This document shows, piece after piece, positions 1 to 64,000 of a stretch of 64,000 nucleotides of DNA. Location of the stretch: IMG/VR virus record IMGVR_UViG_3300025872_000049, one strand, 5' to 3'. Origin of the DNA: an uncultured virus (IMG/VR IMGVR_UViG_3300025872_000049) (lineage: Duplodnaviria > Heunggongvirae > Uroviricota > Caudoviricetes). Positions within the stretch are counted from its first letter, which is position 1, and every line of letters starts with the position of its first letter. The position numbers and the translations under genes are program-made. The notes beneath the pieces were generated by a model, which was not told the DNA's origin, searched no databases, and saw only the letters and a program-made list of their open reading frames with translations.

Positions 1-387
1 GTCAAGGCTGTTGGCGCAGACTTGTTCAACCGTCCTGAGGACAACGGCTTCAAGTGTGCTGTCGTCTCTGTTCAGGTCGGCTATTGGCGCAAGGCAAACG
101 CTGTCCACCAATGGTTCGTGGACAACTGTCAGGGCGGCGAGGACGACTGTCGTGAGGCTTACGTCGACCGCTCTCAGTTGGAGGAACTGCGTGATGTTTG
201 TAAGGAGGTTCTCGCTGACAAGACGAAGGCGGACGACCTTCTTCCGACCTGCGCTGGCTTCTTCTTCGGTACGACTGATTACGACGAGTGGTACTTCGGA
301 GGTCTGGAAGATACCGTCGAAATCATTGACCATGTGCTGACCAACATCAACGACGACTGGACTTTCTACTACAACTCGTCTTGGTGA
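1..387 (+). CDS. Phage hypothetical protein (YWRKAN-motif family), 5'-truncated
   Basis: Frame open from base 1; VGYWRKANAVHQWF and GFFFG motifs; acidic. Confidence 0.75.
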   Translation, partial: VKAVGADLFNRPEDNGFKCAVVSVQVGYWRKANAVHQWFVDNCQGGEDDCREAYVDRSQLEELRDVCKEVLADKTKADDLLPTCAGFFFGTTDYDEWYFGGLEDTVEIIDHVLTNINDDWTFYYNSSW

Positions 388-411
388 CGAGTCCACGACT
401 CATCTAAATCT

Positions 412-446
412 AAGTGGGCAGGCTGGACTTGACAGCCTGTCCACTT
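412..446 (+). terminator. Hairpin terminator overlapping the -35 of the next promoter
   Basis: aagtgggcaggctg / cagcctgtccactt 14-bp stem (one G-U) followed by T-rich bases. Confidence 0.6.
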
Positions 447-457
447 TCCTGTATAAT
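429..457 (+). promoter_or_regulatory. Sigma-A/70 promoter
   Basis: TTGACA-17-TATAAT. Confidence 0.9.
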
Positions 458-485
458 GTACGACACCTACTAAGAAAGGACAACT

Positions 486-890
486 ATGAAAGTCATCTAC
501 ATCAACGACCTAACGAGCCATCGGTATCTCGTGGAGAAGCCGGAGGGACAGGACACGCTCTCGTTCCTACAAAGCCTCGTGGAGGGACTCATTGAGAGCG
601 TCAGCCTGACTCCCGATACCGATGTTTGGGTGAACGAGGAAGGCTTGTTCCGTAACGACTTCGTGAGCAACATCGGCGCGTCGCTACTCGCTGGTCGAAC
701 CCTCGTCGGCCCTGCTGTTCTCACAGGACATCAGAATGGCGAGACTGTGGGTTTCCCTGAGAGGTATTGGGACACTTCACATCTCCAACAGACCTATACT
801 GCCGAGGAAGTCATCGCTATCCGCAAGCAGGTGGCTGACGCTCTCATCAAGCGTGGCGAACTTGTTCCCCTGTATGGAGATGAGTCATGA
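486..890 (+). CDS. DUF3846-like protein
   Basis: LQSLVEGLIE...VWVNEEG...N.GAS...LVGPAVL pattern; SD GAAAGGA. Confidence 0.7.
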   Translation: MKVIYINDLTSHRYLVEKPEGQDTLSFLQSLVEGLIESVSLTPDTDVWVNEEGLFRNDFVSNIGASLLAGRTLVGPAVLTGHQNGETVGFPERYWDTSHLQQTYTAEEVIAIRKQVADALIKRGELVPLYGDES

Positions 891-1057
891 CACAGACAAC
901 AGAAGCACCCGACCTGACAGCGACCGAGGAAGCCTTTGCTCTTATTGAGCAAGGGCTTTCCGACCTACGCGGAGTGAACCTAGTCGAAGCAAGCAAGATG
1001 ACAGACCTTCTGCTTGACCTTCGTATCGTCGTAGAGAGGTTCGCCAATGCCAACTGA
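887..1057 (+). CDS. Hypothetical protein (56 aa)
   Basis: ATGA overlap with upstream stop; not in ORF track (<60 aa). Confidence 0.65.
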   Translation: MTQTTEAPDLTATEEAFALIEQGLSDLRGVNLVEASKMTDLLLDLRIVVERFANAN

Positions 1058-1247
1058 CCTATTCCACGTCATTGACTTTGGGGACTCGTTCATACTGTTC
1101 AGCGGCACTATTGATGAATGTGGTCAGGTGCTGGACGAGTCGTATGGCGGGCTATTCCTTGTTGCCGACCAAGACCTGCCTGAGGGCTTTCGCTCGCAAC
1201 TGATAAACGCCGAAAGCCCCGCACCTACAACAACCCAGCGGGGCTGA
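1047..1247 (+). CDS. Hypothetical protein
   Basis: Coupled ORF with GAGAGG SD. Confidence 0.6.
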   Translation: MPTDLFHVIDFGDSFILFSGTIDECGQVLDESYGGLFLVADQDLPEGFRSQLINAESPAPTTTQRG

Positions 1248-1322
1248 CGCTCACAAACAGCGACGGTGGTGGAAGAGACGCTGAGACACTTTGCGTCTTT
1301 CGTCTCAGGCACTCATCTCCCC

Positions 1323-1343
1323 TGTGGATAAACCTGTGGAAAA
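1323..1343 (-). promoter_or_regulatory. Tandem DnaA-box-like sites
   Basis: TGTGGATAA (perfect TTATCCACA) and TGTGGAAAA, 3 bp apart, intergenic. Confidence 0.5.
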
Positions 1344-1433
1344 GTTTCTTTGGTCGATGCGCACACAACAGATGGCTTCTCTCGTTTAGTTAGTACCAGC
1401 GCAAATAAATCTCAGAAATCTTTGCTGGAGAAG

Positions 1434-1462
1434 TTGCAATTCCTGTCACCGCGCTGTATAAT
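1434..1462 (+). promoter_or_regulatory. Sigma-A promoter
   Basis: TTGCAA-17-TATAAT followed by the CACCTACTACGAAAGG leader. Confidence 0.85.
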
Positions 1463-1491
1463 GGTGACACCTACTACGAAAGGGACATGAA

Positions 1492-1809
1492 ATGGGAACC
1501 TACATCAACGCAGAAGACCTGCTTGACCACCTCACTGGAGCCGGTGCTTCTCAGTACGGCTGGTATCTTGACCTCTCCGGAGAGGGCAACCGAATCACGG
1601 TGGAAATGGAAGACCCGAACGACTCGCAGGAGACTGTGCGTAAGAGCGTGTCGGTCACCGAAGCCCGAAAGGTCATCGCCTCCATCATCAAGGAGCAGAA
1701 GCCGGGTTGGCAGTATGTCTCCTCGGCAATGGAGCGCGACGACTTTGATGCCAACGATGCCGACATCGTTCTTCAGTACATCGCCCTCGGGGAACTCGTC
1801 TACGGATGA
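1492..1809 (+). CDS. Hypothetical protein
   Basis: Directly after promoter and SD. Confidence 0.75.
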   Translation: MGTYINAEDLLDHLTGAGASQYGWYLDLSGEGNRITVEMEDPNDSQETVRKSVSVTEARKVIASIIKEQKPGWQYVSSAMERDDFDANDADIVLQYIALGELVYG

Positions 1810-1849
1810 GTCCCTCGGGGGAATCCCCCAAAGAAAGTCTCACAAAGAC

Positions 1850-1878
1850 TTGACAACCTCCCACCAATGCTGTATAAT
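1850..1878 (+). promoter_or_regulatory. Sigma-A promoter
   Basis: TTGACA-17-TATAAT. Confidence 0.9.
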
Positions 1879-1921
1879 GAATACACGGCAATCAAGCCAC
1901 CTACTAGAAAAGGACAATGCA

Positions 1922-2644
1922 ATGACAACTACTACCAATCTCCCCGAGTGCTGGCAGGACTTCCATGATGTTCTCGCTTCAGGACTGAAGCGCGTCATCC
2001 TGTTTGGACCCCCAGGCACCGGCAAGACCTACGGCGGTCTCAACATCGGTGATGTCACCGCTGGCTCGCACCGTCTCATCTGCTCGGAAGAAATGACGAC
2101 TGCTGATGTCACCGGACACTTCAAGCCCTCTGCTGATGGCTCGTGGAAGTGGCAGGACGGCGCGGCTATCAAGGCATGGAACGGCGATGGAATCAAGGGC
2201 GGTCGTCTCGTTGCTGACGAGATTGACAAGGCAAGTGGCGATGTGTCGTCCACTTTGCTTGCCATGTTGGATTCGGATGGCTCTGCTTCGTTTGAGCACC
2301 CCGAGACCGGACGAATCATTCGTCCCCGTGAGGGATTCTCGTGCGTGATGACGACGAACATCGAAGATGTCCGTGAACTTCCGACTGCTCTCAAGGACAG
2401 GTTCCCTGTGGCAATCCGAATCAACACTCCGCACCCTGACGCTCTGCTCTGCTTGCCTGCTGACCTGCGCGCACCTGCCGCTTCGTCTGCTGACGCTGAC
2501 CGTGACCGTCGCTTCTCCATTCGTACATTCATGGCGTTCGCAAACCTGCGTGACAACTTGGGTGCCGAGCGAGCCGCGAAACTCACCTTCGGAAAGCACT
2601 ACAAGTCGATTCTGGACGCGATTCTTGTGAATGGGGTGGCATGA
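1922..2644 (+). CDS. MoxR/CbbQ-type AAA+ ATPase
   Basis: Walker A GPPGTGKT, Walker B LVADEID, ALKDRF; start reassigned to ATG after AAAGGA. Confidence 0.9.
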   Translation: MTTTTNLPECWQDFHDVLASGLKRVILFGPPGTGKTYGGLNIGDVTAGSHRLICSEEMTTADVTGHFKPSADGSWKWQDGAAIKAWNGDGIKGGRLVADEIDKASGDVSSTLLAMLDSDGSASFEHPETGRIIRPREGFSCVMTTNIEDVRELPTALKDRFPVAIRINTPHPDALLCLPADLRAPAASSADADRDRRFSIRTFMAFANLRDNLGAERAAKLTFGKHYKSILDAILVNGVA

Positions 2645-4005
2645 TGGAAGTTCTCAAGGCAATGCCAGAGTTCATCCAGCGCAACGACCGCGCTCCTCTT
2701 CCATGGAATGTGGAGGAGGGCGCACCTGCCAGAGGTGACGCGTGGACTGAAATGCGTACAGGACGCATGCGCGTTCCGTTCGGTGCTGACGAACTGTCAC
2801 GCACCGTGCGAGCGCACGAACTCATGCACGCGAAAGTCTCGCCTCATCGCATGGAGGAAATGCGCAAACTTCCTCTTCGTCATGACTGCGTACTTGCCGC
2901 TGAAGAGTTCCGTGTGAACATGCTCGTCGCCAATCAAGGCTTTGACATCGACTCGCTTGCTGATGGCTCCGAGTCTCGCGCCGGCAAACTCCTCGGTCAG
3001 AACAACGACTGGAATGGCGTTGTCCGCTTTATGGCAACTACTGCTGGAACTAAGGCTGGCTCTGACTTCATTCGTGGACTCAAGTCATCTAATCCAGACT
3101 TTGCTGAGCAGGCTCGTGCGCTTCAGAAAGTTCTGATGAAGGAATGGCGCAAAGCAATCAAGCGATTCAACGCTCGTGGTGTTGCGTCATCTACGGATGA
3201 AGAGAACGGACTTCCACGAGGATTCAATCGCTTCACCGTTCCTGTTGCGAAACTCCTTGAGAGTGTCATGATTCCAGAGGAGGCTGATGGCGTTCCGAGT
3301 GAGCATGGCAATCAGGAAGTTCCTCGTGTCACGGAAATCGCTAAGGGTGTTGCTGGAAAGTTCGCTCTTCTCATTGAGAAAGAACTTCTCAAGACGCGAA
3401 TCGTCGATGGGAAGATTGGACGCAAGCGCATTGCTAGCAATGTTGGCAAGAACCCGCGTCGTATCAACCGTATGCTGACTGACCCCGAACGACGAATCTT
3501 TGACCGTCGCGCTCGTGGCAAGGGTGGCATTGTCATCATCGACCAATCCGGCTCCATGCACCTTGACGAGAAAGATGTGTGGTCAATCATTGAGCATGCC
3601 CCCGGTGCGACCATCGTCGGATACTCACACCGACAAGGCTCTAAGGACATTCCGAATGTATGGGTCATTGCTGAGCGTGGCAAGGTTGCTGATGTTGTTC
3701 CCACGGGCAACGGTGGCAATGGCGTGGATGGCCCTGCTCTTCGGTTCTCTCTGTCAAAGCGACGGATGAACGAGCCGGTGATTTGGGTCTGCGATGGTCA
3801 TGTCACCGATGGCGATGGAGATGACTTCTACCCGAATCTCGCTGAAGAGTGCGCGCAACTTGTTGTGCGTAACGGAATCCACATGGTTCCCGACGTTGCT
3901 TCAGCGGTATCGGCACTCAAGATTGCTTCCAACGGTCACCGCTTGGAAACTAAGGCAATCGGTTCCATCAAGAATACTGAGGCTTGGCGAGCGTCACGCC
4001 TCTGA
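2641..4005 (+). CDS. vWA-domain protein with N-terminal HExxH motif
   Basis: RAHELMH; MIDAS-like DQSGS ... CDG; coupled to AAA gene. Confidence 0.8.
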   Translation: MMEVLKAMPEFIQRNDRAPLPWNVEEGAPARGDAWTEMRTGRMRVPFGADELSRTVRAHELMHAKVSPHRMEEMRKLPLRHDCVLAAEEFRVNMLVANQGFDIDSLADGSESRAGKLLGQNNDWNGVVRFMATTAGTKAGSDFIRGLKSSNPDFAEQARALQKVLMKEWRKAIKRFNARGVASSTDEENGLPRGFNRFTVPVAKLLESVMIPEEADGVPSEHGNQEVPRVTEIAKGVAGKFALLIEKELLKTRIVDGKIGRKRIASNVGKNPRRINRMLTDPERRIFDRRARGKGGIVIIDQSGSMHLDEKDVWSIIEHAPGATIVGYSHRQGSKDIPNVWVIAERGKVADVVPTGNGGNGVDGPALRFSLSKRRMNEPVIWVCDGHVTDGDGDDFYPNLAEECAQLVVRNGIHMVPDVASAVSALKIASNGHRLETKAIGSIKNTEAWRASRL

Positions 4006-4046
4006 CAGAACGCGACGAGGGTCTGTCCTTTCCCCTCAGGCGCGAC

Positions 4047-4084
4047 AAGGGCAGTGAAGGTTTGTCCCAGCCTTCACTGCCCTT
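4047..4084. terminator. Terminator between convergent genes
   Basis: Perfect 14-bp stem aagggcagtgaagg/ccttcactgccctt plus T-rich tail. Confidence 0.8.
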
Positions 4085-4088
4085 CTTT

Positions 4089-4340
4089 CTATTCGCTCTT
4101 AGAAGCCTTCACCATAAGAAGGTCTACTGCTCTGATGGTGACGTATCCAATGCCGATGGCATACAACTCCCTGACGGAGAAGACACTCACCCCTGCGATG
4201 CTGAGCGCAATCCACAAGAACAAAGCAACCGTTGCTCCCGTGACGATAATGCTCAGCAATCCACCCAGCATGGTCACGAGAATAGGTGTCGATTCCTCCA
4301 CCTTCGGCGGTCTCAGCGTTGGTCGCTGGTATGTGCTCAT
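4089..4340 (-). CDS. Small membrane protein
   Basis: Hydrophobic segments; coupled to upstream gene. Confidence 0.6.
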   Translation of the reverse strand: MSTYQRPTLRPPKVEESTPILVTMLGGLLSIIVTGATVALFLWIALSIAGVSVFSVRELYAIGIGYVTIRAVDLLMVKASKSE

Positions 4341-4723
4341 GCCTGTTGCTTTGCGCTTGTCACAATCTGGTGAACTCGCTGACGAGTGATGCCGAACTCG
4401 GTGGCGATGGCTTGGAGCGTGAGACCACGCCCATTGTCGAATCGCTCAATGATGAGTCGGTCGCGCTCAGGATTGCCCGTGCGTCCAGCGGGCAGAGGGC
4501 CCCACTGCCAGTTAGCCAAGCCTGACAACTCTGTTGCCTGCTCGTTGGTCAGGTGTCCCTTCCGCTGACGATGGCGCACATAGGAAACCCATGCGCCCAA
4601 CTTGATGTCCCCGTACTGGTCGGTCTTCTCCACATGATTGCGAGGCACGCGGGAAGTCCCAGTTCGAGCGACGTACTGACGGAGTGCTGTGATGTGGCTT
4701 TGCCACTTGTTGAGGTTAATCAT
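4337..4723 (-). CDS. Helicase-associated (HA) domain + sigma70-r4-like HTH protein
   Basis: W..HITALRQY..RTG..RVP...LGAWV...R.G.L...WQW; TLQAIATEFGITRQRVHQI. Confidence 0.75.
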   Translation of the reverse strand: MINLNKWQSHITALRQYVARTGTSRVPRNHVEKTDQYGDIKLGAWVSYVRHRQRKGHLTNEQATELSGLANWQWGPLPAGRTGNPERDRLIIERFDNGRGLTLQAIATEFGITRQRVHQIVTSAKQQA

Positions 4724-5023
4724 GAACCGAACACTAGTTCGCCCCGAACGTCCCCAGTGGAAGTATCAGACTAATTTGTCAGCAAAAGCCCCGCAGTAGA
4801 AATGCTGGTGCGGGGCTTCGCCCAGCGGGGGGTGGGGGCGGGGCTATGCGCTCGCTATGTGCGACGGTGGCGGATGAGGACTGGGATGCCTCCCACATCG
4901 CTGAGTTCAGATAAATCTTCCCGAAACTTTCTGCGCTTCGAGCGCACATTTCTGGTGGGTTTGCTCGTTTGGGGTAGTGATGGCGAGTTCCAAGACTGTC
5001 ATCAAACTGTAATGAAACAAAGG

Positions 5024-5052
5024 TTGTAAATCTTACACCCCACTGGTATACT
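5024..5052 (+). promoter_or_regulatory. Sigma-A promoter
   Basis: TTGTAA-17-TATACT with TTACAC in spacer and leader motif. Confidence 0.75.
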
Positions 5053-5079
5053 GGGGTCACCTACTACAAGGAGGACACA

Positions 5080-5145
5080 ATGGCGGCACTATTCATGGCG
5101 GCGTACCTTGCCGGAACATTTCTGATGATTGTCGGAAATCTCTGA
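5080..5145 (+). CDS. 21-aa hydrophobic peptide MAALFMAAYLAGTFLMIVGNL
   Basis: Own promoter and AAGGAGG SD. Confidence 0.5.
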   Translation: MAALFMAAYLAGTFLMIVGNL

Positions 5146-5152
5146 GCAAGAC

Positions 5153-5181
5153 TTGACTTTGTTACACCCCCCTGCTATAAT
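5153..5181 (+). promoter_or_regulatory. Sigma-A promoter
   Basis: TTGACT-17-TATAAT. Confidence 0.9.
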
Positions 5182-5209
5182 GATGACACCTACAACAAGG
5201 AGGACAGAA

Positions 5210-5518
5210 ATGGAAACCACGACCGAGCGATTCGAGGAAATCGCTGACGAGCAAGACTTGGACTTGGAGGCGTTCCTCGGGTTCTGCGAGAACCAGCACA
5301 TCACCGAGGACGAAGCCGAGGACTATGTGGACGAGTTCCGCGATGCCTATGTCGGCAAGTTTGATTCCGACGAGGAGTTCGCTGAGTACTTCACGGACGA
5401 AGAGGGTCTCCACATTCCCGACATGGTTCGTCCGCACATCGACTGGTCGGACGTGTTCCACTGCGAACTACGCCACGACTTCTACCAAGTGAACGGACAC
5501 TTCTTCCGCAACATCTGA
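5210..5518 (+). CDS. ardA: Antirestriction ArdA-like protein (short; C-terminal domains only)
   Basis: Very acidic; YVGKFDSDEEFAE...IP....HIDW......L..DF....GHFFR matches the ArdA C-terminus. Confidence 0.75.
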   Translation: METTTERFEEIADEQDLDLEAFLGFCENQHITEDEAEDYVDEFRDAYVGKFDSDEEFAEYFTDEEGLHIPDMVRPHIDWSDVFHCELRHDFYQVNGHFFRNI

Positions 5519-5605
5519 GTCGGTGGGGTGGGGGCGACCCCTCCACCCCATAACTCTGTTACACCCCCCTGCTATAATGAAGGCATACCTACTAAGGAGC
5601 AAATC

Positions 5606-6028
5606 ATGACAACGGCACACGAGCAGTACTACACCCAGCCCGAAGCGGGCGCAATCCACATCACCTACGACATCGTTCGTCGTCTTGGGTGGCAGTCTCT
5701 TGACAGCAACTTCGTTCCGACGCTTTGGGAGCAAGCGGTGGAGTCCATCGCCAACGAGAGCGACGGGTGGCGTTGTAAGTTCTGCGACGAGCCTGTGGGC
5801 TGGCACTGGTTTCAGACTGGCGAGTCCGACGCTTGCGGTTGGAACGCTGACTTCTGGAGTCTCAATGAGGACAGCACCGAGGTTGCCTGCGATGAGTGCT
5901 TCATCAAGGTAACGGCGGAGCCGGACTACGGCGACGAGCCGGAAGAAATCTTCACCCTCCAGCCTCACGAGCGAGCAATCATCGACTTCATCGAAACTCT
6001 CGCATTTGACCCAAAGAAATACATCTGA
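5606..6028 (+). CDS. Hypothetical Cys-motif protein
   Basis: CxxC...CxxC; TATAAT at 5573 and SD AAGGAG. Confidence 0.7.
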   Translation: MTTAHEQYYTQPEAGAIHITYDIVRRLGWQSLDSNFVPTLWEQAVESIANESDGWRCKFCDEPVGWHWFQTGESDACGWNADFWSLNEDSTEVACDECFIKVTAEPDYGDEPEEIFTLQPHERAIIDFIETLAFDPKKYI

Positions 6029-6031
6029 AAC

Positions 6032-6060
6032 TTGACAGTCTTACACCCAGCGTGTATAAT
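6032..6060 (+). promoter_or_regulatory. Sigma-A promoter
   Basis: TTGACA-17-TATAAT. Confidence 0.9.
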
Positions 6061-6065
6061 GTTCT

Positions 6066-6185
6066 CGGACAGCAGAAAGCCACACGACTCCTGCCACGAC
6101 AACAGGGGAGTCACACGGCGGTCTGAATAGGTGGGACTCACCCTTGGCGACTTGGCTAAGTCACGGCGAGCCACCGTTCTGTCCG
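6066..6185 (+). ncRNA. Candidate structured RNA (multi-branch), family unknown
   Basis: Begins at predicted TSS; closing stem cggacag/ctgtccg and four internal stems. Confidence 0.6.
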
Positions 6186-6221
6186 GTTGCCACAGATAAA
6201 TCTAAACGAAAGGAAACGACC

Positions 6222-6431
6222 ATGAAGATACCGACCGACATCATGAAAGCAGTCATAGATGAGAGTGGCGTTGCTGTTGTCATCTCCATCGACGGCGACC
6301 CCATCATGACCATCAACTTCTATCGCGAGAAGAATGGCTCGCTTCTGTATGTACTTCAGGAGAATGCCGACGACGAGAGTTCTGCGTTGTGGAATGTCTT
6401 TCCTGAGTACTTCGAGGAGGAAACAGCATGA
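6222..6431 (+). CDS. Hypothetical protein
   Basis: SD GAAAGGA. Confidence 0.7.
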   Translation: MKIPTDIMKAVIDESGVAVVISIDGDPIMTINFYREKNGSLLYVLQENADDESSALWNVFPEYFEEETA

Positions 6432-6628
6432 GTACCTATAACCACGCGTTCACGCTCGGCTTTGCTGTACCTAACAGCGAATACGAGGACTGGCTTGACT
6501 GCCTGCGCAACGAGAAAGACAAAGTAATCAACGCTCTGCTTGTCCGTATTGGTGGACTCACGGGGAATGACGCTGAGTTCGTGGAAGCGTTTGAGGGATT
6601 CGATACCTATGAGGAGGAAACAGCATGA
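6428..6628 (+). CDS. Hypothetical protein
   Basis: ATGA coupling, GAGGAGG SD. Confidence 0.7.
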   Translation: MSTYNHAFTLGFAVPNSEYEDWLDCLRNEKDKVINALLVRIGGLTGNDAEFVEAFEGFDTYEEETA

Positions 6629-6816
6629 GTTCAGTTCTAGACACTGAGTACAAAGTGACTTTCATTGGGGACTACTTCTCCATGACGGTCACCGTCCAAG
6701 GCGTTGAGGGAGATGAGGACACCGCTATTGACCTCGCCTCCAATCTCATCAAGGAGTACTACGGCTGGGATGTCGTTCGGGTTTCGACCGTGGACATCGA
6801 AGTCGAAGAAGCATGA
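6625..6816 (+). CDS. Hypothetical protein
   Basis: ATGA coupling, GAGGAGG SD. Confidence 0.7.
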   Translation: MSSVLDTEYKVTFIGDYFSMTVTVQGVEGDEDTAIDLASNLIKEYYGWDVVRVSTVDIEVEEA

Positions 6817-6817
6817 C

Positions 6818-6846
6818 TTGACTTTGTTACACCTATGGTGTATAAT
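6818..6846 (+). promoter_or_regulatory. Sigma-A promoter
   Basis: TTGACT-17-TATAAT. Confidence 0.9.
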
Positions 6847-6876
6847 GTATACATCACCTACTACGAAAGGACAACT

Positions 6877-7209
6877 ATGACAACCATCGACACCTCTCTG
6901 TTTGACAAGGTGGAGGAGTACATTCACGACGCTCACTTGATTGCGTGGGATGAATGCCACAAGATTTACCTTGCCATGGACGACACCGAGGCTGAGTGGT
7001 TCCGCAACTCCACCTACACGGTCGTTGAGGACACTCCCGAAGTCATGCTCGCCACGGTCATCCGTTGGTTTGAGGAGTCCTGCTTCCTGCGCTTCGTGTC
7101 GGCGGTCAGTCATAACGAAACTGACCCCAACGAGGGTTTCACCAGCATCATCGAACAGTTTGAGGCTGAGGAGGATGAGTACGAAGAGGACGAGGAGGAA
7201 GCAGTATGA
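6877..7209 (+). CDS. Acidic hypothetical protein
   Basis: Start after leader/SD; poly-E tail. Confidence 0.75.
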   Translation: MTTIDTSLFDKVEEYIHDAHLIAWDECHKIYLAMDDTEAEWFRNSTYTVVEDTPEVMLATVIRWFEESCFLRFVSAVSHNETDPNEGFTSIIEQFEAEEDEYEEDEEEAV

Positions 7210-7436
7210 GTGCCACCGAAGAAATGCCCGAGCGCATCAACGTTACCAAGGTTCTGACCTATGACTGCCAGCAGATTGTCTCTGACTTGGTAGCGCAGGG
7301 TATGGAGAACCCAACATTTGAGGATGTTCTTGGAATGATTGAGGAATGGGTCAAGGATGACTTCTCATGCGGATACGGACACGAAGCCAGCCTCCGTGAC
7401 CTTATCTTTACAGACGAGAACGGCGAAGAAATCTGA
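7206..7436 (+). CDS. Hypothetical protein
   Basis: ATGA coupling. Confidence 0.7.
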   Translation: MSATEEMPERINVTKVLTYDCQQIVSDLVAQGMENPTFEDVLGMIEEWVKDDFSCGYGHEASLRDLIFTDENGEEI

Positions 7437-7454
7437 GAAATCTTCTTCTCCGAG

Positions 7455-7483
7455 TTGCGTATCGTTACACAATACGCTATAAT
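7455..7483 (+). promoter_or_regulatory. Sigma-A promoter
   Basis: TTGCGT-17-TATAAT. Confidence 0.8.
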
Positions 7484-7511
7484 GTATCTACCTACTACGA
7501 AAGGAACAGAA

Positions 7512-8309
7512 ATGCCGAACTGGTGCTACAACCACATGACAGTACAAGGGCCGACTGAGGACTTGGAGCGATTCGTCAAGGCAATCCGTTTGCCCGAGAA
7601 TGATGGAGCCAAGACCTCCATGGGCGAGGACGCTGGTAACTACGACCTCGCCTTGCTGTACCCGACACCTAAGGAACTTGCCGATACCACGGCAGGCTTC
7701 TATACCGAAGAACCCAACTCGAACTGGGCGGTCATGCTCGCTGAGGGCAAGATGACTCAGGAGTGGCACGACGAACTCGTGCGCAAAAACGCTGAGGGCT
7801 GGAAGAAGAACCAAGAGAACCTTGCCAAGTATGGGTACAAGGACTGGTACGACTGGAACTGCGACAACTGGAGTACCAAGTGGTCACCACGCGTTGAGCA
7901 ACTGGAACTTGACCTTGAGCATGAGCAGATTTTCTTGTACTACGAAACTGCGTGGAGTCCTGCTACTGGCTTGATTCGGGAGATTTCCCGACAGTTCCCA
8001 ACGCTTATCTTCACAACGAGTTATGACGAAGAGAGCGATGCCTATGTTGGGAGCGAAATCTTCCATAAGGGCGAATGCTTCACTCATGACTACATTCCCA
8101 CTCAGCCCGAGGACTTCCCCGATGGACTTCGTAAGAACATCAGCGAGGTTGAGGGTCGTCTGAACGCCATTGAGGACACTAGTGATTCCGAATGGTGGGA
8201 TACCTACTCCGAACTCAAGGATTTATACAGAGACTTGAGGGATGTTGCGGAAACAGAAGCCACGGCAAAGTTTGGCAAGGCGTTTCCTAGCACCGGAGCA
8301 ACGGTCTGA
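7512..8309 (+). CDS. DUF1281/YubB ferredoxin-like protein
   Basis: MPNWCYN start; WYDWNCDNWSTKW; YETAWSP. Confidence 0.8.
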   Translation: MPNWCYNHMTVQGPTEDLERFVKAIRLPENDGAKTSMGEDAGNYDLALLYPTPKELADTTAGFYTEEPNSNWAVMLAEGKMTQEWHDELVRKNAEGWKKNQENLAKYGYKDWYDWNCDNWSTKWSPRVEQLELDLEHEQIFLYYETAWSPATGLIREISRQFPTLIFTTSYDEESDAYVGSEIFHKGECFTHDYIPTQPEDFPDGLRKNISEVEGRLNAIEDTSDSEWWDTYSELKDLYRDLRDVAETEATAKFGKAFPSTGATV

Positions 8310-8316
8310 TGTTGCG

Positions 8317-8352
8317 CCCGTGGAGTGTTACGCAACTGTAATGCTCCACGGG
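8317..8352 (+). terminator. Hairpin terminator abutting the next -35
   Basis: cccgtggagtgttac/gtaatgctccacggg stem. Confidence 0.6.
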
Positions 8353-8381
8353 TTGCGGAATCTTACACAAACCTGTATAAT
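8353..8381 (+). promoter_or_regulatory. Sigma-A promoter
   Basis: TTGCGG-17-TATAAT. Confidence 0.8.
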
Positions 8382-8411
8382 GTACACATACCTACTACGA
8401 AAGGAACTGCT

Positions 8412-8834
8412 ATGAAATACATCGTCCATGAGGGAACCGGCACGGTCATCGCCGTTGATGAGTGCGTCATCGTTGATGTTCCGGAGGATGTACTCACCAC
8501 TCTTGATGGTGACGACTACTTCGATGACAACAAGATTTGCGAGTACGCAAGCGAGAACGGCAAGCCCATCAACACGACCGACCTAACTTGGAGCAACACG
8601 GTGGCTTACTCGCCGTTTGCTATCCGTGAGGAGATTCGTGAGTCCCTTTGGGAGGGATACTCCGACGACGACGAAGAGCGAGCAGTATTGGAGTGGGCGG
8701 AGAAAGCAACTGATGACGAACTCAATCAGATTGCCGAGTACATCCTGTCTGCCAACGACTCGTGGGGTGAATACACCAGCAACATGATGGACGGACTCCG
8801 TGAGGGGTACCGCCGAGCAAAGGAAGGAAAGTGA
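8412..8834 (+). CDS. Acidic hypothetical protein
   Basis: Start after leader/SD. Confidence 0.75.
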   Translation: MKYIVHEGTGTVIAVDECVIVDVPEDVLTTLDGDDYFDDNKICEYASENGKPINTTDLTWSNTVAYSPFAIREEIRESLWEGYSDDDEERAVLEWAEKATDDELNQIAEYILSANDSWGEYTSNMMDGLREGYRRAKEGK

Positions 8835-9196
8835 CCATGAACTACAACACGATTGACATTTCCATCTACAACAGCAACCAAAGTTGGTACTACACCGAGA
8901 TTCGGCAGTACGACATTTTGGGTGTAGGGACACCGCGCCTTCGAGCCGACATTCGTCGCAACGCCTATGACTTCCAGTCATACGCTCGCATTGAGAAGTG
9001 GAGCGAGACTCAGGGCTGGCTAGTGATTTCCGAACACTACATCACCGAGTTTGCTGTGGCGGAATGCTCTTACACTCAGAAAGACCTCACTACCGAGTAC
9101 GAGGACCTCATGCGTCAGTCAGCCGACCGGCTGTTCGAGATTGGGGAAGCATTCCATGGGGTGCGTCGTAAGGTGGAAGCCTACACAACCATCTGA
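8831..9196 (+). CDS. Hypothetical protein
   Basis: GTGA coupling. Confidence 0.7.
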   Translation: MTMNYNTIDISIYNSNQSWYYTEIRQYDILGVGTPRLRADIRRNAYDFQSYARIEKWSETQGWLVISEHYITEFAVAECSYTQKDLTTEYEDLMRQSADRLFEIGEAFHGVRRKVEAYTTI

Positions 9197-9212
9197 CGGT
9201 GGTGGAAGAGAC

Positions 9213-9241
9213 TTGACATTGTTACACAACTCCGGTATAAT
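9213..9241 (+). promoter_or_regulatory. Sigma-A promoter
   Basis: TTGACA-17-TATAAT. Confidence 0.9.
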
Positions 9242-9270
9242 GAAACACCTACTAACGAAAGGGAACTGGT

Positions 9271-9489
9271 ATGACGCAGAGCGTTTACTTTGAGCCGTGG
9301 CAGTCAACTGACGATGTTGAGGTTGTTATCAACCACGACAATCCGATGGACATAACGCAAGCGGTCACCATTGTGAAAGTCACCAACGAGGGAGTCATCA
9401 TCGACTTCTACTTGGACGGTGAACCAACAGGAACCATCGGCATGACTTATGACGAATGGTTTGTAATGGCAACATCAGCAACGAAATGA
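9271..9489 (+). CDS. Hypothetical protein
   Basis: Promoter and SD. Confidence 0.7.
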   Translation: MTQSVYFEPWQSTDDVEVVINHDNPMDITQAVTIVKVTNEGVIIDFYLDGEPTGTIGMTYDEWFVMATSATK

Positions 9490-9500
9490 AAGGAACTACT

Positions 9501-9761
9501 ATGAACAAGTACACAGAAGAACTCATCAAGCATGACGATGCTTACTACCGACAGGCTGTTGGTCTGACAATCGTTGATGTAGATGTTTACTACAACGAAT
9601 ACGACAACGATGTATGGACCCGCCTCATCTGTGAGCGGACCATTGGCGGAAAGACAGAGCGTTTCGAACTCGAACTTTCGCAGGACCCCGAGGGCAATGG
9701 ACCCGGCTTCCTATTCGGTCTACCGACCGTCGCCCCTATCAAGACCACGGTGGGAAAGTGA
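9501..9761 (+). CDS. Hypothetical protein
   Basis: SD GAAAGGA; SQDPEGNGPGFL motif. Confidence 0.7.
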   Translation: MNKYTEELIKHDDAYYRQAVGLTIVDVDVYYNEYDNDVWTRLICERTIGGKTERFELELSQDPEGNGPGFLFGLPTVAPIKTTVGK

Positions 9762-9952
9762 ATGCCATGACAAATGCGACCGGTATAAATGTCAACCACA
9801 TCGTTATCTACTTCGACCGAGATTTATCTGAACGAGATGGTCGTGGCTGGTGCGTTGAGTCGTCAGACTCCGAGATGACGGTCCGCTTTGGGACCATCGC
9901 TGGAGCGTTTGCCTATGCAAGCACTGAAGAGCAATGGCTGAGGGGGGCGTGA
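9758..9952 (+). CDS. Hypothetical protein
   Basis: GTGA coupling. Confidence 0.6.
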   Translation: MNAMTNATGINVNHIVIYFDRDLSERDGRGWCVESSDSEMTVRFGTIAGAFAYASTEEQWLRGA

Positions 9953-10072
9953 CCAACACAAACTAACGACGGTGGCGGATGAGAAAATCTTCCACATGTA
10001 ATTTGACAATCTCATGACAAGTGAGTAAGATGACACGATAAACACAACAACTATCTCAAGGAGTAACACAAC

Positions 10073-10357
10073 ATGGAAACCAGCACAACCGACGTAGTTT
10101 GGGAAGAACCCCAGCCTGCGCGCCGACGAGGAACCGACAAGGTCCTTGTACCCGAGAAGTCAATGAAGAAGTATGCGCCCTTTGTGGAGACGCTCAAGAC
10201 GAACCCAAATCAGTGGGCTGTGTTCAAGAAGGCTTCTTCGCCGACATTTTCAACACGACTCAAAGCCGCCTATCCGGGCGTTGAGACCACCTGCCGTAAT
10301 GTGAAGTCGGAGGATGGCAAACAGCGTTTTGACATCTATGCCCGATGGGTTGGCTGA
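10073..10357 (+). CDS. Hypothetical basic protein
   Basis: Promoter TTGACA(10003)-17-TAAGAT; SD AAGGAG. Confidence 0.75.
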   Translation: METSTTDVVWEEPQPARRRGTDKVLVPEKSMKKYAPFVETLKTNPNQWAVFKKASSPTFSTRLKAAYPGVETTCRNVKSEDGKQRFDIYARWVG

Positions 10358-10395
10358 TGCGAAAAAGCCGACGGTGGCGGAAGACGCCAAACAAT

Positions 10396-10635
10396 GTGTT
10401 GACGATAGATGCTTCCCTTATCAGGAGCATCGTCTGCGACAACATTGACTTCTCCATCCCGACAAGTTTGTACGATTACATGTACGAAGTCGACGACGAG
10501 ACGCTCAATTGGCTCGGCGAACAGATACTTGCCGACCCCGACCTGTGGCTTGCAATCACCGACGCAATCAATTCATACGCACTTTCACTTAAGTTTCAAG
10601 AAGTACTAGACCAAGGAGGAATGGAAGATGAGTGA
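10396..10635 (+). CDS. Hypothetical protein (start uncertain)
   Basis: ORF in operon context. Confidence 0.55.
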   Translation: MLTIDASLIRSIVCDNIDFSIPTSLYDYMYEVDDETLNWLGEQILADPDLWLAITDAINSYALSLKFQEVLDQGGMEDE

Positions 10636-10885
10636 ACTACACCCAGCCGGAACCAATCGCAAGGGAATCAGCGTTGTTCCCAAGGCGTGCCCACGATGCA
10701 TCTCGCACGATTGGATTCCCAACAACAACAAACCAGGTGCATATCCAGGTGCCATCTCTCGGGCGGACAACGCCACGGAGATTTGCTCTGCCTGTGGAGA
10801 AGACGAAGCATTGAAGGACTTCTTCGACGGCGGATGCGAGGCTGTGGATGCATGGCCTGTGGTGAGAACCTATTCAACCATCTGA
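10628..10885 (+). CDS. Zn-finger hypothetical protein
   Basis: CPRC...GAISR.DN..EICSACG. Confidence 0.7.
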   Translation: MSELHPAGTNRKGISVVPKACPRCISHDWIPNNNKPGAYPGAISRADNATEICSACGEDEALKDFFDGGCEAVDAWPVVRTYSTI

Positions 10886-10919
10886 CGGTGGTGGATGACC
10901 ATGTGATAGAAAGTCTCTC

Positions 10920-11390
10920 ATGGTCTCCACTTGGAATGAAGCCTCGCTCTCCGCAGTAAAGACAATCTTTACACTGATTATCCGGTCGAAGGATGCCAGT
11001 GCCTCTCCACTGAGGAGGGGTTTGGATGAATTTATTGCAACGCTCTACGACCGCCCTGCCGGTAAAGAGAAAGCGACTGCTCACTTCAGCAACATCGCCG
11101 CTGATGCTCTGGAGATTGCTCGCCTCCGAGGCATTGACCTAACAGTTGATGAAATCCATCGGACTCTGGTTCGCAAACAGCGAGACTATGGTCCGGAGAA
11201 CATCCGTCGGTTTGGTCGTCAAGGTTTGATGGTCAGGCTTCATGACAAGGTTGCCCGTTTGGAAAACCTTGACGGTGACGGAAGACAGCCGGAGAACGAA
11301 TCCATCAGAGACACTTTCATGGATATCGTTGGCTACTGCGCCATCGGAATGATGTGGGAACGAAACGAGTTCTTGCTCCCGCTCGTATAA
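10920..11390 (+). CDS. DUF1599 / nucleotide-modification-associated domain protein
   Basis: RKQRDYG...GLMVRLHDKVARLENL...ESIRDTFMDIVGY. Confidence 0.75.
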   Translation: MVSTWNEASLSAVKTIFTLIIRSKDASASPLRRGLDEFIATLYDRPAGKEKATAHFSNIAADALEIARLRGIDLTVDEIHRTLVRKQRDYGPENIRRFGRQGLMVRLHDKVARLENLDGDGRQPENESIRDTFMDIVGYCAIGMMWERNEFLLPLV

Positions 11391-11868
11391 AAGCGGGAGC
11401 CGGTGGGTGAATTAGGCGCGCATCGCAAAATCCCCACCGGCTCAACCGCACTGGACCGCAAGGGGGGAACGGTCCAGCAGTGAAACAATACACCATGTAT
11501 TGATGACACATTGTTACAGAACCAAGAAATTTCTCTCAAGTAGCGACGGTGGCGGAAGACAGCCGCTATAGTCAGTCGTAACAAATACAGATGCGCATCG
11601 CGTCATGTTGCTCAACACAGTCAGACCGGCAGGTCTTCTTGAGCGCGCTCCCAAACTAGTGACGGTGGTGTAAGTGGTTCCCCCCGAACCCCCCTCCAAG
11701 CCAGTCGGGATATTGCACTCCTTCCCTAACTCGGGAGGTTGCTAATCCGAAACAAGTTTCGGAATAGCACCGGGATATGCCTTCTTCTTACCCGAGCAAG
11801 ATTCTTTCCGTGGAATGAAGTCAAGCAATGACTTGACTGAGAGCGCGGCTTATGCTAAAAGTTTAGCC

Positions 11869-12285
11869 ATGGGGATTTTTATGTCTGAACAACCACGACT
11901 ATTTGACTTCGAAGAGCAGGCTCCACTTTCGCGCCGAGATAAGAAGCGCCAGAACTATTTGACGCCCGTTAGCCCCGCTATCGTGCTTCAGGTCTGGGAG
12001 ACCTATCTGGCTACCTTCAGCGTTGGCAAGAAGGGTGCGAAGCCCCGCCTCACCGACGAGCGGACGAAGTTGATAACCGTCGCTGTGAACATGCACGGGG
12101 CTGATGTCGTCAAGTCAGCCATACGGGGCTGTTCGCTGTCGGCGTGGCATATGGGGCAGAATCCGACGGGGACCCTGTACACGAGCATCGAACTCATCCT
12201 GCGGGACTCCCAGCACATTGAGAAGTTCGCAAACCTGACGGTGGCGTATGAGAACGGCGGGGGATTCCTAGATGACGAAGAGTGA
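11869..12285 (+). CDS. Putative replication initiator / replisome organiser C-terminal-like protein
   Basis: LTDERTKLI...AI.GC..S.WHMG.N...Y.SIELILR pattern; upstream of loader-like gene; start uncertain. Confidence 0.5.
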   Translation: MGIFMSEQPRLFDFEEQAPLSRRDKKRQNYLTPVSPAIVLQVWETYLATFSVGKKGAKPRLTDERTKLITVAVNMHGADVVKSAIRGCSLSAWHMGQNPTGTLYTSIELILRDSQHIEKFANLTVAYENGGGFLDDEE

Positions 12286-12739
12286 ACTCAAAGCAGTGGT
12301 CGACCGCATCTTCTTGATGTGGAACCAGCAGGTGAATCCCATTACCCAGAAGGAACTGTATAACGGGTGGTGGCGCATTCTATTAGATTTAGAAGAAACA
12401 GATGTTCAGCGCACCATTGACGAGTTGGTCATAGAGAACGGATACATGCCCAGAGCGGGCGAAGTCCGGCGACGCACTATCAATCGTCTCCACGGCGTCA
12501 GTATCCCTAGCCCTATAGAGGCGTGGCAACAGTTCCGTGAGGCGGCGGATGCATCAGCATCTGGAACCTATACGGGTAAATCTATCCACGAAATGGTGGG
12601 GCAAACAGTAAAAGCCCTCGGAGGCACGCAGGCGTACAGCATGCACACCAACGGCGACCGAGAGCAATTCCTGTCTATGTACGAGAGGGTCGTCAAGGAA
12701 TACGAGTCAACCCTCTATGCTCTGCCTCAGAGCCAGTGA
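12272..12739 (+). CDS. Helicase loader/inhibitor (SPP1 G39P-like)
   Basis: MTKSE...W...L.DL....V........YMPRAGEVR. Confidence 0.6.
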   Translation: MTKSELKAVVDRIFLMWNQQVNPITQKELYNGWWRILLDLEETDVQRTIDELVIENGYMPRAGEVRRRTINRLHGVSIPSPIEAWQQFREAADASASGTYTGKSIHEMVGQTVKALGGTQAYSMHTNGDREQFLSMYERVVKEYESTLYALPQSQ

Positions 12740-13272
12740 GAGACACGGTTGTCGTGCTTGAGCACCTCACGCCGGATGTCTACGAGCGTCGGGTCATTGA
12801 AGATGACCTGTAGGTGCTCCACGAGCAGGAGGTTCGGGCAGAACCAGCGCTTCTCGCCGTCGTAGTCCATGGGGTGGGCATCCAAGAGCGCCTGAAGGCT
12901 TGCCTTGGGGTCTGCTCCACGGGCAATGGCAACGCCCCATGCGGTAGCGGTTGACCGGCTCATACCGGCATGACAGTGGACGAGCAGGTCTTGTTGGTCT
13001 GCCCCCCAGAACACCATCTCCTCAACCTGAAACAACTGCGGTCCAGAGCGACGGCTGGTGGTGTCCCCGAAGGACCAGACTCGGTGATTCGGGTGACCGA
13101 ATCGGACTTCCCAGTCCTCGGGTCCGCTCGTGAGAACGGCGCCGAAGTTCTCGCCAATGATGGCGGACTCTTCGAGGTTGCGGATAGTCGGCAAGGCGAT
13201 TCCGTCCAAAGGCTCAGGGCGCTTATGGAGTTCGTCCAACTTACGGGATGAATAGCGGTATCGTAGGCTCAT
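12727..13272 (-). CDS. Protein-tyrosine/dual-specificity phosphatase-like protein
   Basis: LLVHCHAGMSRS (CX5R); start reassigned to ATG 13272 after GAAAGG. Confidence 0.85.
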   Translation of the reverse strand: MSLRYRYSSRKLDELHKRPEPLDGIALPTIRNLEESAIIGENFGAVLTSGPEDWEVRFGHPNHRVWSFGDTTSRRSGPQLFQVEEMVFWGADQQDLLVHCHAGMSRSTATAWGVAIARGADPKASLQALLDAHPMDYDGEKRWFCPNLLLVEHLQVIFNDPTLVDIRREVLKHDNRVSHWL

Positions 13273-13365
13273 AGTTTTACACCTTTCGTGTAGTAGTCGT
13301 TTGTCAAGCAATAGTATAACAGGTAGTTCCCCTGAATGCAACCCGCTTTCAGTAAAGTATCGGGC

Positions 13366-13533
13366 ATGAAGGGACGACCCGCAAAGCCCACCACAAACGA
13401 CCGCTCCACAATCACGCTAAAGATTGACGGGGGGACGAAGAACCGTATCGTGACGCTCGCTGACGGATACGGCATGACCATCACCGAGTACCTGCTCACG
13501 CTGGTGGAGCGAGATGCCCGCCAAACCCCGTAA
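13366..13533 (+). CDS. Ribbon-helix-helix DNA-binding protein
   Basis: GRPAK..ITLKI...K..I..LA...GMTITEYL. Confidence 0.65.
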   Translation: MKGRPAKPTTNDRSTITLKIDGGTKNRIVTLADGYGMTITEYLLTLVERDARQTP

Positions 13534-13867
13534 GAGTCGACCCGACAAACCGACGGTCATCGTCCTGCGTCTACCGGGCAAATACAAAAACGCGATGATT
13601 GAGCATGCGGACGGGTTGGGTGTCCCCTACACCTCATGGTGCGTTGAGGCTCTCGTTCAGGCGCTGAGCGATGAGCGCGGTCTGCCTCCACCTCCCCCTG
13701 CCTCCGCTCCCCTGCCCTCCGAGGTCGACCAACTCCATGCCTACCTGCGGGGTGAGCGCCTCCTCCTACCCTGTGGTCGTGAAGCCCTGTCCTGTGCCGG
13801 TACGGAGAACCCTGAGCGTTTGGGCAGTTCACTGTACTGTCCGGAGTGTCGCATACGAGTTCAGTGA
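13514..13867 (+). CDS. RHH + Zn-ribbon protein
   Basis: IVLRLP...K..M..HA; C-terminal Cys cluster. Confidence 0.6.
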   Translation: MPAKPRKSRPDKPTVIVLRLPGKYKNAMIEHADGLGVPYTSWCVEALVQALSDERGLPPPPPASAPLPSEVDQLHAYLRGERLLLPCGREALSCAGTENPERLGSSLYCPECRIRVQ

Positions 13868-13961
13868 TTATTTGTATTGCTGTTAGATTTATCCAATCAC
13901 GTCGTTACACATAGGGTCAAATAGGTGACGAATGGGGTGTAGTGGGGTGTAGACTGGACCT

Positions 13962-14234
13962 ATGAGCGACAACACTGATGGTCTAGAGTCTCGTCAGATT
14001 GCGATGTACCGTATGTTCGAGACGGTTGCTGAGCGTATGGGTAAGTGGGATAAGTCCACTGGACCGGATGGTGCTCACTATGTCGACAAGTCTCCCTTTG
14101 CCTCTGAGGGCATGGTGTGCTCTAACTGCTCCTTCTTTCAAGGAGGGCGTCAGTGCGAGATTGTCAAGGGAGATATTGACCCAGCGGCTATCTGTAAGTT
14201 GTGGGTCATCAAGGGTTCTCTGCTCAAGGAGTAG
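13962..14234 (+). CDS. HiPIP-like Cys4 protein
   Basis: CSNCSFF...CEIVKGDIDPAAICKLW. Confidence 0.6.
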   Translation: MSDNTDGLESRQIAMYRMFETVAERMGKWDKSTGPDGAHYVDKSPFASEGMVCSNCSFFQGGRQCEIVKGDIDPAAICKLWVIKGSLLKE

Positions 14235-14267
14235 GGTTCTTTCCCTCCCCTTAGGAATCTCTCTCTC

Positions 14268-14501
14268 TTACTTGAGGAGAGTGGCTATTTCGTCTTCTGT
14301 GAGTCCCAATTGCTTAAGTTTATCTAAAGCCGACGCGCGCTTTGCCCAGTAGTCTGCCTCTGCTTCTTCTCGGGCAATCCTATCTACCTCAAACTGAGCA
14401 AGGTCTGCTTCCCTCTGTGCCATCTCCTCTGGGGTGGACATTCGGGTCTCTGATGTTCCATCTGGATACACCGTGGTGATTTCAAACGGCTCTATGGGCA
14501 T
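14268..14501 (-). CDS. Small fibre-associated/chaperone-like protein
   Basis: R.MT.EE...K.SAL.KL..LGLTEDEI; last gene of fibre cassette. Confidence 0.6.
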   Translation of the reverse strand: MPIEPFEITTVYPDGTSETRMSTPEEMAQREADLAQFEVDRIAREEAEADYWAKRASALDKLKQLGLTEDEIATLLK

Positions 14502-14510
14502 GGTTCCTCC

Positions 14511-15089
14511 TTATTGGTTAAATCCAAACACGGTCACAAGACCAGTAATTGAACGGGACGCTGCTGATGCAAAACAAGTAAGCCCATCATAGGCGGTTGC
14601 TTGGGTGTGTAATCCTGCGGCATCTTGAAAATACGCTCCGCTTGTTGTATCCACAATAACCGTTCTCATTGCTGTGGGTTGTGCGAGTTTAGGGCCAAAC
14701 AAATAAATTGTTGCCCCACCACGCAATGTGGTGAGTGTTACGTCGCCAGTGCGGAAAAAATTTTGCCACGAATCCGCTGTTGTTCTTGCCCCACTAACAG
14801 TTGTGCTGTCAGCGCGAAGTCTTTGAGAAACATATGAACTTGCTGTTGTGTTATCTGTTCCAGATGCTCGCAATCGACCGTACATAACCGTTGATGCCGC
14901 AATTTGCGCATAATTACGCATAACAATCATATAGTTATCGTAATCGGTGGTGAATATTCCATTGAGGCTCAATGTTTCGCATGACTCGAACGTGACCGAC
15001 CCGTTGCTGTTGATAGTCGCGGTCGAACCAGTACCCGTCTTAGCAACCGAAGATGGAGTCATCACTACAAGACCGTTAGTCAAAGCCAT
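14511..15089 (-). CDS. Fibre/receptor-binding-like beta protein, paralog 3
   Basis: Shares NGSVTF..C..LSLNGIFT..YDNYMI with two neighbours. Confidence 0.65.
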   Translation of the reverse strand: MALTNGLVVMTPSSVAKTGTGSTATINSNGSVTFESCETLSLNGIFTTDYDNYMIVMRNYAQIAASTVMYGRLRASGTDNTTASSYVSQRLRADSTTVSGARTTADSWQNFFRTGDVTLTTLRGGATIYLFGPKLAQPTAMRTVIVDTTSGAYFQDAAGLHTQATAYDGLTCFASAASRSITGLVTVFGFNQ

Positions 15090-15090
15090 G

Positions 15091-15657
15091 TCAGTTCCTC
15101 ATCCCATACGCGCAAACAAGACCAGACAATGAAACCCCTGTTGGATAAATGGTAATTCCATCGTATGAGGTTGAGAGTTCGTGGGTTCCAGCAGCATCAT
15201 AAATAGATGCATCACTGCTCGTGTCTGCCGAAATTGACCTAAATGCTGTTGGTTGGGACAAAAACGGCCCATACAAATTTACGATGAAACCACCCCAGTT
15301 TGGAGAATCAACTAATCTTGAAGTTTTCCAAAACCCATCTGCCGTAGTCTTATCAGCAGTTATACTGGTGGAACTGGCAATCATTGTCTGTGTGTTGTAA
15401 TCCGTTGCTCCAGTTGCGTCAGTTCCAGAAGTGCGTAAACGGCTATTTATGACGTAGTTGGCCGTAGTTGTATCGTGAGAAACGCGACACACTATCATGT
15501 AGTTGTCGTATGTGCTGGTAAAAATACCGTTGAGCGACAATGCGGTGCAGGTTGCGAATGTAACGGAACCGTTGGTATTGATGGTCGCCGTAGACCCGGT
15601 GCCGGTTTTATCGACGCTGCTGGGTGTGAGAAGGATTAGCCCGTTCTTGTTTGCCAT
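15091..15657 (-). CDS. Fibre/receptor-binding-like beta protein, paralog 2
   Basis: Same conserved motifs. Confidence 0.65.
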   Translation of the reverse strand: MANKNGLILLTPSSVDKTGTGSTATINTNGSVTFATCTALSLNGIFTSTYDNYMIVCRVSHDTTTANYVINSRLRTSGTDATGATDYNTQTMIASSTSITADKTTADGFWKTSRLVDSPNWGGFIVNLYGPFLSQPTAFRSISADTSSDASIYDAAGTHELSTSYDGITIYPTGVSLSGLVCAYGMRN

Positions 15658-16283
15658 CAGGCACCAACCAATCCGTACACCGAAACAAGACCCGTAATGC
15701 TATTCCCGGATGGATAAAAGGTAATTCCATCATAAGAAGAACTGAGTTCGTGAGTACCAGCACCATCAGAGTCAATAGTTGCCCCAACAGATGAGTTTAT
15801 AACTATTGTTCTAAAAGCAGTCGGTTGCGATAAATATGGGCCGTAAACATTCATCGTCAAACCATTTCTATATGTTGTTGCTGATGCCGACAAATCCCAA
15901 AATCCGCTGGTAGTTGAACGAACCCCTCCAACTGTTGAGGCGGAGGCATATATTTGTTGAGTGTTATAGTCGGTATTTGCTGTTGAATCTGTACCAGATG
16001 CGCGTAATCTTGCTTGCAGACTACTGGACGACGTGTTCTGTTGCCATCTAAAAGAAATCATGTAGTTGTCGTAGTTTGCGGTGAATACGCCATTCAATGA
16101 CAGGGTGGCGCAGGTGCTGAATGTTACGGAGCCATTCGCCCCAATACTGGACGAGTTGCCAGTGCCAGTGGACGCAATACTGGTCGGCGTAATCAACACC
16201 ATGCCACCCAACACCTCGGGCGTAGTTGAGGTGAAACCATACGCCCGAGCCGAAGCATTCGCACGAGTACCAACAAGCGGCAT
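15657..16283 (-). CDS. Fibre/receptor-binding-like beta protein, paralog 1
   Basis: Same motifs plus N-terminal MPLVG...AYGF peptide. Confidence 0.65.
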   Translation of the reverse strand: MPLVGTRANASARAYGFTSTTPEVLGGMVLITPTSIASTGTGNSSSIGANGSVTFSTCATLSLNGVFTANYDNYMISFRWQQNTSSSSLQARLRASGTDSTANTDYNTQQIYASASTVGGVRSTTSGFWDLSASATTYRNGLTMNVYGPYLSQPTAFRTIVINSSVGATIDSDGAGTHELSSSYDGITFYPSGNSITGLVSVYGLVGA

Positions 16284-16292
16284 AAGCAGCCT

Positions 16293-16970
16293 TTACTTGA
16301 ACTGCGTCTGGGACGCAAAGACTGTATACGTTGGCGTAGCGGCAGTCTTAAGAATTGTGTAAACATACATATCAATTGATGAGGCATTGCCACTTGTGGG
16401 CGCGGAGCCTCCCTGCCACTTCGGGGTGACCGAACCTCCGTCTACCTGAAAAGCAGTTGGATAGTAAGCCGTTGTCCCCTGAGTGACGGCAAAGACGACC
16501 GTGATGGTGTCATCTACCGCCAAAAGCGACGAGAGCGAGGTCGTGGCATCTCCTCTCACATTCAGGGTCCAGTTGCCGGACGCATCTGACTTGTAGTACC
16601 ACGCGCTGGCAGTCTTAACATCTAAATCAATAGTTCCCGTTGCTGCTGTGTTCGCCGTATACCAGTTTTCCTCTAACTGGTCAACGATGCCCGCAGTAAT
16701 TGTGGCACTGGTTAAAGTTAGCCCAGATACTGTTGCCGACCAGTTCATGCCGGTAGAGATGGCAGAGTTGGCAACAAGGACGGTGTTATTGGCTCCAACG
16801 GGAACCCTGTCGGTCAAGTTGTCTGCCGTACCTGCGAGGATGTCCCCTTTGGCATCAATGGCAGACGGACCCGGAGCACGCTTCCAAGTCGTACCGTTCC
16901 ACTTCCAGACATAGTCACCGACCGCATGGGTGTCGTTAACGCTCGGAGAGTTGGGGAAGTCAATGGGCAT
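16293..16970 (-). CDS. Tail-fibre adaptor-like structural protein
   Basis: IDFPNSP..WKWNGTTW; AKGDIL.GTADN; C-terminus shared with 29189..30040. Confidence 0.65.
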   Translation of the reverse strand: MPIDFPNSPSVNDTHAVGDYVWKWNGTTWKRAPGPSAIDAKGDILAGTADNLTDRVPVGANNTVLVANSAISTGMNWSATVSGLTLTSATITAGIVDQLEENWYTANTAATGTIDLDVKTASAWYYKSDASGNWTLNVRGDATTSLSSLLAVDDTITVVFAVTQGTTAYYPTAFQVDGGSVTPKWQGGSAPTSGNASSIDMYVYTILKTAATPTYTVFASQTQFK

Positions 16971-16998
16971 GTACCCATTTTACACGCCCATTGTGTTG

Positions 16999-17238
16999 CT
17001 AGAGCAGGGCTGGTCCTTGCTTTCTCCAGTTACTGGGAGAATGGTTCTCTTCCACTCCCTTGCGTGTCTCGTCATCGGCATACAGTCTGACGATATGGAC
17101 ACAGGGGTCCCCCTCTTCGAACTCCTCTTCCTCTTGTGAGGTCATCGGTAGTCCGTCATGGGTAATACAGATAGACGGTCCGCACCATCCTTGTTGTATC
17201 CCTATCTCTATCCACTGCTGTAGGGTCAATGTGGGCAT
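16999..17238 (-). CDS. Hypothetical protein
   Basis: GWCGPSICITHDG...DPCVHIVRLY; SD AAGGAGG. Confidence 0.7.
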   Translation of the reverse strand: MPTLTLQQWIEIGIQQGWCGPSICITHDGLPMTSQEEEEFEEGDPCVHIVRLYADDETRKGVEENHSPSNWRKQGPALL

Positions 17239-17302
17239 TGTTCCTCCTTAGTTAGATTTATGAGAACCGGCGCTGCGTCTATGCGCTTGGCAGGTGGGTA
17301 AT

Positions 17303-17620
17303 CTACTTCTCGCCCCACATTTGGGCAAGCGTTGGTCTCACTGCCCTGATGCCCCTGCGCTTTTGTTCCGAAGCCAACTGACGACTCGTCAAGCCTGCCC
17401 AGACTCCGTGCATATCGGCTGCGGGGAACTCTAGGGCATATTCCAGACAATCTGCCTTTACAGGACACTCAGAACAGATTTCACGGGCTTGCTGGATATA
17501 GGTGATGTCCTTGTGATGCCGTGGAAACATCAGGTGCGTCAAGCCCTTACAGGCTGCTTTGTGAGTCCAGTGGTTCTCATCAGTGACAATCTTCTGGGGC
17601 TTGTTGTCTATCAAGGTCAC
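17303..17620 (-). CDS. whiB: WhiB-family transcription regulator
   Basis: AAC...ICSECPVKADCLEYAL...GVWAGL. Confidence 0.9.
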   Translation of the reverse strand: MTLIDNKPQKIVTDENHWTHKAACKGLTHLMFPRHHKDITYIQQAREICSECPVKADCLEYALEFPAADMHGVWAGLTSRQLASEQKRRGIRAVRPTLAQMWGEK

Positions 17621-18234
17621 TTGCCCTCACGCTGGGTATAGATATGGCAGGGACCGCCTGTATAGGGGTCATGGGTTCCTGCTACCTGAAGGGCGGTTGT
17701 CGTAACCTCTATCGCCCGCTTCATCGTCAAGCCCTCGGTAGAGTTGTCAATTAGAATATGAAGCGCCGCTCGGGCGTACTGATAGCCGGTGCCGATGGCA
17801 TAGATGCCGGTTGCGTCCTTCGACCATGAGTAGTCCGACTCAATGATGTAGATATTTGCCCTGACAGAGACGATGATGGTGGAGTTCTGCTCTGCCTGAT
17901 GGTCTCGTTCCTGCTTATCAGGAGGACTAAAGCCTTCGTCGTCAAAGCAATTACGCAAAACTGGGATAAACCGACGCGTAATATGCTGGTCTAGTTTCTC
18001 CGGTGTTGTTGCGTACCTCGTTGTCGGAGGCTGAAAGACATGGTGAAGGAGGTTGATAGCGCGCACATCACCGGCGGCTCCGAGAATGTATTCATCCTTT
18101 TCAGCCAGTTTGCTACTGGTCTTTGGCAGGATTGTCTGCCCACTGATGAATCCATTGTCGTCAAAGGAAGAAATCTTGGAGTCCGCTCCTAGAACGGTCC
18201 AGCCTTTCCCTTGTAGCCCGATGATGGTTGTCAT
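17617..18234 (-). CDS. HslV/proteasome-beta-like Ntn peptidase
   Basis: N-terminal MTTIIG, GADSK, AIGTG, DPYTGG. Confidence 0.8.
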   Translation of the reverse strand: MTTIIGLQGKGWTVLGADSKISSFDDNGFISGQTILPKTSSKLAEKDEYILGAAGDVRAINLLHHVFQPPTTRYATTPEKLDQHITRRFIPVLRNCFDDEGFSPPDKQERDHQAEQNSTIIVSVRANIYIIESDYSWSKDATGIYAIGTGYQYARAALHILIDNSTEGLTMKRAIEVTTTALQVAGTHDPYTGGPCHIYTQREGK

Positions 18235-18255
18235 GATTCTTCCAGTTAAATTTAT

Positions 18256-19494
18256 TTAGATGATGGAGAGGTTGTCCCAGCCATCAGCCGTGACGCAGAA
18301 GGTCAGGGTTCCGGCGCGCGTCTTGACCCCATAGGTGTCTTGGAAATACTCGCCAACAGGGACGATTGACGGGCAGACAAACAGCGCCCGACCCTCCTGC
18401 TCCTTGGCGTTGAAGTGGTGGTAATGCCCAGTTACCAGAATGTCAGCGTCAGCGACGCCCGGATGCGCTCGCCCGTGCGCTTGGTCCTTCCACCAGTTCC
18501 AGACAGCCTGAGCGGCATTGTTGCCTGCCTTCGATAGATGCCCATGGGTGAATGCCAGAATCTTGCCATTCACCTCAAGCGAGGTGGTGAGACGCTCTAG
18601 CGGAAGCCTCCACGAGATGTTAGGGAATGCTTCCTTATTCATCTGGAAAGCCTCAGCAAGTTGCTCAAAGACAGCAACATCGTCGTTGTCGCCAGTTGTG
18701 GTGAACGCCTTGCCACTCAGACCTCGGTTCTCGCCGTGATTACCACCGACGGCAGTAACAGTTAGCCTCTGAGCGAGCGGTGCTAGCGCGAAGATAATGT
18801 CCCTAATACCCCGTCGAACAATCTTCATCTGCTCGCGTCGGTCGACCTCAATGCGGAACTGCTGGGCGGGATAGTGCCCGCAGGTTCCCTCTACGAGGTC
18901 ACCAAGACCAGCAATGACAATATGGTCAATCTTTAGACCAGTCTTGCGGAGGTCTTTGACTCTTTGGGAAATTTTCTCAGGTAGAAGAGCGATTTCTTCA
19001 ACCTGCTTCTCTACTCCGCCACCGTCACGATTTCCGGTCTGCCAGTCCGACAAAGCAACGACAAAAGTGGTGTCCCCAGTGGGCGCCGGTTTTGATGATT
19101 TCTTTGACTTCTTGATGGACTGATATATCTCGTCCATATTTGGGCGTTCTGGCGACTTCAGCCGTATATCAGCCTTGTACGAGTAGCAGATAGCGCTATA
19201 CGCCTCCCCACCCGCATAGTCTTTCTTCCACCCATCAAACGATGTCCAGCGAATACTGTCGCCGACGACCTCATAAAGGTTTGGGTCTAGACCACGCTCA
19301 CGAAGCAGGTCGGACCAATCGGTCGGGGGTTCGTGGATAGCCGAGGTTGTAATCGTTCCTTTGGTTCCATCCCAGACAACTCCTGGTTCCCAGCCGGTCG
19401 GTGACTTGCGAGTCTTGACGGCATCTTTGAGTTCCGCCTCACCCTCAATTGCGGCAAGCCGCTTTGTTAGTTCGCTCACTTCGCCTCCTTGCAT
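18256..19494 (-). CDS. Calcineurin-like metallophosphoesterase
   Basis: SDWQ, GDLVEG, GNHGE, THGH, GHYHH. Confidence 0.85.
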   Translation of the reverse strand: MQGGEVSELTKRLAAIEGEAELKDAVKTRKSPTGWEPGVVWDGTKGTITTSAIHEPPTDWSDLLRERGLDPNLYEVVGDSIRWTSFDGWKKDYAGGEAYSAICYSYKADIRLKSPERPNMDEIYQSIKKSKKSSKPAPTGDTTFVVALSDWQTGNRDGGGVEKQVEEIALLPEKISQRVKDLRKTGLKIDHIVIAGLGDLVEGTCGHYPAQQFRIEVDRREQMKIVRRGIRDIIFALAPLAQRLTVTAVGGNHGENRGLSGKAFTTTGDNDDVAVFEQLAEAFQMNKEAFPNISWRLPLERLTTSLEVNGKILAFTHGHLSKAGNNAAQAVWNWWKDQAHGRAHPGVADADILVTGHYHHFNAKEQEGRALFVCPSIVPVGEYFQDTYGVKTRAGTLTFCVTADGWDNLSII

Positions 19495-19715
19495 CGACAG
19501 AAGCCTTTGCGATGAAGAGTCACCGTCTGACGGTCAACTTTGTATCCCTCAGTACGCAAAACCTCTGTAATAGAACGAGTTGAAGCGTGAGAAACAAGTG
19601 CACTAGTGAGGGCGTCTTTATCTTCTTTAGGAAGTTCGTCAAGTATCTTTCCAAGTGTGCAATAAAGAGGATGCGACACTTCAGGAAGATTCGCGAGTTT
19701 GTCCTTTAGACCCAT
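19476..19715 (-). CDS. Small HTH-like protein coupled to the phosphoesterase
   Basis: C...HRKGFCRC; overlap with next gene. Confidence 0.65.
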   Translation of the reverse strand: MGLKDKLANLPEVSHPLYCTLGKILDELPKEDKDALTSALVSHASTRSITEVLRTEGYKVDRQTVTLHRKGFCRCKEAK

Positions 19716-19783
19716 TTACAGCCCCTCAACTGTTGCGCTATGCGCCACCGCGGTCCAACCACACGAACTATAGTACATGATGT

Positions 19784-20230
19784 ATGAATGAGCAAGCATC
19801 AACATACGATGTCAAAGAACAACTATTAGAGCCAGTGCGCGCGCTAGTTGATAGTGCGTTAAGAAATGGTTTAAATGCTGATGAGATTGCAGATGGTATT
19901 CTTCATTTGCTTGACACGAAACATCTCGTCGAATACTCATCAAGCAAAACAGTTCGGCTACTCAACTCGCATGGGCGAGTTCTTGTTGCGATTCTTGAAG
20001 ACCCAGGTATTACTCAGCGAGCAATTGCGCAGTATCTACGAGTATCAGAAAGCAACATCAATGTGTCAGTCAATTATTTGATACGAGAGAAACTCGTAAC
20101 AAAGACAAAAGTCAACAATCGGAATACTTACAGATTCAATGCCAAAGAGGCTTTGAAGCATCCTGATATCAGCCGTCTTCTTTCAACTATCATTCCCCAT
20201 GTTGCTGAGTTGGCAAAAGGGGAAGTCTGA
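19784..20230 (+). CDS. MarR-like winged-HTH protein
   Basis: VLVAILEDPGITQRAIAQYLRVSESNI. Confidence 0.8.
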   Translation: MNEQASTYDVKEQLLEPVRALVDSALRNGLNADEIADGILHLLDTKHLVEYSSSKTVRLLNSHGRVLVAILEDPGITQRAIAQYLRVSESNINVSVNYLIREKLVTKTKVNNRNTYRFNAKEALKHPDISRLLSTIIPHVAELAKGEV

Positions 20231-20235
20231 TATAC

Positions 20236-21372
20236 ATGACCTACACGCTCATTCAAGGAAACGCCCTTGACCTCAAGTTGCCCGACGAGAGTGTGGACCT
20301 CATCATTACAAGTCCTCCATACTGGGGGCTTCGCACCTATCAAGACAAAGGTGAAGCGGTTAGTCAGCAGATTGGCGCTGAAGCAGAACCAGCGGAATTC
20401 GTTGATGCCCTCATTGCCGCTACGAATGAGATGAAGCGTGTTCTCAAGCCCTCTGGCTCAATCTTCGTCAACCTCGGTGATAAGTACGCAGGCTCTGGAG
20501 GACATAACAATGCCGGAATCGGTGGTACTGGGCGTGGACCATCCAACTACCCAAAGACCGGAGCACCAGCAAAGTCCCTCATCGGCATCCCGTGGCGCTA
20601 CGCCATCAGAGCAGTAGACGACCTTGGACTTCTTCTACGAGCGGAAATTATTTGGTCTAAGGCAAATGGGATGCCTGACTCGGCACTAGACAGGGTACGT
20701 CGAAGCCACGAACACTGGTTCCACTTCACAAAGAGTCCGCAATACTTTTGCGCGATAGACCATATTCGTGAGAACACCGAAGCAGGTCTTGGTAAGACGC
20801 CCGGCTCCGTTTGGAAGGTTTCCATGGAGCCACTGCGCGTTCCGGAGGAACTCGGTGTCGACCATTACGCCGCATTTCCATCCGAATGGCCGAGGCAGTT
20901 CATTCAGGCATGGTCACCATCAGCAATCTGCTTTAGGTGCGGAACGCCGGTTGCCCCTATTTCACAGAAGCGAACTTCTGGTGAGATGACGACTGATTTT
21001 GGCATGGGTAAGCGACATCAGGGAATTGGGCAGATGGGACCCGGAGATACCTCATACCAACGAGGCGCATGGGCATCTGGAGTTACCTATGAAATCACGG
21101 GTTACAACTGCGAATGTGGCAATCCTTCAGACACGAAAGAATCGGTAGTTCTAGACCCATTTGGCGGAACAGGCACGACAGCCGCAGTTGCGCACTTTCT
21201 TGGTCGACATGGTGTCAGCGTGGACTTGTCTGCTGACTATCTGCGCATTGCTGACTGGCGATGTAACGATGAGAAGTTTCGTAAGAAGGTGCTGGGAAGA
21301 ACTGTTGTTCAGGATTGGGTGACGAGCCATGCGGAGAAGGCTTCGTCATCGACTGGGATAACCCATACCTGA
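20236..21372 (+). CDS. DNA N4-C/N6-A methyltransferase (beta class) with Cys insertion
   Basis: TSPPY ... HYAAFP ... VLDPFGGTGTT. Confidence 0.9.
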   Translation: MTYTLIQGNALDLKLPDESVDLIITSPPYWGLRTYQDKGEAVSQQIGAEAEPAEFVDALIAATNEMKRVLKPSGSIFVNLGDKYAGSGGHNNAGIGGTGRGPSNYPKTGAPAKSLIGIPWRYAIRAVDDLGLLLRAEIIWSKANGMPDSALDRVRRSHEHWFHFTKSPQYFCAIDHIRENTEAGLGKTPGSVWKVSMEPLRVPEELGVDHYAAFPSEWPRQFIQAWSPSAICFRCGTPVAPISQKRTSGEMTTDFGMGKRHQGIGQMGPGDTSYQRGAWASGVTYEITGYNCECGNPSDTKESVVLDPFGGTGTTAAVAHFLGRHGVSVDLSADYLRIADWRCNDEKFRKKVLGRTVVQDWVTSHAEKASSSTGITHT

Positions 21373-21635
21373 CAGAGTTCCGCGTCGTCTGTATCTCCAA
21401 CCACAGACCACGCAAGTTCCAAATGACTGCTGCACTCACAAATACCAACATTGCAATCAAGGCCATAGGTCTCCAAAAAATAGGTGACGATGCAGTCAAA
21501 TTTACCGACTTTGCACTCTCTGTTTTCCGTCTGCGGACAAGAGACCTGAGAGATTGTTATTTCACTTCTGTTGAGGTGCAGGTACATGACATGTCCGTCG
21601 TTATGCCAGACAACCTCTTCTAATGAATCAAGCAT
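21309..21635 (-). CDS. Hypothetical Cys-rich protein
   Basis: Convergent ORF. Confidence 0.55.
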   Translation of the reverse strand: MLDSLEEVVWHNDGHVMYLHLNRSEITISQVSCPQTENRECKVGKFDCIVTYFLETYGLDCNVGICECSSHLELAWSVVGDTDDAELCQVWVIPVDDEAFSAWLVTQS

Positions 21636-21750
21636 TTGACTCCAGATAAATTAGGAAATTAAGGGTACATCCCAAAGAAGGGGCGCGCACATACATTATC
21701 CCACAGGTCTATTTCACGATGTAAAAGCCAGCATGGGGTACAATTCGCTC

Positions 21751-21873
21751 GTGCAAAATCAAGAAATTGATGAAGAGAACGAAGACAACGAACTGCTTTA
21801 CTGCATAGAATGCGGACAGCCCCTAACTAGGGGCGATAGTAAGTGTCCGAGGTGTGGCGAGTTTCAGTGGTAA
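21751..21873 (+). CDS. 40-aa zinc-ribbon protein
   Basis: YCIECG...KCPRCG; TACAAT 6 nt before GTG (leaderless). Confidence 0.6.
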   Translation: MQNQEIDEENEDNELLYCIECGQPLTRGDSKCPRCGEFQW

Positions 21874-22055
21874 CAGACGAAGAGTTCTTCAAACTAACAG
21901 TATGCCCGTACTGTGGTTCTCAAGTAGGGGAACGTGGCATGGATATTCATGAAGTGCTCATGCACCCAGAAAAGCGTGTTCGCTTCCATACGGAAGAGTA
22001 CAAGCAATGGTGTGCTGAACAGGCTAAGAGCAAGTCAAAGCGTAAAAAGTCCTAA
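21867..22055 (+). CDS. Small Zn-finger protein
   Basis: CPYCG...H....H. Confidence 0.5.
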   Translation: MVTDEEFFKLTVCPYCGSQVGERGMDIHEVLMHPEKRVRFHTEEYKQWCAEQAKSKSKRKKS

Positions 22056-22315
22056 GAGACTTTACGCGAGCGCTTTGTCATTGCCGAATCCGAGTGTGAT
22101 GCTAGATGGTCATCAATTCGACCGTGAACCATCCGGAATCCTTCATCAACCTTGTCGTCCAGATGACGAATATCGCCCTTTAGGTCATCAAGACGTTCAC
22201 GAACCATTGAATGGTCGCGCGTATTTTCACGGCGTGATTTCTCAACAAGCGCCGTCATTAATCCAATTGCCGCTACAGCGAGGGCGATTAAACCATCTTG
22301 AAGTGTGACGCTCAT
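22052..22315 (-). CDS. Holin-like protein (N-terminal TM + coiled coil)
   Basis: One TM segment; follows endolysin. Confidence 0.55.
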   Translation of the reverse strand: MSVTLQDGLIALAVAAIGLMTALVEKSRRENTRDHSMVRERLDDLKGDIRHLDDKVDEGFRMVHGRIDDHLASHSDSAMTKRSRKVS

Positions 22316-22398
22316 TCGCCCTCCGCTCAGTTGTTTGGCTAGCAGAGTTGCTGTAAAAGTTTACTAAGACAACTTGCTTGCTTGGTGCAACTAAAGCA

Positions 22399-22866
22399 TC
22401 AGCCTTTCAGGATTCGTGCGAAAGTATCGGCAACGAGTTTTGCATCATTGGCAAACTTGGGGCTGAGTTCAACATGAACCCACTTTCCACCGGGCGAACC
22501 AATGGTGGGCTTGTCGTAAACCTTCCATGCGGCACGGTCACAGCGCCACCCGCGACCATGCGGACCGCCCTCGAAGGAATAATCATGTATTTCTTCGATT
22601 TCAAAATCATTTGCATGCTTCACGAGAAAGTCAATAAGAGCAAGACCGGCGGCACGGTCCTTGTCGTACCCAAGGTCCATTGCTCGTCCAGTACCATGAA
22701 TGCTCGGCTTTGCTGGAGCACCCGGATTATTCATTGCGCGGACAACCCAAGTTCCGAGGTTCTTAATTTTTCCACCGTTAAGAAAAACGATGGTGTCCTT
22801 GAACGCCTCAGTGCCAGCCAATTTTCCAGTGGCGTTTCCGTTGAATCCAGTGTAGGGACGACCCAT
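22399..22866 (-). CDS. Endolysin, peptidase M15-like
   Basis: SIHGTGRAMD ... WVHVE Zn ligands. Confidence 0.75.
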   Translation of the reverse strand: MGRPYTGFNGNATGKLAGTEAFKDTIVFLNGGKIKNLGTWVVRAMNNPGAPAKPSIHGTGRAMDLGYDKDRAAGLALIDFLVKHANDFEIEEIHDYSFEGGPHGRGWRCDRAAWKVYDKPTIGSPGGKWVHVELSPKFANDAKLVADTFARILKG

Positions 22867-22882
22867 TTCAGTTCACCTCGTA

Positions 22883-23215
22883 TTACTTCAGGAGCGGGTC
22901 GATAGAAGAACCGACAGGCTCGGATTGATATTGCGGTTGAGCAGAAGCCTCCTCATTGGGCTTCCGATTAGAGAGACCATTCGCGGCGAGTACGCCTGAG
23001 AGCGCACCCGATAGGAAGAGAACGATAGGAACAAGAATGGAATCAATAAGCATCTTGTCCGTTAGTGATTGACCCGACTTATTCTCAGGACCGAGAGGCT
23101 GAGTCACGAAGATAAGCGAATACATCGTCCCAAGAACGATGATTGCGAAAGTAATTGCAAGCGTAACGCCAACAGCGAGCGTCAGAATTTCCTTGGCGGA
23201 CCACCTATTGCGCAT
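22883..23215 (-). CDS. Two-TM membrane protein
   Basis: Two hydrophobic helices. Confidence 0.7.
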   Translation of the reverse strand: MRNRWSAKEILTLAVGVTLAITFAIIVLGTMYSLIFVTQPLGPENKSGQSLTDKMLIDSILVPIVLFLSGALSGVLAANGLSNRKPNEEASAQPQYQSEPVGSSIDPLLK

Positions 23216-23420
23216 CTTCCTTCAGCCCTTCCGGAATCAAATATTCGGTACAGGTTCCCGTGACGACGCAACCAGGGCGCTTGCATTCTGGCTTGTCCCA
23301 GTTCTCCTGCTCTTGACATGGATATCGAACCCAGCCGTCATAACCGCATGCAGAAAAAGACCCGCCAAAGCCAAGGGCAAGCAAAAATGCAACTATATAC
23401 CGAGTGAATGTACGTCGCAC
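23205..23420 (-). CDS. Small lipoprotein
   Basis: Signal peptide with FSAC lipobox; RYPCQ..NW...C..P.C...C. Confidence 0.7.
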   Translation of the reverse strand: MRRTFTRYIVAFLLALGFGGSFSACGYDGWVRYPCQEQENWDKPECKRPGCVVTGTCTEYLIPEGLKEDAQ

Positions 23421-23456
23421 AGGTCTATTATACCTGTCAAAAATTAGTTCCTAGAT

Positions 23457-23624
23457 TTACTCGTCTTTGTTAAGAAGCAGTGCAGTGACATAGACGCCAA
23501 ATGAAATTCCGCTAATCCAAAGCCCCCACTTGAGCGTTTCCCCAGACAGGGTAATCAGAACCATGGCGGTACCGCCGAGGGTCCACGCCAAGCCAGTTGC
23601 CTCGTCAAAGAATTTCTTAAGCAT
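23457..23624 (-). CDS. Small two-TM protein
   Basis: TAATG coupling; GLAWTLGG...LITLSG. Confidence 0.65.
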   Translation of the reverse strand: MLKKFFDEATGLAWTLGGTAMVLITLSGETLKWGLWISGISFGVYVTALLLNKDE

Positions 23625-24970
23625 TACTTTCTCCTTGTTGCCGGTTGGGCTGAAAGAATGAGGCAAAAGCCAAGCGCCATAAGACCAATAGCAAGGAGGA
23701 CCTGAGTTTCTGTTCCATTACCAGTCTTAGGAAGGTCTGGCGTTAGCACGGGGATAGATGATGTGGTTGGGGATTCCGGAAGCGCTGTAGTCGTAGTTTC
23801 AGGAGCGGTCGTCGTAGTTTCGACTGGGACCGTAGTTTCACGATTGTCGTCATCATCCTCTGCCACAGTTGTTGTAGGTGCCTCGGTTGGTGCAGGCTCG
23901 GTAGCAGGGGGGTCGGTCTCAACTGGGTCCGTTGAAGGAGGGTCAGTTGGGTCCGTTGAAGGAGGGTCAGTCGCTTCGGGGTCTGTTGAAGGAGGGTCTG
24001 TAGCCACAGGGTCCGTAGCGGGCGGGTCAGTCACCGGAGGTTCAGTCGTGGCTGGCGGAACTGTTGGCGCATCCGAGTTATTTGGCGCTACGGCTCCGAA
24101 ATCTTCCCCATTCTTAGTCGTTGAGCCGGGCTGGCTATCAACTAGGAGGACGGGCGAGAGTGCTGTGTCATCAAGATTAAAGACCGCAAAGCCAAGGAGA
24201 TAATCGCCAGTTACCGAGACGGTGTAGGTCGACATTTGCCAACCAGTAGAACCAAATGTGCCAGTGGAATAGTCGCCAGTTCCGGGGTTTGTGAAGCCAA
24301 GAAGCGCATACTGATTGCCACTATTATTTACCGAAACAGTAGGTGACCCTGAAGTTGGCGTCAGTGAAGTGATTGAGCCATCGTTGAAGGGGACATAATC
24401 GGTGCCGATGTAGTTCCAAGACATAGTGTAGGTCGTTCCCGCCTGAAGCGTGACCGTCTTTGTAATCCATGAGGCATCAGTTGGCGAGCCACTTCCATAA
24501 CCAGAAGCGGAAGCCTGATTTGACAATTCCGAGCGCATATCTGTTTCATCAGAACTACTGACCCCAAGTGCCGTCAGAGCATCGTCAAATGTCTGGGAAC
24601 TATTGGGCTGGAGTGCGACTGCATACGAGCCATACGGACTAAATGACCATGACGTAGGGTCAACCGCTGGCTGGTAGTAGGGGTTAGGCGAGCCATCACC
24701 GAGCGTCGGGTTACCAACTGCTCCGTGACTTCCCGCATTAAATGTCACTGACCCACTGATAAGGGTCACGCCAGACCCATTACCAGTAATTAAGCCACCA
24801 GCCAGTGACCCACTCTGCGACCCAATATTCCAGTCAGATAGATTTCCAGACTCAAACCCAGTATCTGCCACAACCTCAGCAGATGCCGAGCCGAGACTCC
24901 ACGGCATGATTAGCGAAATTCCAGAGATAGCAAGAAAACCACCAAGAATATTGAGTGTTCGAGTTTTCAT
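23624..24970 (-). CDS. Secreted LPxTG sortase-anchored surface protein
   Basis: Signal peptide, beta-rich domain, TDPP repeats, LPKTG + TM + RRK tail. Confidence 0.8.
   Translation of the reverse strand: MKTRTLNILGGFLAISGISLIMPWSLGSASAEVVADTGFESGNLSDWNIGSQSGSLAGGLITGNGSGVTLISGSVTFNAGSHGAVGNPTLGDGSPNPYYQPAVDPTSWSFSPYGSYAVALQPNSSQTFDDALTALGVSSSDETDMRSELSNQASASGYGSGSPTDASWITKTVTLQAGTTYTMSWNYIGTDYVPFNDGSITSLTPTSGSPTVSVNNSGNQYALLGFTNPGTGDYSTGTFGSTGWQMSTYTVSVTGDYLLGFAVFNLDDTALSPVLLVDSQPGSTTKNGEDFGAVAPNNSDAPTVPPATTEPPVTDPPATDPVATDPPSTDPEATDPPSTDPTDPPSTDPVETDPPATEPAPTEAPTTTVAEDDDDNRETTVPVETTTTAPETTTTALPESPTTSSIPVLTPDLPKTGNGTETQVLLAIGLMALGFCLILSAQPATRRK
23880..24060 (-). repeat. TDPP(S/A)T coding repeats
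   Basis: Repeated gttgaaggagggtc units. Confidence 0.8.
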
Positions 24971-26748
24971 CAGTTCTTCCTTCTCCCTGCTCCGATTCCG
25001 GTTGTTGCTCCCATAATTGAGGTCGTTACCGTGACGGCAACGACCACACGACGCTCTCCAACCGTGATGGCAGAACCAGATGGGACATATGCGTCAAATT
25101 GTCCTGAGTAGACATTGACCTCCTCTTCAAAGACTTCCTTGACGGAATCATCCGTCTCGTTCAGCGCTTCAACGAGTTGTTCAGTCTGCTCATCAGATAG
25201 ATTTTCAAAATCAACTGATTCAATGACAGCCTTAATTTTATCACTATTAATATTACTAAAGGCTTTTGAACCTATGATTGAAATAAGGTCGTCGTCACTC
25301 GCTTCTTCAGGATTGATGTCGTCAAGAATTGCTTCAAGTTCTGCTGGGTCTTCAATAGCCTCAACAACCTCGGGAACTATTTCCTCAGGAAGTTGTTCTT
25401 CGGGCGGAGTCGTGATTTCTGGTTCAGGCTCTGGCGTTACCTCAGGCTCCGGAACTACTTCTGGAGCAGGCTCAGGCTCAGGCTCAGGTGCAACCTCAGG
25501 CTCTGGCTCTGGAGTTACCTCGGGTTCTGGAGCGGGTTCAGGTGCAACCTCTGGCTCAGGTTCTGGCTCTGGCTGAGGCTCAGGCTCGGGTTCCGGTTGA
25601 GGGTCTTCGTTATTTGATGGCGTATCAGTCGTAGTCGTTGTTTCTGGCTCAGTCGTGGTTGTAGTAGTCGCTGACTCTGTCGTCGTGGTTGTTTCTTCAG
25701 GAAGAGTTGTTGTTGTAGTTGTTGTAGGCACAGGGGCATCACCGCTGAATGCGGATGCTGGCACTACTTCATATGTACCCCCATCAATACTCCAGTAAAG
25801 ATAGAAGCAGGTTCCTCCGCCGTTTTCGTACATCCATGCGTCGATTGAATACTGACCAACTGGGATATCTAGCGGTCCACTGAAAGAGGGGGAACAGCCC
25901 TTATCAGTCCACAAGCCAAATGGCGCTTGACCGTCAATCTCTACTTGACTTCCATCGTCTGAATAGACAACGAACTCAATGGTGTTGTGCTCAGGAATAT
26001 TGATAAATCCCTGATAGTGCGCCATGAAATGGTCCCACCCACAGGTTCCGACATGCAACTCAGGGCTATCCCAGGTTTGATAAATATTCTCGTACCAAGT
26101 TTCACCGCACTGCTGATACGCACTGTCTGAGATGGTAGGGGGAATATTTGTGACCGTATAGATAGTGGTAGCGAGTCCGCCCTCTGGAGCAGGAGGCTCA
26201 GTCGTAGTCGTGGTTGTTTCAACCGGCGGTGGTTCTTCGGCAACAAGAGACGCACCGCTGATTACTGGTCCATAACATCCAGCCCACCAGAGCGAATCAA
26301 TACCCGAGAAACTGACGGTTACAGTCTCGTCATCGGATTGAGTCGTTATGGAGAGGGAGTGTTCGGTCGAACTTGCTTCGGTTATCGTCCCTGTAGAGAT
26401 TGTTTCGTCATCATCCTCAAGGGATGCTGAATATTGACCACCGCCCTCACTCAGCATTCCAGTAAATGAAAGAGTGACCACTCCCGCACTAGGAATGACG
26501 ACGTCTTGACTAACTGTCGCCATTTCGTAAGAAAACGCCAAACTGTCGGCATACCATTCCCCAAGTGATGGCTGACCAGCATTGCATGACGCTCCACCAT
26601 TTGCTCCGGTCCAGCCCCCTTGATTGGCTGAAAATGAACCGTTAACTAGATAGTCAACTGGTTCGGCAGTTGCCCGATTCAGGGGCAGTATGAAGAAGAA
26701 CAATATAAGCGGAAGAAAGGATATTGCTCGTCTAAGTTTATACGCCAC
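24970..26748 (-). CDS. Secreted/anchored PA14-domain protein with Thr- and PE-rich stalk
   Basis: Signal peptide; F.V.SDDG...YENGGG PA14 motifs; C-terminal hydrophobic segment + basic tail. Confidence 0.75.
25420..25600 (-). repeat. (PE)n coding repeats
   Basis: ctcaggctc tandem units. Confidence 0.85.
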
Positions 26749-26799
26749 CTACTAATTGTAAAATATCCAAATAATGGCTAGTGGCAATAAGGCTATGAA

Positions 26800-27189
26800 C
26801 TAAGTCTGCTCCATCCCGAACTTGGAGCCATTCATATAAATCATTGAGGCAGGCAGTTTGCCATCAGCGACGAGTTTGCGTCTGTATTCAAGGTAAACAG
26901 GGACATTTTCAACAATCGTCGGATTGATGTTAAGCCAAACAGTCTTTTCACGAACGAACTTCGCCTTAGTCTCTTCCTTGTCAGGGCGCATGTATTCAAA
27001 AAAGCGTTGCCCGCGATACTTCTCCTTAACCTCAAGGTAAAGGATGTACATAGTGTCTTCGGTGAGGAAGAGGTCAAGAAAACCAACATCCTCCGTGTCG
27101 TTCAAAAACGTAACCCGCTTAACTTCCTTAGAGGGGTCGTCGGGGAAATAATTAATTGGAGAGATTTGCTCTCTGTAGCCCTTCTTCAT
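26800..27189 (-). CDS. Possible GNAT-fold protein
   Basis: ILYLEVKEKYRGQ resembles GNAT motif A. Confidence 0.45.
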   Translation of the reverse strand: MKKGYREQISPINYFPDDPSKEVKRVTFLNDTEDVGFLDLFLTEDTMYILYLEVKEKYRGQRFFEYMRPDKEETKAKFVREKTVWLNINPTIVENVPVYLEYRRKLVADGKLPASMIYMNGSKFGMEQT

Positions 27190-27583
27190 ATTGCTTCTCG
27201 TTTCGTGGGGTCCACGGACCTAAATCAGTGGGGAATGTTGGTTTAATAGCATATACAACAGCAAGAAAATGCCACTGCCTTTCAGTTAATGGCTCACCCG
27301 TTTCTGGTGTTAATCCAATTGGACAAACCCAATAGCCGTTATCGTCCAAAATAAACCACGGCTTAGGTGCTGGTTCAACAAAAATATCTAGCGACTCAAT
27401 ATAAAGATATCCAGCACTTGGAAATACATCTCTAATGGACTCATTATAGGAGCATTGAATCCAGCGACCATCTAGTCCTAATGAGTTATTGATAAATGCC
27501 TGACCGTTAGATTCCTCAGAATCAGGAATTGTAATAACTTGTTCAACTGTATTTTCCGAATTTACTTTTGCAAAGTGTGCCAT
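27152..27583 (-). CDS. Fibre-associated protein
   Basis: MAHFAKV...WIQCSYN..R..F...GY.Y....D.F..P family seen after Gly-rich fibres. Confidence 0.65.
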   Translation of the reverse strand: MAHFAKVNSENTVEQVITIPDSEESNGQAFINNSLGLDGRWIQCSYNESIRDVFPSAGYLYIESLDIFVEPAPKPWFILDDNGYWVCPIGLTPETGEPLTERQWHFLAVVYAIKPTFPTDLGPWTPRNEKQYEEGLQRANLSN

Positions 27584-27590
27584 GGCTATC

Positions 27591-29186
27591 TCATACGTCC
27601 GTCGTATCCGTCGATGGGAATGCTCGTCCATCGCCCCAGATGATTCTTACGGCTCCATTGCCGCCATTCTGCGAACCTGCCGAATATGAGGTGTCGTTGC
27701 CAGAACCACCACCACCGTAGCGACCTCCATTGCCGAGACCCACTTCGCTACTGCTTTGTCCACCAGAGCCACCCTGACCATAACTGGAACCGCTTGTACC
27801 AGAGCCAAGAATGCCAACGCCACCACCACCACCGTCTGAGACCACGGTGCCACCGGTTGAAGCACCTCCGGCACCTCCGCCACCAGACCCAGCAACTGAA
27901 GTGTAGTTAGTTCCATAACCATTGCCACCGTTGCCGGTATAACCACCCGCACCGCCACCACCACCGCCAGAACCAGTTGAATAGTAAGTGCCAATTCCAC
28001 CTGCGCCACCACCATCGCCAGTATAGGAACCGCCACTCACGTCAGCAGTTGAACCAGCGCTGCCACCAAACCCCCGAACAGTAGCGGTCGAAATGAAGTA
28101 CGAAGTCCCACCAGGGTCCGGTGAACTACCACCAGTTCCACCACTGCCTACGACAACTGTATACGTCTGGCCGGGAGTAACAGAAATATTATTCTTCCAG
28201 CCGAGACCTCCACCTCCGCCACCAGAACCTCCAGAACCGCCAGTAGAACGTCCGCCTCCGCCTCCACCAACAGCGACGACACAAACGCTTGTTACTCCAG
28301 TTGGACAAGTCCACGAGTACGTACCTGGAGTTGTATAGGCAACTTGGTCGGCAGAAGCGACGGGAGATAGGGCAGGATTCGGCTGACCAGTGATTTGATA
28401 GCGAATGATGGCAATTCCTGAACCGCCACTTTGTCCATAACCGCCGCCGTTACCTGTATTAGCGGTGCCGTTAGTGGGCGTTCCTCTATTGTACCCAAGA
28501 CCCCCATTAGAGACAGTACGAATTACTCCACCTAAATACGAAACGAGATTATAGGCACCACCATTTCCACCAGTTCCATAGTCGCCAGTTATTTCTCCGC
28601 CACTACACCCATACTTTCCGCATCCACCACCCGAGAAGGCAATTGTTCCATCAGTGAGGCCGGACGAGCCAGCGACGCCCTGTCCAGTAGTTCTAGCACC
28701 GCCTGCACCAGGAGTCTTATTTGCGTTTGTGCCTCCACCACCGCCACCGGAGCCTCCAGATTGCCCAGAAGTTGCTTCGCCTGTTACTGGGTTATATGGG
28801 GTCCCACCACACCCTCCACCAATTGACGTATAACCATAAAAAGTTGAGTTAGAGCCGTTAGAATTAGCAGCGCCTCCGGCACCAATCACTATCGGATAAC
28901 TACCAATTGCAATATTGTTGAAGGACCCACTAAGAGCGCCCCCTCCACCACCTCCGCCACCGTTTGAGCCGCCGCCTCCGCCTCCTGCAACTAGGAGAAA
29001 CTCAACAAGAGCAGTAGGAGTAGAGCGCGTAACGACGAAGTTCCCTGATGAGAGAAATACATGGGCGCGATAGGTAAAGCCACCCTCCGAGTACTCGTAG
29101 ATTGAGTCTCCACCAGTGGCATACATAGACGTCTCACTAGTAAAACCAGCCCAGCGAGACGAGGACGCTGACCCAAGTAAGGGCAT
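27591..29186 (-). CDS. Glycine-rich tail-fibre-like protein (two Gly-rich domains)
   Basis: LVAGGGGGG...GGSGIAIIRY; VAVGGGGGG...GAVRIIWG. Confidence 0.75.
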   Translation of the reverse strand: MPLLGSASSSRWAGFTSETSMYATGGDSIYEYSEGGFTYRAHVFLSSGNFVVTRSTPTALVEFLLVAGGGGGGSNGGGGGGGGALSGSFNNIAIGSYPIVIGAGGAANSNGSNSTFYGYTSIGGGCGGTPYNPVTGEATSGQSGGSGGGGGGTNANKTPGAGGARTTGQGVAGSSGLTDGTIAFSGGGCGKYGCSGGEITGDYGTGGNGGAYNLVSYLGGVIRTVSNGGLGYNRGTPTNGTANTGNGGGYGQSGGSGIAIIRYQITGQPNPALSPVASADQVAYTTPGTYSWTCPTGVTSVCVVAVGGGGGGRSTGGSGGSGGGGGGLGWKNNISVTPGQTYTVVVGSGGTGGSSPDPGGTSYFISTATVRGFGGSAGSTADVSGGSYTGDGGGAGGIGTYYSTGSGGGGGGAGGYTGNGGNGYGTNYTSVAGSGGGGAGGASTGGTVVSDGGGGGVGILGSGTSGSSYGQGGSGGQSSSEVGLGNGGRYGGGGSGNDTSYSAGSQNGGNGAVRIIWGDGRAFPSTDTTDV

Positions 29187-29188
29187 AC

Positions 29189-30040
29189 TCAGGCAAACCT
29201 TGTCTGCGACCCGAAGACCGCATAGGTCGGAGTTCCATCAACCTTTACAATTGAAAAGATATATAGGTCAATGCTATTTGCATTACCAGCGGTCGGAGCA
29301 ACGCCACCTTGCCACTTAGGCGTTACCGTTGTTCCGTCAATTTTAATCGTGGATGGGTAGTAAGCAGTTGCCCCCTGAGTGATTGCTACGGCAACAGTTA
29401 CAGACGATGTAGTTGGAAGCCATGAATCAAGAGAGGTACCACTATTGCCTCGGAAGTTAAGCGTTGGGTTACCCGAAGCCGCCGTCGTGAAGTACCAGTT
29501 GGTATCCGTTGCTAGGTCAATATCAAGAGTACCGGTGGGCGTTGTTCCAGTAATTGTCCAAGTCTCTCGTGGGTGCGAAAGGAGTGGGGTCGTAATAGTC
29601 GGCTGGGTAATCGTTGGCGTAGTGAGGGTAAAAGTCGGCAGAGTCTTCGTCCACTTCAAACCAGTTGCCTGAGCCGAGTCAGCCATTAAAATCTGGTCGT
29701 TCGTGCCGACAGACCGGACGCTGACAGTGTTATCAGCAGTACCGACGAGAATGTCACCCTTCGCATTAACCGTATTAACGCTTAGAAGGTCAGCAATAAC
29801 CTCAATCCAAGAACCGGTATTATCCTCAGCGTTATAATAGTAAAGTTTCTGAGTATCGGTCTTATAAAACAATGTGCGCGCATACTGAGCGGCGCCAGCG
29901 GGAAGAACGGTTCCAGAGATGAACCGTGCTACACGCGCTTCAAGATTCGCATGAGAATCGTCCATTTGTGAACGAGTAAATGAATCCGAGTCTTCGCTCC
30001 AGCGGTAGAGGGCAAGACGCGTTGTTTGAGAGACCGTCAT
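29189..30040 (-). CDS. Tail-fibre adaptor-like structural protein
   Basis: Paralogous C-terminus to 16293..16970. Confidence 0.65.
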   Translation of the reverse strand: MTVSQTTRLALYRWSEDSDSFTRSQMDDSHANLEARVARFISGTVLPAGAAQYARTLFYKTDTQKLYYYNAEDNTGSWIEVIADLLSVNTVNAKGDILVGTADNTVSVRSVGTNDQILMADSAQATGLKWTKTLPTFTLTTPTITQPTITTPLLSHPRETWTITGTTPTGTLDIDLATDTNWYFTTAASGNPTLNFRGNSGTSLDSWLPTTSSVTVAVAITQGATAYYPSTIKIDGTTVTPKWQGGVAPTAGNANSIDLYIFSIVKVDGTPTYAVFGSQTRFA

Positions 30041-30094
30041 TTTAACTCCTCAGATGATGAACCAATTATACAACGAGACTGTCACGCTAGAAAA

Positions 30095-30120
30095 GGAAAA
30101 GCCCCCCTTTCGGGGGGCTT
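30095..30120 (-). terminator. Rho-independent terminator after capsid gene
   Basis: aagcccccc-tttc-ggggggctt with U tract on minus strand. Confidence 0.85.
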
Positions 30121-30143
30121 CCCTCACTTCAGGTTGAACTGAA

Positions 30144-31451
30144 TCAACTCGGAGCCATGTCGAACGTGACCTTCACGAACGCCTCCGGACGCTTCACCGC
30201 AAGGGCGAGGCGCTGCTCAGCCAAGATGACGATGGCGTTGCGCACGAAGAAGTCAGCATGCTGTTCCGAGATTCGGATGCTCGCCTGCTCACGGTCGTAC
30301 AACTGGGCGCCGGTTCCGAACGCACCGATGAGCGCAGTGCCCTCGGTGATTGCCGGAGTCTCAACGACCGGGATACGCCACAACTTCGGCTCGCCACCGA
30401 GCGCCACCGAGACGGCAACGAGGTACTGACCGTTGATGTCCTTGGTGAGTTCGATGTCTTCCCAGTCGTTCGGGTGCATAACGATGCCGGTCGGCTCGTA
30501 GTACGCAAGGAACGAGAGGGTAGCCGCACGGCGAAGTGCGTCAGCCTTGGTGTCGGCAACCGGAACAGTCTCGCCATCCGACCAGTCGTAGGTCTGGATG
30601 CCCGAGGTCTGGAGCACGCCCTCAAGGTTCTCGCCAGTGCCATCACCGTTGAGAATCTGGTCGTCTTCAGCAAGACGGAGACCGTACATCAGTTCGTTGT
30701 CGATGATGGAGCGCAACTGCGGCTCATCAGCGAGAACGTTCCGGTGGGCGGCTTCCCAGTGGGCGAGGGTACGGACCGGAGCCTGAGCGCCGAGGAAGGT
30801 GAATCCTGACTGGGGCTTCTGGGCGAACGAGCCACCGTCACGCTCGGCGACGGTCGAAGCGGCGTTCGTGAAGCCGGTCATTCGGAAGTACTCAATCACA
30901 GCGGCAGTCGTGGTGCGGGTCGGGAACAGGTCACGAACGCGACGGGTACGCATCGGCGGAACCACAATCGGGTCACGCTGAACGTTACCGAACGAACCCG
31001 GCGTGCCCGAGGGCAGTGCCGAGTAGATGTCCTTGACATTCATTCCGAGGTTGGCGACGCTTCCGTTGTGCACGAAGGGCGACGGCATGTTGGCGCCATT
31101 GCGACCACCGTTCAGCGACTTGAACTCGGGCGACTCCAAGAACATCTCGCCGAGCGACTTCGCCGAGCGACCAGAGGTGAAGCCAGAAGCGGCTGCGGCT
31201 GCGGCTGCAACCGAGTCCGAAGCGGGCTGACGCTCCCAACGCTCAACATCGCGCATCGACTCAATTCCGTCGATGAGGCTCTTGATTTCCTTGATGTCGG
31301 ACATGTTCTTGTCGAAGGCGGTCTTCTGGTCGGTGGAGACCTGAACGACACCGTCTTCAATCTTGAACGAATCGGCAATAGCCTTGTTGTCTGCCATCTT
31401 TGCCCGAAGTGCAGACTGCAATTCGGAGAGGCGGCTTTCGTCTACTGACAT
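30144..31451 (-). CDS. Major capsid protein, HK97 fold with delta domain
   Basis: ED.QILNGDGTG.NL.G, MHPNDW, AEQRLALAVKRPEAFVK; start at MSVDES after AAGGAG. Confidence 0.95.
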   Translation of the reverse strand: MSVDESRLSELQSALRAKMADNKAIADSFKIEDGVVQVSTDQKTAFDKNMSDIKEIKSLIDGIESMRDVERWERQPASDSVAAAAAAASGFTSGRSAKSLGEMFLESPEFKSLNGGRNGANMPSPFVHNGSVANLGMNVKDIYSALPSGTPGSFGNVQRDPIVVPPMRTRRVRDLFPTRTTTAAVIEYFRMTGFTNAASTVAERDGGSFAQKPQSGFTFLGAQAPVRTLAHWEAAHRNVLADEPQLRSIIDNELMYGLRLAEDDQILNGDGTGENLEGVLQTSGIQTYDWSDGETVPVADTKADALRRAATLSFLAYYEPTGIVMHPNDWEDIELTKDINGQYLVAVSVALGGEPKLWRIPVVETPAITEGTALIGAFGTGAQLYDREQASIRISEQHADFFVRNAIVILAEQRLALAVKRPEAFVKVTFDMAPS

Positions 31452-31626
31452 TTCTACTCCTTGGTAGAGAGGGTTGATTTGGTGTTGGTTGTCTGACCGA
31501 TAAGGCTCAGGTAAGCACCCAGTTACCGCGTCTAGTTTCAAGATAACAGACCAAATAAAACCCGTAGTGTAACTACTTCACTTTTTGTCAGTTATGTGAC
31601 GAAGCGTCTAACAATTACTTAATTAT

Positions 31627-31794
31627 TCAACTGCTCTTTTTGGATGCTCGCGACCGAACCTCTTCATTCGGCGACATGCCTTCAAGAATAGAGCGCAAGA
31701 ACGCGCGTCGTTCGGCGCGGTCCATATTGTAGTAGTCCTCGCCAATAGATATCTGAGCGACTGAAGTGTTCTTATTCTTTTTCTCGTTCATCAT
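31627..31794 (-). CDS. Hypothetical protein (55 aa)
   Basis: GAGGAGG SD; TATCAT -10 upstream. Confidence 0.55.
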   Translation of the reverse strand: MMNEKKNKNTSVAQISIGEDYYNMDRAERRAFLRSILEGMSPNEEVRSRASKKSS

Positions 31795-31867
31795 TCCTCC
31801 TCGCTATCAATGATACAGCAGTTATAAAAGAATTGCAATAGTAATATTATGTAAGGCTTTACACAAT

Positions 31868-34432
31868 TTAGTCTTTAGCCTTTGCTTTTCGCACTTCTCG
31901 TTCGAGTTCACGCAGGCGGTCTAGCGAAATGGCACTGCTCTTCCTAGTTTTCCTAAACTCTTCAATTGTCATTCCATCTTCTAAAAGATTTTTTGCAATT
32001 TGTTCCCGTTCTGGAACAGATAGTGCCCCTATTGGCCGTCTCTGAGGCCAACGTCCGCGAATATTTGCGTGATTCCGAATGTTACGAATATCTGAGACCG
32101 GAATATTTAGTTTGGCAGCAATTTCCTCCAAGTTCCATCCTCTCTTGTAAAGAGCAATCATGTTATTTTGAACGCCGAGATACATTTCATCTGTAACGCG
32201 CGCACCAGCAATAAATTTAGCCAACTCACGCCGTTTGGCTATTTTTGGCTTAGGTTTTAGTACTCGCTTAGGAAATGCATCGGGGAACTTGCTTTTAAGT
32301 AGACTAGCCACCACGTCAACCTGCATATCAAAACGTTGCGCAATTGATACAAAAGACTCTAACTTATTACCTTTATCAATTTCAGACTGCACATAAGCAA
32401 GTATTTCATCACGCTTTAATGCATTAATACGCCTAGCAGCATATAAAGGAAGTTTATTCGTTTCTTGGTGCGGATGAGGAATTTTTTCAACCATACGGAT
32501 TGCGGCAATAAAACCCTGTTGAGTTTCTTTAAGTTTTTTTCCAACTTCTATATCTGTGTATCCCTCTTTTAATAACTCACTAATCTTTTTTCGACGTTCA
32601 GCATATTTAGGATTATCTAAGGCTCTAATCCATTGATTTAAATCTTCGCGTTCTACGTTCTGTTCTACAAGGTCCGCATTTGGAACATAAGCATTAACCT
32701 CGTCAGGCTTATTTTGTGCCCTAACATGTTGCAAATAAGGATTGAAAATTCCGTTCGGAACCGTTTCATTACCCGTACCACCACCTGGGTAGAAGGCTCC
32801 GTCCCAGTTGCCGTCTTCTTTAGCCCTTGTAATTACATCTAGGTCAGCAAGAGAAATCTGATTTTGACGAAGTGCCTCAGCCTTAGCCTGCTCCAAGTTC
32901 ATTATTTTCTTGTCATACACATCCGAAACATCGAAGTAAATGATGCCGTCTTCTGGGTTATGCCAAGCACCCAAAGCAACTTGTTTGCCATTCTTTTTCT
33001 TAGCGAGGAACTTCTCTTTATGCATTTCAAGGAATGCTTCTAGATAATCAATGCCCTCTTCGGTAACATTGCCGTCCTTATCAAATACACGGTTTGCCGG
33101 AATCTTGATGCCGTTCTTGTTGCGAGCAATTGCCCAGCCAGATTTAACGTCCGTTTTACCAGCAAGCGAGAACGTAAAACCGCCATCAGGGTCTTTCAGG
33201 CGCGCAAACAGGTCCAAGATAGTTTTCGGAACAGCAGGCACATTGTCCTCGCCTGTAGCCGGATTCGTTCTGAATCCGTCACCATCACCATCTACAGGCT
33301 CACCGTTTCGGCCGACAACATTTGCGAATCGTTGCCGACCCATTTCTCCAATGGTGCGTAGTCCAGACTTTGTTGTAACCGCATCAGATAAAGAAGTGGC
33401 GCCTTTTCGCCATGGGTGGTCGCGTGCCAACAGGTCATTATCTCCGACATACCTTGAACTTGCCGGTTTACCTGACGAAAGAATCTTGAGGAAGGCGTTA
33501 ACTCTGCCCATTGCCCACTGACCACGCGTCATGCCGGGTCGGTGGCTAACAGAAAATGCTCCGGCTCCTCTTCGGTACACAGCCTTAAGTTTTGCAACAG
33601 TCGTCAATGACCACGACGGCTTATTGGCCTTGCGCATTGCATCGTTATGCTCACGAACCTTATTCGTCAGAGCAGTTTCAGTGGATTGGTCAATGACAAT
33701 GTCGGACGCACTAGAAGTCGATGATGCGGAGCCGGATGGATTTCTCTGAGAACCACGAATTCGCTCTTTAGGCAGAGATGGCGTCGCTGCAAGGCGGTCC
33801 TTGCGCGCCTTTCTAAAGGACCGCTTAGCCTCCTTGAGAAGCATCTCGTTAAAAGGAATCTGCTTGCCTCGTCGTCGCAGGCGACGTTCTGTATAACCAC
33901 GCCCGCCTACTTCGTGGAGGCGCTCTGCAAATTTACGAATCTCATCTCGTTGTCCAAGGACAGACTGACCAGTTCGGCGCCGGTAATCCGAAACATTCGT
34001 GCACGGGGTCCAGACTCGCTCATTATCAGGTGTAACACGCCGAGCGATACCAATACACCCAAGCGCCGTGGCTCGAAGTCGGGCAGTATTTGGGTCGTCG
34101 TAGACATCGGGGTCACCGCGCCGAGGAAGGGCGCGTCCAATGATTACTGACTTTCCTGCCACCAGACCACCAGAAGGAAGAGTGTCAATGCTGGTAATCC
34201 CACGCTCACCAAGAGGCTCATAGCCATTCTCTGCTTCCCAGAGGCGCCGCTTGCGCCGTCGCTTCTTCCCTTCGCTCTTTTTCCCATATGCCTCTTCAGA
34301 AATCCGAGTCATAGTTTCTGAGTCGGCGCAAGGCAACCAATTCCCCTTGTCGTCCTGATGCGCGCCAGAGCAACCGATATAGCGAGCAATAGTCAGCGCT
34401 TGCTCACGGGTTGACTTAGGCTTTGTCGCCAT
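31868..34432 (-). CDS. Multidomain head-operon protein with C-terminal multi-HTH region
   Basis: Two A..[IL]GC.G...W.PC repeats, LKAVYRRG..QWAMGRV domain, DGDGDG, several HTH-like segments. Confidence 0.75.
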   Translation of the reverse strand: MATKPKSTREQALTIARYIGCSGAHQDDKGNWLPCADSETMTRISEEAYGKKSEGKKRRRKRRLWEAENGYEPLGERGITSIDTLPSGGLVAGKSVIIGRALPRRGDPDVYDDPNTARLRATALGCIGIARRVTPDNERVWTPCTNVSDYRRRTGQSVLGQRDEIRKFAERLHEVGGRGYTERRLRRRGKQIPFNEMLLKEAKRSFRKARKDRLAATPSLPKERIRGSQRNPSGSASSTSSASDIVIDQSTETALTNKVREHNDAMRKANKPSWSLTTVAKLKAVYRRGAGAFSVSHRPGMTRGQWAMGRVNAFLKILSSGKPASSRYVGDNDLLARDHPWRKGATSLSDAVTTKSGLRTIGEMGRQRFANVVGRNGEPVDGDGDGFRTNPATGEDNVPAVPKTILDLFARLKDPDGGFTFSLAGKTDVKSGWAIARNKNGIKIPANRVFDKDGNVTEEGIDYLEAFLEMHKEKFLAKKKNGKQVALGAWHNPEDGIIYFDVSDVYDKKIMNLEQAKAEALRQNQISLADLDVITRAKEDGNWDGAFYPGGGTGNETVPNGIFNPYLQHVRAQNKPDEVNAYVPNADLVEQNVEREDLNQWIRALDNPKYAERRKKISELLKEGYTDIEVGKKLKETQQGFIAAIRMVEKIPHPHQETNKLPLYAARRINALKRDEILAYVQSEIDKGNKLESFVSIAQRFDMQVDVVASLLKSKFPDAFPKRVLKPKPKIAKRRELAKFIAGARVTDEMYLGVQNNMIALYKRGWNLEEIAAKLNIPVSDIRNIRNHANIRGRWPQRRPIGALSVPEREQIAKNLLEDGMTIEEFRKTRKSSAISLDRLRELEREVRKAKAKD

Positions 34433-34866
34433 TACTCTTTATTTCCCTGAGATGCATTATAAATAGCGTCTAAAGCATCCATTCGAGATTGAACTTTCTT
34501 GTAGAAAGATTTAAGGTCCGAGTCCCCGTATGTTCCATCTTTATCCAATTGAATTTCAAAAATTGGAAGTCTGCGAGTTATTCCCTTGACAGCATTAAAC
34601 TTATCGCTGTAAGTATTATATTCTTCGTCGTCAAATACTAGAGTATCTACCATTGAATTTGATGACGCCCATCTATCAAATGACACGGAGTTATTTTTAA
34701 TTGTTGAAGCAATAGCAACAGAACAACCTAGAATATTGGACCAATAATCAACAGCATCTTTGGGACCTGTAACTTCGATTGTGCGCCCATCCGCAATAAC
34801 TGATACCGGAATAGCGTCTTCTGCTTTAATGCCAATCGGACCGTAAATAACCATGTACTGCTTCAT
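34432..34866 (-). CDS. Hypothetical protein, low GC
   Basis: GAGGAG SD; follows kinase gene. Confidence 0.7.
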   Translation of the reverse strand: MKQYMVIYGPIGIKAEDAIPVSVIADGRTIEVTGPKDAVDYWSNILGCSVAIASTIKNNSVSFDRWASSNSMVDTLVFDDEEYNTYSDKFNAVKGITRRLPIFEIQLDKDGTYGDSDLKSFYKKVQSRMDALDAIYNASQGNKE

Positions 34867-34892
34867 TCAATTCTCCTCAGCAAATATGAAAA

Positions 34893-37800
34893 CTATACCG
34901 CCGTTAGACCCGCTAAAAACTTGTTTCGCTGGTTAATTAGTTTGTCGATTGACAAACTAAGTTGGTCGTATACTGACCCAGCGCGTGTCTTTACAGCGTC
35001 CGCTACGCCAAAAACCTGAAGTTGCGAATCGGGAAGGTTGTCTATGGCATTCTTAACGAATGCGTCTCTCCCTCCGGCTTTAATTGCTCTCCCTCGCTCA
35101 ATCATGCCATCATAAACATTCATGATGTCATCAATTTGCTTGGCGCGCTCTGCTTGTGGCAGTTTTTTGAGATGGCTATTCATTGACCTGAGAAGTGTCC
35201 CATCTGCCCAGAATGCCCTCTGATAGTCACCTAAATCCATAGGGCTTTGTGCGCGCCTAGCGCCCCAGTCAAGGTCAATAGGAATAACCATCGGTTTCCC
35301 ACCAACCATTGCGCCCATGTGGTTTTGGTCATGTCGGTCAGGAACCTGAAGAATATAGTTCAGCAAAAAACCTGCGAGTCGCTGAGGGTGCGCCTTATCC
35401 GGCTCTCCTGCAAACTGCTGTGGCGTGAAATTCGGAAAACCAGCACCGTTTTTCAGCCCAGCAGCCTTAGGGTCAACGATTTGTCCCTGAGGCGCGCGAT
35501 TCCATGCAAACGGAATAATTGCTGCCGGAACACCATTTCGACCACGAGCAGGACCATCAAATCCGGCAGCGTCAACATTAATTCCAAGGGCATTTGCTAA
35601 CTGGAAGTTAAGAACTGCGTTGACATTATTTCTGTCGTCATCCTTATCATGCTTAAGGACAAAGCCCATTCCAGTTGGCTGACCCTTGGCATCAAGTGCA
35701 ACAAAAATCTTAGTGTCACCAATAATTCCGCCGTTTTTCACAACTTCCATGTACTGCTTTTTGCCCTTATTATTAGGGGAAACATGCCCCACGAGGGCAG
35801 CCCACCACAGGTCACGGGGAATGTCTTCAATGGAGTTGCCATCGTTAAGCCATTTCACGGCATCCTGAGAGTTTTTAATCTTAGAATTTGGTCGTGGCCT
35901 TACAACTGGCATGGGGTTATCTGGTGTTCCATCTTCACCAAGTTTTGGAACCTGCTTCACTCTCTTGCGAGGAGTATCAGGTACGAGCACATTTAGAGCG
36001 TTGCCATATTCTGGTTGCGCCTCAGGGGTATTTGCGTCAGGCTGGGGCTTGACAACACGCTCAGGATTTGCCGGAGCGTTTGGCTTCGGTGTCGGTGCCT
36101 TTGGAGCAGAAGGAGCCTTATTGGCATCTCTCCGATTCTTGTCAAGAATTGCTAAATGACGCTTTTTCGCATCTCGCAATATGGCAAGTTCATCGGTTGC
36201 TTGATTGTATCTATACAGCAGTTGTGCGCGACGCGCCTCTGACTTTTCAGTTTGAAGCACTTGAACAGTTTCACGTTGTAACTCTTCTCGCTGATTAATA
36301 CGCCAATCAAAGACATCGAATAAACCAGTGCCTACAAACTCTTCAGTTCCATCACGGTATTTTTTGAGGGCATTACTCCGTACAGTCCCTCGCCAAATAT
36401 AGTCAGGGTGCTTTCGGAGTTTCACCGCTTCGCTTGGACTCATACCAGGCGGAGGAGCGTTGAACTGACTTGATGGGGGAGTAAATCGCGGTTTTCTATC
36501 CGAAACCGGAGGCTTCGGAGTACGAGTCGGACGATTGCTCCTGATACGACCAGCGGTTGAAGCATTAGCGCCATCAATAAACTTCTGGCGACGCTTGGGT
36601 CCGACCTTGTTAATTAGGTCGATATGGTCAGGGTTGAGTGCGGCACGAGGTGGACGCCTATTAATTTGCTGTTCAAGGTCGTTCAGTACGTCCCAGTCAT
36701 TGGCATTAGCCTTAAGCACGCCAATATACGCACCGGGCTTATTGTTCTCGCGCTGCTTGATGTAATCCTTAATTGCCCGACTTGTAACCGGCTCATTGGC
36801 TCCGAGACCGAGGCGCTTGCGCCAGTCAGCATCAAGGCGAGCCTTTTCATCCATCACAAGACGCTTTAGGCGGAAGTTCTGGTCAGCATCAAGTTGAGCA
36901 GCGTCCAGCATTTTTCCGCGCTGGCGCTTGGGTTGAGGACGACGAATCGGCGTGCTGACTGCTTGTTGAACTCGCGCCGAACGACTACGGGCACGAACAG
37001 ATACTGGAGCCTTCGGAGTCTTCGGAGTCTTCCAAAGACCGTTATCTTGGCGATGATTAAACTCCTCAAAGACCAGTCGATAACCATCCCGAGGTTCAAG
37101 ACCTTGGTTATTGCGTAGAAAAATGGTCTGATTTGTATCTAAAAGGTCCATCAGGCGTGCGAGGTCTTCATCGGAAAGGTCCGCAACCTCGAATGGGACA
37201 GGGTCCTTTTCCTTATGCTTCTTGAGAATCTTCAATAGTTCATCGTCAGAGAAGCCATCAAGATTCTTCTTGACAGAAGGGGCTTTTGGTACGGGCTTAG
37301 GAACTGGCTTACGAGCCTGGGGAGCGTTAGGGCGATTGGGACGAACCCTCGGCACGCTCTGATTCGGTTGCACATTCTTCTTCCATGCATTAAAAGAGAG
37401 AACGGGTTCAAGTTGCGGTGCTTCGCCAGGAATTAAGAGATTCCCATCCGGAATTGAGTCAAGATATTCGTTATATTGCTGCCAGTCAGAATCTGAAATA
37501 TTGGCTGGGCGGTTTTTACGGGCGTTAGCGATACGCCTCGTTTGAGCGTCAATACCATCAACCGGAATATTTCTCGGTTGACGTTCCTCGCCTCCGAGAA
37601 CACGCTGAGCGGCGCGCTCTAGAGCAACAGCCGCCCGTCCCTGACGATTCAGACCATCACGACGCTGCTTACGCTGAGGCTTCAACTTGTAAACACGAAC
37701 CTCACGCTTGTACGCGTCCGGAATCTCCATCCGGCGATTGACCATTTCTTGAAGAATCTCAAGACGCTCTTGCCGACGACGAGCCTCAACATCGCGTCCC

Positions 37801-39176
37801 TCACCGGGGCGTAATGGTCGCGGTCGATTCACATCTAGCGCACGAAGGAGTGCTTCATCCTTCACCTTGGCATAGCGATTTTCGCGATTCTTGATTCGCT
37901 TCTTATCACCAGGCTTATATTCGTCAGGATTATAACCACCCACAAGACCACGAGCGGCTCGTTCCATTACGCCATCACGCTGACGCTCAGCCACGGGCTT
38001 GCGGACAGGGCGCGCGCCCTGACGACGCTCAGGGCGATTTACATTGCGATTCTGCCCACGATTAGGAAGCGCAGGGCGAGCGGGAACCGGACGATTTACT
38101 CCCTGACCGCGCCCAGCAGGACGAACAATTGCCCGTCCATTCGGTCCGCCATCGCGCTCACGGCGAAGCGCACGGTTCTCACGAATAAGTTCAGCAATTC
38201 GCTTTTCAACCGCCGGAGTCGGAGTCTCATCTACCAAATCATCTAGTTCACGCGAAATTGCCTGCAACCGGTCATCAATCTCCCGTTTGCGTCCTTCGGG
38301 AACATTGGGAACACCAACTCTACGCTGGCGCCTCATGCCTACATTAGGGACATAGTCACGTGGCTGGTACTCACCAACAAGACGCTGGGCACCACGTTCA
38401 AGAGCGACAGCAGCCTGACCTGCTCCACGACGAATGGCGTCGCCAGCACGCTCTCCAACACCGGGCTTCTGTGCTCGTTCAGCAGCGCGATTCAAGCGTC
38501 GCAGTTGACGCTGTTCGCCGATATTGTCGATTCGTCGTCCAGCATTAACCAAAGCGCGTCCGACACGCCGGATAATTCCACCGCCACAACCACGCCCAAA
38601 ACGGTCAGTGATATATCCGCCAAACTGGCTACCGGACGGACAGCGCCATCCTCCCGATGGTCCAAGGTCGGGGTCCCATACTGCGCGGACCTTCTTCATC
38701 TCAAAATTGAGACGCGAATAGGTGCTTTCGCTCCGATATGACAGAGCCTTGTATTCAATAGCCGCTTGACGGCTAGAAGATGAGATTGTTGATAGACGAG
38801 CCGAAGAAACGGCAGGCATTGACTTGGAGCGGATTGCGGTTGGGCGGTAGAGACGACCATGTCCAACAACAGCATCAACGACTTCATGCGTCGGCTCAGA
38901 ATCATTGGACGTAATTTCGGCTAGCAAGTGGTCGCCATAAAGTGACTTTGCTTGAGTAAGAATTTCGTCAGTAAGGATGCGAGCATTACCCGTATAAAGA
39001 GCATGAGACAACGACTCGTTCAGTTGCTTCATATTCATGGATGAACTATTAACCCATTCCGCCCAAGCGGAAGCATCATCCGTGACGGCTATTGCCGTAG
39101 CCTGATTATTCTCGTAAATAACGAGTGCATACGCACTATCCGACTCAGATTCACGAACGACCTGTAGACGCTTCAT
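34893..39176 (-). CDS. 1427-aa protein with C-terminal HipA/PI3-4K-like kinase domain
   Basis: FVLK, LLNYILQVPDRHDQN, IPIDL; Arg/Pro-rich middle. Confidence 0.75.
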   Translation of the reverse strand: MKRLQVVRESESDSAYALVIYENNQATAIAVTDDASAWAEWVNSSSMNMKQLNESLSHALYTGNARILTDEILTQAKSLYGDHLLAEITSNDSEPTHEVVDAVVGHGRLYRPTAIRSKSMPAVSSARLSTISSSSRQAAIEYKALSYRSESTYSRLNFEMKKVRAVWDPDLGPSGGWRCPSGSQFGGYITDRFGRGCGGGIIRRVGRALVNAGRRIDNIGEQRQLRRLNRAAERAQKPGVGERAGDAIRRGAGQAAVALERGAQRLVGEYQPRDYVPNVGMRRQRRVGVPNVPEGRKREIDDRLQAISRELDDLVDETPTPAVEKRIAELIRENRALRRERDGGPNGRAIVRPAGRGQGVNRPVPARPALPNRGQNRNVNRPERRQGARPVRKPVAERQRDGVMERAARGLVGGYNPDEYKPGDKKRIKNRENRYAKVKDEALLRALDVNRPRPLRPGEGRDVEARRRQERLEILQEMVNRRMEIPDAYKREVRVYKLKPQRKQRRDGLNRQGRAAVALERAAQRVLGGEERQPRNIPVDGIDAQTRRIANARKNRPANISDSDWQQYNEYLDSIPDGNLLIPGEAPQLEPVLSFNAWKKNVQPNQSVPRVRPNRPNAPQARKPVPKPVPKAPSVKKNLDGFSDDELLKILKKHKEKDPVPFEVADLSDEDLARLMDLLDTNQTIFLRNNQGLEPRDGYRLVFEEFNHRQDNGLWKTPKTPKAPVSVRARSRSARVQQAVSTPIRRPQPKRQRGKMLDAAQLDADQNFRLKRLVMDEKARLDADWRKRLGLGANEPVTSRAIKDYIKQRENNKPGAYIGVLKANANDWDVLNDLEQQINRRPPRAALNPDHIDLINKVGPKRRQKFIDGANASTAGRIRSNRPTRTPKPPVSDRKPRFTPPSSQFNAPPPGMSPSEAVKLRKHPDYIWRGTVRSNALKKYRDGTEEFVGTGLFDVFDWRINQREELQRETVQVLQTEKSEARRAQLLYRYNQATDELAILRDAKKRHLAILDKNRRDANKAPSAPKAPTPKPNAPANPERVVKPQPDANTPEAQPEYGNALNVLVPDTPRKRVKQVPKLGEDGTPDNPMPVVRPRPNSKIKNSQDAVKWLNDGNSIEDIPRDLWWAALVGHVSPNNKGKKQYMEVVKNGGIIGDTKIFVALDAKGQPTGMGFVLKHDKDDDRNNVNAVLNFQLANALGINVDAAGFDGPARGRNGVPAAIIPFAWNRAPQGQIVDPKAAGLKNGAGFPNFTPQQFAGEPDKAHPQRLAGFLLNYILQVPDRHDQNHMGAMVGGKPMVIPIDLDWGARRAQSPMDLGDYQRAFWADGTLLRSMNSHLKKLPQAERAKQIDDIMNVYDGMIERGRAIKAGGRDAFVKNAIDNLPDSQLQVFGVADAVKTRAGSVYDQLSLSIDKLINQRNKFLAGLTAV

Positions 39177-41113
39177 TTCTTCATCCCTATGACTGTTGAG
39201 AGCATTTCTCGTGACTGAGCAAGGCGCTCTAGCCGTTGTGTAAACAAAGATTGAACAATCTTCATATGACGCTCTTCGGCATCAGAAAGTTGTCCGTCAA
39301 CCTTTAACTTGCTGATGTAATCATCCCACTTGAAGGCACGTGCCCGTTGGATAAGGGACTCCAATATGTCCAAGGCTTGTTGCCTGACCTCTTCAGGCGA
39401 CCTGCTAAGCGAATCTGCCAAAACCTTGCCATCTGAAGAGGCAAAATCTCCAAAGTCAAGATTTCGTCGCTTTTCCAGTTCATTAGCGGAAAGACCAACA
39501 AAAGCCGATGGAGCATTAACGGTTGATACCAGACGAGTCCCATCAGCATTCGTAACGCGTGAAACAGATGATGGATTTCGACCCCTAACATCCAAGAGAT
39601 AGTCAGAAGCAAGAAGGCGCATCCGGTCCTGCGCCGAGACGTCGTCTAGGCGACCACCGACCTGCACCTTTCCATCTTTCAGCAGTGAGGCACTGTCCTG
39701 TACAAGATATGGGCGAGAGTCACCAGAATCAACGAGACGAACCTTGGGAGCAACCATTCCGAGGTGTTCCTGAATGGCTCCAGAGGCATGAGCACCCAAA
39801 TGCTCAAACTTTTGACCGCCAGTTACTTCCGTAAAGCCAACACCGCCGTCTGTTCTGGTAAACAGCGTTTGGCGAGCATTAAGTTTCTTCTGACGATAAA
39901 CCTTAGAGCGCCGAACTGCTTCCATCAATATAGTGGGGTCAATCTCTGACAGATTTCCACCCTTATTGATGTGCTCAATTGCGCCTTCTAGATTTGAAAT
40001 GTCTCGTGACTCACCCTGTTGAGGTGCCTTGGGCATAGGCGCAGAGGGGACTTGAGTAGATGGCTTGCGCTTCCCACCCTTGAATGCTTCCTGCGCCCAA
40101 CGAGGCTTGCCTTTATCTGGACCTGATGGCACCGGAGACTCGGGGTTCTTGATTCCAGCAAAATCCGTTTCAAGAGAAATAGCACCATCAGAGTTGGCTA
40201 CTACTGCCTCAAGGCGCGCCAACGGATTTTTTGAATTGTCAATTGACTCGGCGCTACTAACGGTCTTACCCAGTTTTCGTCGCTCTCCGACGGATAGTGG
40301 GCGCGTTCTATCCATCCGGACAACGGAACCATTAGGCAGAACATAGACAAGAGAAGTAACGCCAGTATTCGAAAGAAGACCTAGTTCGTCCTTGCCAAAA
40401 TCAGTGTTATTAGACAGCGCAAGAAGGAATGCAGCATCCTCCATATTTCGGTTATCAGGAACTTTCCGAAGTTCAGCGGGGGAAACGACAGGTTGCATTG
40501 GAAAACCGTCGCGCCTAATCATCATAAAATCAGCATTCGCATTTTCGGACAGAGCACGGACGGCAGTTGCAATCCCATTGTCCCTACTGCGCTTGCTCAT
40601 TGCGCCAACACGGGGAACATCAGCGGCTCGGCGAGTAATTTGAGACTCACCCGTAACCGGCGCCCCACGAAGAGGATTAACATCAGGCTTCAAATAGCCC
40701 AGACCACCGCCCTGCGGTCTCATAGCCGCATTGGCGAGTTGCATCAATGACGGAAGCAAATTTGGAAGGTCAAACAGTTGTCGACCACAAGTTGACCACT
40801 GTGAGTCAGTGAATCGACCACCAAATTGAAATCCCTCAGGACAGCGATATCCGCGCTCATTGGGTTTCCCTAGACGAGGCTTTCTCATTCCCCCACCAGG
40901 CGTCAGCGCCGAATAAATGCGCGACCGAACAGGACTACGAAACTCACTTAGGTCACCCGGTAAAATGGCGGAGCCAACGGACTGCGCGGCTCTACCAGCG
41001 CCAGTACTGGATGAGATAAGTCCCACCTTCTCACTAAGGTCAGGATTATCGGCAATGAACTGAGCAGCGCGTCGCTCTACCCATTCTCTTTTATTCGGAA
41101 TAGGCTCCGACAA
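39173..41113 (-). CDS. Paralog with degenerate HipA-like (pseudo)kinase domain
   Basis: Shared RCPxGxQFGG motif; SDYLLDVRGRNP in place of DRH. Confidence 0.65.
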   Translation of the reverse strand: MSEPIPNKREWVERRAAQFIADNPDLSEKVGLISSSTGAGRAAQSVGSAILPGDLSEFRSPVRSRIYSALTPGGGMRKPRLGKPNERGYRCPEGFQFGGRFTDSQWSTCGRQLFDLPNLLPSLMQLANAAMRPQGGGLGYLKPDVNPLRGAPVTGESQITRRAADVPRVGAMSKRSRDNGIATAVRALSENANADFMMIRRDGFPMQPVVSPAELRKVPDNRNMEDAAFLLALSNNTDFGKDELGLLSNTGVTSLVYVLPNGSVVRMDRTRPLSVGERRKLGKTVSSAESIDNSKNPLARLEAVVANSDGAISLETDFAGIKNPESPVPSGPDKGKPRWAQEAFKGGKRKPSTQVPSAPMPKAPQQGESRDISNLEGAIEHINKGGNLSEIDPTILMEAVRRSKVYRQKKLNARQTLFTRTDGGVGFTEVTGGQKFEHLGAHASGAIQEHLGMVAPKVRLVDSGDSRPYLVQDSASLLKDGKVQVGGRLDDVSAQDRMRLLASDYLLDVRGRNPSSVSRVTNADGTRLVSTVNAPSAFVGLSANELEKRRNLDFGDFASSDGKVLADSLSRSPEEVRQQALDILESLIQRARAFKWDDYISKLKVDGQLSDAEERHMKIVQSLFTQRLERLAQSREMLSTVIGMKK

Positions 41114-41118
41114 TTAAA

Positions 41119-41802
41119 TCACCCACAGCCACAGTCAGAATCTTTTTCTCCATACATCCGCTGGTGCGTCATCATCTTGCCATCTTCGTCTTCACCCTCA
41201 TGGTCCCAGTTATTGTCATCATTGAGGAAGTTAACGAACTTCGGCTCCATGACAAGGAAGTCACGAAGGACCCCGATTGCATGCTGAAGGTCGTCTTCAG
41301 TTACAACAATTGCCATCGGACGTTGGTCGGGCATATTCATGCCGTCCTCGTTGTCCCAGTTATCGTTCTCAGAGTCCCACATCATGTCCATGCCCTTGCC
41401 AGCGTTTGCTGCGCCACGAAGGCGTGAAAGGCGCTGAGCAAATTCAGAATCACTGATGAGCGAGCCTCGGACAACACCACGAAGTTTGCGACGACAGTTC
41501 TTCATGCCGGGGTGATGGCAACCCTCATTCGGCCAAAGACCGGTTGTTTCGTGATGGAGCCACGCACAGATATTGTTCAACGGGTACAACTCAGGGTGAT
41601 TAGCGAGGATTACACGACAACGACGGAATCCGCCCTCACGGCGCATAATGGGGCGCCAATAACGAAGAAGACGCTCAAGGTTGCCACGACGAGGACCGTA
41701 TCCACGAAGGACATCACCAGTAATGCGCTCCTGCGGAATTGCATCCGGAGGAACCGGAGCCTTTACGCTAACGCCTGTGATTTCTGAAAAGTTGAAACCC
41801 AT
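41119..41802 (-). CDS. Head-operon protein (LLRYW...FRRC...CAWLH..G.WP domain)
   Basis: Motif resembles domains seen with actinophage head-maturation genes. Confidence 0.65.
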   Translation of the reverse strand: MGFNFSEITGVSVKAPVPPDAIPQERITGDVLRGYGPRRGNLERLLRYWRPIMRREGGFRRCRVILANHPELYPLNNICAWLHHETTGLWPNEGCHHPGMKNCRRKLRGVVRGSLISDSEFAQRLSRLRGAANAGKGMDMMWDSENDNWDNEDGMNMPDQRPMAIVVTEDDLQHAIGVLRDFLVMEPKFVNFLNDDNNWDHEGEDEDGKMMTHQRMYGEKDSDCGCG

Positions 41803-41818
41803 GGCTAACTCCTAAATG

Positions 41819-43480
41819 TCAGAGTGTCTTGTCGATGTCTACTTCTTGGGCGAGAATTTCAAACTCCATCAAACTCTTCAGGAACTGAATGTCGTCACTC
41901 TTCTCGGCGGCAAACTGTGTCTGAACCTTCTTGGGAACCCAGTTGACCGGAATCATGTCTTCGGCGCCAAGGTCCATCGCACGCTTGATGATGTGTGCCT
42001 TTGCGGCTTCCGTGTCCTTTGCACGACCCAGCGACTGAATGGCATTCATGAGGTCGTTCTTATCCTTGATGGGGAACGAACCGTCTTCCATGGCTTCGCC
42101 AGCCTTAGCCATCGCCATACGCTGGTCCTCTGAGTAGTCACGCTTAACCTCAACCTCATCGTCAAGCGACTTGCCCTCATCCATCCAGTTGGCGGGAATA
42201 AGGTCCGAAGCCCCAAGAGCCTCTGCGCGCTTCATGATGTGCTTCTTCGTGGCAGGCTTGTCCTTGGCGCGACCATACGCACGGATTGCGTTGCGAAGGT
42301 CGGCAACATCCTTAATCGGATACGAGCCATCAGGCATAGCCATTCCGCTTTCGGCAAGCGTCATTCGCGACTCTTCGCTGTAGGCACGCTTCAGAGCAAT
42401 CTCAGCCGCCTCTGCCTCAATCTCCTCAACTTCATCCTGAGTGTAAGGCTGGTAACCAGCATAGTTGCCATCAAGTCCGACGAAAACATCGTAAGACATT
42501 CCGTCAGACCCATTGACCTCTACGACATAGACATCATCGTCATCAAGAATGTCAGAGTCAATTCGGACAACATCGCCGGTAAGACCAAGTTCGGTCTCAA
42601 GGGACTTCAAAGCAATGTCAACTGCATCCGTCGCAGTGATGACATCGTAGGCGCCCTCTTCAAACTCATCGTCCTCAAGGGACTTGCTCTCAATTCCTGC
42701 CTCAGCGGCTGAAATTCGCTGAAGTTGAAGCATTTCACCAGACTGACCATCGGAAATCATTTCCCAAGTCTTGCCATCCTTGGCTTCAACCTGAACAACG
42801 AAAAGGTCAGTCGTGAACGAGTACCCGGAATCCAGAACCTTTCCGCCGAGGATGTCAAGAGCAACGCCTTCAACATCAACGAGTCCGGGCATGCCTGACT
42901 CATTGCGACAACCACCGGGGCAGTTCTCGCAGATGTCCGACGAACCGGGGTAAGCCTTACGCTCCAACTGACAGATATAAGCATCGTCATCAAAGTCGGC
43001 AGACTTCATGCCCATCGACGACATAGCACGACCACGTGAACGCTTGGTCGGCTTCATCATCCAAGTCTTGTCGGACTCTTCGTCCATCATCTCTTCTTCG
43101 GGGTTTTCTTCCTCGTTCATCATTTCCTCAGCCATAGGCTTCTTCATGCCACCCTTTTCCTCAAGGTCCTCACCCTCGCTGTCATTCTTTTGCATGACAG
43201 CCATAGCGCCACAAGCACCACAAACCTTCGCGCCAGCCTTATAGCCACACTCACCAGAGCCGAGACCCTTAGCGCACTTGACGACACCACCATCGGCATC
43301 AATCTTCACGATTGCCTTCTCGTTGATTTCGTCCATTTCTTCGTTCTCCTTATATTGCATGGCTCGTGAGAGACAGCCTTTTGGATTGGAGCATCCCTCA
43401 CACGGAGTCATTTGGCTTTTGCCAGTCACCATGCAGTGATACTTATTTGTGATTTTCACTAAAGATTTCTCAGTGTCCAT
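41819..43480 (-). CDS. Acidic scaffold-like protein: Cys knuckles, PepSY-like domains, two GxAMxDGS[YF]PI repeats
   Basis: Motifs read from translation; position after protease. Confidence 0.65.
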   Translation of the reverse strand: MDTEKSLVKITNKYHCMVTGKSQMTPCEGCSNPKGCLSRAMQYKENEEMDEINEKAIVKIDADGGVVKCAKGLGSGECGYKAGAKVCGACGAMAVMQKNDSEGEDLEEKGGMKKPMAEEMMNEEENPEEEMMDEESDKTWMMKPTKRSRGRAMSSMGMKSADFDDDAYICQLERKAYPGSSDICENCPGGCRNESGMPGLVDVEGVALDILGGKVLDSGYSFTTDLFVVQVEAKDGKTWEMISDGQSGEMLQLQRISAAEAGIESKSLEDDEFEEGAYDVITATDAVDIALKSLETELGLTGDVVRIDSDILDDDDVYVVEVNGSDGMSYDVFVGLDGNYAGYQPYTQDEVEEIEAEAAEIALKRAYSEESRMTLAESGMAMPDGSYPIKDVADLRNAIRAYGRAKDKPATKKHIMKRAEALGASDLIPANWMDEGKSLDDEVEVKRDYSEDQRMAMAKAGEAMEDGSFPIKDKNDLMNAIQSLGRAKDTEAAKAHIIKRAMDLGAEDMIPVNWVPKKVQTQFAAEKSDDIQFLKSLMEFEILAQEVDIDKTL

Positions 43481-43501
43481 GTTACTTTCCTGCTACTTAC
43501 C

Positions 43502-45169
43502 TTAGGCGGAATAACCATCTTCGGTAAGCAACTCGGCGTCATAATTTCCAACGCTGAGAGCCGTATTGATTGCGCTAATAGCGTCGTCCGAAACAACGCC
43601 CTTGATTTCAATTCCGTGCTCATTGGCTGTTGCACTAAGACCGTGGAACTCAAAGACGGGGTCAAGCAATTGCTTCACCTCAAAAAGGTCCTCAAGATTT
43701 GCAGAGATGTTTGCAGTCTTTTCTTTCATCTCAATCTCGGAACGACCGCCAGCAGCAATCACTTCCTGAAGCAACTGCATTGCCTGACTCAACTTTTCAA
43801 GATTGCTTGCGTTAATAACGCGTCCAGCCTTGCCATGCGTATCCACGAATGATTTGACGTCGTCAACGACATCATCAAGGGATTTACCTGCCCCACCGCA
43901 ACCACAGCCGCAACCAGTCTTTGGCTTTACGAACTCGGGAGCCTCAGAATCCTCGTACTGCCTATCAAACATGTTCTGAGTAGGAGTTTTCTGTTCCTCT
44001 TCATCGCCATCTTCTTCGGGAAGATAAATGGTGCGAGGGGTAACGCCGATGGGCTTACCAAACATGAAGTCACCACCCTCAGAATGCCAACCCACTCTCA
44101 TCGTCTGGGGCTTGCCATTCATCATGTGGTCGAAAACCACCAAATTGGGTTCCACGTGGCGTATACGAACCGGACCGCCGAATCGCATCCCAATCGCGTT
44201 TGCTAGTTCCCGCATCATTTCGGGCTTCTCGCCCTCCTGATTGTTCCAGCACTTCTCGTCCATGTCGTAGGATGCCTCCATTATGAAGGTCTTTTCCTTC
44301 ATCTTGGAGTCCTGCTTCTTCATGGCTTCCCGGACAACATTCTTCATGTAGTCCTCGCCCCTGCTCCCAATCGCGAGCCACTTGATTTGAGCGATGACGC
44401 CGGGGAGCCTGAAGTCGCCCGCGTGCCTTGCCACCCATGCTTCTCGCAATTCGAGCGCGTTGGTCTGTGCTTGGCTTTTTGCGACTCCGCCCGCCTCCGC
44501 AATTTGCGTGAGGATTCGGTACTGGTCGTTTCCCTTGATATTTCCGCCTGCCGCCCAAATCTGTGGGTAATCCCTCTTTATTCGCTCTGCAAACTCACGG
44601 TCAAACATCGGCCACTTGGACTTCTTGAAGGAGTCCATCGGCTCCTCAGTAGAAGCAGCCTTGATTGAAATCGTACCAGTCAATTGATTAGCGCCATGCA
44701 ATACAGGGCTAACTTCATATAGTTCTACTTCACGAAGAAGGTTTGCTTGACGAGCGTTATCATAAATAGCGTCAAGCGTCTTGTAGCCAATACTCCACTC
44801 CTGCTCTTCGCCATAAAATGAAACATTGGCAAACGCTTCGCGTCCCTTTTCGGACTGAAGGTTGAACTGAACCCGAGCAAAAAGTCCTCCGATTCCAGCC
44901 TTCTTCATTTTCGCCGGAAGACGAGGGTCGCTAGCAGGGACCTCATAAATCTCTAGAACCTTTCCAATTGGATGATTCCAGTCATGTCCCCACACAACGC
45001 GAGGCTTTCGACGCTTTAGGCTTTCAGTAAATGCGCCAGAGAGCACGATGTCGCCAACGCTGTCCTTGTTGCCGACGCCTGCAACAAAACACTCAACAAT
45101 GCCCTTAGCCTCGTCAATTGAAACCTGACCAGGCATCGCTTTGAAATTGAAAGTCTCCGAAACCGGCAT
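43502..45169 (-). CDS. HK97-type prohead protease with long C-terminal extension
   Basis: DSVGDIV..GAF, WGHDW..PIG, WSIGY, LYEVSPV..GAN. Confidence 0.9.
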   Translation of the reverse strand: MPVSETFNFKAMPGQVSIDEAKGIVECFVAGVGNKDSVGDIVLSGAFTESLKRRKPRVVWGHDWNHPIGKVLEIYEVPASDPRLPAKMKKAGIGGLFARVQFNLQSEKGREAFANVSFYGEEQEWSIGYKTLDAIYDNARQANLLREVELYEVSPVLHGANQLTGTISIKAASTEEPMDSFKKSKWPMFDREFAERIKRDYPQIWAAGGNIKGNDQYRILTQIAEAGGVAKSQAQTNALELREAWVARHAGDFRLPGVIAQIKWLAIGSRGEDYMKNVVREAMKKQDSKMKEKTFIMEASYDMDEKCWNNQEGEKPEMMRELANAIGMRFGGPVRIRHVEPNLVVFDHMMNGKPQTMRVGWHSEGGDFMFGKPIGVTPRTIYLPEEDGDEEEQKTPTQNMFDRQYEDSEAPEFVKPKTGCGCGCGGAGKSLDDVVDDVKSFVDTHGKAGRVINASNLEKLSQAMQLLQEVIAAGGRSEIEMKEKTANISANLEDLFEVKQLLDPVFEFHGLSATANEHGIEIKGVVSDDAISAINTALSVGNYDAELLTEDGYSA

Positions 45170-45265
45170 ATTCCACCTCGTGTAAGCAAGACAATCATAA
45201 GACAGTCTCGCTTGCTGTAGGGGAAGTTCGAATACCTATTTCAGTAAATAGGTGTTTTCAGTAAA

Positions 45266-47581
45266 TCAGGAGAACTTCAGACGGCAACGACAATTAATCG
45301 TAAGGTTCGGAGGTGCTGTTGGGTCTCCGGGGAATCGGAGCACTGAACCATCAGCCATAAATCCTTCGCCGAGTCCGACGCTCTTGCCGTGAAGAACCTG
45401 ATGTTCGTTTCGGACGCGCGAATCACGCCTCGTCAGCCAAGTCTTTTTAGTTACCCGTAACTGCTTTCCCGCCATATAGACGCCAGCATTGAAGGCAGTC
45501 TGAGATTCGTGTTCCGCAATCAATCGTCGACGCTTGCCGAGCAAGTTGGCAAAGATTGCTACAAGAGCCGCACGAAGAATACTGAGCCGGTCTTCCTCGT
45601 CTTCGTTGGCAATTGCCATAGCCACAAGGAGAGCAGCCGCAATTTCTTCCTTGGTTGTCTGATTGACCTTCTGGGTGCGGGCGACCTGCTCCGCTACATA
45701 CCTCTTGAACTCTTCCTCATCTAGTTCATTCGGTTCGCCAGATTTGCTGAATGATAGTTCAGCAGCATCATTGACAATAGCCGAGTAGACGGGCGCTAAG
45801 TCATCAGCAAGTTGGCGATTCCAGATGTTCTCATCAAACACATCATCGGTACGGAGTTCACGACTATTCATTAGTCGCTTGGCTTTTGCTCCAAGTGCCT
45901 TTTCTAGGACAACCCGTTGTTGTCTTTCGAAAAATCGCTCCAAGTTGCGGTCAAGGATTTCAGCCCACCGTTCTGAGGTCTGCTCTGCTTTGATGTCCCA
46001 TTCGTCAATAACTTGGGTATCCATCTTGGTCTCGAATCGACCATGACGTGCTGAGAGTTGACCAGGAGCGCCTTGAGCCGGAGGGGCGACTGCTTCAATT
46101 TCTGGACCAGGCGATGCGCCGGGGGCAATCTGGTCAGTCGGACCCGGCTCACCGGCTGGAGTTGCCGGACCAGTTACCTGCTCTTCTGGAACGGTCTGTG
46201 CTTCTTGTCCAATCATCGGAAGACCCGGAGGCTGTGCCTGTCCTTCAGCGGGAGGAACAGGTGCTCCAGCCATTTCTCCCCCTGCCGGAGGTGCTCCGCC
46301 CGGAGGCGCTGCGCCCATATCAACCGGTTGCACCTGACCGGTCTCAAACGGCTTTTCGGTGTTAGCAATAGGAGCCATATTCGGACTAACTAGGAGACTG
46401 TCAGCAAGTTCTGACTCAACAGTCTTGCGACCCGTGACCTTGCGATATTCATTCACGCTGATGAGACCAGCCTGAAATTCATCCATCGAATAACGCTCAC
46501 GCTCTTGCTTGGCGATAATCAGAATGGGAATCTGACCTGTCTCGAAGTCAACATAAAACTTGTCATCAAGTTCATCAAGACCACGAGCAATCTGCTCAAG
46601 GTGAGGCATCATCGTTTCCATCCAGAAAACACGAAGTTCCTCAGCGGCGTTATTAAAGGTTCGGCCAGCCGCATTTCCAATAACAGATTCCGGAACGCCA
46701 AAGGCAGCCAGAATTTCTTCCTTCGTCAACTGGCGCATTTCTACATAACTTGCATCCCGAGGGGATGACGATGTATCGATGTAGTCAGCACCATCATCGG
46801 ATGAGATGACCGTAATAGCGCCCGTGCGGTTCAGGTTTCCTCGGAACCGACTTCGGAGTTCATCTTTATCATCATCATCAATCTCTGAGCGAAGAACTAG
46901 CAAGCCACCCGGACGACCATCATTAAGCAAGAAATTACGGTTATAGAGTTTGGAGAGATTCTCAATCTCAATAGCAATTCCTGCTGACTCCATTGGAGTC
47001 AAAGACAAGTAGGGGTCAATCGGGTGGGGTCGCCGAATCCACAGAACATCATCGGGCGGAACAATGACTTTCTCACCAGTGGGCATTTGAACTTCGTAGC
47101 CAGCAACAAACCTTTTCGCATCGGGAATTGGTGAGGTGAACTGAGGTGGGAGAAGGTTTAGGGCAATGAGTTTGCCGGAGCGCCCACGAATCTTTTCAAT
47201 AAAGACGCCACGGGTGCTCATCAAAAGTTGACTAGACATCCGATAGCGGAAGATAAAACTGTTTTCGCCCTGATTGGCACGACTATTTAGTAGGTCAAGT
47301 ATCTCGTGCTTACGGGTAAGAATTTCGCCATTGGGGTCATTGTCTTTGCGAAGAATGATGGGCAGTCGCGCTTGGTTGCCAGCGATGGCATCAATGCATC
47401 GGTTAACCCAAGTAACCTTCTGCATTCCTTCGCGATAAGCGCGCTCAATGTCCCACGAATCACGATAACCCTTTCCAGCGATGGCGGGATTATTGGCAAT
47501 TGGCGAGCCGGGTCCAAGGTTCGCTGCCTTCCCCTCCATTGAGGTGCCGAGGCTTTTCGTATTTCGTGAATTCCAAGCCAT
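45266..47581 (-). CDS. Portal protein fused to MuF-like head morphogenesis domain
   Basis: HK97-type portal motifs; C-terminal KKTW..RRDSRVR..H...FPGDP...INCRC. Confidence 0.9.
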   Translation of the reverse strand: MAWNSRNTKSLGTSMEGKAANLGPGSPIANNPAIAGKGYRDSWDIERAYREGMQKVTWVNRCIDAIAGNQARLPIILRKDNDPNGEILTRKHEILDLLNSRANQGENSFIFRYRMSSQLLMSTRGVFIEKIRGRSGKLIALNLLPPQFTSPIPDAKRFVAGYEVQMPTGEKVIVPPDDVLWIRRPHPIDPYLSLTPMESAGIAIEIENLSKLYNRNFLLNDGRPGGLLVLRSEIDDDDKDELRSRFRGNLNRTGAITVISSDDGADYIDTSSSPRDASYVEMRQLTKEEILAAFGVPESVIGNAAGRTFNNAAEELRVFWMETMMPHLEQIARGLDELDDKFYVDFETGQIPILIIAKQERERYSMDEFQAGLISVNEYRKVTGRKTVESELADSLLVSPNMAPIANTEKPFETGQVQPVDMGAAPPGGAPPAGGEMAGAPVPPAEGQAQPPGLPMIGQEAQTVPEEQVTGPATPAGEPGPTDQIAPGASPGPEIEAVAPPAQGAPGQLSARHGRFETKMDTQVIDEWDIKAEQTSERWAEILDRNLERFFERQQRVVLEKALGAKAKRLMNSRELRTDDVFDENIWNRQLADDLAPVYSAIVNDAAELSFSKSGEPNELDEEEFKRYVAEQVARTQKVNQTTKEEIAAALLVAMAIANEDEEDRLSILRAALVAIFANLLGKRRRLIAEHESQTAFNAGVYMAGKQLRVTKKTWLTRRDSRVRNEHQVLHGKSVGLGEGFMADGSVLRFPGDPTAPPNLTINCRCRLKFS

Positions 47582-47583
47582 AT

Positions 47584-47802
47584 TTATTCAGACCCCAACA
47601 GGTAGCCAAAGAGACCGCAAGCAGTTCCAGCCACGATAAAGCCCGCGGCTGGTAAAATCATGTAAGCACCAACACCTGTCAATAGTATAAACGCAAACAT
47701 TAAGGAATTAGCGGTTAGAGCACGCCAGTTACGAACTCTTGATAATGCAAAGATTTTTTTCACGTTCACCTCAAAGCGCCTGCTGACACTAATGTATCGC
47801 AC
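47584..47802 (-). CDS. Small membrane protein preceding portal
   Basis: Two TM segments; start uncertain. Confidence 0.65.
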   Translation of the reverse strand: MRYISVSRRFEVNVKKIFALSRVRNWRALTANSLMFAFILLTGVGAYMILPAAGFIVAGTACGLFGYLLGSE

Positions 47803-47821
47803 TAGAGATTAGGAAGGCGCA

Positions 47822-49126
47822 ATGGCTGATTGGGACAAGATTCTAAAGTATCTAGAGCCGAAGACACCTGAGTACTGCCCTGAGGTTCCTTCAATAACTC
47901 AAAAGGTCTTCCTCCGTACTTATGCTCTTGAGGCACTCTTTGGCGGAGCAGCCGGTGGAGGCAAGTCAAGTGCCTTGCTCATGGCGGCACTCCAGTATGT
48001 AGACGTGCCGGGGTATTCGGCTATTCTTTTCCGTCGCACCTACGCCGACCTTGCGCTTCCCGGAGCCATCATGGACCGCTTTACCTCATGGATGGCTAAA
48101 TATGACGATGTCCGCTGGAACTCCAATAATTACACCGCCGTGTTCCCATCAGGAGCCAGAATCTCATTTGGTTACCTAAATAATCAGCAGGACTACCTCA
48201 GATATAAGGGCGCTGAATTTCAGTTCATCGGGATGGATGAGGTGACCGAAATTAGAGAATCTGACTATCGGTACCTATTCTCCCGTCTCCGCCGACCCGC
48301 AAAAGGGTCGTTGGCGCAGGTCCCCCTCCGAATGCGAGCCGCATCGAACCCAGCCCCAAACTGGGTTCGTCAACGCTTTATCGTTGAGGGGCAAAATCAA
48401 GGGCGGATATTCGTTCCATCTAAACTCCACGACAACCCCGGCATTGACGCAGAGTCATACCGGCAGGCGCTTCAAGCCCTTGACCCTGTTGAGAGGCGTC
48501 GTCTTGAGGAGGGAGACTGGTTCAGTACCAGCCTCGGAAGCCTCTTTGAGCGGGAAAACTTCATAATTATTGACCCGCACGAGGTCCCCCAAATCGCTTC
48601 CAATGCTAGAGCAGTCAGGTTTTGGGACCTTGCGGCAACTGAGCCATCACATTCCAACCCGAATCCTGACTGGACAGTAGGAACACTTGTCCTATTAGAT
48701 GGGGGTGTAAGTTACATTCTTGATGTCAAGAAGGCTCGGGTAAAGGGCGAGAAAGTTGAACAACTCATTGCGCAGACTGCCTATGAGGACGGACCGTCGG
48801 TTGCGATTCGAATGGAGCAGGAACCAGGCTCTAGTGGAAAAGCCCTCGTAGACCAGTATGCGAGGTATGTGCTGCCGGGTTATGACTTCATTGGCATCCG
48901 GTCAACGGGAGACAAAATTACACGTGCTCGCCCATTTGCCGCTGCCGTAGCCAACGGTAATGTCAGAGTCGTTCGTGGGTCATGGTTAACGGAGTGGCTT
49001 GACGAATTTGCTTCTTTTCCCGAAGCATGCGACCATGACGACCAAGTTGACTCTGCCGTCGGAGCGTTCACACATTTGACAGGGTTAGGGTTGCCTCAAA
49101 GACGGAGAGCGTCTATAATCCTCTGA
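47822..49126 (+). CDS. terL: Terminase large subunit
   Basis: GGAAGGGKS, MDE, ASNP, FWDLA, HDDQVDS. Confidence 0.95.
   Translation: MADWDKILKYLEPKTPEYCPEVPSITQKVFLRTYALEALFGGAAGGGKSSALLMAALQYVDVPGYSAILFRRTYADLALPGAIMDRFTSWMAKYDDVRWNSNNYTAVFPSGARISFGYLNNQQDYLRYKGAEFQFIGMDEVTEIRESDYRYLFSRLRRPAKGSLAQVPLRMRAASNPAPNWVRQRFIVEGQNQGRIFVPSKLHDNPGIDAESYRQALQALDPVERRRLEEGDWFSTSLGSLFERENFIIIDPHEVPQIASNARAVRFWDLAATEPSHSNPNPDWTVGTLVLLDGGVSYILDVKKARVKGEKVEQLIAQTAYEDGPSVAIRMEQEPGSSGKALVDQYARYVLPGYDFIGIRSTGDKITRARPFAAAVANGNVRVVRGSWLTEWLDEFASFPEACDHDDQVDSAVGAFTHLTGLGLPQRRRASIIL
49091..49119 (+). promoter_or_regulatory. Sigma-A promoter inside the terL 3' end
   Basis: TTGCCT-17-TATAAT followed by ATACCAACTACGAAA. 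Confidence 0.7.
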
Positions 49127-49157
49127 ATACCAACTACGAAATTTGCTAGGAGTGAAA

Positions 49158-49673
49158 ATGACTGAAAATGCTGTCTTGTCATGGCGCACAGCCGTGGACG
49201 AGTTTCAACAGGCAATTCTCGTTCTTGATGAGCGAATGAATGCCCATAGAACGAATGCGGACAACTCCGTTGATGACGAATGCGAACTGCTGGTTCGGCT
49301 ATCCAATTTGAAGACTCAAATTGCGGTGCTCTACGACGACCAAGTCAAGCACCTGATGGACAAGATGACGGAGACGGAACTGGTTACCCTGAATAGTGGT
49401 GAAACCATTGAAAAGAAATGGTCAAAAGACCGCAAGGGCTGGAAGCATAAGGACTTAGCGTCCGTTGTTGCTTCCCGTATTGAAAATCTCGCTATCGATA
49501 TGGATACTGGTGAGCGAGTAATGAGTTCGTCCGAAATGATTACGAAGTTGCTGGATTTTGTCCAGCCCTCGTACTGGCGAGTAACTGCGCTCAACGAAAT
49601 CGGCATTAATGCTGATGACTTCTGCGAGGCAGGCGATTCCAAACCATCACTCTCTATTAGGAAGGCAAATTAA
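49158..49673 (+). CDS. Hypothetical protein
   Basis: AGGAG SD; coupled to Sak gene. Confidence 0.75.
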   Translation: MTENAVLSWRTAVDEFQQAILVLDERMNAHRTNADNSVDDECELLVRLSNLKTQIAVLYDDQVKHLMDKMTETELVTLNSGETIEKKWSKDRKGWKHKDLASVVASRIENLAIDMDTGERVMSSSEMITKLLDFVQPSYWRVTALNEIGINADDFCEAGDSKPSLSIRKAN

Positions 49674-50377
49674 TGAATGACAATATGTATGACCGTCTGT
49701 CCGAACCATTTCCGGAGGAGATGGAGCGAACAGTTCAGAAGAGTGGCACACGACTGACATACCTTCCGGTTTCGGAAATTATCAACCGGATGAATCGAAT
49801 CTTTGGACCGACCGGCTGGACGCATCAGGTTTTGTCATGTGGACGCGACGCCATTGATAATGACTGGGTTGTTGCTCATGTGCGAGTTTCCGTCTCCCAT
49901 GAGGGGAAGAACTCAGACTGGCATTACTCAAGCCACGATGGATTCGGTGGCGTGCGCGTCAAGCGAACTAAGAATGGTGACATCGTTGACCTTGGCGATG
50001 AGTTCAAGGGAGCCGTATCTGATGCCATGAAAAAGGCATGTCAGCATTTCGGCGTTGGTCTTTATCTTGCTCGTGACGCTGAAGCAATTGAGGTGGACGA
50101 GGCAATGCACGCACCTGTTGCGCCCGCCCCTGCTCCGATGTCCGTGAGCCTCAAGGATAAGTATGACCGTTTCATTGAAGTTAGGGCATTGCTGACAGAT
50201 GAGCAGGTCGCCAGCCTTCGTGAATATTGGAATTCCTACAGCGATGGGCGACCGGTTCCGAAGCCTTCGGAGTTCACCGAAAAAGAACTTGAGGTCTTGA
50301 CTGTTGAAGCCCTGCGCCTCCAGTTCAATGGTGTCGTTCAGGCTCAGGTTGATGGAGAAGAAGCAGAGGGGGAGTAA
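49673..50377 (+). CDS. Rad52/Rad22-family (Sak) single-strand annealing protein
   Basis: LTYL....I.RMN.IFG..GW...KGAVSDAMKKAC..FGVGLYL. Confidence 0.85.
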   Translation: MNDNMYDRLSEPFPEEMERTVQKSGTRLTYLPVSEIINRMNRIFGPTGWTHQVLSCGRDAIDNDWVVAHVRVSVSHEGKNSDWHYSSHDGFGGVRVKRTKNGDIVDLGDEFKGAVSDAMKKACQHFGVGLYLARDAEAIEVDEAMHAPVAPAPAPMSVSLKDKYDRFIEVRALLTDEQVASLREYWNSYSDGRPVPKPSEFTEKELEVLTVEALRLQFNGVVQAQVDGEEAEGE

Positions 50378-51129
50378 TGCTCACAGCGCCCCCTCATCTT
50401 TCCCCTTCATCCATCAATACATTCCAGCAATGTCCGCTGAAGTTTAAGTTCAGCAAGATTGACGGGCTGATGGAGCCTCCGACTGTTCATACACTGCTCG
50501 GTAACTTTGTGCATGACATCTTGGAATCGCTCTACAACCTTTCTATCGACCAAAGAACCATGCCTGTAGCAAGGGCGTTGGCACGGTCGCATTGGGAAGA
50601 AACTTATGAAGCGAAGGTGGAATCACTTTCTCTTAATAAGCATGATTTCCGCTGGAAAGCGTGGTGGTGTGTAGAGAACCTCTACAAAATTGAGGACCCC
50701 ATCGAAACCTGTCCTGCCGGTATTGAGTACGAAGTTAATGGTCAGATTGAAGGTGTAACAGTCAAGGGTTTCATTGACCGATTTGAAGTTCTTGACGACA
50801 ATACATTGCTCATTTCAGACTATAAAACCGGCAAAGTCCCCAGTCCAAAATATATGGATGACAAGTTCCAGCAACTTTTCATTTATGCCGCAATGGTAGA
50901 TGCGCTCGGTGTTGGCTCAGCGTCTCGGGTTTCGCTAATGTATTTGGTGGCACCTAAGGTGCTTTCGCGCGATGTAACGCAGGAAAGTATTGAAGCAACA
51001 GTAGAAACAATCGTCTCTACTAAGAAGCAAATTGACATTTATTGCGAAGAAGAGAACTTCCCAGCCAAACAAAGTGGCTTGTGTAATTTTTGCCACTTCA
51101 AGAAAATGTGCCCTGCGTGGGTGAGATAG
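50377..51129 (+). CDS. PD-(D/E)xK RecB/Cas4-like exonuclease
   Basis: LSPSS..QCP; GFIDR; DYKTG; QL.IY; CNFCHF...C. Confidence 0.9.
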   Translation: MLTAPPHLSPSSINTFQQCPLKFKFSKIDGLMEPPTVHTLLGNFVHDILESLYNLSIDQRTMPVARALARSHWEETYEAKVESLSLNKHDFRWKAWWCVENLYKIEDPIETCPAGIEYEVNGQIEGVTVKGFIDRFEVLDDNTLLISDYKTGKVPSPKYMDDKFQQLFIYAAMVDALGVGSASRVSLMYLVAPKVLSRDVTQESIEATVETIVSTKKQIDIYCEEENFPAKQSGLCNFCHFKKMCPAWVR

Positions 51130-51136
51130 AGGAATT

Positions 51137-51646
51137 ATGAATGACGATTCATTTGCACGTCTTGTAGCAGAAGAAGTAAAGAACAAGGTTTCTCGCAGTC
51201 AGCGAGAGATTTTGCTCCAGAAGGAAAACTGGGATAAGTGGCGGAGAGCGTTGATTGCCCTTATTGAGACTCTTCAAGTGCAACTTGACAATATTAGCGA
51301 GGACCAAGATGCGGACAAAGAGCGGTATGGGCGATTGGGTCCAGACGGCACTCGTTTGCTTGCTACGGCAATCGCTGATTACGAACAGAGGCGTTCAAAG
51401 ATTGAGCGTTTTAAGTTCCATGTAGAGCGTCGACTTGATGAAGTTGAGCAGATGATTACAACTGGTTCGTTGCCAGAAGCCGACCCACTTAAAAATGCGG
51501 TTCTTTACGAGAATGCTATCAAAAAGCATAAGTCAATGATTGAAGAGTTTGATATTGAGCCTACTCCTATCGATTTAGCGCTCTGGAATGCTCTTGATGG
51601 TGTTTGGGCTTTCAGCAAGATTAAGGCTGAGGACATTCTTGAGTGA
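51137..51646 (+). CDS. Coiled-coil hypothetical protein
   Basis: GAGG SD; operon context. Confidence 0.7.
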   Translation: MNDDSFARLVAEEVKNKVSRSQREILLQKENWDKWRRALIALIETLQVQLDNISEDQDADKERYGRLGPDGTRLLATAIADYEQRRSKIERFKFHVERRLDEVEQMITTGSLPEADPLKNAVLYENAIKKHKSMIEEFDIEPTPIDLALWNALDGVWAFSKIKAEDILE

Positions 51647-51658
51647 TACGGTTAGTCC

Positions 51659-51997
51659 GTGAAACGCGGAAAGCCGATGAAACGCACGCCCCTCGCAAAG
51701 AGGTCAGCCAAGCGTCAGGAAGTCTATAAAGAGCGCATACCGCTTGTAAAGCGCCTGCTTAAAGAGCGTCCATGGTGCGAAGCATGCCCTGTCTTTGCTA
51801 AGCACGACAAGGTAGTTGTTTATATTCGACGTCCAAGTCAGGACATCCACGAGTTGAAGCGTCGGAGCCAGATGGGTTCAATTCTTGACGAGAGCAATCT
51901 ATTGGCAGTATGCCGTGAGTGCCATCGGCGTATTGGAAATGAACCGCAGTTGGCATTTGACCTTGGACTCTCTATTCACGGCTGGGAAGAAGACTAA
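51659..51997 (+). CDS. HNH endonuclease
   Basis: CEAC...DIHE...NLLAVCRECH. Confidence 0.8.
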   Translation: MKRGKPMKRTPLAKRSAKRQEVYKERIPLVKRLLKERPWCEACPVFAKHDKVVVYIRRPSQDIHELKRRSQMGSILDESNLLAVCRECHRRIGNEPQLAFDLGLSIHGWEED

Positions 51998-52006
51998 GGC
52001 TCAGTC

Positions 52007-52543
52007 ATGAAATCAATTCTTGGTCTTGACCTCTCCTTGACAAGCACCGGCTACAGCGGATGTGGCAAGAGTGGAGCGATTTCATCTAAATTCAAGGGAG
52101 TAGAGCGCCTAGATGACATTAGTCAACAACTTCATAATTTAGTTACAACATTACCAAATGACACAGTTGTCATTATAGAAGGCTATTCATTTGCAAGTCG
52201 TCATTCACAGGCTCACGCAATTGGAGAACTCGGTGGCGTCGTAAGGCTGACCCTTCATCGGTTGGGCATTCCGTTCATAGAAGTTCCACCCACCTGCCGA
52301 GCAAAGTTTGCAACTGGACGCGGAAATGCATCAAAGAATGAGGTTATTTCTGCGCTCTCAGCAAGAACAGGAATTATTTGGTCCGGTAAAAGCGCCGACG
52401 ATGAGGCTGATGCATGGATTCTAGAAGAGATGGGCAGATGCATTGTGGGCAACCAGCGTTACGACTGGCCCAAAGCAAACCTTGATGCCCTAGACAAGAT
52501 AGACTGGTCACTTATTAAGAACTATGGAGATACTAATGAATGA
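52007..52543 (+). CDS. ruvC: RuvC-like Holliday junction resolvase
   Basis: ILGLDLSLTSTG, IIEGY, GELGG, DEADA. Confidence 0.85.
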   Translation: MKSILGLDLSLTSTGYSGCGKSGAISSKFKGVERLDDISQQLHNLVTTLPNDTVVIIEGYSFASRHSQAHAIGELGGVVRLTLHRLGIPFIEVPPTCRAKFATGRGNASKNEVISALSARTGIIWSGKSADDEADAWILEEMGRCIVGNQRYDWPKANLDALDKIDWSLIKNYGDTNE

Positions 52544-52754
52544 CGACATCGTGACACGACTATTAGATTTCAAGCCATTGAATGACGCTGATTTAGCGAG
52601 ACTCATGCTGGATGCCGCCGACGAGATTGAACGACTGCGGGCCGAAGTCAATCTTTGGATGGGGTCGGCAGAACTCTTTGCAGAGTCCGACCCGAAGTTT
52701 GAGGCGTTCCGGTTTTATTTCCGTGCGAGAACAAAGGCGGTGCGTGGTGAGTGA
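52536..52754 (+). CDS. Hypothetical protein (DIV.RL...AADEIERLR family)
   Basis: GGAG SD. Confidence 0.65.
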   Translation: MNDDIVTRLLDFKPLNDADLARLMLDAADEIERLRAEVNLWMGSAELFAESDPKFEAFRFYFRARTKAVRGE

Positions 52755-53130
52755 CGGCCCGAACCTCTACCTGATAGCCGAACTAGATGCCAACTGCGCA
52801 GTCATGGGGGCGTACTACTGCGGAGAATGCCTCCAATGTCAGGCATCTGCTGAAATTAGACGGTTGCGCGCTGAGCGCGACCACTGGAAATCCCAATATG
52901 CCTCAGCGATGAAAATGATTGATGAACTGGATATTGAACTTGAGCGTTTTCATGAGGACTATAACCTCATTCAATTAGTTGCTCGCTATGGAAGTCATAG
53001 TGCTCTCGTTGACGCTTGGGGCGAGGATAAGGCGAGCATCGTACATGCCGAATTAAGTGAAGCAGAAAAACGTCACCGGTCATATCAGTGGAACCAAATT
53101 ATGAGACAAGCAAAGGCAGACAATGACTAG
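52747..53130 (+). CDS. Hypothetical protein
   Basis: Overlapping GTG start; CxxCxxC. Confidence 0.55.
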   Translation: MSDGPNLYLIAELDANCAVMGAYYCGECLQCQASAEIRRLRAERDHWKSQYASAMKMIDELDIELERFHEDYNLIQLVARYGSHSALVDAWGEDKASIVHAELSEAEKRHRSYQWNQIMRQAKADND

Positions 53131-53467
53131 AAGTCGCCCAATAAGTCAGGTCGAAGTTGAAGAGGAAATCATGCGTCTTACTGACCTGCTGGAACAGGAA
53201 ACAGAAGCGTTTGAGACACTCGCTGTTGACTCCTCAGTAAAAGAAGCAAATTATAAGTCCACTTGGGCGAAAGAATACCTTGGCGCTAAAGGCTCCATTA
53301 AAGAGCGTGAGGCATGGGCAGACTACAAACTTGAGGACCTAACGCATCAGTACAAAATCAGCGAGGCGCTCGTCAAGGCTAAGAGAGAAAAACTCCACTC
53401 CCTCAGGACATCAATCGATGCCCTACGGACGCTGGCTGCAAACGTGAGAGCGCAGGTGATGCAATGA
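53123..53467 (+). CDS. Coiled-coil hypothetical protein
   Basis: Operon coupling. Confidence 0.7.
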   Translation: MTRSRPISQVEVEEEIMRLTDLLEQETEAFETLAVDSSVKEANYKSTWAKEYLGAKGSIKEREAWADYKLEDLTHQYKISEALVKAKREKLHSLRTSIDALRTLAANVRAQVMQ

Positions 53468-54240
53468 GACATCAAGTAGACGAGTCACTCAAAGACCTTT
53501 TAGTTGAAGTATCAACACTGGTTCCACTAGAGAACAACCCACGGCGAGGAAATGTTGAGGCAATCCTTGCGTCATACCGTGAGTTCGGTCAACTTAAGCC
53601 CATCGTCGTTCGCCCAAATGATGATGGAACAGCAACCGTTATCGCTGGAAATCATCAACTCCAAGCCGCTAAAAAACTCGGCTGGACACATATTGCTGCC
53701 GTAAAGTTTGATGCTGACGATTCCCGAGCAGTGGCATTTGCTCTAGCAGATAACAGAACAAATGAACTTGGATACACCGAAGCATCTGCCCTTAATGCTC
53801 TTCTTCAGGAAGTTAGCACCAACTACAGCGACCTGCTTGACGGGATGGGCTGGGATATGTTTGAGATGGCGTCCATCAGTGAGCAGGCGCGTCGTATTGA
53901 GATTGCTCAAGACTCCGAACCAGGCTATGTGGCTCCAGTAATCATTAATCCGATTACAGAAGAGCCACCTGCAATCGCCGTTCAGGAGACTGAAGATGGT
54001 GGGCGAATTGTTCCAGCACAGGATGTTGACAACCGCAAGGTAGCGACGACCGGAAGTACATTGATTGGGGCGTCTGGTGTAAAGAACGCTGTCGTCCAAT
54101 ACAGCCTTGTCTTTGACAATGTTGAACAGCAGACAAAGTGGTACTCGTTCATGCGCTGGCTTCGTTCTGACCCAGCAATTGATGGAGACACGTTTGCCGA
54201 GAAACTCATTAATTTTATTGACTCACACGCGGACTACTGA
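53464..54240 (+). CDS. ParB/Srx N-terminal domain protein
   Basis: NPRRG...FGQLKPIVV...IAGNH...ALADNR. Confidence 0.85.
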   Translation: MRHQVDESLKDLLVEVSTLVPLENNPRRGNVEAILASYREFGQLKPIVVRPNDDGTATVIAGNHQLQAAKKLGWTHIAAVKFDADDSRAVAFALADNRTNELGYTEASALNALLQEVSTNYSDLLDGMGWDMFEMASISEQARRIEIAQDSEPGYVAPVIINPITEEPPAIAVQETEDGGRIVPAQDVDNRKVATTGSTLIGASGVKNAVVQYSLVFDNVEQQTKWYSFMRWLRSDPAIDGDTFAEKLINFIDSHADY

Positions 54241-54242
54241 CG

Positions 54243-55406
54243 ATGACAAGACAACGAATGTTCCTAGACATCAACTGTGTTGAAGCGGCGCGTGAACGGA
54301 TACGTCATGTGTACGACACCTTTGACACCGTTTGTGTTCAGTTTTCGGGTGGAAAAGACAGCACAGCAGTGCTTTACCTCGCCAAGGAGATTCATGAAGA
54401 GCGAGGTCTTGGACCGGTAAAAGTCATTTTCCGAGACGAAGAAATGGTGTCGCCTCTGGTTCTTAAATACATTGAAGAGGTTCGACAATATGACTGGGTT
54501 GACATGGAGTGGTACTGCATGCCAATGGGTCAAGAAGTCTGGGTTCTAGGTCGGCGAGAGTTCTGTTTGCTGTGGTCCGCAAAGCGTGAGCGAGAAGGTC
54601 GTTTGTATCGCCCAATTCCAGAATGGGCAATTACCGCTGAGCACTTTGGCTTGACACGAGACCAAGTCCTTCCAGAGTCAATTGACTACTACACAATGCA
54701 GGGAAAAACCGGACGAGTCGCATTCCTGACCGGAGTTAGGGCGAATGAGTCAATGATTCGCTATCGCGCATGCGTTCAGAAACTCCATGAGAACTACATC
54801 AATGTTCCCTTCAAAATGAAGAAGTCAATACCTTTACGGTTTGCGAAAGTCATTTATGACTGGACAACGAATGATGTTCTTAAGTTCATATCCGAGGAGC
54901 ATGGGGCAAATTATTGCGAGTACTATGACCATGCCGCGGTCGCTGGCGCCAACACACGCGTTGGCATTCCGCTTCATTCTGTGGCTATCCGGCGCATTAA
55001 AGATGTGGTCAATACGGAGCCAGAGTTTTATGACCGGCTTGTGGAGTGCTTCCCTCATATTGATGCTCAGAGACGACTTTGGTCAGAGTTTGATATTGAA
55101 CTGATGATTGAGATGTACTCATCACGTGGGTGGAAGGGCGTTGAATACTGCATCAACGAAAATATGTTGACTCCGGGTCTTCGCCAGAGAGCATTAGCAT
55201 TTTCAGCAGAATTTCGTAAAAAGCACAAACTTGACCCATACTCCTACCCAGTAAGTTGGCTTATTCGTAATCTGTTGCTAAATGAGTTCAACATCAGTTC
55301 GGTAACACCAGTCGGACCAAAAACAAAAGCACATACAATGCGTTTAGCCGAAGCGCAAGAAATGGCTGAACTAGACGCCCTTGACTATCAGGATGATTCA
55401 CGATAA
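54243..55406 (+). CDS. PAPS-reductase-family (IbrA-like) protein
   Basis: FSGGKDS PP-loop, FRDEE, GVRANES..R, IYDW..NDV. Confidence 0.85.
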   Translation: MTRQRMFLDINCVEAARERIRHVYDTFDTVCVQFSGGKDSTAVLYLAKEIHEERGLGPVKVIFRDEEMVSPLVLKYIEEVRQYDWVDMEWYCMPMGQEVWVLGRREFCLLWSAKREREGRLYRPIPEWAITAEHFGLTRDQVLPESIDYYTMQGKTGRVAFLTGVRANESMIRYRACVQKLHENYINVPFKMKKSIPLRFAKVIYDWTTNDVLKFISEEHGANYCEYYDHAAVAGANTRVGIPLHSVAIRRIKDVVNTEPEFYDRLVECFPHIDAQRRLWSEFDIELMIEMYSSRGWKGVEYCINENMLTPGLRQRALAFSAEFRKKHKLDPYSYPVSWLIRNLLLNEFNISSVTPVGPKTKAHTMRLAEAQEMAELDALDYQDDSR

Positions 55407-55993
55407 TGAAACTATTAAGAGGAAAACATCAAATGATTGGCAATGGGGAAATGCAATGGGTGGACCCGAATTCTCTTCGGCTCGCCCCATGGCGCACGAC
55501 CTATCTACTAAAGCCAGATTTAGAAATCCTTGCTCGGTCGCTTGAAGATTATGGGTGGCTCCAGCCTCTCGTAGTTCAGGCTCAGACAGGTGTCGTAATT
55601 GATGGCAACTATCGATATGAAGTTGCCTCAAATCTAAGCAAACTCTCCAAGGCAACAGGTGGACGAGTTCCTGTCATTATGGTGGACTGTGACGACATTG
55701 AGGCAATGCTCCTCCATGCTCGGCTGAACCGAGGAAGAGGAAATGTCGTAGCGAGGAAACTTTCTCGTATTGTTCAGTCGCTCCTGCGGTCTCGCAAGTA
55801 TGGTGAACCGGATATCAAGAGGGCACTAGGAATGTCAGCCGATGAAATGGACCTAATGGTTGACGGAACAATGCTCAAAGACAAAAAAATTGGCGAGCAT
55901 AAGTACTCGGCGGCTTGGGTCCCAGTGGAGGCTCCGGCAGGAACTGTGGATAAGGCGATGTCAATTGAGCGTCCGCCCAATAGCGACGGATGA
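55406..55993 (+). CDS. ParB-like (IbrB-like) protein
   Basis: SL..YGWLQPLVV..VIDGNYR...NRGRG...LGMSADE. Confidence 0.8.
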   Translation: MKLLRGKHQMIGNGEMQWVDPNSLRLAPWRTTYLLKPDLEILARSLEDYGWLQPLVVQAQTGVVIDGNYRYEVASNLSKLSKATGGRVPVIMVDCDDIEAMLLHARLNRGRGNVVARKLSRIVQSLLRSRKYGEPDIKRALGMSADEMDLMVDGTMLKDKKIGEHKYSAAWVPVEAPAGTVDKAMSIERPPNSDG

Positions 55994-56045
55994 TATTTAC
56001 CAGAGATAGGTCTATGGTAAAGTTGGTTGGAGGATTGGAGTACGT

Positions 56046-56234
56046 ATGCCCGTTCCCACAGTCAACCCCGACATTGAACCTGGTGTTAGAGAAGGTCGCC
56101 GTCCGGCGTGGTGGCGTCGCGCTCTGGCATTTGTCCTTCGTGGCATGAACCGTCGTCTGGGAGGCGCAGGGAACCCCGAGGGAGCAGGACGAGACCTCCT
56201 TCCGGACCGATTCCGCCGAGGGCGCCTCGCTTAA
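56046..56234 (+). CDS. Small Arg-rich protein
   Basis: GGAG SD; own -10 TAAAGT. Confidence 0.55.
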   Translation: MPVPTVNPDIEPGVREGRRPAWWRRALAFVLRGMNRRLGGAGNPEGAGRDLLPDRFRRGRLA

Positions 56235-56285
56235 TCAAAACCTTCTGCTATTGTTGGGCGCTAAGCGCTCACTAAGGGGCTACTA

Positions 56286-57359
56286 ATGGGAAGAGTCTTG
56301 AAAATTGGTATTGCGTCGACCGATTGGTCGCGCTCTATGGTTGACAATGCTGGTCATCCGGTTCCTGGAGGCGCAAATTGGGTACGCCTTCAACAAAACC
56401 GTCGTCATATGAAGTATGTGACCGTCTCTGGTCTGCTTGTTCATAGTCCGACCAAGGGTTTTGGAATTCTGGATTGGAACAAAAAAGCGCACTATGACTG
56501 TAAAGTCATTATTTTACAGCGACTGATGTTCAAGAATCTTGTTGAGAAACTTGACGATAGGCATAAATATGGTCAGGTCATCATCAATGATATTGACGAC
56601 TGGTACTGGGGTCTTCACGAAGACAACCACGCATACAAGTTGACACACCCTGACTTCAATAAAGACGAGAATATTGACCACTACAAAAAAATTATTGAAG
56701 CATCTGACGGCGTAACGGTTAGTACGCCATTCCTCAAGAACAAATTTGAACAGGAATTTGACTGTCAGCGCGTTGATATTATTGAGAACTGCGTAACAAT
56801 GATTGACTTTCGAGTCCGGTATCACCGTTCACGCAGGGCAAAGGTTGGCTGGGTGGGGTCTACTTCGCACCGCTCTGGCGACTTAGAACTTCTTGATGGG
56901 GTGCTCGGTGCTGGACCGTGGAGGCTTCATCACTCTGGGCATGTTAATGGGGCGGTTCATTTTGCCGACAAAGTTGGGGTGCGGCGAGAGGGTGTCACTC
57001 TCAGTCCAATGTTCCACCCTAAGGACTATGCCCGACTTTCATTTGAATTTGATATTGGCGTAGCGCCACTCAATGATATCCCCTTTAACCACGCTAAGTC
57101 ATGGATTAAGGCTATTGAATATGCGTCTGCGGGGATTCCGGTAGTGATGTCTGACGTTGGTGAATATCGACGACTTCATGACCAGTATGGAATCGGGAGG
57201 CTCGCATCTACCAAGGATGAGTGGATTGACCATCTTATGGAACTTAAGGATTACACAGCGCGAACACCTGAGGCGGCGCGAATCCGGAAGCAGGTCAAAG
57301 AACTGGATGTGTCAGTAATGGCTAAAAGATGGGATGAGGTTATTTCATCCTATCTATAG
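56286..57359 (+). CDS. GT-B (GT4-like) glycosyltransferase
   Basis: DIDD, VGWVGS..H, DIGVAPL...FN.AKS.IK.IEY..AGIPVV.S. Confidence 0.85.
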   Translation: MGRVLKIGIASTDWSRSMVDNAGHPVPGGANWVRLQQNRRHMKYVTVSGLLVHSPTKGFGILDWNKKAHYDCKVIILQRLMFKNLVEKLDDRHKYGQVIINDIDDWYWGLHEDNHAYKLTHPDFNKDENIDHYKKIIEASDGVTVSTPFLKNKFEQEFDCQRVDIIENCVTMIDFRVRYHRSRRAKVGWVGSTSHRSGDLELLDGVLGAGPWRLHHSGHVNGAVHFADKVGVRREGVTLSPMFHPKDYARLSFEFDIGVAPLNDIPFNHAKSWIKAIEYASAGIPVVMSDVGEYRRLHDQYGIGRLASTKDEWIDHLMELKDYTARTPEAARIRKQVKELDVSVMAKRWDEVISSYL

Positions 57360-57415
57360 CCTTCTCTTAGGAGAACACTTCTGATAGTAAACTATCGGTG
57401 AGGAAAGGCGCATTT

Positions 57416-58045
57416 ATGCTCGTCAATATCACCGAAATTGAGCGCTACATGGATGTCAAGTTATCCCCGCGCCAGAATCATGCTGCTGGATATATCCTTG
57501 AGGGTCTCCAGAGCGAACTTGAGTCCTACCTGCGTAGACCAGTTGAAGTAGGTACTTTCACTGAGAACTATAGGGTTGAATCGTCCAATGTTGGACTTCC
57601 CACATCATCATTCTTTTATGACACCTCTCTTGGAACGGACCAGCGAGTCCAGACGTATCTTCAGCCCCCCTACACGGTGTATGTCCGCAACTCGCCCGTT
57701 GTCTCGGTCGCATCAGTAACTGTGACTGCGCCGACGCCCGGAAGCGTTCCCGAAGTATTGGTCGATGGCACTGATTACATTGTGCGGAGATACGGCATAG
57801 ATGTCTACAGAACTTTTGCTAATGACAATATTGAGGTCGTCTATGATGCCGGTCTTGATGGTGAACAAATTAAGCACTTTAAGTTGATGATTCTGCGAGC
57901 GGCATCAAGGGAAATGCAGAATATGCACGACGATGTCGTTGGAATTAAGGACTTGGAGACAAGGAATACCGCACCGCTCACAACCGGATTTACACCTGAG
58001 GAACTTGCCTCGGTTCGTCGTTGGCGTAGGGTTCGGGTGGCGTGA
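57416..58045 (+). CDS. Head-tail connector/adaptor
   Basis: LV...E...Y...ESYLRR; V.Y.AG; position. Confidence 0.7.
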   Translation: MLVNITEIERYMDVKLSPRQNHAAGYILEGLQSELESYLRRPVEVGTFTENYRVESSNVGLPTSSFFYDTSLGTDQRVQTYLQPPYTVYVRNSPVVSVASVTVTAPTPGSVPEVLVDGTDYIVRRYGIDVYRTFANDNIEVVYDAGLDGEQIKHFKLMILRAASREMQNMHDDVVGIKDLETRNTAPLTTGFTPEELASVRRWRRVRVA

Positions 58046-58476
58046 AAGTAAAAATAGATATTGATTGCGACGCCGATGACGTCATTCGGCGCCTTGAGGG
58101 AATGAAGTTACGCGCAACCAACTTTAAACCGCTGTTTTGGTATGCGCGCCTAGAACTCCAGAGGGCAAATGCTGAAAACTTTGGGGCTGGAGGCTTACCC
58201 ACCGGAAGTAAGTGGGAACCAAGAACTCGCCCCTATCCGTGGCCTCTCATGATTAGGACTGGCAAATTAATGGATTCTTTGTTGAGTCTATTTGGTCCGC
58301 CAAACAATATTGACAATACAAATGCGCAATTTGGAACAAGCGTTGAATATGCAAAGTTCCATCAATATGGAACCACTAAAATGCCAAAAAGAAAGATAGT
58401 CTTTGAGCCGAGAGGATTCGCTAGAGATTTGGCTGAAAAAGCGGCTTCCTATGTGGCGAATGCGAGGGTCCCATGA
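58042..58476 (+). CDS. Virion morphogenesis (Mu gpG-like) neck protein
   Basis: RTGKLMDS...GT.VEYA.FHQYGT.KMPKR. Confidence 0.8.
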   Translation: MKVKIDIDCDADDVIRRLEGMKLRATNFKPLFWYARLELQRANAENFGAGGLPTGSKWEPRTRPYPWPLMIRTGKLMDSLLSLFGPPNNIDNTNAQFGTSVEYAKFHQYGTTKMPKRKIVFEPRGFARDLAEKAASYVANARVP

Positions 58477-59072
58477 CAATGCAAGGTGCTCATAAGGCAA
58501 AATACTTTGTCAATAGTTATCTAGAGAGCGACCTTCCGTCGCGCCTGATTACCTACCGTAATGAGTGGAATCTTGACGACGAGGAACTTCCGGAACCCCT
58601 GAAGTATATGGTCCACGAGCCTATTGCGATTGACCATTGGCCGACATTGATTACCGCAGCGATTTCAATGAATGGTTTGACTCGTTCTGATTACACTCAT
58701 CTTTTTGACCCTCAGTTTCGCGTTGATTACGCCATGCGTACCTATGTCTGGGTAAAAGATGACAACGCCGAGTTGTGCACCATCAAGAGGGACAGGCTCG
58801 TAACTGTGCTTCGGTCAGCATTTCTTGACGCGCCAAGTCTTAACCGATGTGGCGATGAGGATAACCTTGAGGTATTTATTGACGAGTCGTCAATCCGTGA
58901 GGAATACTCAGACCTAACCCTCATTAAGGGCGAAAGAGTTATGGCTGGCGCCTATATCGCATATACGTTGACCGTCAATGAAGTTTCACGAGTCAAGCCT
59001 CTGTCTGATACATCTACCTATGAGGTAGAAGTGCTTCGCGTAGCAATTGACGAAGATGCCGACGATATCTAG
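58473..59072 (+). CDS. Tail completion/terminator protein
   Basis: Position before sheath. Confidence 0.55.
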   Translation: MTMQGAHKAKYFVNSYLESDLPSRLITYRNEWNLDDEELPEPLKYMVHEPIAIDHWPTLITAAISMNGLTRSDYTHLFDPQFRVDYAMRTYVWVKDDNAELCTIKRDRLVTVLRSAFLDAPSLNRCGDEDNLEVFIDESSIREEYSDLTLIKGERVMAGAYIAYTLTVNEVSRVKPLSDTSTYEVEVLRVAIDEDADDI

Positions 59073-59213
59073 AACTGTTCCACTAGAACTAAGTAGCATT
59101 CAGTCACAATAGTTAGCGAGTTCAGTAACGGCTTACAAGATTAGGCGTATAAACACGGTATAATCTTGAAAGTAATGAACTGAGCGAATCGCTTCTACTC
59201 CGGAGGAAGGCAA

Positions 59214-60674
59214 ATGCCCGGTATTGTCGTAAATACATCTGTTCGCACCGGACCGTCAACTACGAATGTTTCGCCCACGGCGACATGGTTTGTTGTTGGT
59301 CTCACCGAACGTGGTCCGGCTGCTGACCCCAAGAAAGTCACCAGCATCGCTGACTATGAGTCTGTCTTTGGCGATTACACCTCGTATGGCGATGTGTACG
59401 AGCAGGTGCAGACCTTCTTCGAGGAGGGTGGCGCTGAGGTCTATGTTTCGCGAGTCGTTGGAGCATCTGCTACTGCTGGCGTCAAGGTTCTTGATAACGA
59501 CGCCGCTGGTACGGCAATTACGCTCGTCGCCGCTGGTCCGGGCAGTTGGTCGTCCAACCTCTCGGTAACCGTGACGACGCTTGGCTCGGGTCATGTTCTC
59601 AAGTTGTACCTCAACGGTGAATTTGTTTATAAGACCGGCGAGTGCACCTCGGTTGCCCAGATGGCGAACAAGATTAACTCGTCGGCACTTGCTGGCAAGT
59701 ACATCACCGCTACCGCTGGAACCGGAACTATCGCTGTCGTGTCGTCGCCCGCTTCGTTCAGCGCCGGTGATGACAACCGCGCGTCCATCGTTGACCAAGA
59801 TTGGCTTGATGCGATGGACGCATTCGGCTACGAACTTGGTGCGGGTGCTATTTCGCTTCCGGGATTCGTGACTGCGGGCAATGTTGAGGCAACGCATGAG
59901 GCTGTTCTTGCCCACTGCTACGCAAACCATCGCATGGCAATCCTTTCGACGCCTAGCGACTTTGACGAGACTGACGCGGGCGACCACTCGGAATACCTCG
60001 CCTCGGTTGATTATGCGGAGTACGGCGGATTGTTCTTCCCGTGGGTGACGATGAACCTTGAGGATGGCACTTCGCTGACCATTTCGCCAGAGGGCTATGT
60101 CGCCGCTAAGCGGTCGCTTGCCTTCAATCGCATTGGACCTTGGTCTGCGTATGCTGGTGCGGTTTCGGAATCGAACTTCATCACCGGTCTGGCGCAGACG
60201 GTTACCCGAGCGATTGGCAATACCCTTGATGAGTCTCGGTGTAACGCTCTGCGAATCTTCAACAACGCTGTTCGTGTGTACGGCGCTCGCTCGCTGTCGT
60301 CGGATGAGGATAACTTCCGATTCCTCAACAGCCGTGAGATGCTGAACTACATCACCGTTCAGGCGCAGGCTCAGTTGGAAGACCTCGTCTTCTCGCCGAT
60401 TGACGGACGCAACGCCCTCTTCACGCAGGTCAAGGGTCGCCTCATTGCGATGCTGGAGCCGGTGCGAATCGCTGGCGGTCTGTACGAAGCGTTTGATGCC
60501 AATGGCAAGCGGATTGACTACGGCTACTCCGTTGTCGTGAACGACGCCATCAACCCCGTCTCGCAGTTGGCTGGAGGTCTCGTGAAGGCCAAGGTCGGCG
60601 TGCGAGTGTCCGCAATTGGTGACCAGATTCAGGTCGATGTCACCAAGTCGAATCTCACCGCATCAGTCGTCTGA
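59214..60674 (+). CDS. Contractile tail sheath protein
   Basis: MPGIVV, G..ERGP, FFEEGG, FPWV, VYGARSL, LVF.PID. Confidence 0.92.
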   Translation: MPGIVVNTSVRTGPSTTNVSPTATWFVVGLTERGPAADPKKVTSIADYESVFGDYTSYGDVYEQVQTFFEEGGAEVYVSRVVGASATAGVKVLDNDAAGTAITLVAAGPGSWSSNLSVTVTTLGSGHVLKLYLNGEFVYKTGECTSVAQMANKINSSALAGKYITATAGTGTIAVVSSPASFSAGDDNRASIVDQDWLDAMDAFGYELGAGAISLPGFVTAGNVEATHEAVLAHCYANHRMAILSTPSDFDETDAGDHSEYLASVDYAEYGGLFFPWVTMNLEDGTSLTISPEGYVAAKRSLAFNRIGPWSAYAGAVSESNFITGLAQTVTRAIGNTLDESRCNALRIFNNAVRVYGARSLSSDEDNFRFLNSREMLNYITVQAQAQLEDLVFSPIDGRNALFTQVKGRLIAMLEPVRIAGGLYEAFDANGKRIDYGYSVVVNDAINPVSQLAGGLVKAKVGVRVSAIGDQIQVDVTKSNLTASVV

Positions 60675-60686
60675 TAAGGAGTAGTA

Positions 60687-61145
60687 ATGACCGGTAAAAT
60701 TGCACAGCGTCAGATTGTCGCCTCCATCAAGCCTTCGGCTGAGGGCAATGCTGAGACGCCCCCGACGGTGGGAACCGACATGGGTCTGGCGTACTTTGCT
60801 CAGGTGACTGGTGGCGAAATCACCGCTTCGGTGGAAAAGATTTACATCGGTGGAAAGTTGTTCCCCGAGGTTCTCTGCGCTCCTGCTGAAATCGGCGACA
60901 TCACCCTGACCCGTCACTACGCCCCCGATATTGATGCCTCGTTCCTTGGAGCGATTCGTCAGATGGTCGGTCGTGCGTACTACGACATTCAGGTCGATGA
61001 GTTGAACTGCAATGTGGCTGTTCCGGAACTCCAGCGCACCTACGCCAAGGCTCTCCTTGTCGGTGTGACTGAGCCGGAAGGTGACGCGGCTTCTGGTGCT
61101 CCGGCAACCTACTCGCTTACCTTCAGCATTCAGTCCGTTAAGTAA
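60687..61145 (+). CDS. Tail tube protein
   Basis: Follows sheath; F..VTGGE...DITLTR. Confidence 0.8.
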   Translation: MTGKIAQRQIVASIKPSAEGNAETPPTVGTDMGLAYFAQVTGGEITASVEKIYIGGKLFPEVLCAPAEIGDITLTRHYAPDIDASFLGAIRQMVGRAYYDIQVDELNCNVAVPELQRTYAKALLVGVTEPEGDAASGAPATYSLTFSIQSVK

Positions 61146-61172
61146 TACCTCAAACAACTTAAGAAATTGGCT

Positions 61173-61198
61173 ATAGGGGTACCGCTAGGTGCCCCTAT
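61173..61198 (+). terminator. Hairpin after tube gene
   Basis: ataggggtacc-gcta-ggtgcccctat. Confidence 0.55.
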
Positions 61199-61219
61199 TG
61201 TCATGCTAGCGTGCCGTTC

Positions 61220-61735
61220 ATGAGCGACTCCATGTTTGAAACCCCGTCTGAACCTGCCCCCAAGAAGGCAGGCATCAAGGACGAAAAAGCCCCCTCGGTG
61301 CTTGACCAGTTGAAAGCCGTGCTTTCCAAGAAGGTTGAGCGCGAGCCTGTTTTTATTGAAATCCCCGAGCGTCCGGGTGTGACAATTCAGGTTTCTCCCA
61401 ATATCACCCAGCATCAGTTGCGTGCATGGCGAAAGAATGCCGGAGAAGACACCAAGAACGGTCTAGATGCCACCAAGTTCGCCTGTGCCGTTATTGGGCA
61501 TACATGCACCGGAATCTTCGTTAATAACGAACAGGTGGTCAATGAGGATGGAATTGGCTTGACTTTTGCCTCTGATGCAATCCTTCAGATGACTGACACG
61601 ACTCGCCCGATTCCTGACTGTGTGCGCGCTTTCTTCGGCATTGACCCGCATGTGGAAAGCGCTGCGCTTGCTGTTCTTGAAGCCGCTGGATACTCGGACA
61701 CGGTTGAAACCGTGGACCCTACGAAGGCGTCCTAG
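61220..61735 (+). CDS. Tail assembly chaperone (G)
   Basis: Between tube and tape measure. Confidence 0.75.
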   Translation: MSDSMFETPSEPAPKKAGIKDEKAPSVLDQLKAVLSKKVEREPVFIEIPERPGVTIQVSPNITQHQLRAWRKNAGEDTKNGLDATKFACAVIGHTCTGIFVNNEQVVNEDGIGLTFASDAILQMTDTTRPIPDCVRAFFGIDPHVESAALAVLEAAGYSDTVETVDPTKAS

Positions 61736-61917
61736 AAGAACTTCAGTCCGACGGACGCATCCAGACAGCCGCCCGTCTGGGCGAACTATGGGGAACTGAC
61801 CCCATCAAATTACTTGACTGTTCTGAAGAAGAATGGTTAATCAGATACGCGTGCGCAAAGATTATTGAGGCTGACCGCGCCGAACAAGAGCGTAAAATGA
61901 AAGCACAGCAAAAATAA
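61708..61917 (+). CDS. Chaperone GT extension in the -1 frame
   Basis: Open -1 frame overlapping G stop with no usable start: VLEELQSDGRIQTAARLGELWGTDP...QK. Confidence 0.65.
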   Translation, partial: NRGPYEGVLEELQSDGRIQTAARLGELWGTDPIKLLDCSEEEWLIRYACAKIIEADRAEQERKMKAQQK

Positions 61918-61946
61918 CGCTCTTGTCCATCTAGCAGAGGCTTGAC

Positions 61947-64000
61947 ATGGCTGACGAACGCGTCGTAATTAAAATAGATGTCAAAGCCGATACCTCTGCG
62001 ATTGACCGCGTCCAGCGCAAACTTGCTGCCCTCTGCGCTCAGGCAAGCAAATGTGATGACACATTTAATGGATTAAGCGGTGATATTGATAAGACCTCTG
62101 AGAGCCAAAAACGCCTCGGCAGAGAGTCGGATAGCACCTCCAGCAAATTAAAGAAAACTGGCAGAGAGGCAGGAGCGCTCTCCAAGATTCTTAAAACTGG
62201 TCTCAAGTTCGCGATGATTGGTTCTGCAATTGAAACTGCTGCGCTAGCCGTTGCCCTGTCGTCGGTTAATGGCTTGCTGGCAACCGGACGATTCTTAGTT
62301 AAGTCATACCAAGTAGTCATGTCGGGCCTGGCGAAAGCCGCAGCAGTCGCTGGTATTGCGCTAGCAACGGTTGCTGCTGCGCAGAAGCAATATATCGCTG
62401 CCCAGCAGGCGGGTCGCTATGGAGGATTTCAGGGGGCGGCTATTGCCCTACGCACGATGTCCGCTGATGCCCGTCTAGCCGGACTCAGTATGAAGAGTCT
62501 AAATTCAGCGTTTGCAGCAGCATCGAAGAATGCACGGGTGACCGGTGGTACAACCAGCGCGATTGCTGGATTGATGGACTTTGCAGCAGCCACTGGTGAC
62601 ATTGAAAAAGGTGTTACTTCTGTAGCAACCCTTGTTTCTCTGATTCAGAAAGGAGGTGTCGGAGGCGCAGGGGTCGCTGAAGCCGCGAAGCAACTAGGTC
62701 CTGAGTTTGAAAAGGCTTTTAAAGAGGTGTCACGGGGTGGAAAAGCATCTGCTCAAGAAGTGCTTAAAGCATTTTCTGGTGGTGATATGGCTAAGAAGGC
62801 GGGGATAGGCGGAACATTTGCCGCTATGCAAGGAACGCTGATTGGGCAATTTAAAGCGTTCATGCAACAAATGCAGACAGAAGCATCAGACCTTGGTGCA
62901 CGATTCATTACGCCAGTTCAAGTTGCTTTTGAAAAAATACGCACGATAGTTATACGCACATTCACGCAAATCTCGCCATTACTATCTGACTTTGCTAATG
63001 GTGGACTATTGGGGAAAGTAGTTAACGGAATTGACAAAATAGCGCAATTCCTCGTGAAGTTGATGAGGGAGTATGTCCCAGCAACACAGAATTTCTTCGG
63101 AAAGTTAAAGGGATTCTGGGATGGGCTTGTTTCTGGATTTGAGCGGTTTAATGCCTATCTCCGTGGACTCAGTGAATCAAGCAAGATAATTAATCGGTTT
63201 TTCGGGAAAATTCTCAAGGCTATTGGGGGCGGGCTGAAGAAAAACTTTGAGCAGTTTGCTGTTCAAGTACAAAAAAATGAAGGCAACCTTGATAAGTGGG
63301 GCGATTCAATTGTTCGGCTCATAGACGCTATTTTTGAGTTGTCACGCGCATTTAGGGACGCTTTCTTCGCTGCCCTTCCGGCTATTACAAAAATTGCCGA
63401 TGCCCTTACTCTGGTTCTAAACATCGTCAGCGGAATCATTAGTGGTCTAAGCAAATTGGGACCTTTGGGCGGTCTTGCTGGATACATGGGTTTACCGCTA
63501 CTGATGGGCGGAATGGGACGAATGGCGAAGGGAGGGTCGTTCATCGGACCCGGCATGAAAAAGATGTACGGGGTAGCGACCAGTCCTCTCGGATTGACAG
63601 CAATAGGCGCTCTTGGCACTCAGGCTCTAACGAATAATCGTGGCTCAGTGGTTGAGACTGGTGGCGATATTGCTACCGGCGCAATTATTGGGTATGGGGC
63701 AACAAAGGCGATTGGCGGTGCTGGAGGAATACCCATGCTCGGCGCATATGCCGGACCGGCTGCCCTTGCGACGGCTGGTGCCGTTGGCGCATACACAGCA
63801 GGAAACATGGTTGGAAGTGCTACATACCGTGCAACTGGAGGCAACAGGGCAGCAACTGTTGGCGCTGCCGGTGCTACGGGCGCAGCCGTTGGCGCGGCAA
63901 CAGGAGCGGGCGTGGGCGCACTTCTTGCTGCTCCGACACTAGGCACTTCAGTCATTATTGGCGCGATTGCTGGTGCGCTTATTGGCGGAGTCGCAGGATG
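61947..64000 (+). CDS. Tape measure protein, 3'-truncated
   Basis: MADERVVIKIDVKAD; Ala/Gly-rich helical ORF running off the end. Confidence 0.9.
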   Translation, partial: MADERVVIKIDVKADTSAIDRVQRKLAALCAQASKCDDTFNGLSGDIDKTSESQKRLGRESDSTSSKLKKTGREAGALSKILKTGLKFAMIGSAIETAALAVALSSVNGLLATGRFLVKSYQVVMSGLAKAAAVAGIALATVAAAQKQYIAAQQAGRYGGFQGAAIALRTMSADARLAGLSMKSLNSAFAAASKNARVTGGTTSAIAGLMDFAAATGDIEKGVTSVATLVSLIQKGGVGGAGVAEAAKQLGPEFEKAFKEVSRGGKASAQEVLKAFSGGDMAKKAGIGGTFAAMQGTLIGQFKAFMQQMQTEASDLGARFITPVQVAFEKIRTIVIRTFTQISPLLSDFANGGLLGKVVNGIDKIAQFLVKLMREYVPATQNFFGKLKGFWDGLVSGFERFNAYLRGLSESSKIINRFFGKILKAIGGGLKKNFEQFAVQVQKNEGNLDKWGDSIVRLIDAIFELSRAFRDAFFAALPAITKIADALTLVLNIVSGIISGLSKLGPLGGLAGYMGLPLLMGGMGRMAKGGSFIGPGMKKMYGVATSPLGLTAIGALGTQALTNNRGSVVETGGDIATGAIIGYGATKAIGGAGGIPMLGAYAGPAALATAGAVGAYTAGNMVGSATYRATGGNRAATVGAAGATGAAVGAATGAGVGALLAAPTLGTSVIIGAIAGALIGGVAG

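Follow-up and report, generated by a model that had tools for sequence, protein, structure and literature searches.

The DNA analysed here, 64,000 nucleotides from an uncultured virus of the Caudoviricetes (IMG/VR record IMGVR_UViG_3300025872_000049; hereafter the window), raises the question of why a single early promoter is followed by a leader far longer than those of its neighbours, and whether 120 nt of that leader, at positions 6066–6185, constitute a novel structured RNA transcribed from its own promoter, as an initial annotation had proposed. We compared this leader with the others of the phage and of its relatives, and evaluated its fold, its variation between strains and its likeness to known systems.

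A long leader in a compact early region

The window represents most of the genome of a freshwater myovirus, with PHROG matches for the tail sheath, portal, head protease and large terminase, the last sharing no more than about 43% identity with any GenBank phage sequence; ten sequencing runs, all of freshwater metagenomes, contain the stretch. Its first 10 kb form a compact early region of small plus-strand genes served by a family of sigma-70-type promoters, with new promoters every 1–3 kb. Our own scan of the window, in which at most one mismatch to the consensus was allowed, identified six near-consensus promoters, all on the plus strand and all within these first 10 kb; promoter-like sites numbered 12 against 7.4 expected, and four of them matched at 12 of 12 positions. 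The promoter in question, TTGACA-N17-TATAAT at 6032–6060 (+), is such a 12/12 match. The leaders behind the six promoters measure, in order, 28, 43, 28, 161, 30 and 29 nt, and a seventh promoter at 1434 likewise has a short one. Because the other five leaders span only 28–43 nt, the 161-nt leader, which ends at the ATG at 6222 and is found only behind the 6032–6060 promoter among the early promoters of the window, is an outlier in a very compact region, and the anomaly that first drew attention to this site is borne out.

The short leaders follow a common design. A canonical 5' untranslated region (UTR), ACACCTACTA(N)GAAAGG-N3-10-ATG, begins approximately at the transcript start and occurs in the window at 458–486, 1463–1490, 1879–1923, 6847–6876 and 9242–9270, and in a distant relative, L004, at 3413–3440 and 3959–3985. 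A scan for this leader gave 34 loci, nine of which (L102, L103, L117, L120, L122 and L124–L127) have tblastx matches to the early region of the window; five records, G004–G008, hold seven of these nine, with L102 and L120 left out. The ACACCTACTA(N)GAAAGG motif is conserved across the window, L004 and these five further relatives behind three types of promoter: the sigma-70 consensus in the window, L004 and G005, TTGAGATAGGTTGCACG in G008, and GGAAACTCCAGCC..TATAG in G006. This clade-wide leader may be a translation or recognition signal. Since the short leader is conserved across the clade, the extra 120 nt at 6066–6185 are best regarded as an addition to a conserved design: the 161-nt leader retains just the 3' part of the canonical motif (..ATCTAAACGAAAGGAAACGACC-ATG), which is preceded by about 120 extra nucleotides. 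That retained part lies in a linker at 6186–6221 (+), unstructured and unpaired in the centroid fold, which carries the usual ribosome-binding leader of the phage and includes, 3' of the element, an AU-rich single-stranded stretch at 6194–6206. By the phage's own gene-start rules, 6066–6185 is non-coding.

Upstream of the promoter, an open reading frame at 5603–6028 (+) encodes a 141-amino-acid, Cys-rich (CxxC...CxxC) protein, for which no Pfam or PHROG match was obtained and no DNA-binding domain was recognised; its AlphaFold model (pLDDT 73.9) matched no PDB fold at E<=0.001. Four homologues (P0001–P0004; 84, 70, 47 and 50% identity) were aligned with it as the A1 family, in which four Cys residues are invariant. 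The first gene of the predicted transcript, at 6222–6431 (+), encodes a 69-amino-acid protein with two homologues (P0005 and P0006, both called at 69 amino acids) and likewise no Pfam or PHROG match.

Several features of the surroundings deserve mention in their own right. Two genes upstream of the element, 5207–5518 encodes a 103-amino-acid acidic early protein with a marginal match to ArdA (26.8 bits against a cut-off of 27, E 9e-6), a homologue of which begins at 4899 in L004; the ArdA match suggests that the neighbourhood is an anti-defence or host-takeover region. The sole minus-strand gene of the early region, 4337–4723 (-), lies just behind a strong plus-strand terminator at 4047–4084 and carries helicase-associated (HA) and sigma-70 region 4/HTH domains (Pfam E 1e-13 and 2e-8), so that its product is a possible transcription regulator. 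Downstream, a 20-nt direct repeat, GAGGAGGAAACAGCATGAGT, at 6413–6433 and 6611–6630 flanks a gene for 66 amino acids at 6428–6628. In two strain contigs, X5 and X7, position 6433 is joined straight to sequence like that from 6631 onward, and these strains therefore lack the gene, which behaves as a strain-variable cassette whose bounding repeats include the Shine-Dalgarno (SD) sequence and start codon.

Fold and strain variation of the element

The 120-nt element (6066–6185, +), present as a single copy within the window, comprises a closing stem and two arms, and all of the parts named in the initial annotation are present. The closing stem, P1, joins cggacag at 6066–6072 to ctgtccg at 6179–6185 (both +) through seven perfect pairs, and its 5' strand begins 6 nt past the -10 hexamer, approximately at the predicted transcript start. 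The hairpin sequences at 6086–6112, 6130–6142 (GGTG-GGACT-CACC) and 6149–6162 (GACTT-GGCT-AAGTC) were confirmed. The stem of 6115–6122 with 6170–6177 exists but is imperfect, with seven of eight pairs, one of them U.G, and a C6119.A6173 mismatch. The complementarity proposed to form a pseudoknot, between AGCC at 6078–6081 and GGCT at 6154–6157, is also there, but a 4-nt pseudoknot is at chance level and without support.

The minimum free energy (MFE) structure of 6066–6185 is a closed Y of -49.6 kcal/mol (z -3.16), an energy matched or bettered by 3 of 200 shuffles. It retains the closing stem and the 6086–6112 hairpin and departs from the original scheme in the second half, where one long arm supplants the ACGGCGGU/GCCACCGU stem and its two small hairpins; that scheme, taken exactly, reaches -37.2 kcal/mol, 12.4 above the MFE, and is not the best fold. 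Arm I (6073–6125, +) consists of CAGA/UCUG and GCC/GGC helices and the hairpin GACUCCU (6086–6092)/GGGAGUC (6106–6112) with a 13-nt loop. Arm II (6130–6175, +) consists of GGUGG/CCACC and CUCACC/GGCGAG helices interrupted by an A6140.C6167 mismatch, and its apical part, which contains the tandem CTTGGCGA/CTTGGCTA, is weak.

The evidence that this folding exceeds chance is modest. When the flanks are included (6060–6240), the z-score is just -0.60. A perfect end stem of at least 7 bp arose in 109 of 2000 shuffles when its 5' strand had to start in the first 12 nt and in 415 of 5000 when it could start in the first 20 nt, that is, in 5–8% overall. When every 120-nt window of the 64 kb, from either strand, was folded as background and corrected for GC by regression, the element came out at -1.8 sd (rank 415 of 12,778), a comparison slightly unfair to the background since the borders of the element were chosen. 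The opposite strand folds more stably, at -53.6 kcal/mol (z -3.68), since both the A.C mismatch and the symmetric ACAC/ACAC loops turn into G.U pairs there. The folding of 6066–6185 is thus neither exceptional for this genome nor strand-specific.

The strongest-folding stretch of the window is 11350–11520 (both strands; minus strand -71.5 kcal/mol, z -5.4), where two long GC-rich hairpins, one of them with a U-run behind it, come shortly after a plus-strand reading frame that stops at 11390; it is probably a pair of terminators and possibly a bidirectional one. Four further windows, 57281–57430 (+), 24671–24810 (-), 12601–12720 (-) and 18821–18960 (-), have a GC-adjusted folding 3.8–4.4 sd below the mean, and all are more extreme than 6066–6185.

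Near-identical strains represented by contigs from three other runs (X5, X7 and X9) cover the element. Neither the 5' strand of P1 (6066–6072) nor the stem of the 6086–6112 hairpin is changed in these contigs, and three changes in X5 alone, a deletion at 6097, 6098 G>A and 6103 C>T, all fall in the loop of that hairpin. Changes at 6144, 6152 and 6167 are shared by all three contigs. Five of the six changes in the element occur at bases unpaired in the MFE structure, as against 46 unpaired positions of 120 (binomial P 0.034, or 0.075 when the adjacent 6097 and 6098 are counted once). One shared change, C6167T, turns the A6140.C6167 mismatch into an A-U pair and therefore favours the MFE arm over the original scheme, although it is one-sided, and another, T6144A, disrupts an MFE pair. 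The general fold survives in rebuilt variant haplotypes (-49.4 and -49.5 kcal/mol), and these near-identical contigs contain no double compensatory change. The strain pattern is compatible with selection on the stems and far from proof of it.

The 3' half of the element appears weakly constrained, since 6144–6221 is more variable than the flanking genes, with seven changed sites in 78 nt compared with three in about 210 nt of the next gene; the linker at 6186–6221 is the most variable part between strains (6189, 6190, 6194 and 6201). In the same three contigs, T6144A and T6152A convert both tandem copies of an 8-nt repeat from CTTGGC to CATGGC, a concerted change that neither the RNA folds nor a coding reading accounts for.

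Searches for relatives and the leader of L004

Comparisons with known RNA classes gave no match, as had been anticipated. Searches of the whole window against Rfam 15 at gathering thresholds returned no matches, and at E<=10 the stretch 5950–6300 gave only four at chance level, of which the sole one overlapping the element is mir-432 on the minus strand, at 13.2 bits (E 8.5) where the threshold is 70. ARAGORN found no tRNA or tmRNA gene in the 64 kb. Nothing resembling a terminator separates 6185 from the start codon at 6222, no hairpin with a U-run was found behind the element, and the centroid fold of 6060–6240 leaves the SD stretch unpaired. Downstream of the element there is accordingly no riboswitch or attenuator expression platform in the form of a terminator or an SD-sequestering helix.

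Searches for related DNA and proteins were nearly as barren. In GenBank phages, a DNA search with 5500–7500 had no match, one with 6030–6225 had a single chance match, and tblastn with the upstream protein had none; nor was any match obtained in IMG/VR with the upstream protein, the downstream protein or alignment A1, or in species-representative genomes with alignment A1. The nearest record, G001, is the same phage (99.97%) and covers window 25876–64000 and 11.8 kb beyond. A 454-amino-acid early protein led to L001 and L002 (48 and 47% identical), both of which are too distant and have no similar element. A pattern search of IMG/VR for a consensus promoter, 115–145 nt and CGAAAGG yielded 87 stretches, some resembling tRNA genes behind promoters; by inspection, none is related to this phage group. 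In all five of the records G004–G008, the upstream Cys-rich gene family is absent; their recognised promoter-anchored leaders measure 20–41 nt, barring probable false sites and leaderless starts, and no long structured leader was recognised among them.

Only two loci, L003 and L004, were recovered from metagenomes with the upstream gene family. L003 is 100% identical to the window over 6423 bases and is therefore uninformative. L004 encodes a Cys-rich homologue with 38% identity, 3' of which lie tandem promoters, the second a 12/12 match at 2249–2278. The leader that follows is 130 nt long and contains a 99-nt element (2287–2385) closed by a stem of 5+12 bp (about 17 bp) with a 1x2 internal loop, whose 9-bp perfect core was reached in 13 of 5000 shuffles. 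The other promoters of L004 have leaders of 25–30 nt, rising to 83 nt where another promoter intervenes. The canonical CAACTACTACGAAAGGACA..ATG comes after the L004 element, which divides the canonical leader as GAACACCA / element / CAACTACTACGAAAGGA (also written CAACTACTACG); since it sits inside the canonical leader, its closing stem would rejoin the two halves.

The genes flanking the element differ between the window and L004, the gene order is shuffled, and the 69-amino-acid protein has no homology with the gene behind the L004 element; just the Cys-rich gene, the promoter and the long leader stay linked. The two elements themselves are not demonstrably homologous in sequence. Their best local alignment scores 14, below the 14.5 that shuffles average, and 337 of 500 shuffles do as well; a covariance model, R1, built from the window element and its MFE structure found only itself in 348,879 bases of relatives and missed the L004 element even with filters off. 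There is therefore no aptamer conserved among relatives, the sole analogue being unalignable and missed by the covariance model. The L004 element also folds as well on its opposite strand; because the opposite strands of both elements fold as well or better, the folding signal reflects generic inverted-repeat symmetry and not strand-specific RNA pairing. By analogy, the L004 arrangement nevertheless argues that the leader in the window is not a random spacer. The pattern also fits a link between the Cys-rich gene and a long leader, which on two positive cases is not established.

G006 and L004 also carry a promoter-like module, GGAAACTC(C/T)..GCC, placed 8–10 nt upstream of TATAG/TAGAAT. G006 (L140–L141) has more than 30 sites (for example, at 15316, 18004 and 21104), some with an ATG within a few bases, which suggests leaderless starts. 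In L004, the module occurs at about 1545–1575, 1770–1800 and 4835–4865, right behind consensus sigma-70 promoters as tandem promoters. The GGAAACTC module is likely to be a phage-specific promoter class, middle or late. In the window, no enrichment of GGAAACTC..TAGAAT was detected.

Competing explanations and comparison with known systems

Because no terminator follows it, the element would be the 5' part of an mRNA. The reading that we tentatively prefer is that it is the 5'-terminal part of an early mRNA, a lineage-specific structured insertion that would act in cis, if at all, in 5'-end protection or processing. On this view, about 120 nt of inverted-repeat-rich sequence would have been inserted behind a strong sigma-70-type promoter and ahead of the short ribosome-binding leader that is standard in this phage; the paired ends would extrude the insertion as a closed Y-shaped domain, placing the 5' end of the transcript in a helix and leaving the Shine-Dalgarno region free. 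On this one transcript it might shield the 5' end from 5'-end-dependent decay or, alternatively, provide a double-strand processing site like the RNase III sites of T7-type early mRNAs. Set beside the roughly two turns of double-stranded RNA that serve as the criterion for RNase III, the window element offers 7+4 contiguous pairs on its 5' strand and the L004 element 5+12 bp. We infer from prediction all three of the underlying steps, namely transcription, this fold in the cell and any effect on stability or processing. Why just this transcript should need 5' protection is unexplained, which is a point against the cis-acting leader. The initial annotation had suggested a decoy, a ribozyme or a regulatory leader; the regulatory leader survives, and nothing speaks for a ribozyme or a decoy.

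The main rival, which we consider possible if somewhat doubtful, is that the insertion is functionless in itself, whether neutral or selfish. It could be a MITE-like palindrome or a decayed tandem-promoter leader module, and it would be tolerated because its ends pair and the ribosome-binding leader stays intact. Such an origin would fit the size of 99–120 bp and the terminal inverted repeats (7 bp for the window element, about 17 bp for that of L004), the lack of common sequence or structure between the two elements, folding that is ordinary against the genome background and equal or better on the opposite strand, and a 3' half that diverges strongly between strains. Inside the L004 element, moreover, the sequence weakly resembles the second-promoter module of that locus, GGAAACTCTGCCACACCCC..TAGAAT, a likeness equalled by 12 of 1000 shuffles before correction for 12 comparisons. 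For the window element, 64–73 of 1000 shuffles do as well, and a decayed copy of the GGAAACTC..TAGAAT promoter module is weakly supported by the sequence. A mobile insertion would, however, be expected to recur, and this one is a single copy in the window, with no second copy found by blastn-short in the window or the loci; exact-pattern scans gave no further copies of the core hairpin in IMG/VR or in species-representative genomes and no matches to the L004 repeat in IMG/VR. No convincing target-site duplication flanks either element, the promoter-module motif is not enriched in the window, and chance would have to have placed two independent insertions at one syntenic position.

A stand-alone non-coding RNA, cut from the 5' end of the transcript and acting in trans, for example as a decoy against host defence, we judge unlikely. 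The consensus promoter directly upstream, the closed architecture, which would survive processing, the adjoining AU-rich single-stranded linker at 6194–6206, the marginal ArdA-like antirestriction protein two genes upstream and the lack of any known family match would all suit it. Yet it has no terminator or defined 3' end, the loops that a decoy or kissing interaction would need vary between close strains, no homologue was found in the 348,879 bases of relatives, no covariation is seen (the strain contigs being near-identical) and the 4-bp AGCC/GGCU pseudoknot is at chance level. A terminator-ended trans-acting small RNA in particular was rejected, since the promoter is present but no intrinsic terminator lies 3' of the element. 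The proposal of a discrete, conserved structured RNA gene is unsupported for the same reason and because the sole analogue shares neither sequence nor modelled structure, and 6066–6185 is not shown to be a new RNA family.

A role at the level of DNA appears to us quite improbable: nested inverted repeats bound by a phage regulator, possibly the Cys-rich protein, would modulate or shut off the promoter. In its favour, the gene, promoter and inverted-repeat leader travel together while all neighbours differ, the element has diverged fully alongside a 38%-identical protein, as a cognate pair would, and the symmetry is strand-independent. The repeat arms are, however, 65–106 bp apart, unlike usual operators, the Cys-rich protein has no recognisable DNA-binding domain or fold match, and the linkage rests on two examples. 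More speculative still, and in our estimate very improbable, is a mobile three-part cassette of Cys-rich gene, promoter and leader in which a fast-evolving RNA and a zinc-ribbon-like protein are cognate; either the protein would act on the leader, or it would join the processed 5' domain in an early anti-defence or host-takeover ribonucleoprotein. This idea is raised because it would explain both the linkage amid differing neighbours and the divergence of the RNA together with the protein.

We regard as very improbable a coding explanation in which the downstream gene starts at a TTG at 6144 to give a 95-amino-acid protein and a 25-codon upstream reading frame of L004 is translated: from 6144 the frame runs uninterrupted and in phase into ATG 6222, an AGGTGG precedes 6144 by 9 nt, T6144A turns the TTG into ATG in three strain contigs, the changes at 6152, 6167 and 6194 are synonymous third-position changes in that frame, and the TGA of the L004 frame overlaps the next ATG (ATGA), but ATG 6222 has the phage's canonical leader and SD, P0005 and P0006 are called at 69 amino acids (one from a 2255-nt contig, equal in length to the X7 contig with the ATG variant), three of the six non-start changes (6189, 6190 and 6201) are non-synonymous, third-position changes in three of six cases are within chance expectation, a 1-nt deletion at 6170, a possible frameshift, is seen in X9 at a depth of 2, and the L004 frame has no SD.

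If the element is functional, a freshwater myovirus would be customising a single early transcript by adding a structured 5' domain to a conserved short leader, with a hint of a linked protein–RNA cassette. As the evidence stands, the locus is mainly a caution that a clean multi-stem fold behind a perfect promoter can be statistically ordinary, and the clade-conserved short 5' UTR may be a more general feature than 6066–6185.

Among known systems, the cis-acting antitermination RNAs of HK022 (put) and lambda (nut) also occupy the leader directly downstream of an early promoter. The element bears no sequence or two-hairpin resemblance to them and, unlike them, has no strong plus-strand terminator downstream, the sole site being one of five pairs at 6325–6342 inside the next gene. 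The pRNA of phi29 measures about 120 nt and is made from a strong early promoter; its ends pair, it has a three-way junction, and two of its loops share a 4-nt complementarity. Our element resembles it in its length of about 120 nt, its place behind a strong early promoter, its paired ends, the three-way junction of its predicted fold and a 4-nt complementarity. The complementary 4-mers are not, however, both in loops in the best fold, and a phi29-type pRNA was rejected given the lack of an Rfam match and a myovirus with a tail sheath, portal and conventional large terminase.

One regulator of the Aca type, Aca2, binds RNA. Aca-type regulators are reported to bind inverted-repeat operators in the promoters and 5' UTRs of phage anti-defence operons (PMC13551039), and in the window, too, inverted repeats come after a strong early promoter in an anti-defence-like region. 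The resemblance ends there, as no HTH regulator was found in the operon and the repeats are far apart and nested.

Small palindromic insertions such as the Correia/NEMIS elements of Neisseria and the enterobacterial ERIC sequences form multi-copy families with a recognisable consensus. The element is like them in its size class of 100–150 bp, its terminal inverted repeats, its transcribed intergenic location (here predicted) and its folding into a closed hairpin. In contrast to these families, it has one copy per phage, and exact-pattern scans gave no further copy.

Stabilisers of mRNA formed by a 5'-terminal stem-loop, as in the ompA 5' UTR and the early RNA of the Bacillus phage SP82, are simple hairpins. 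The predicted transcript start at the first bases of a helix, with little or no single-stranded 5' tail, is a feature that the element would share with them, whereas 120 nt and two arms far exceed what that role needs.

In the early mRNAs of T7 and T3, RNase III processing hairpins occur, for example, between the A promoters and gene 0.3; the T7 sites are single irregular hairpins of about 50–60 nt that recur between many genes. The element of the window differs from these in occurring once and in being branched, its 120 nt forming a domain whose base has only 11 stacked pairs. Nevertheless, like the T7 and T3 sites, it is a non-coding structure that lies just behind a strong sigma-70-type early promoter and ahead of the first small early gene, with no terminator and with the downstream ribosome-binding site left free; its counterpart in L004 has an irregular helix of about 17 bp.
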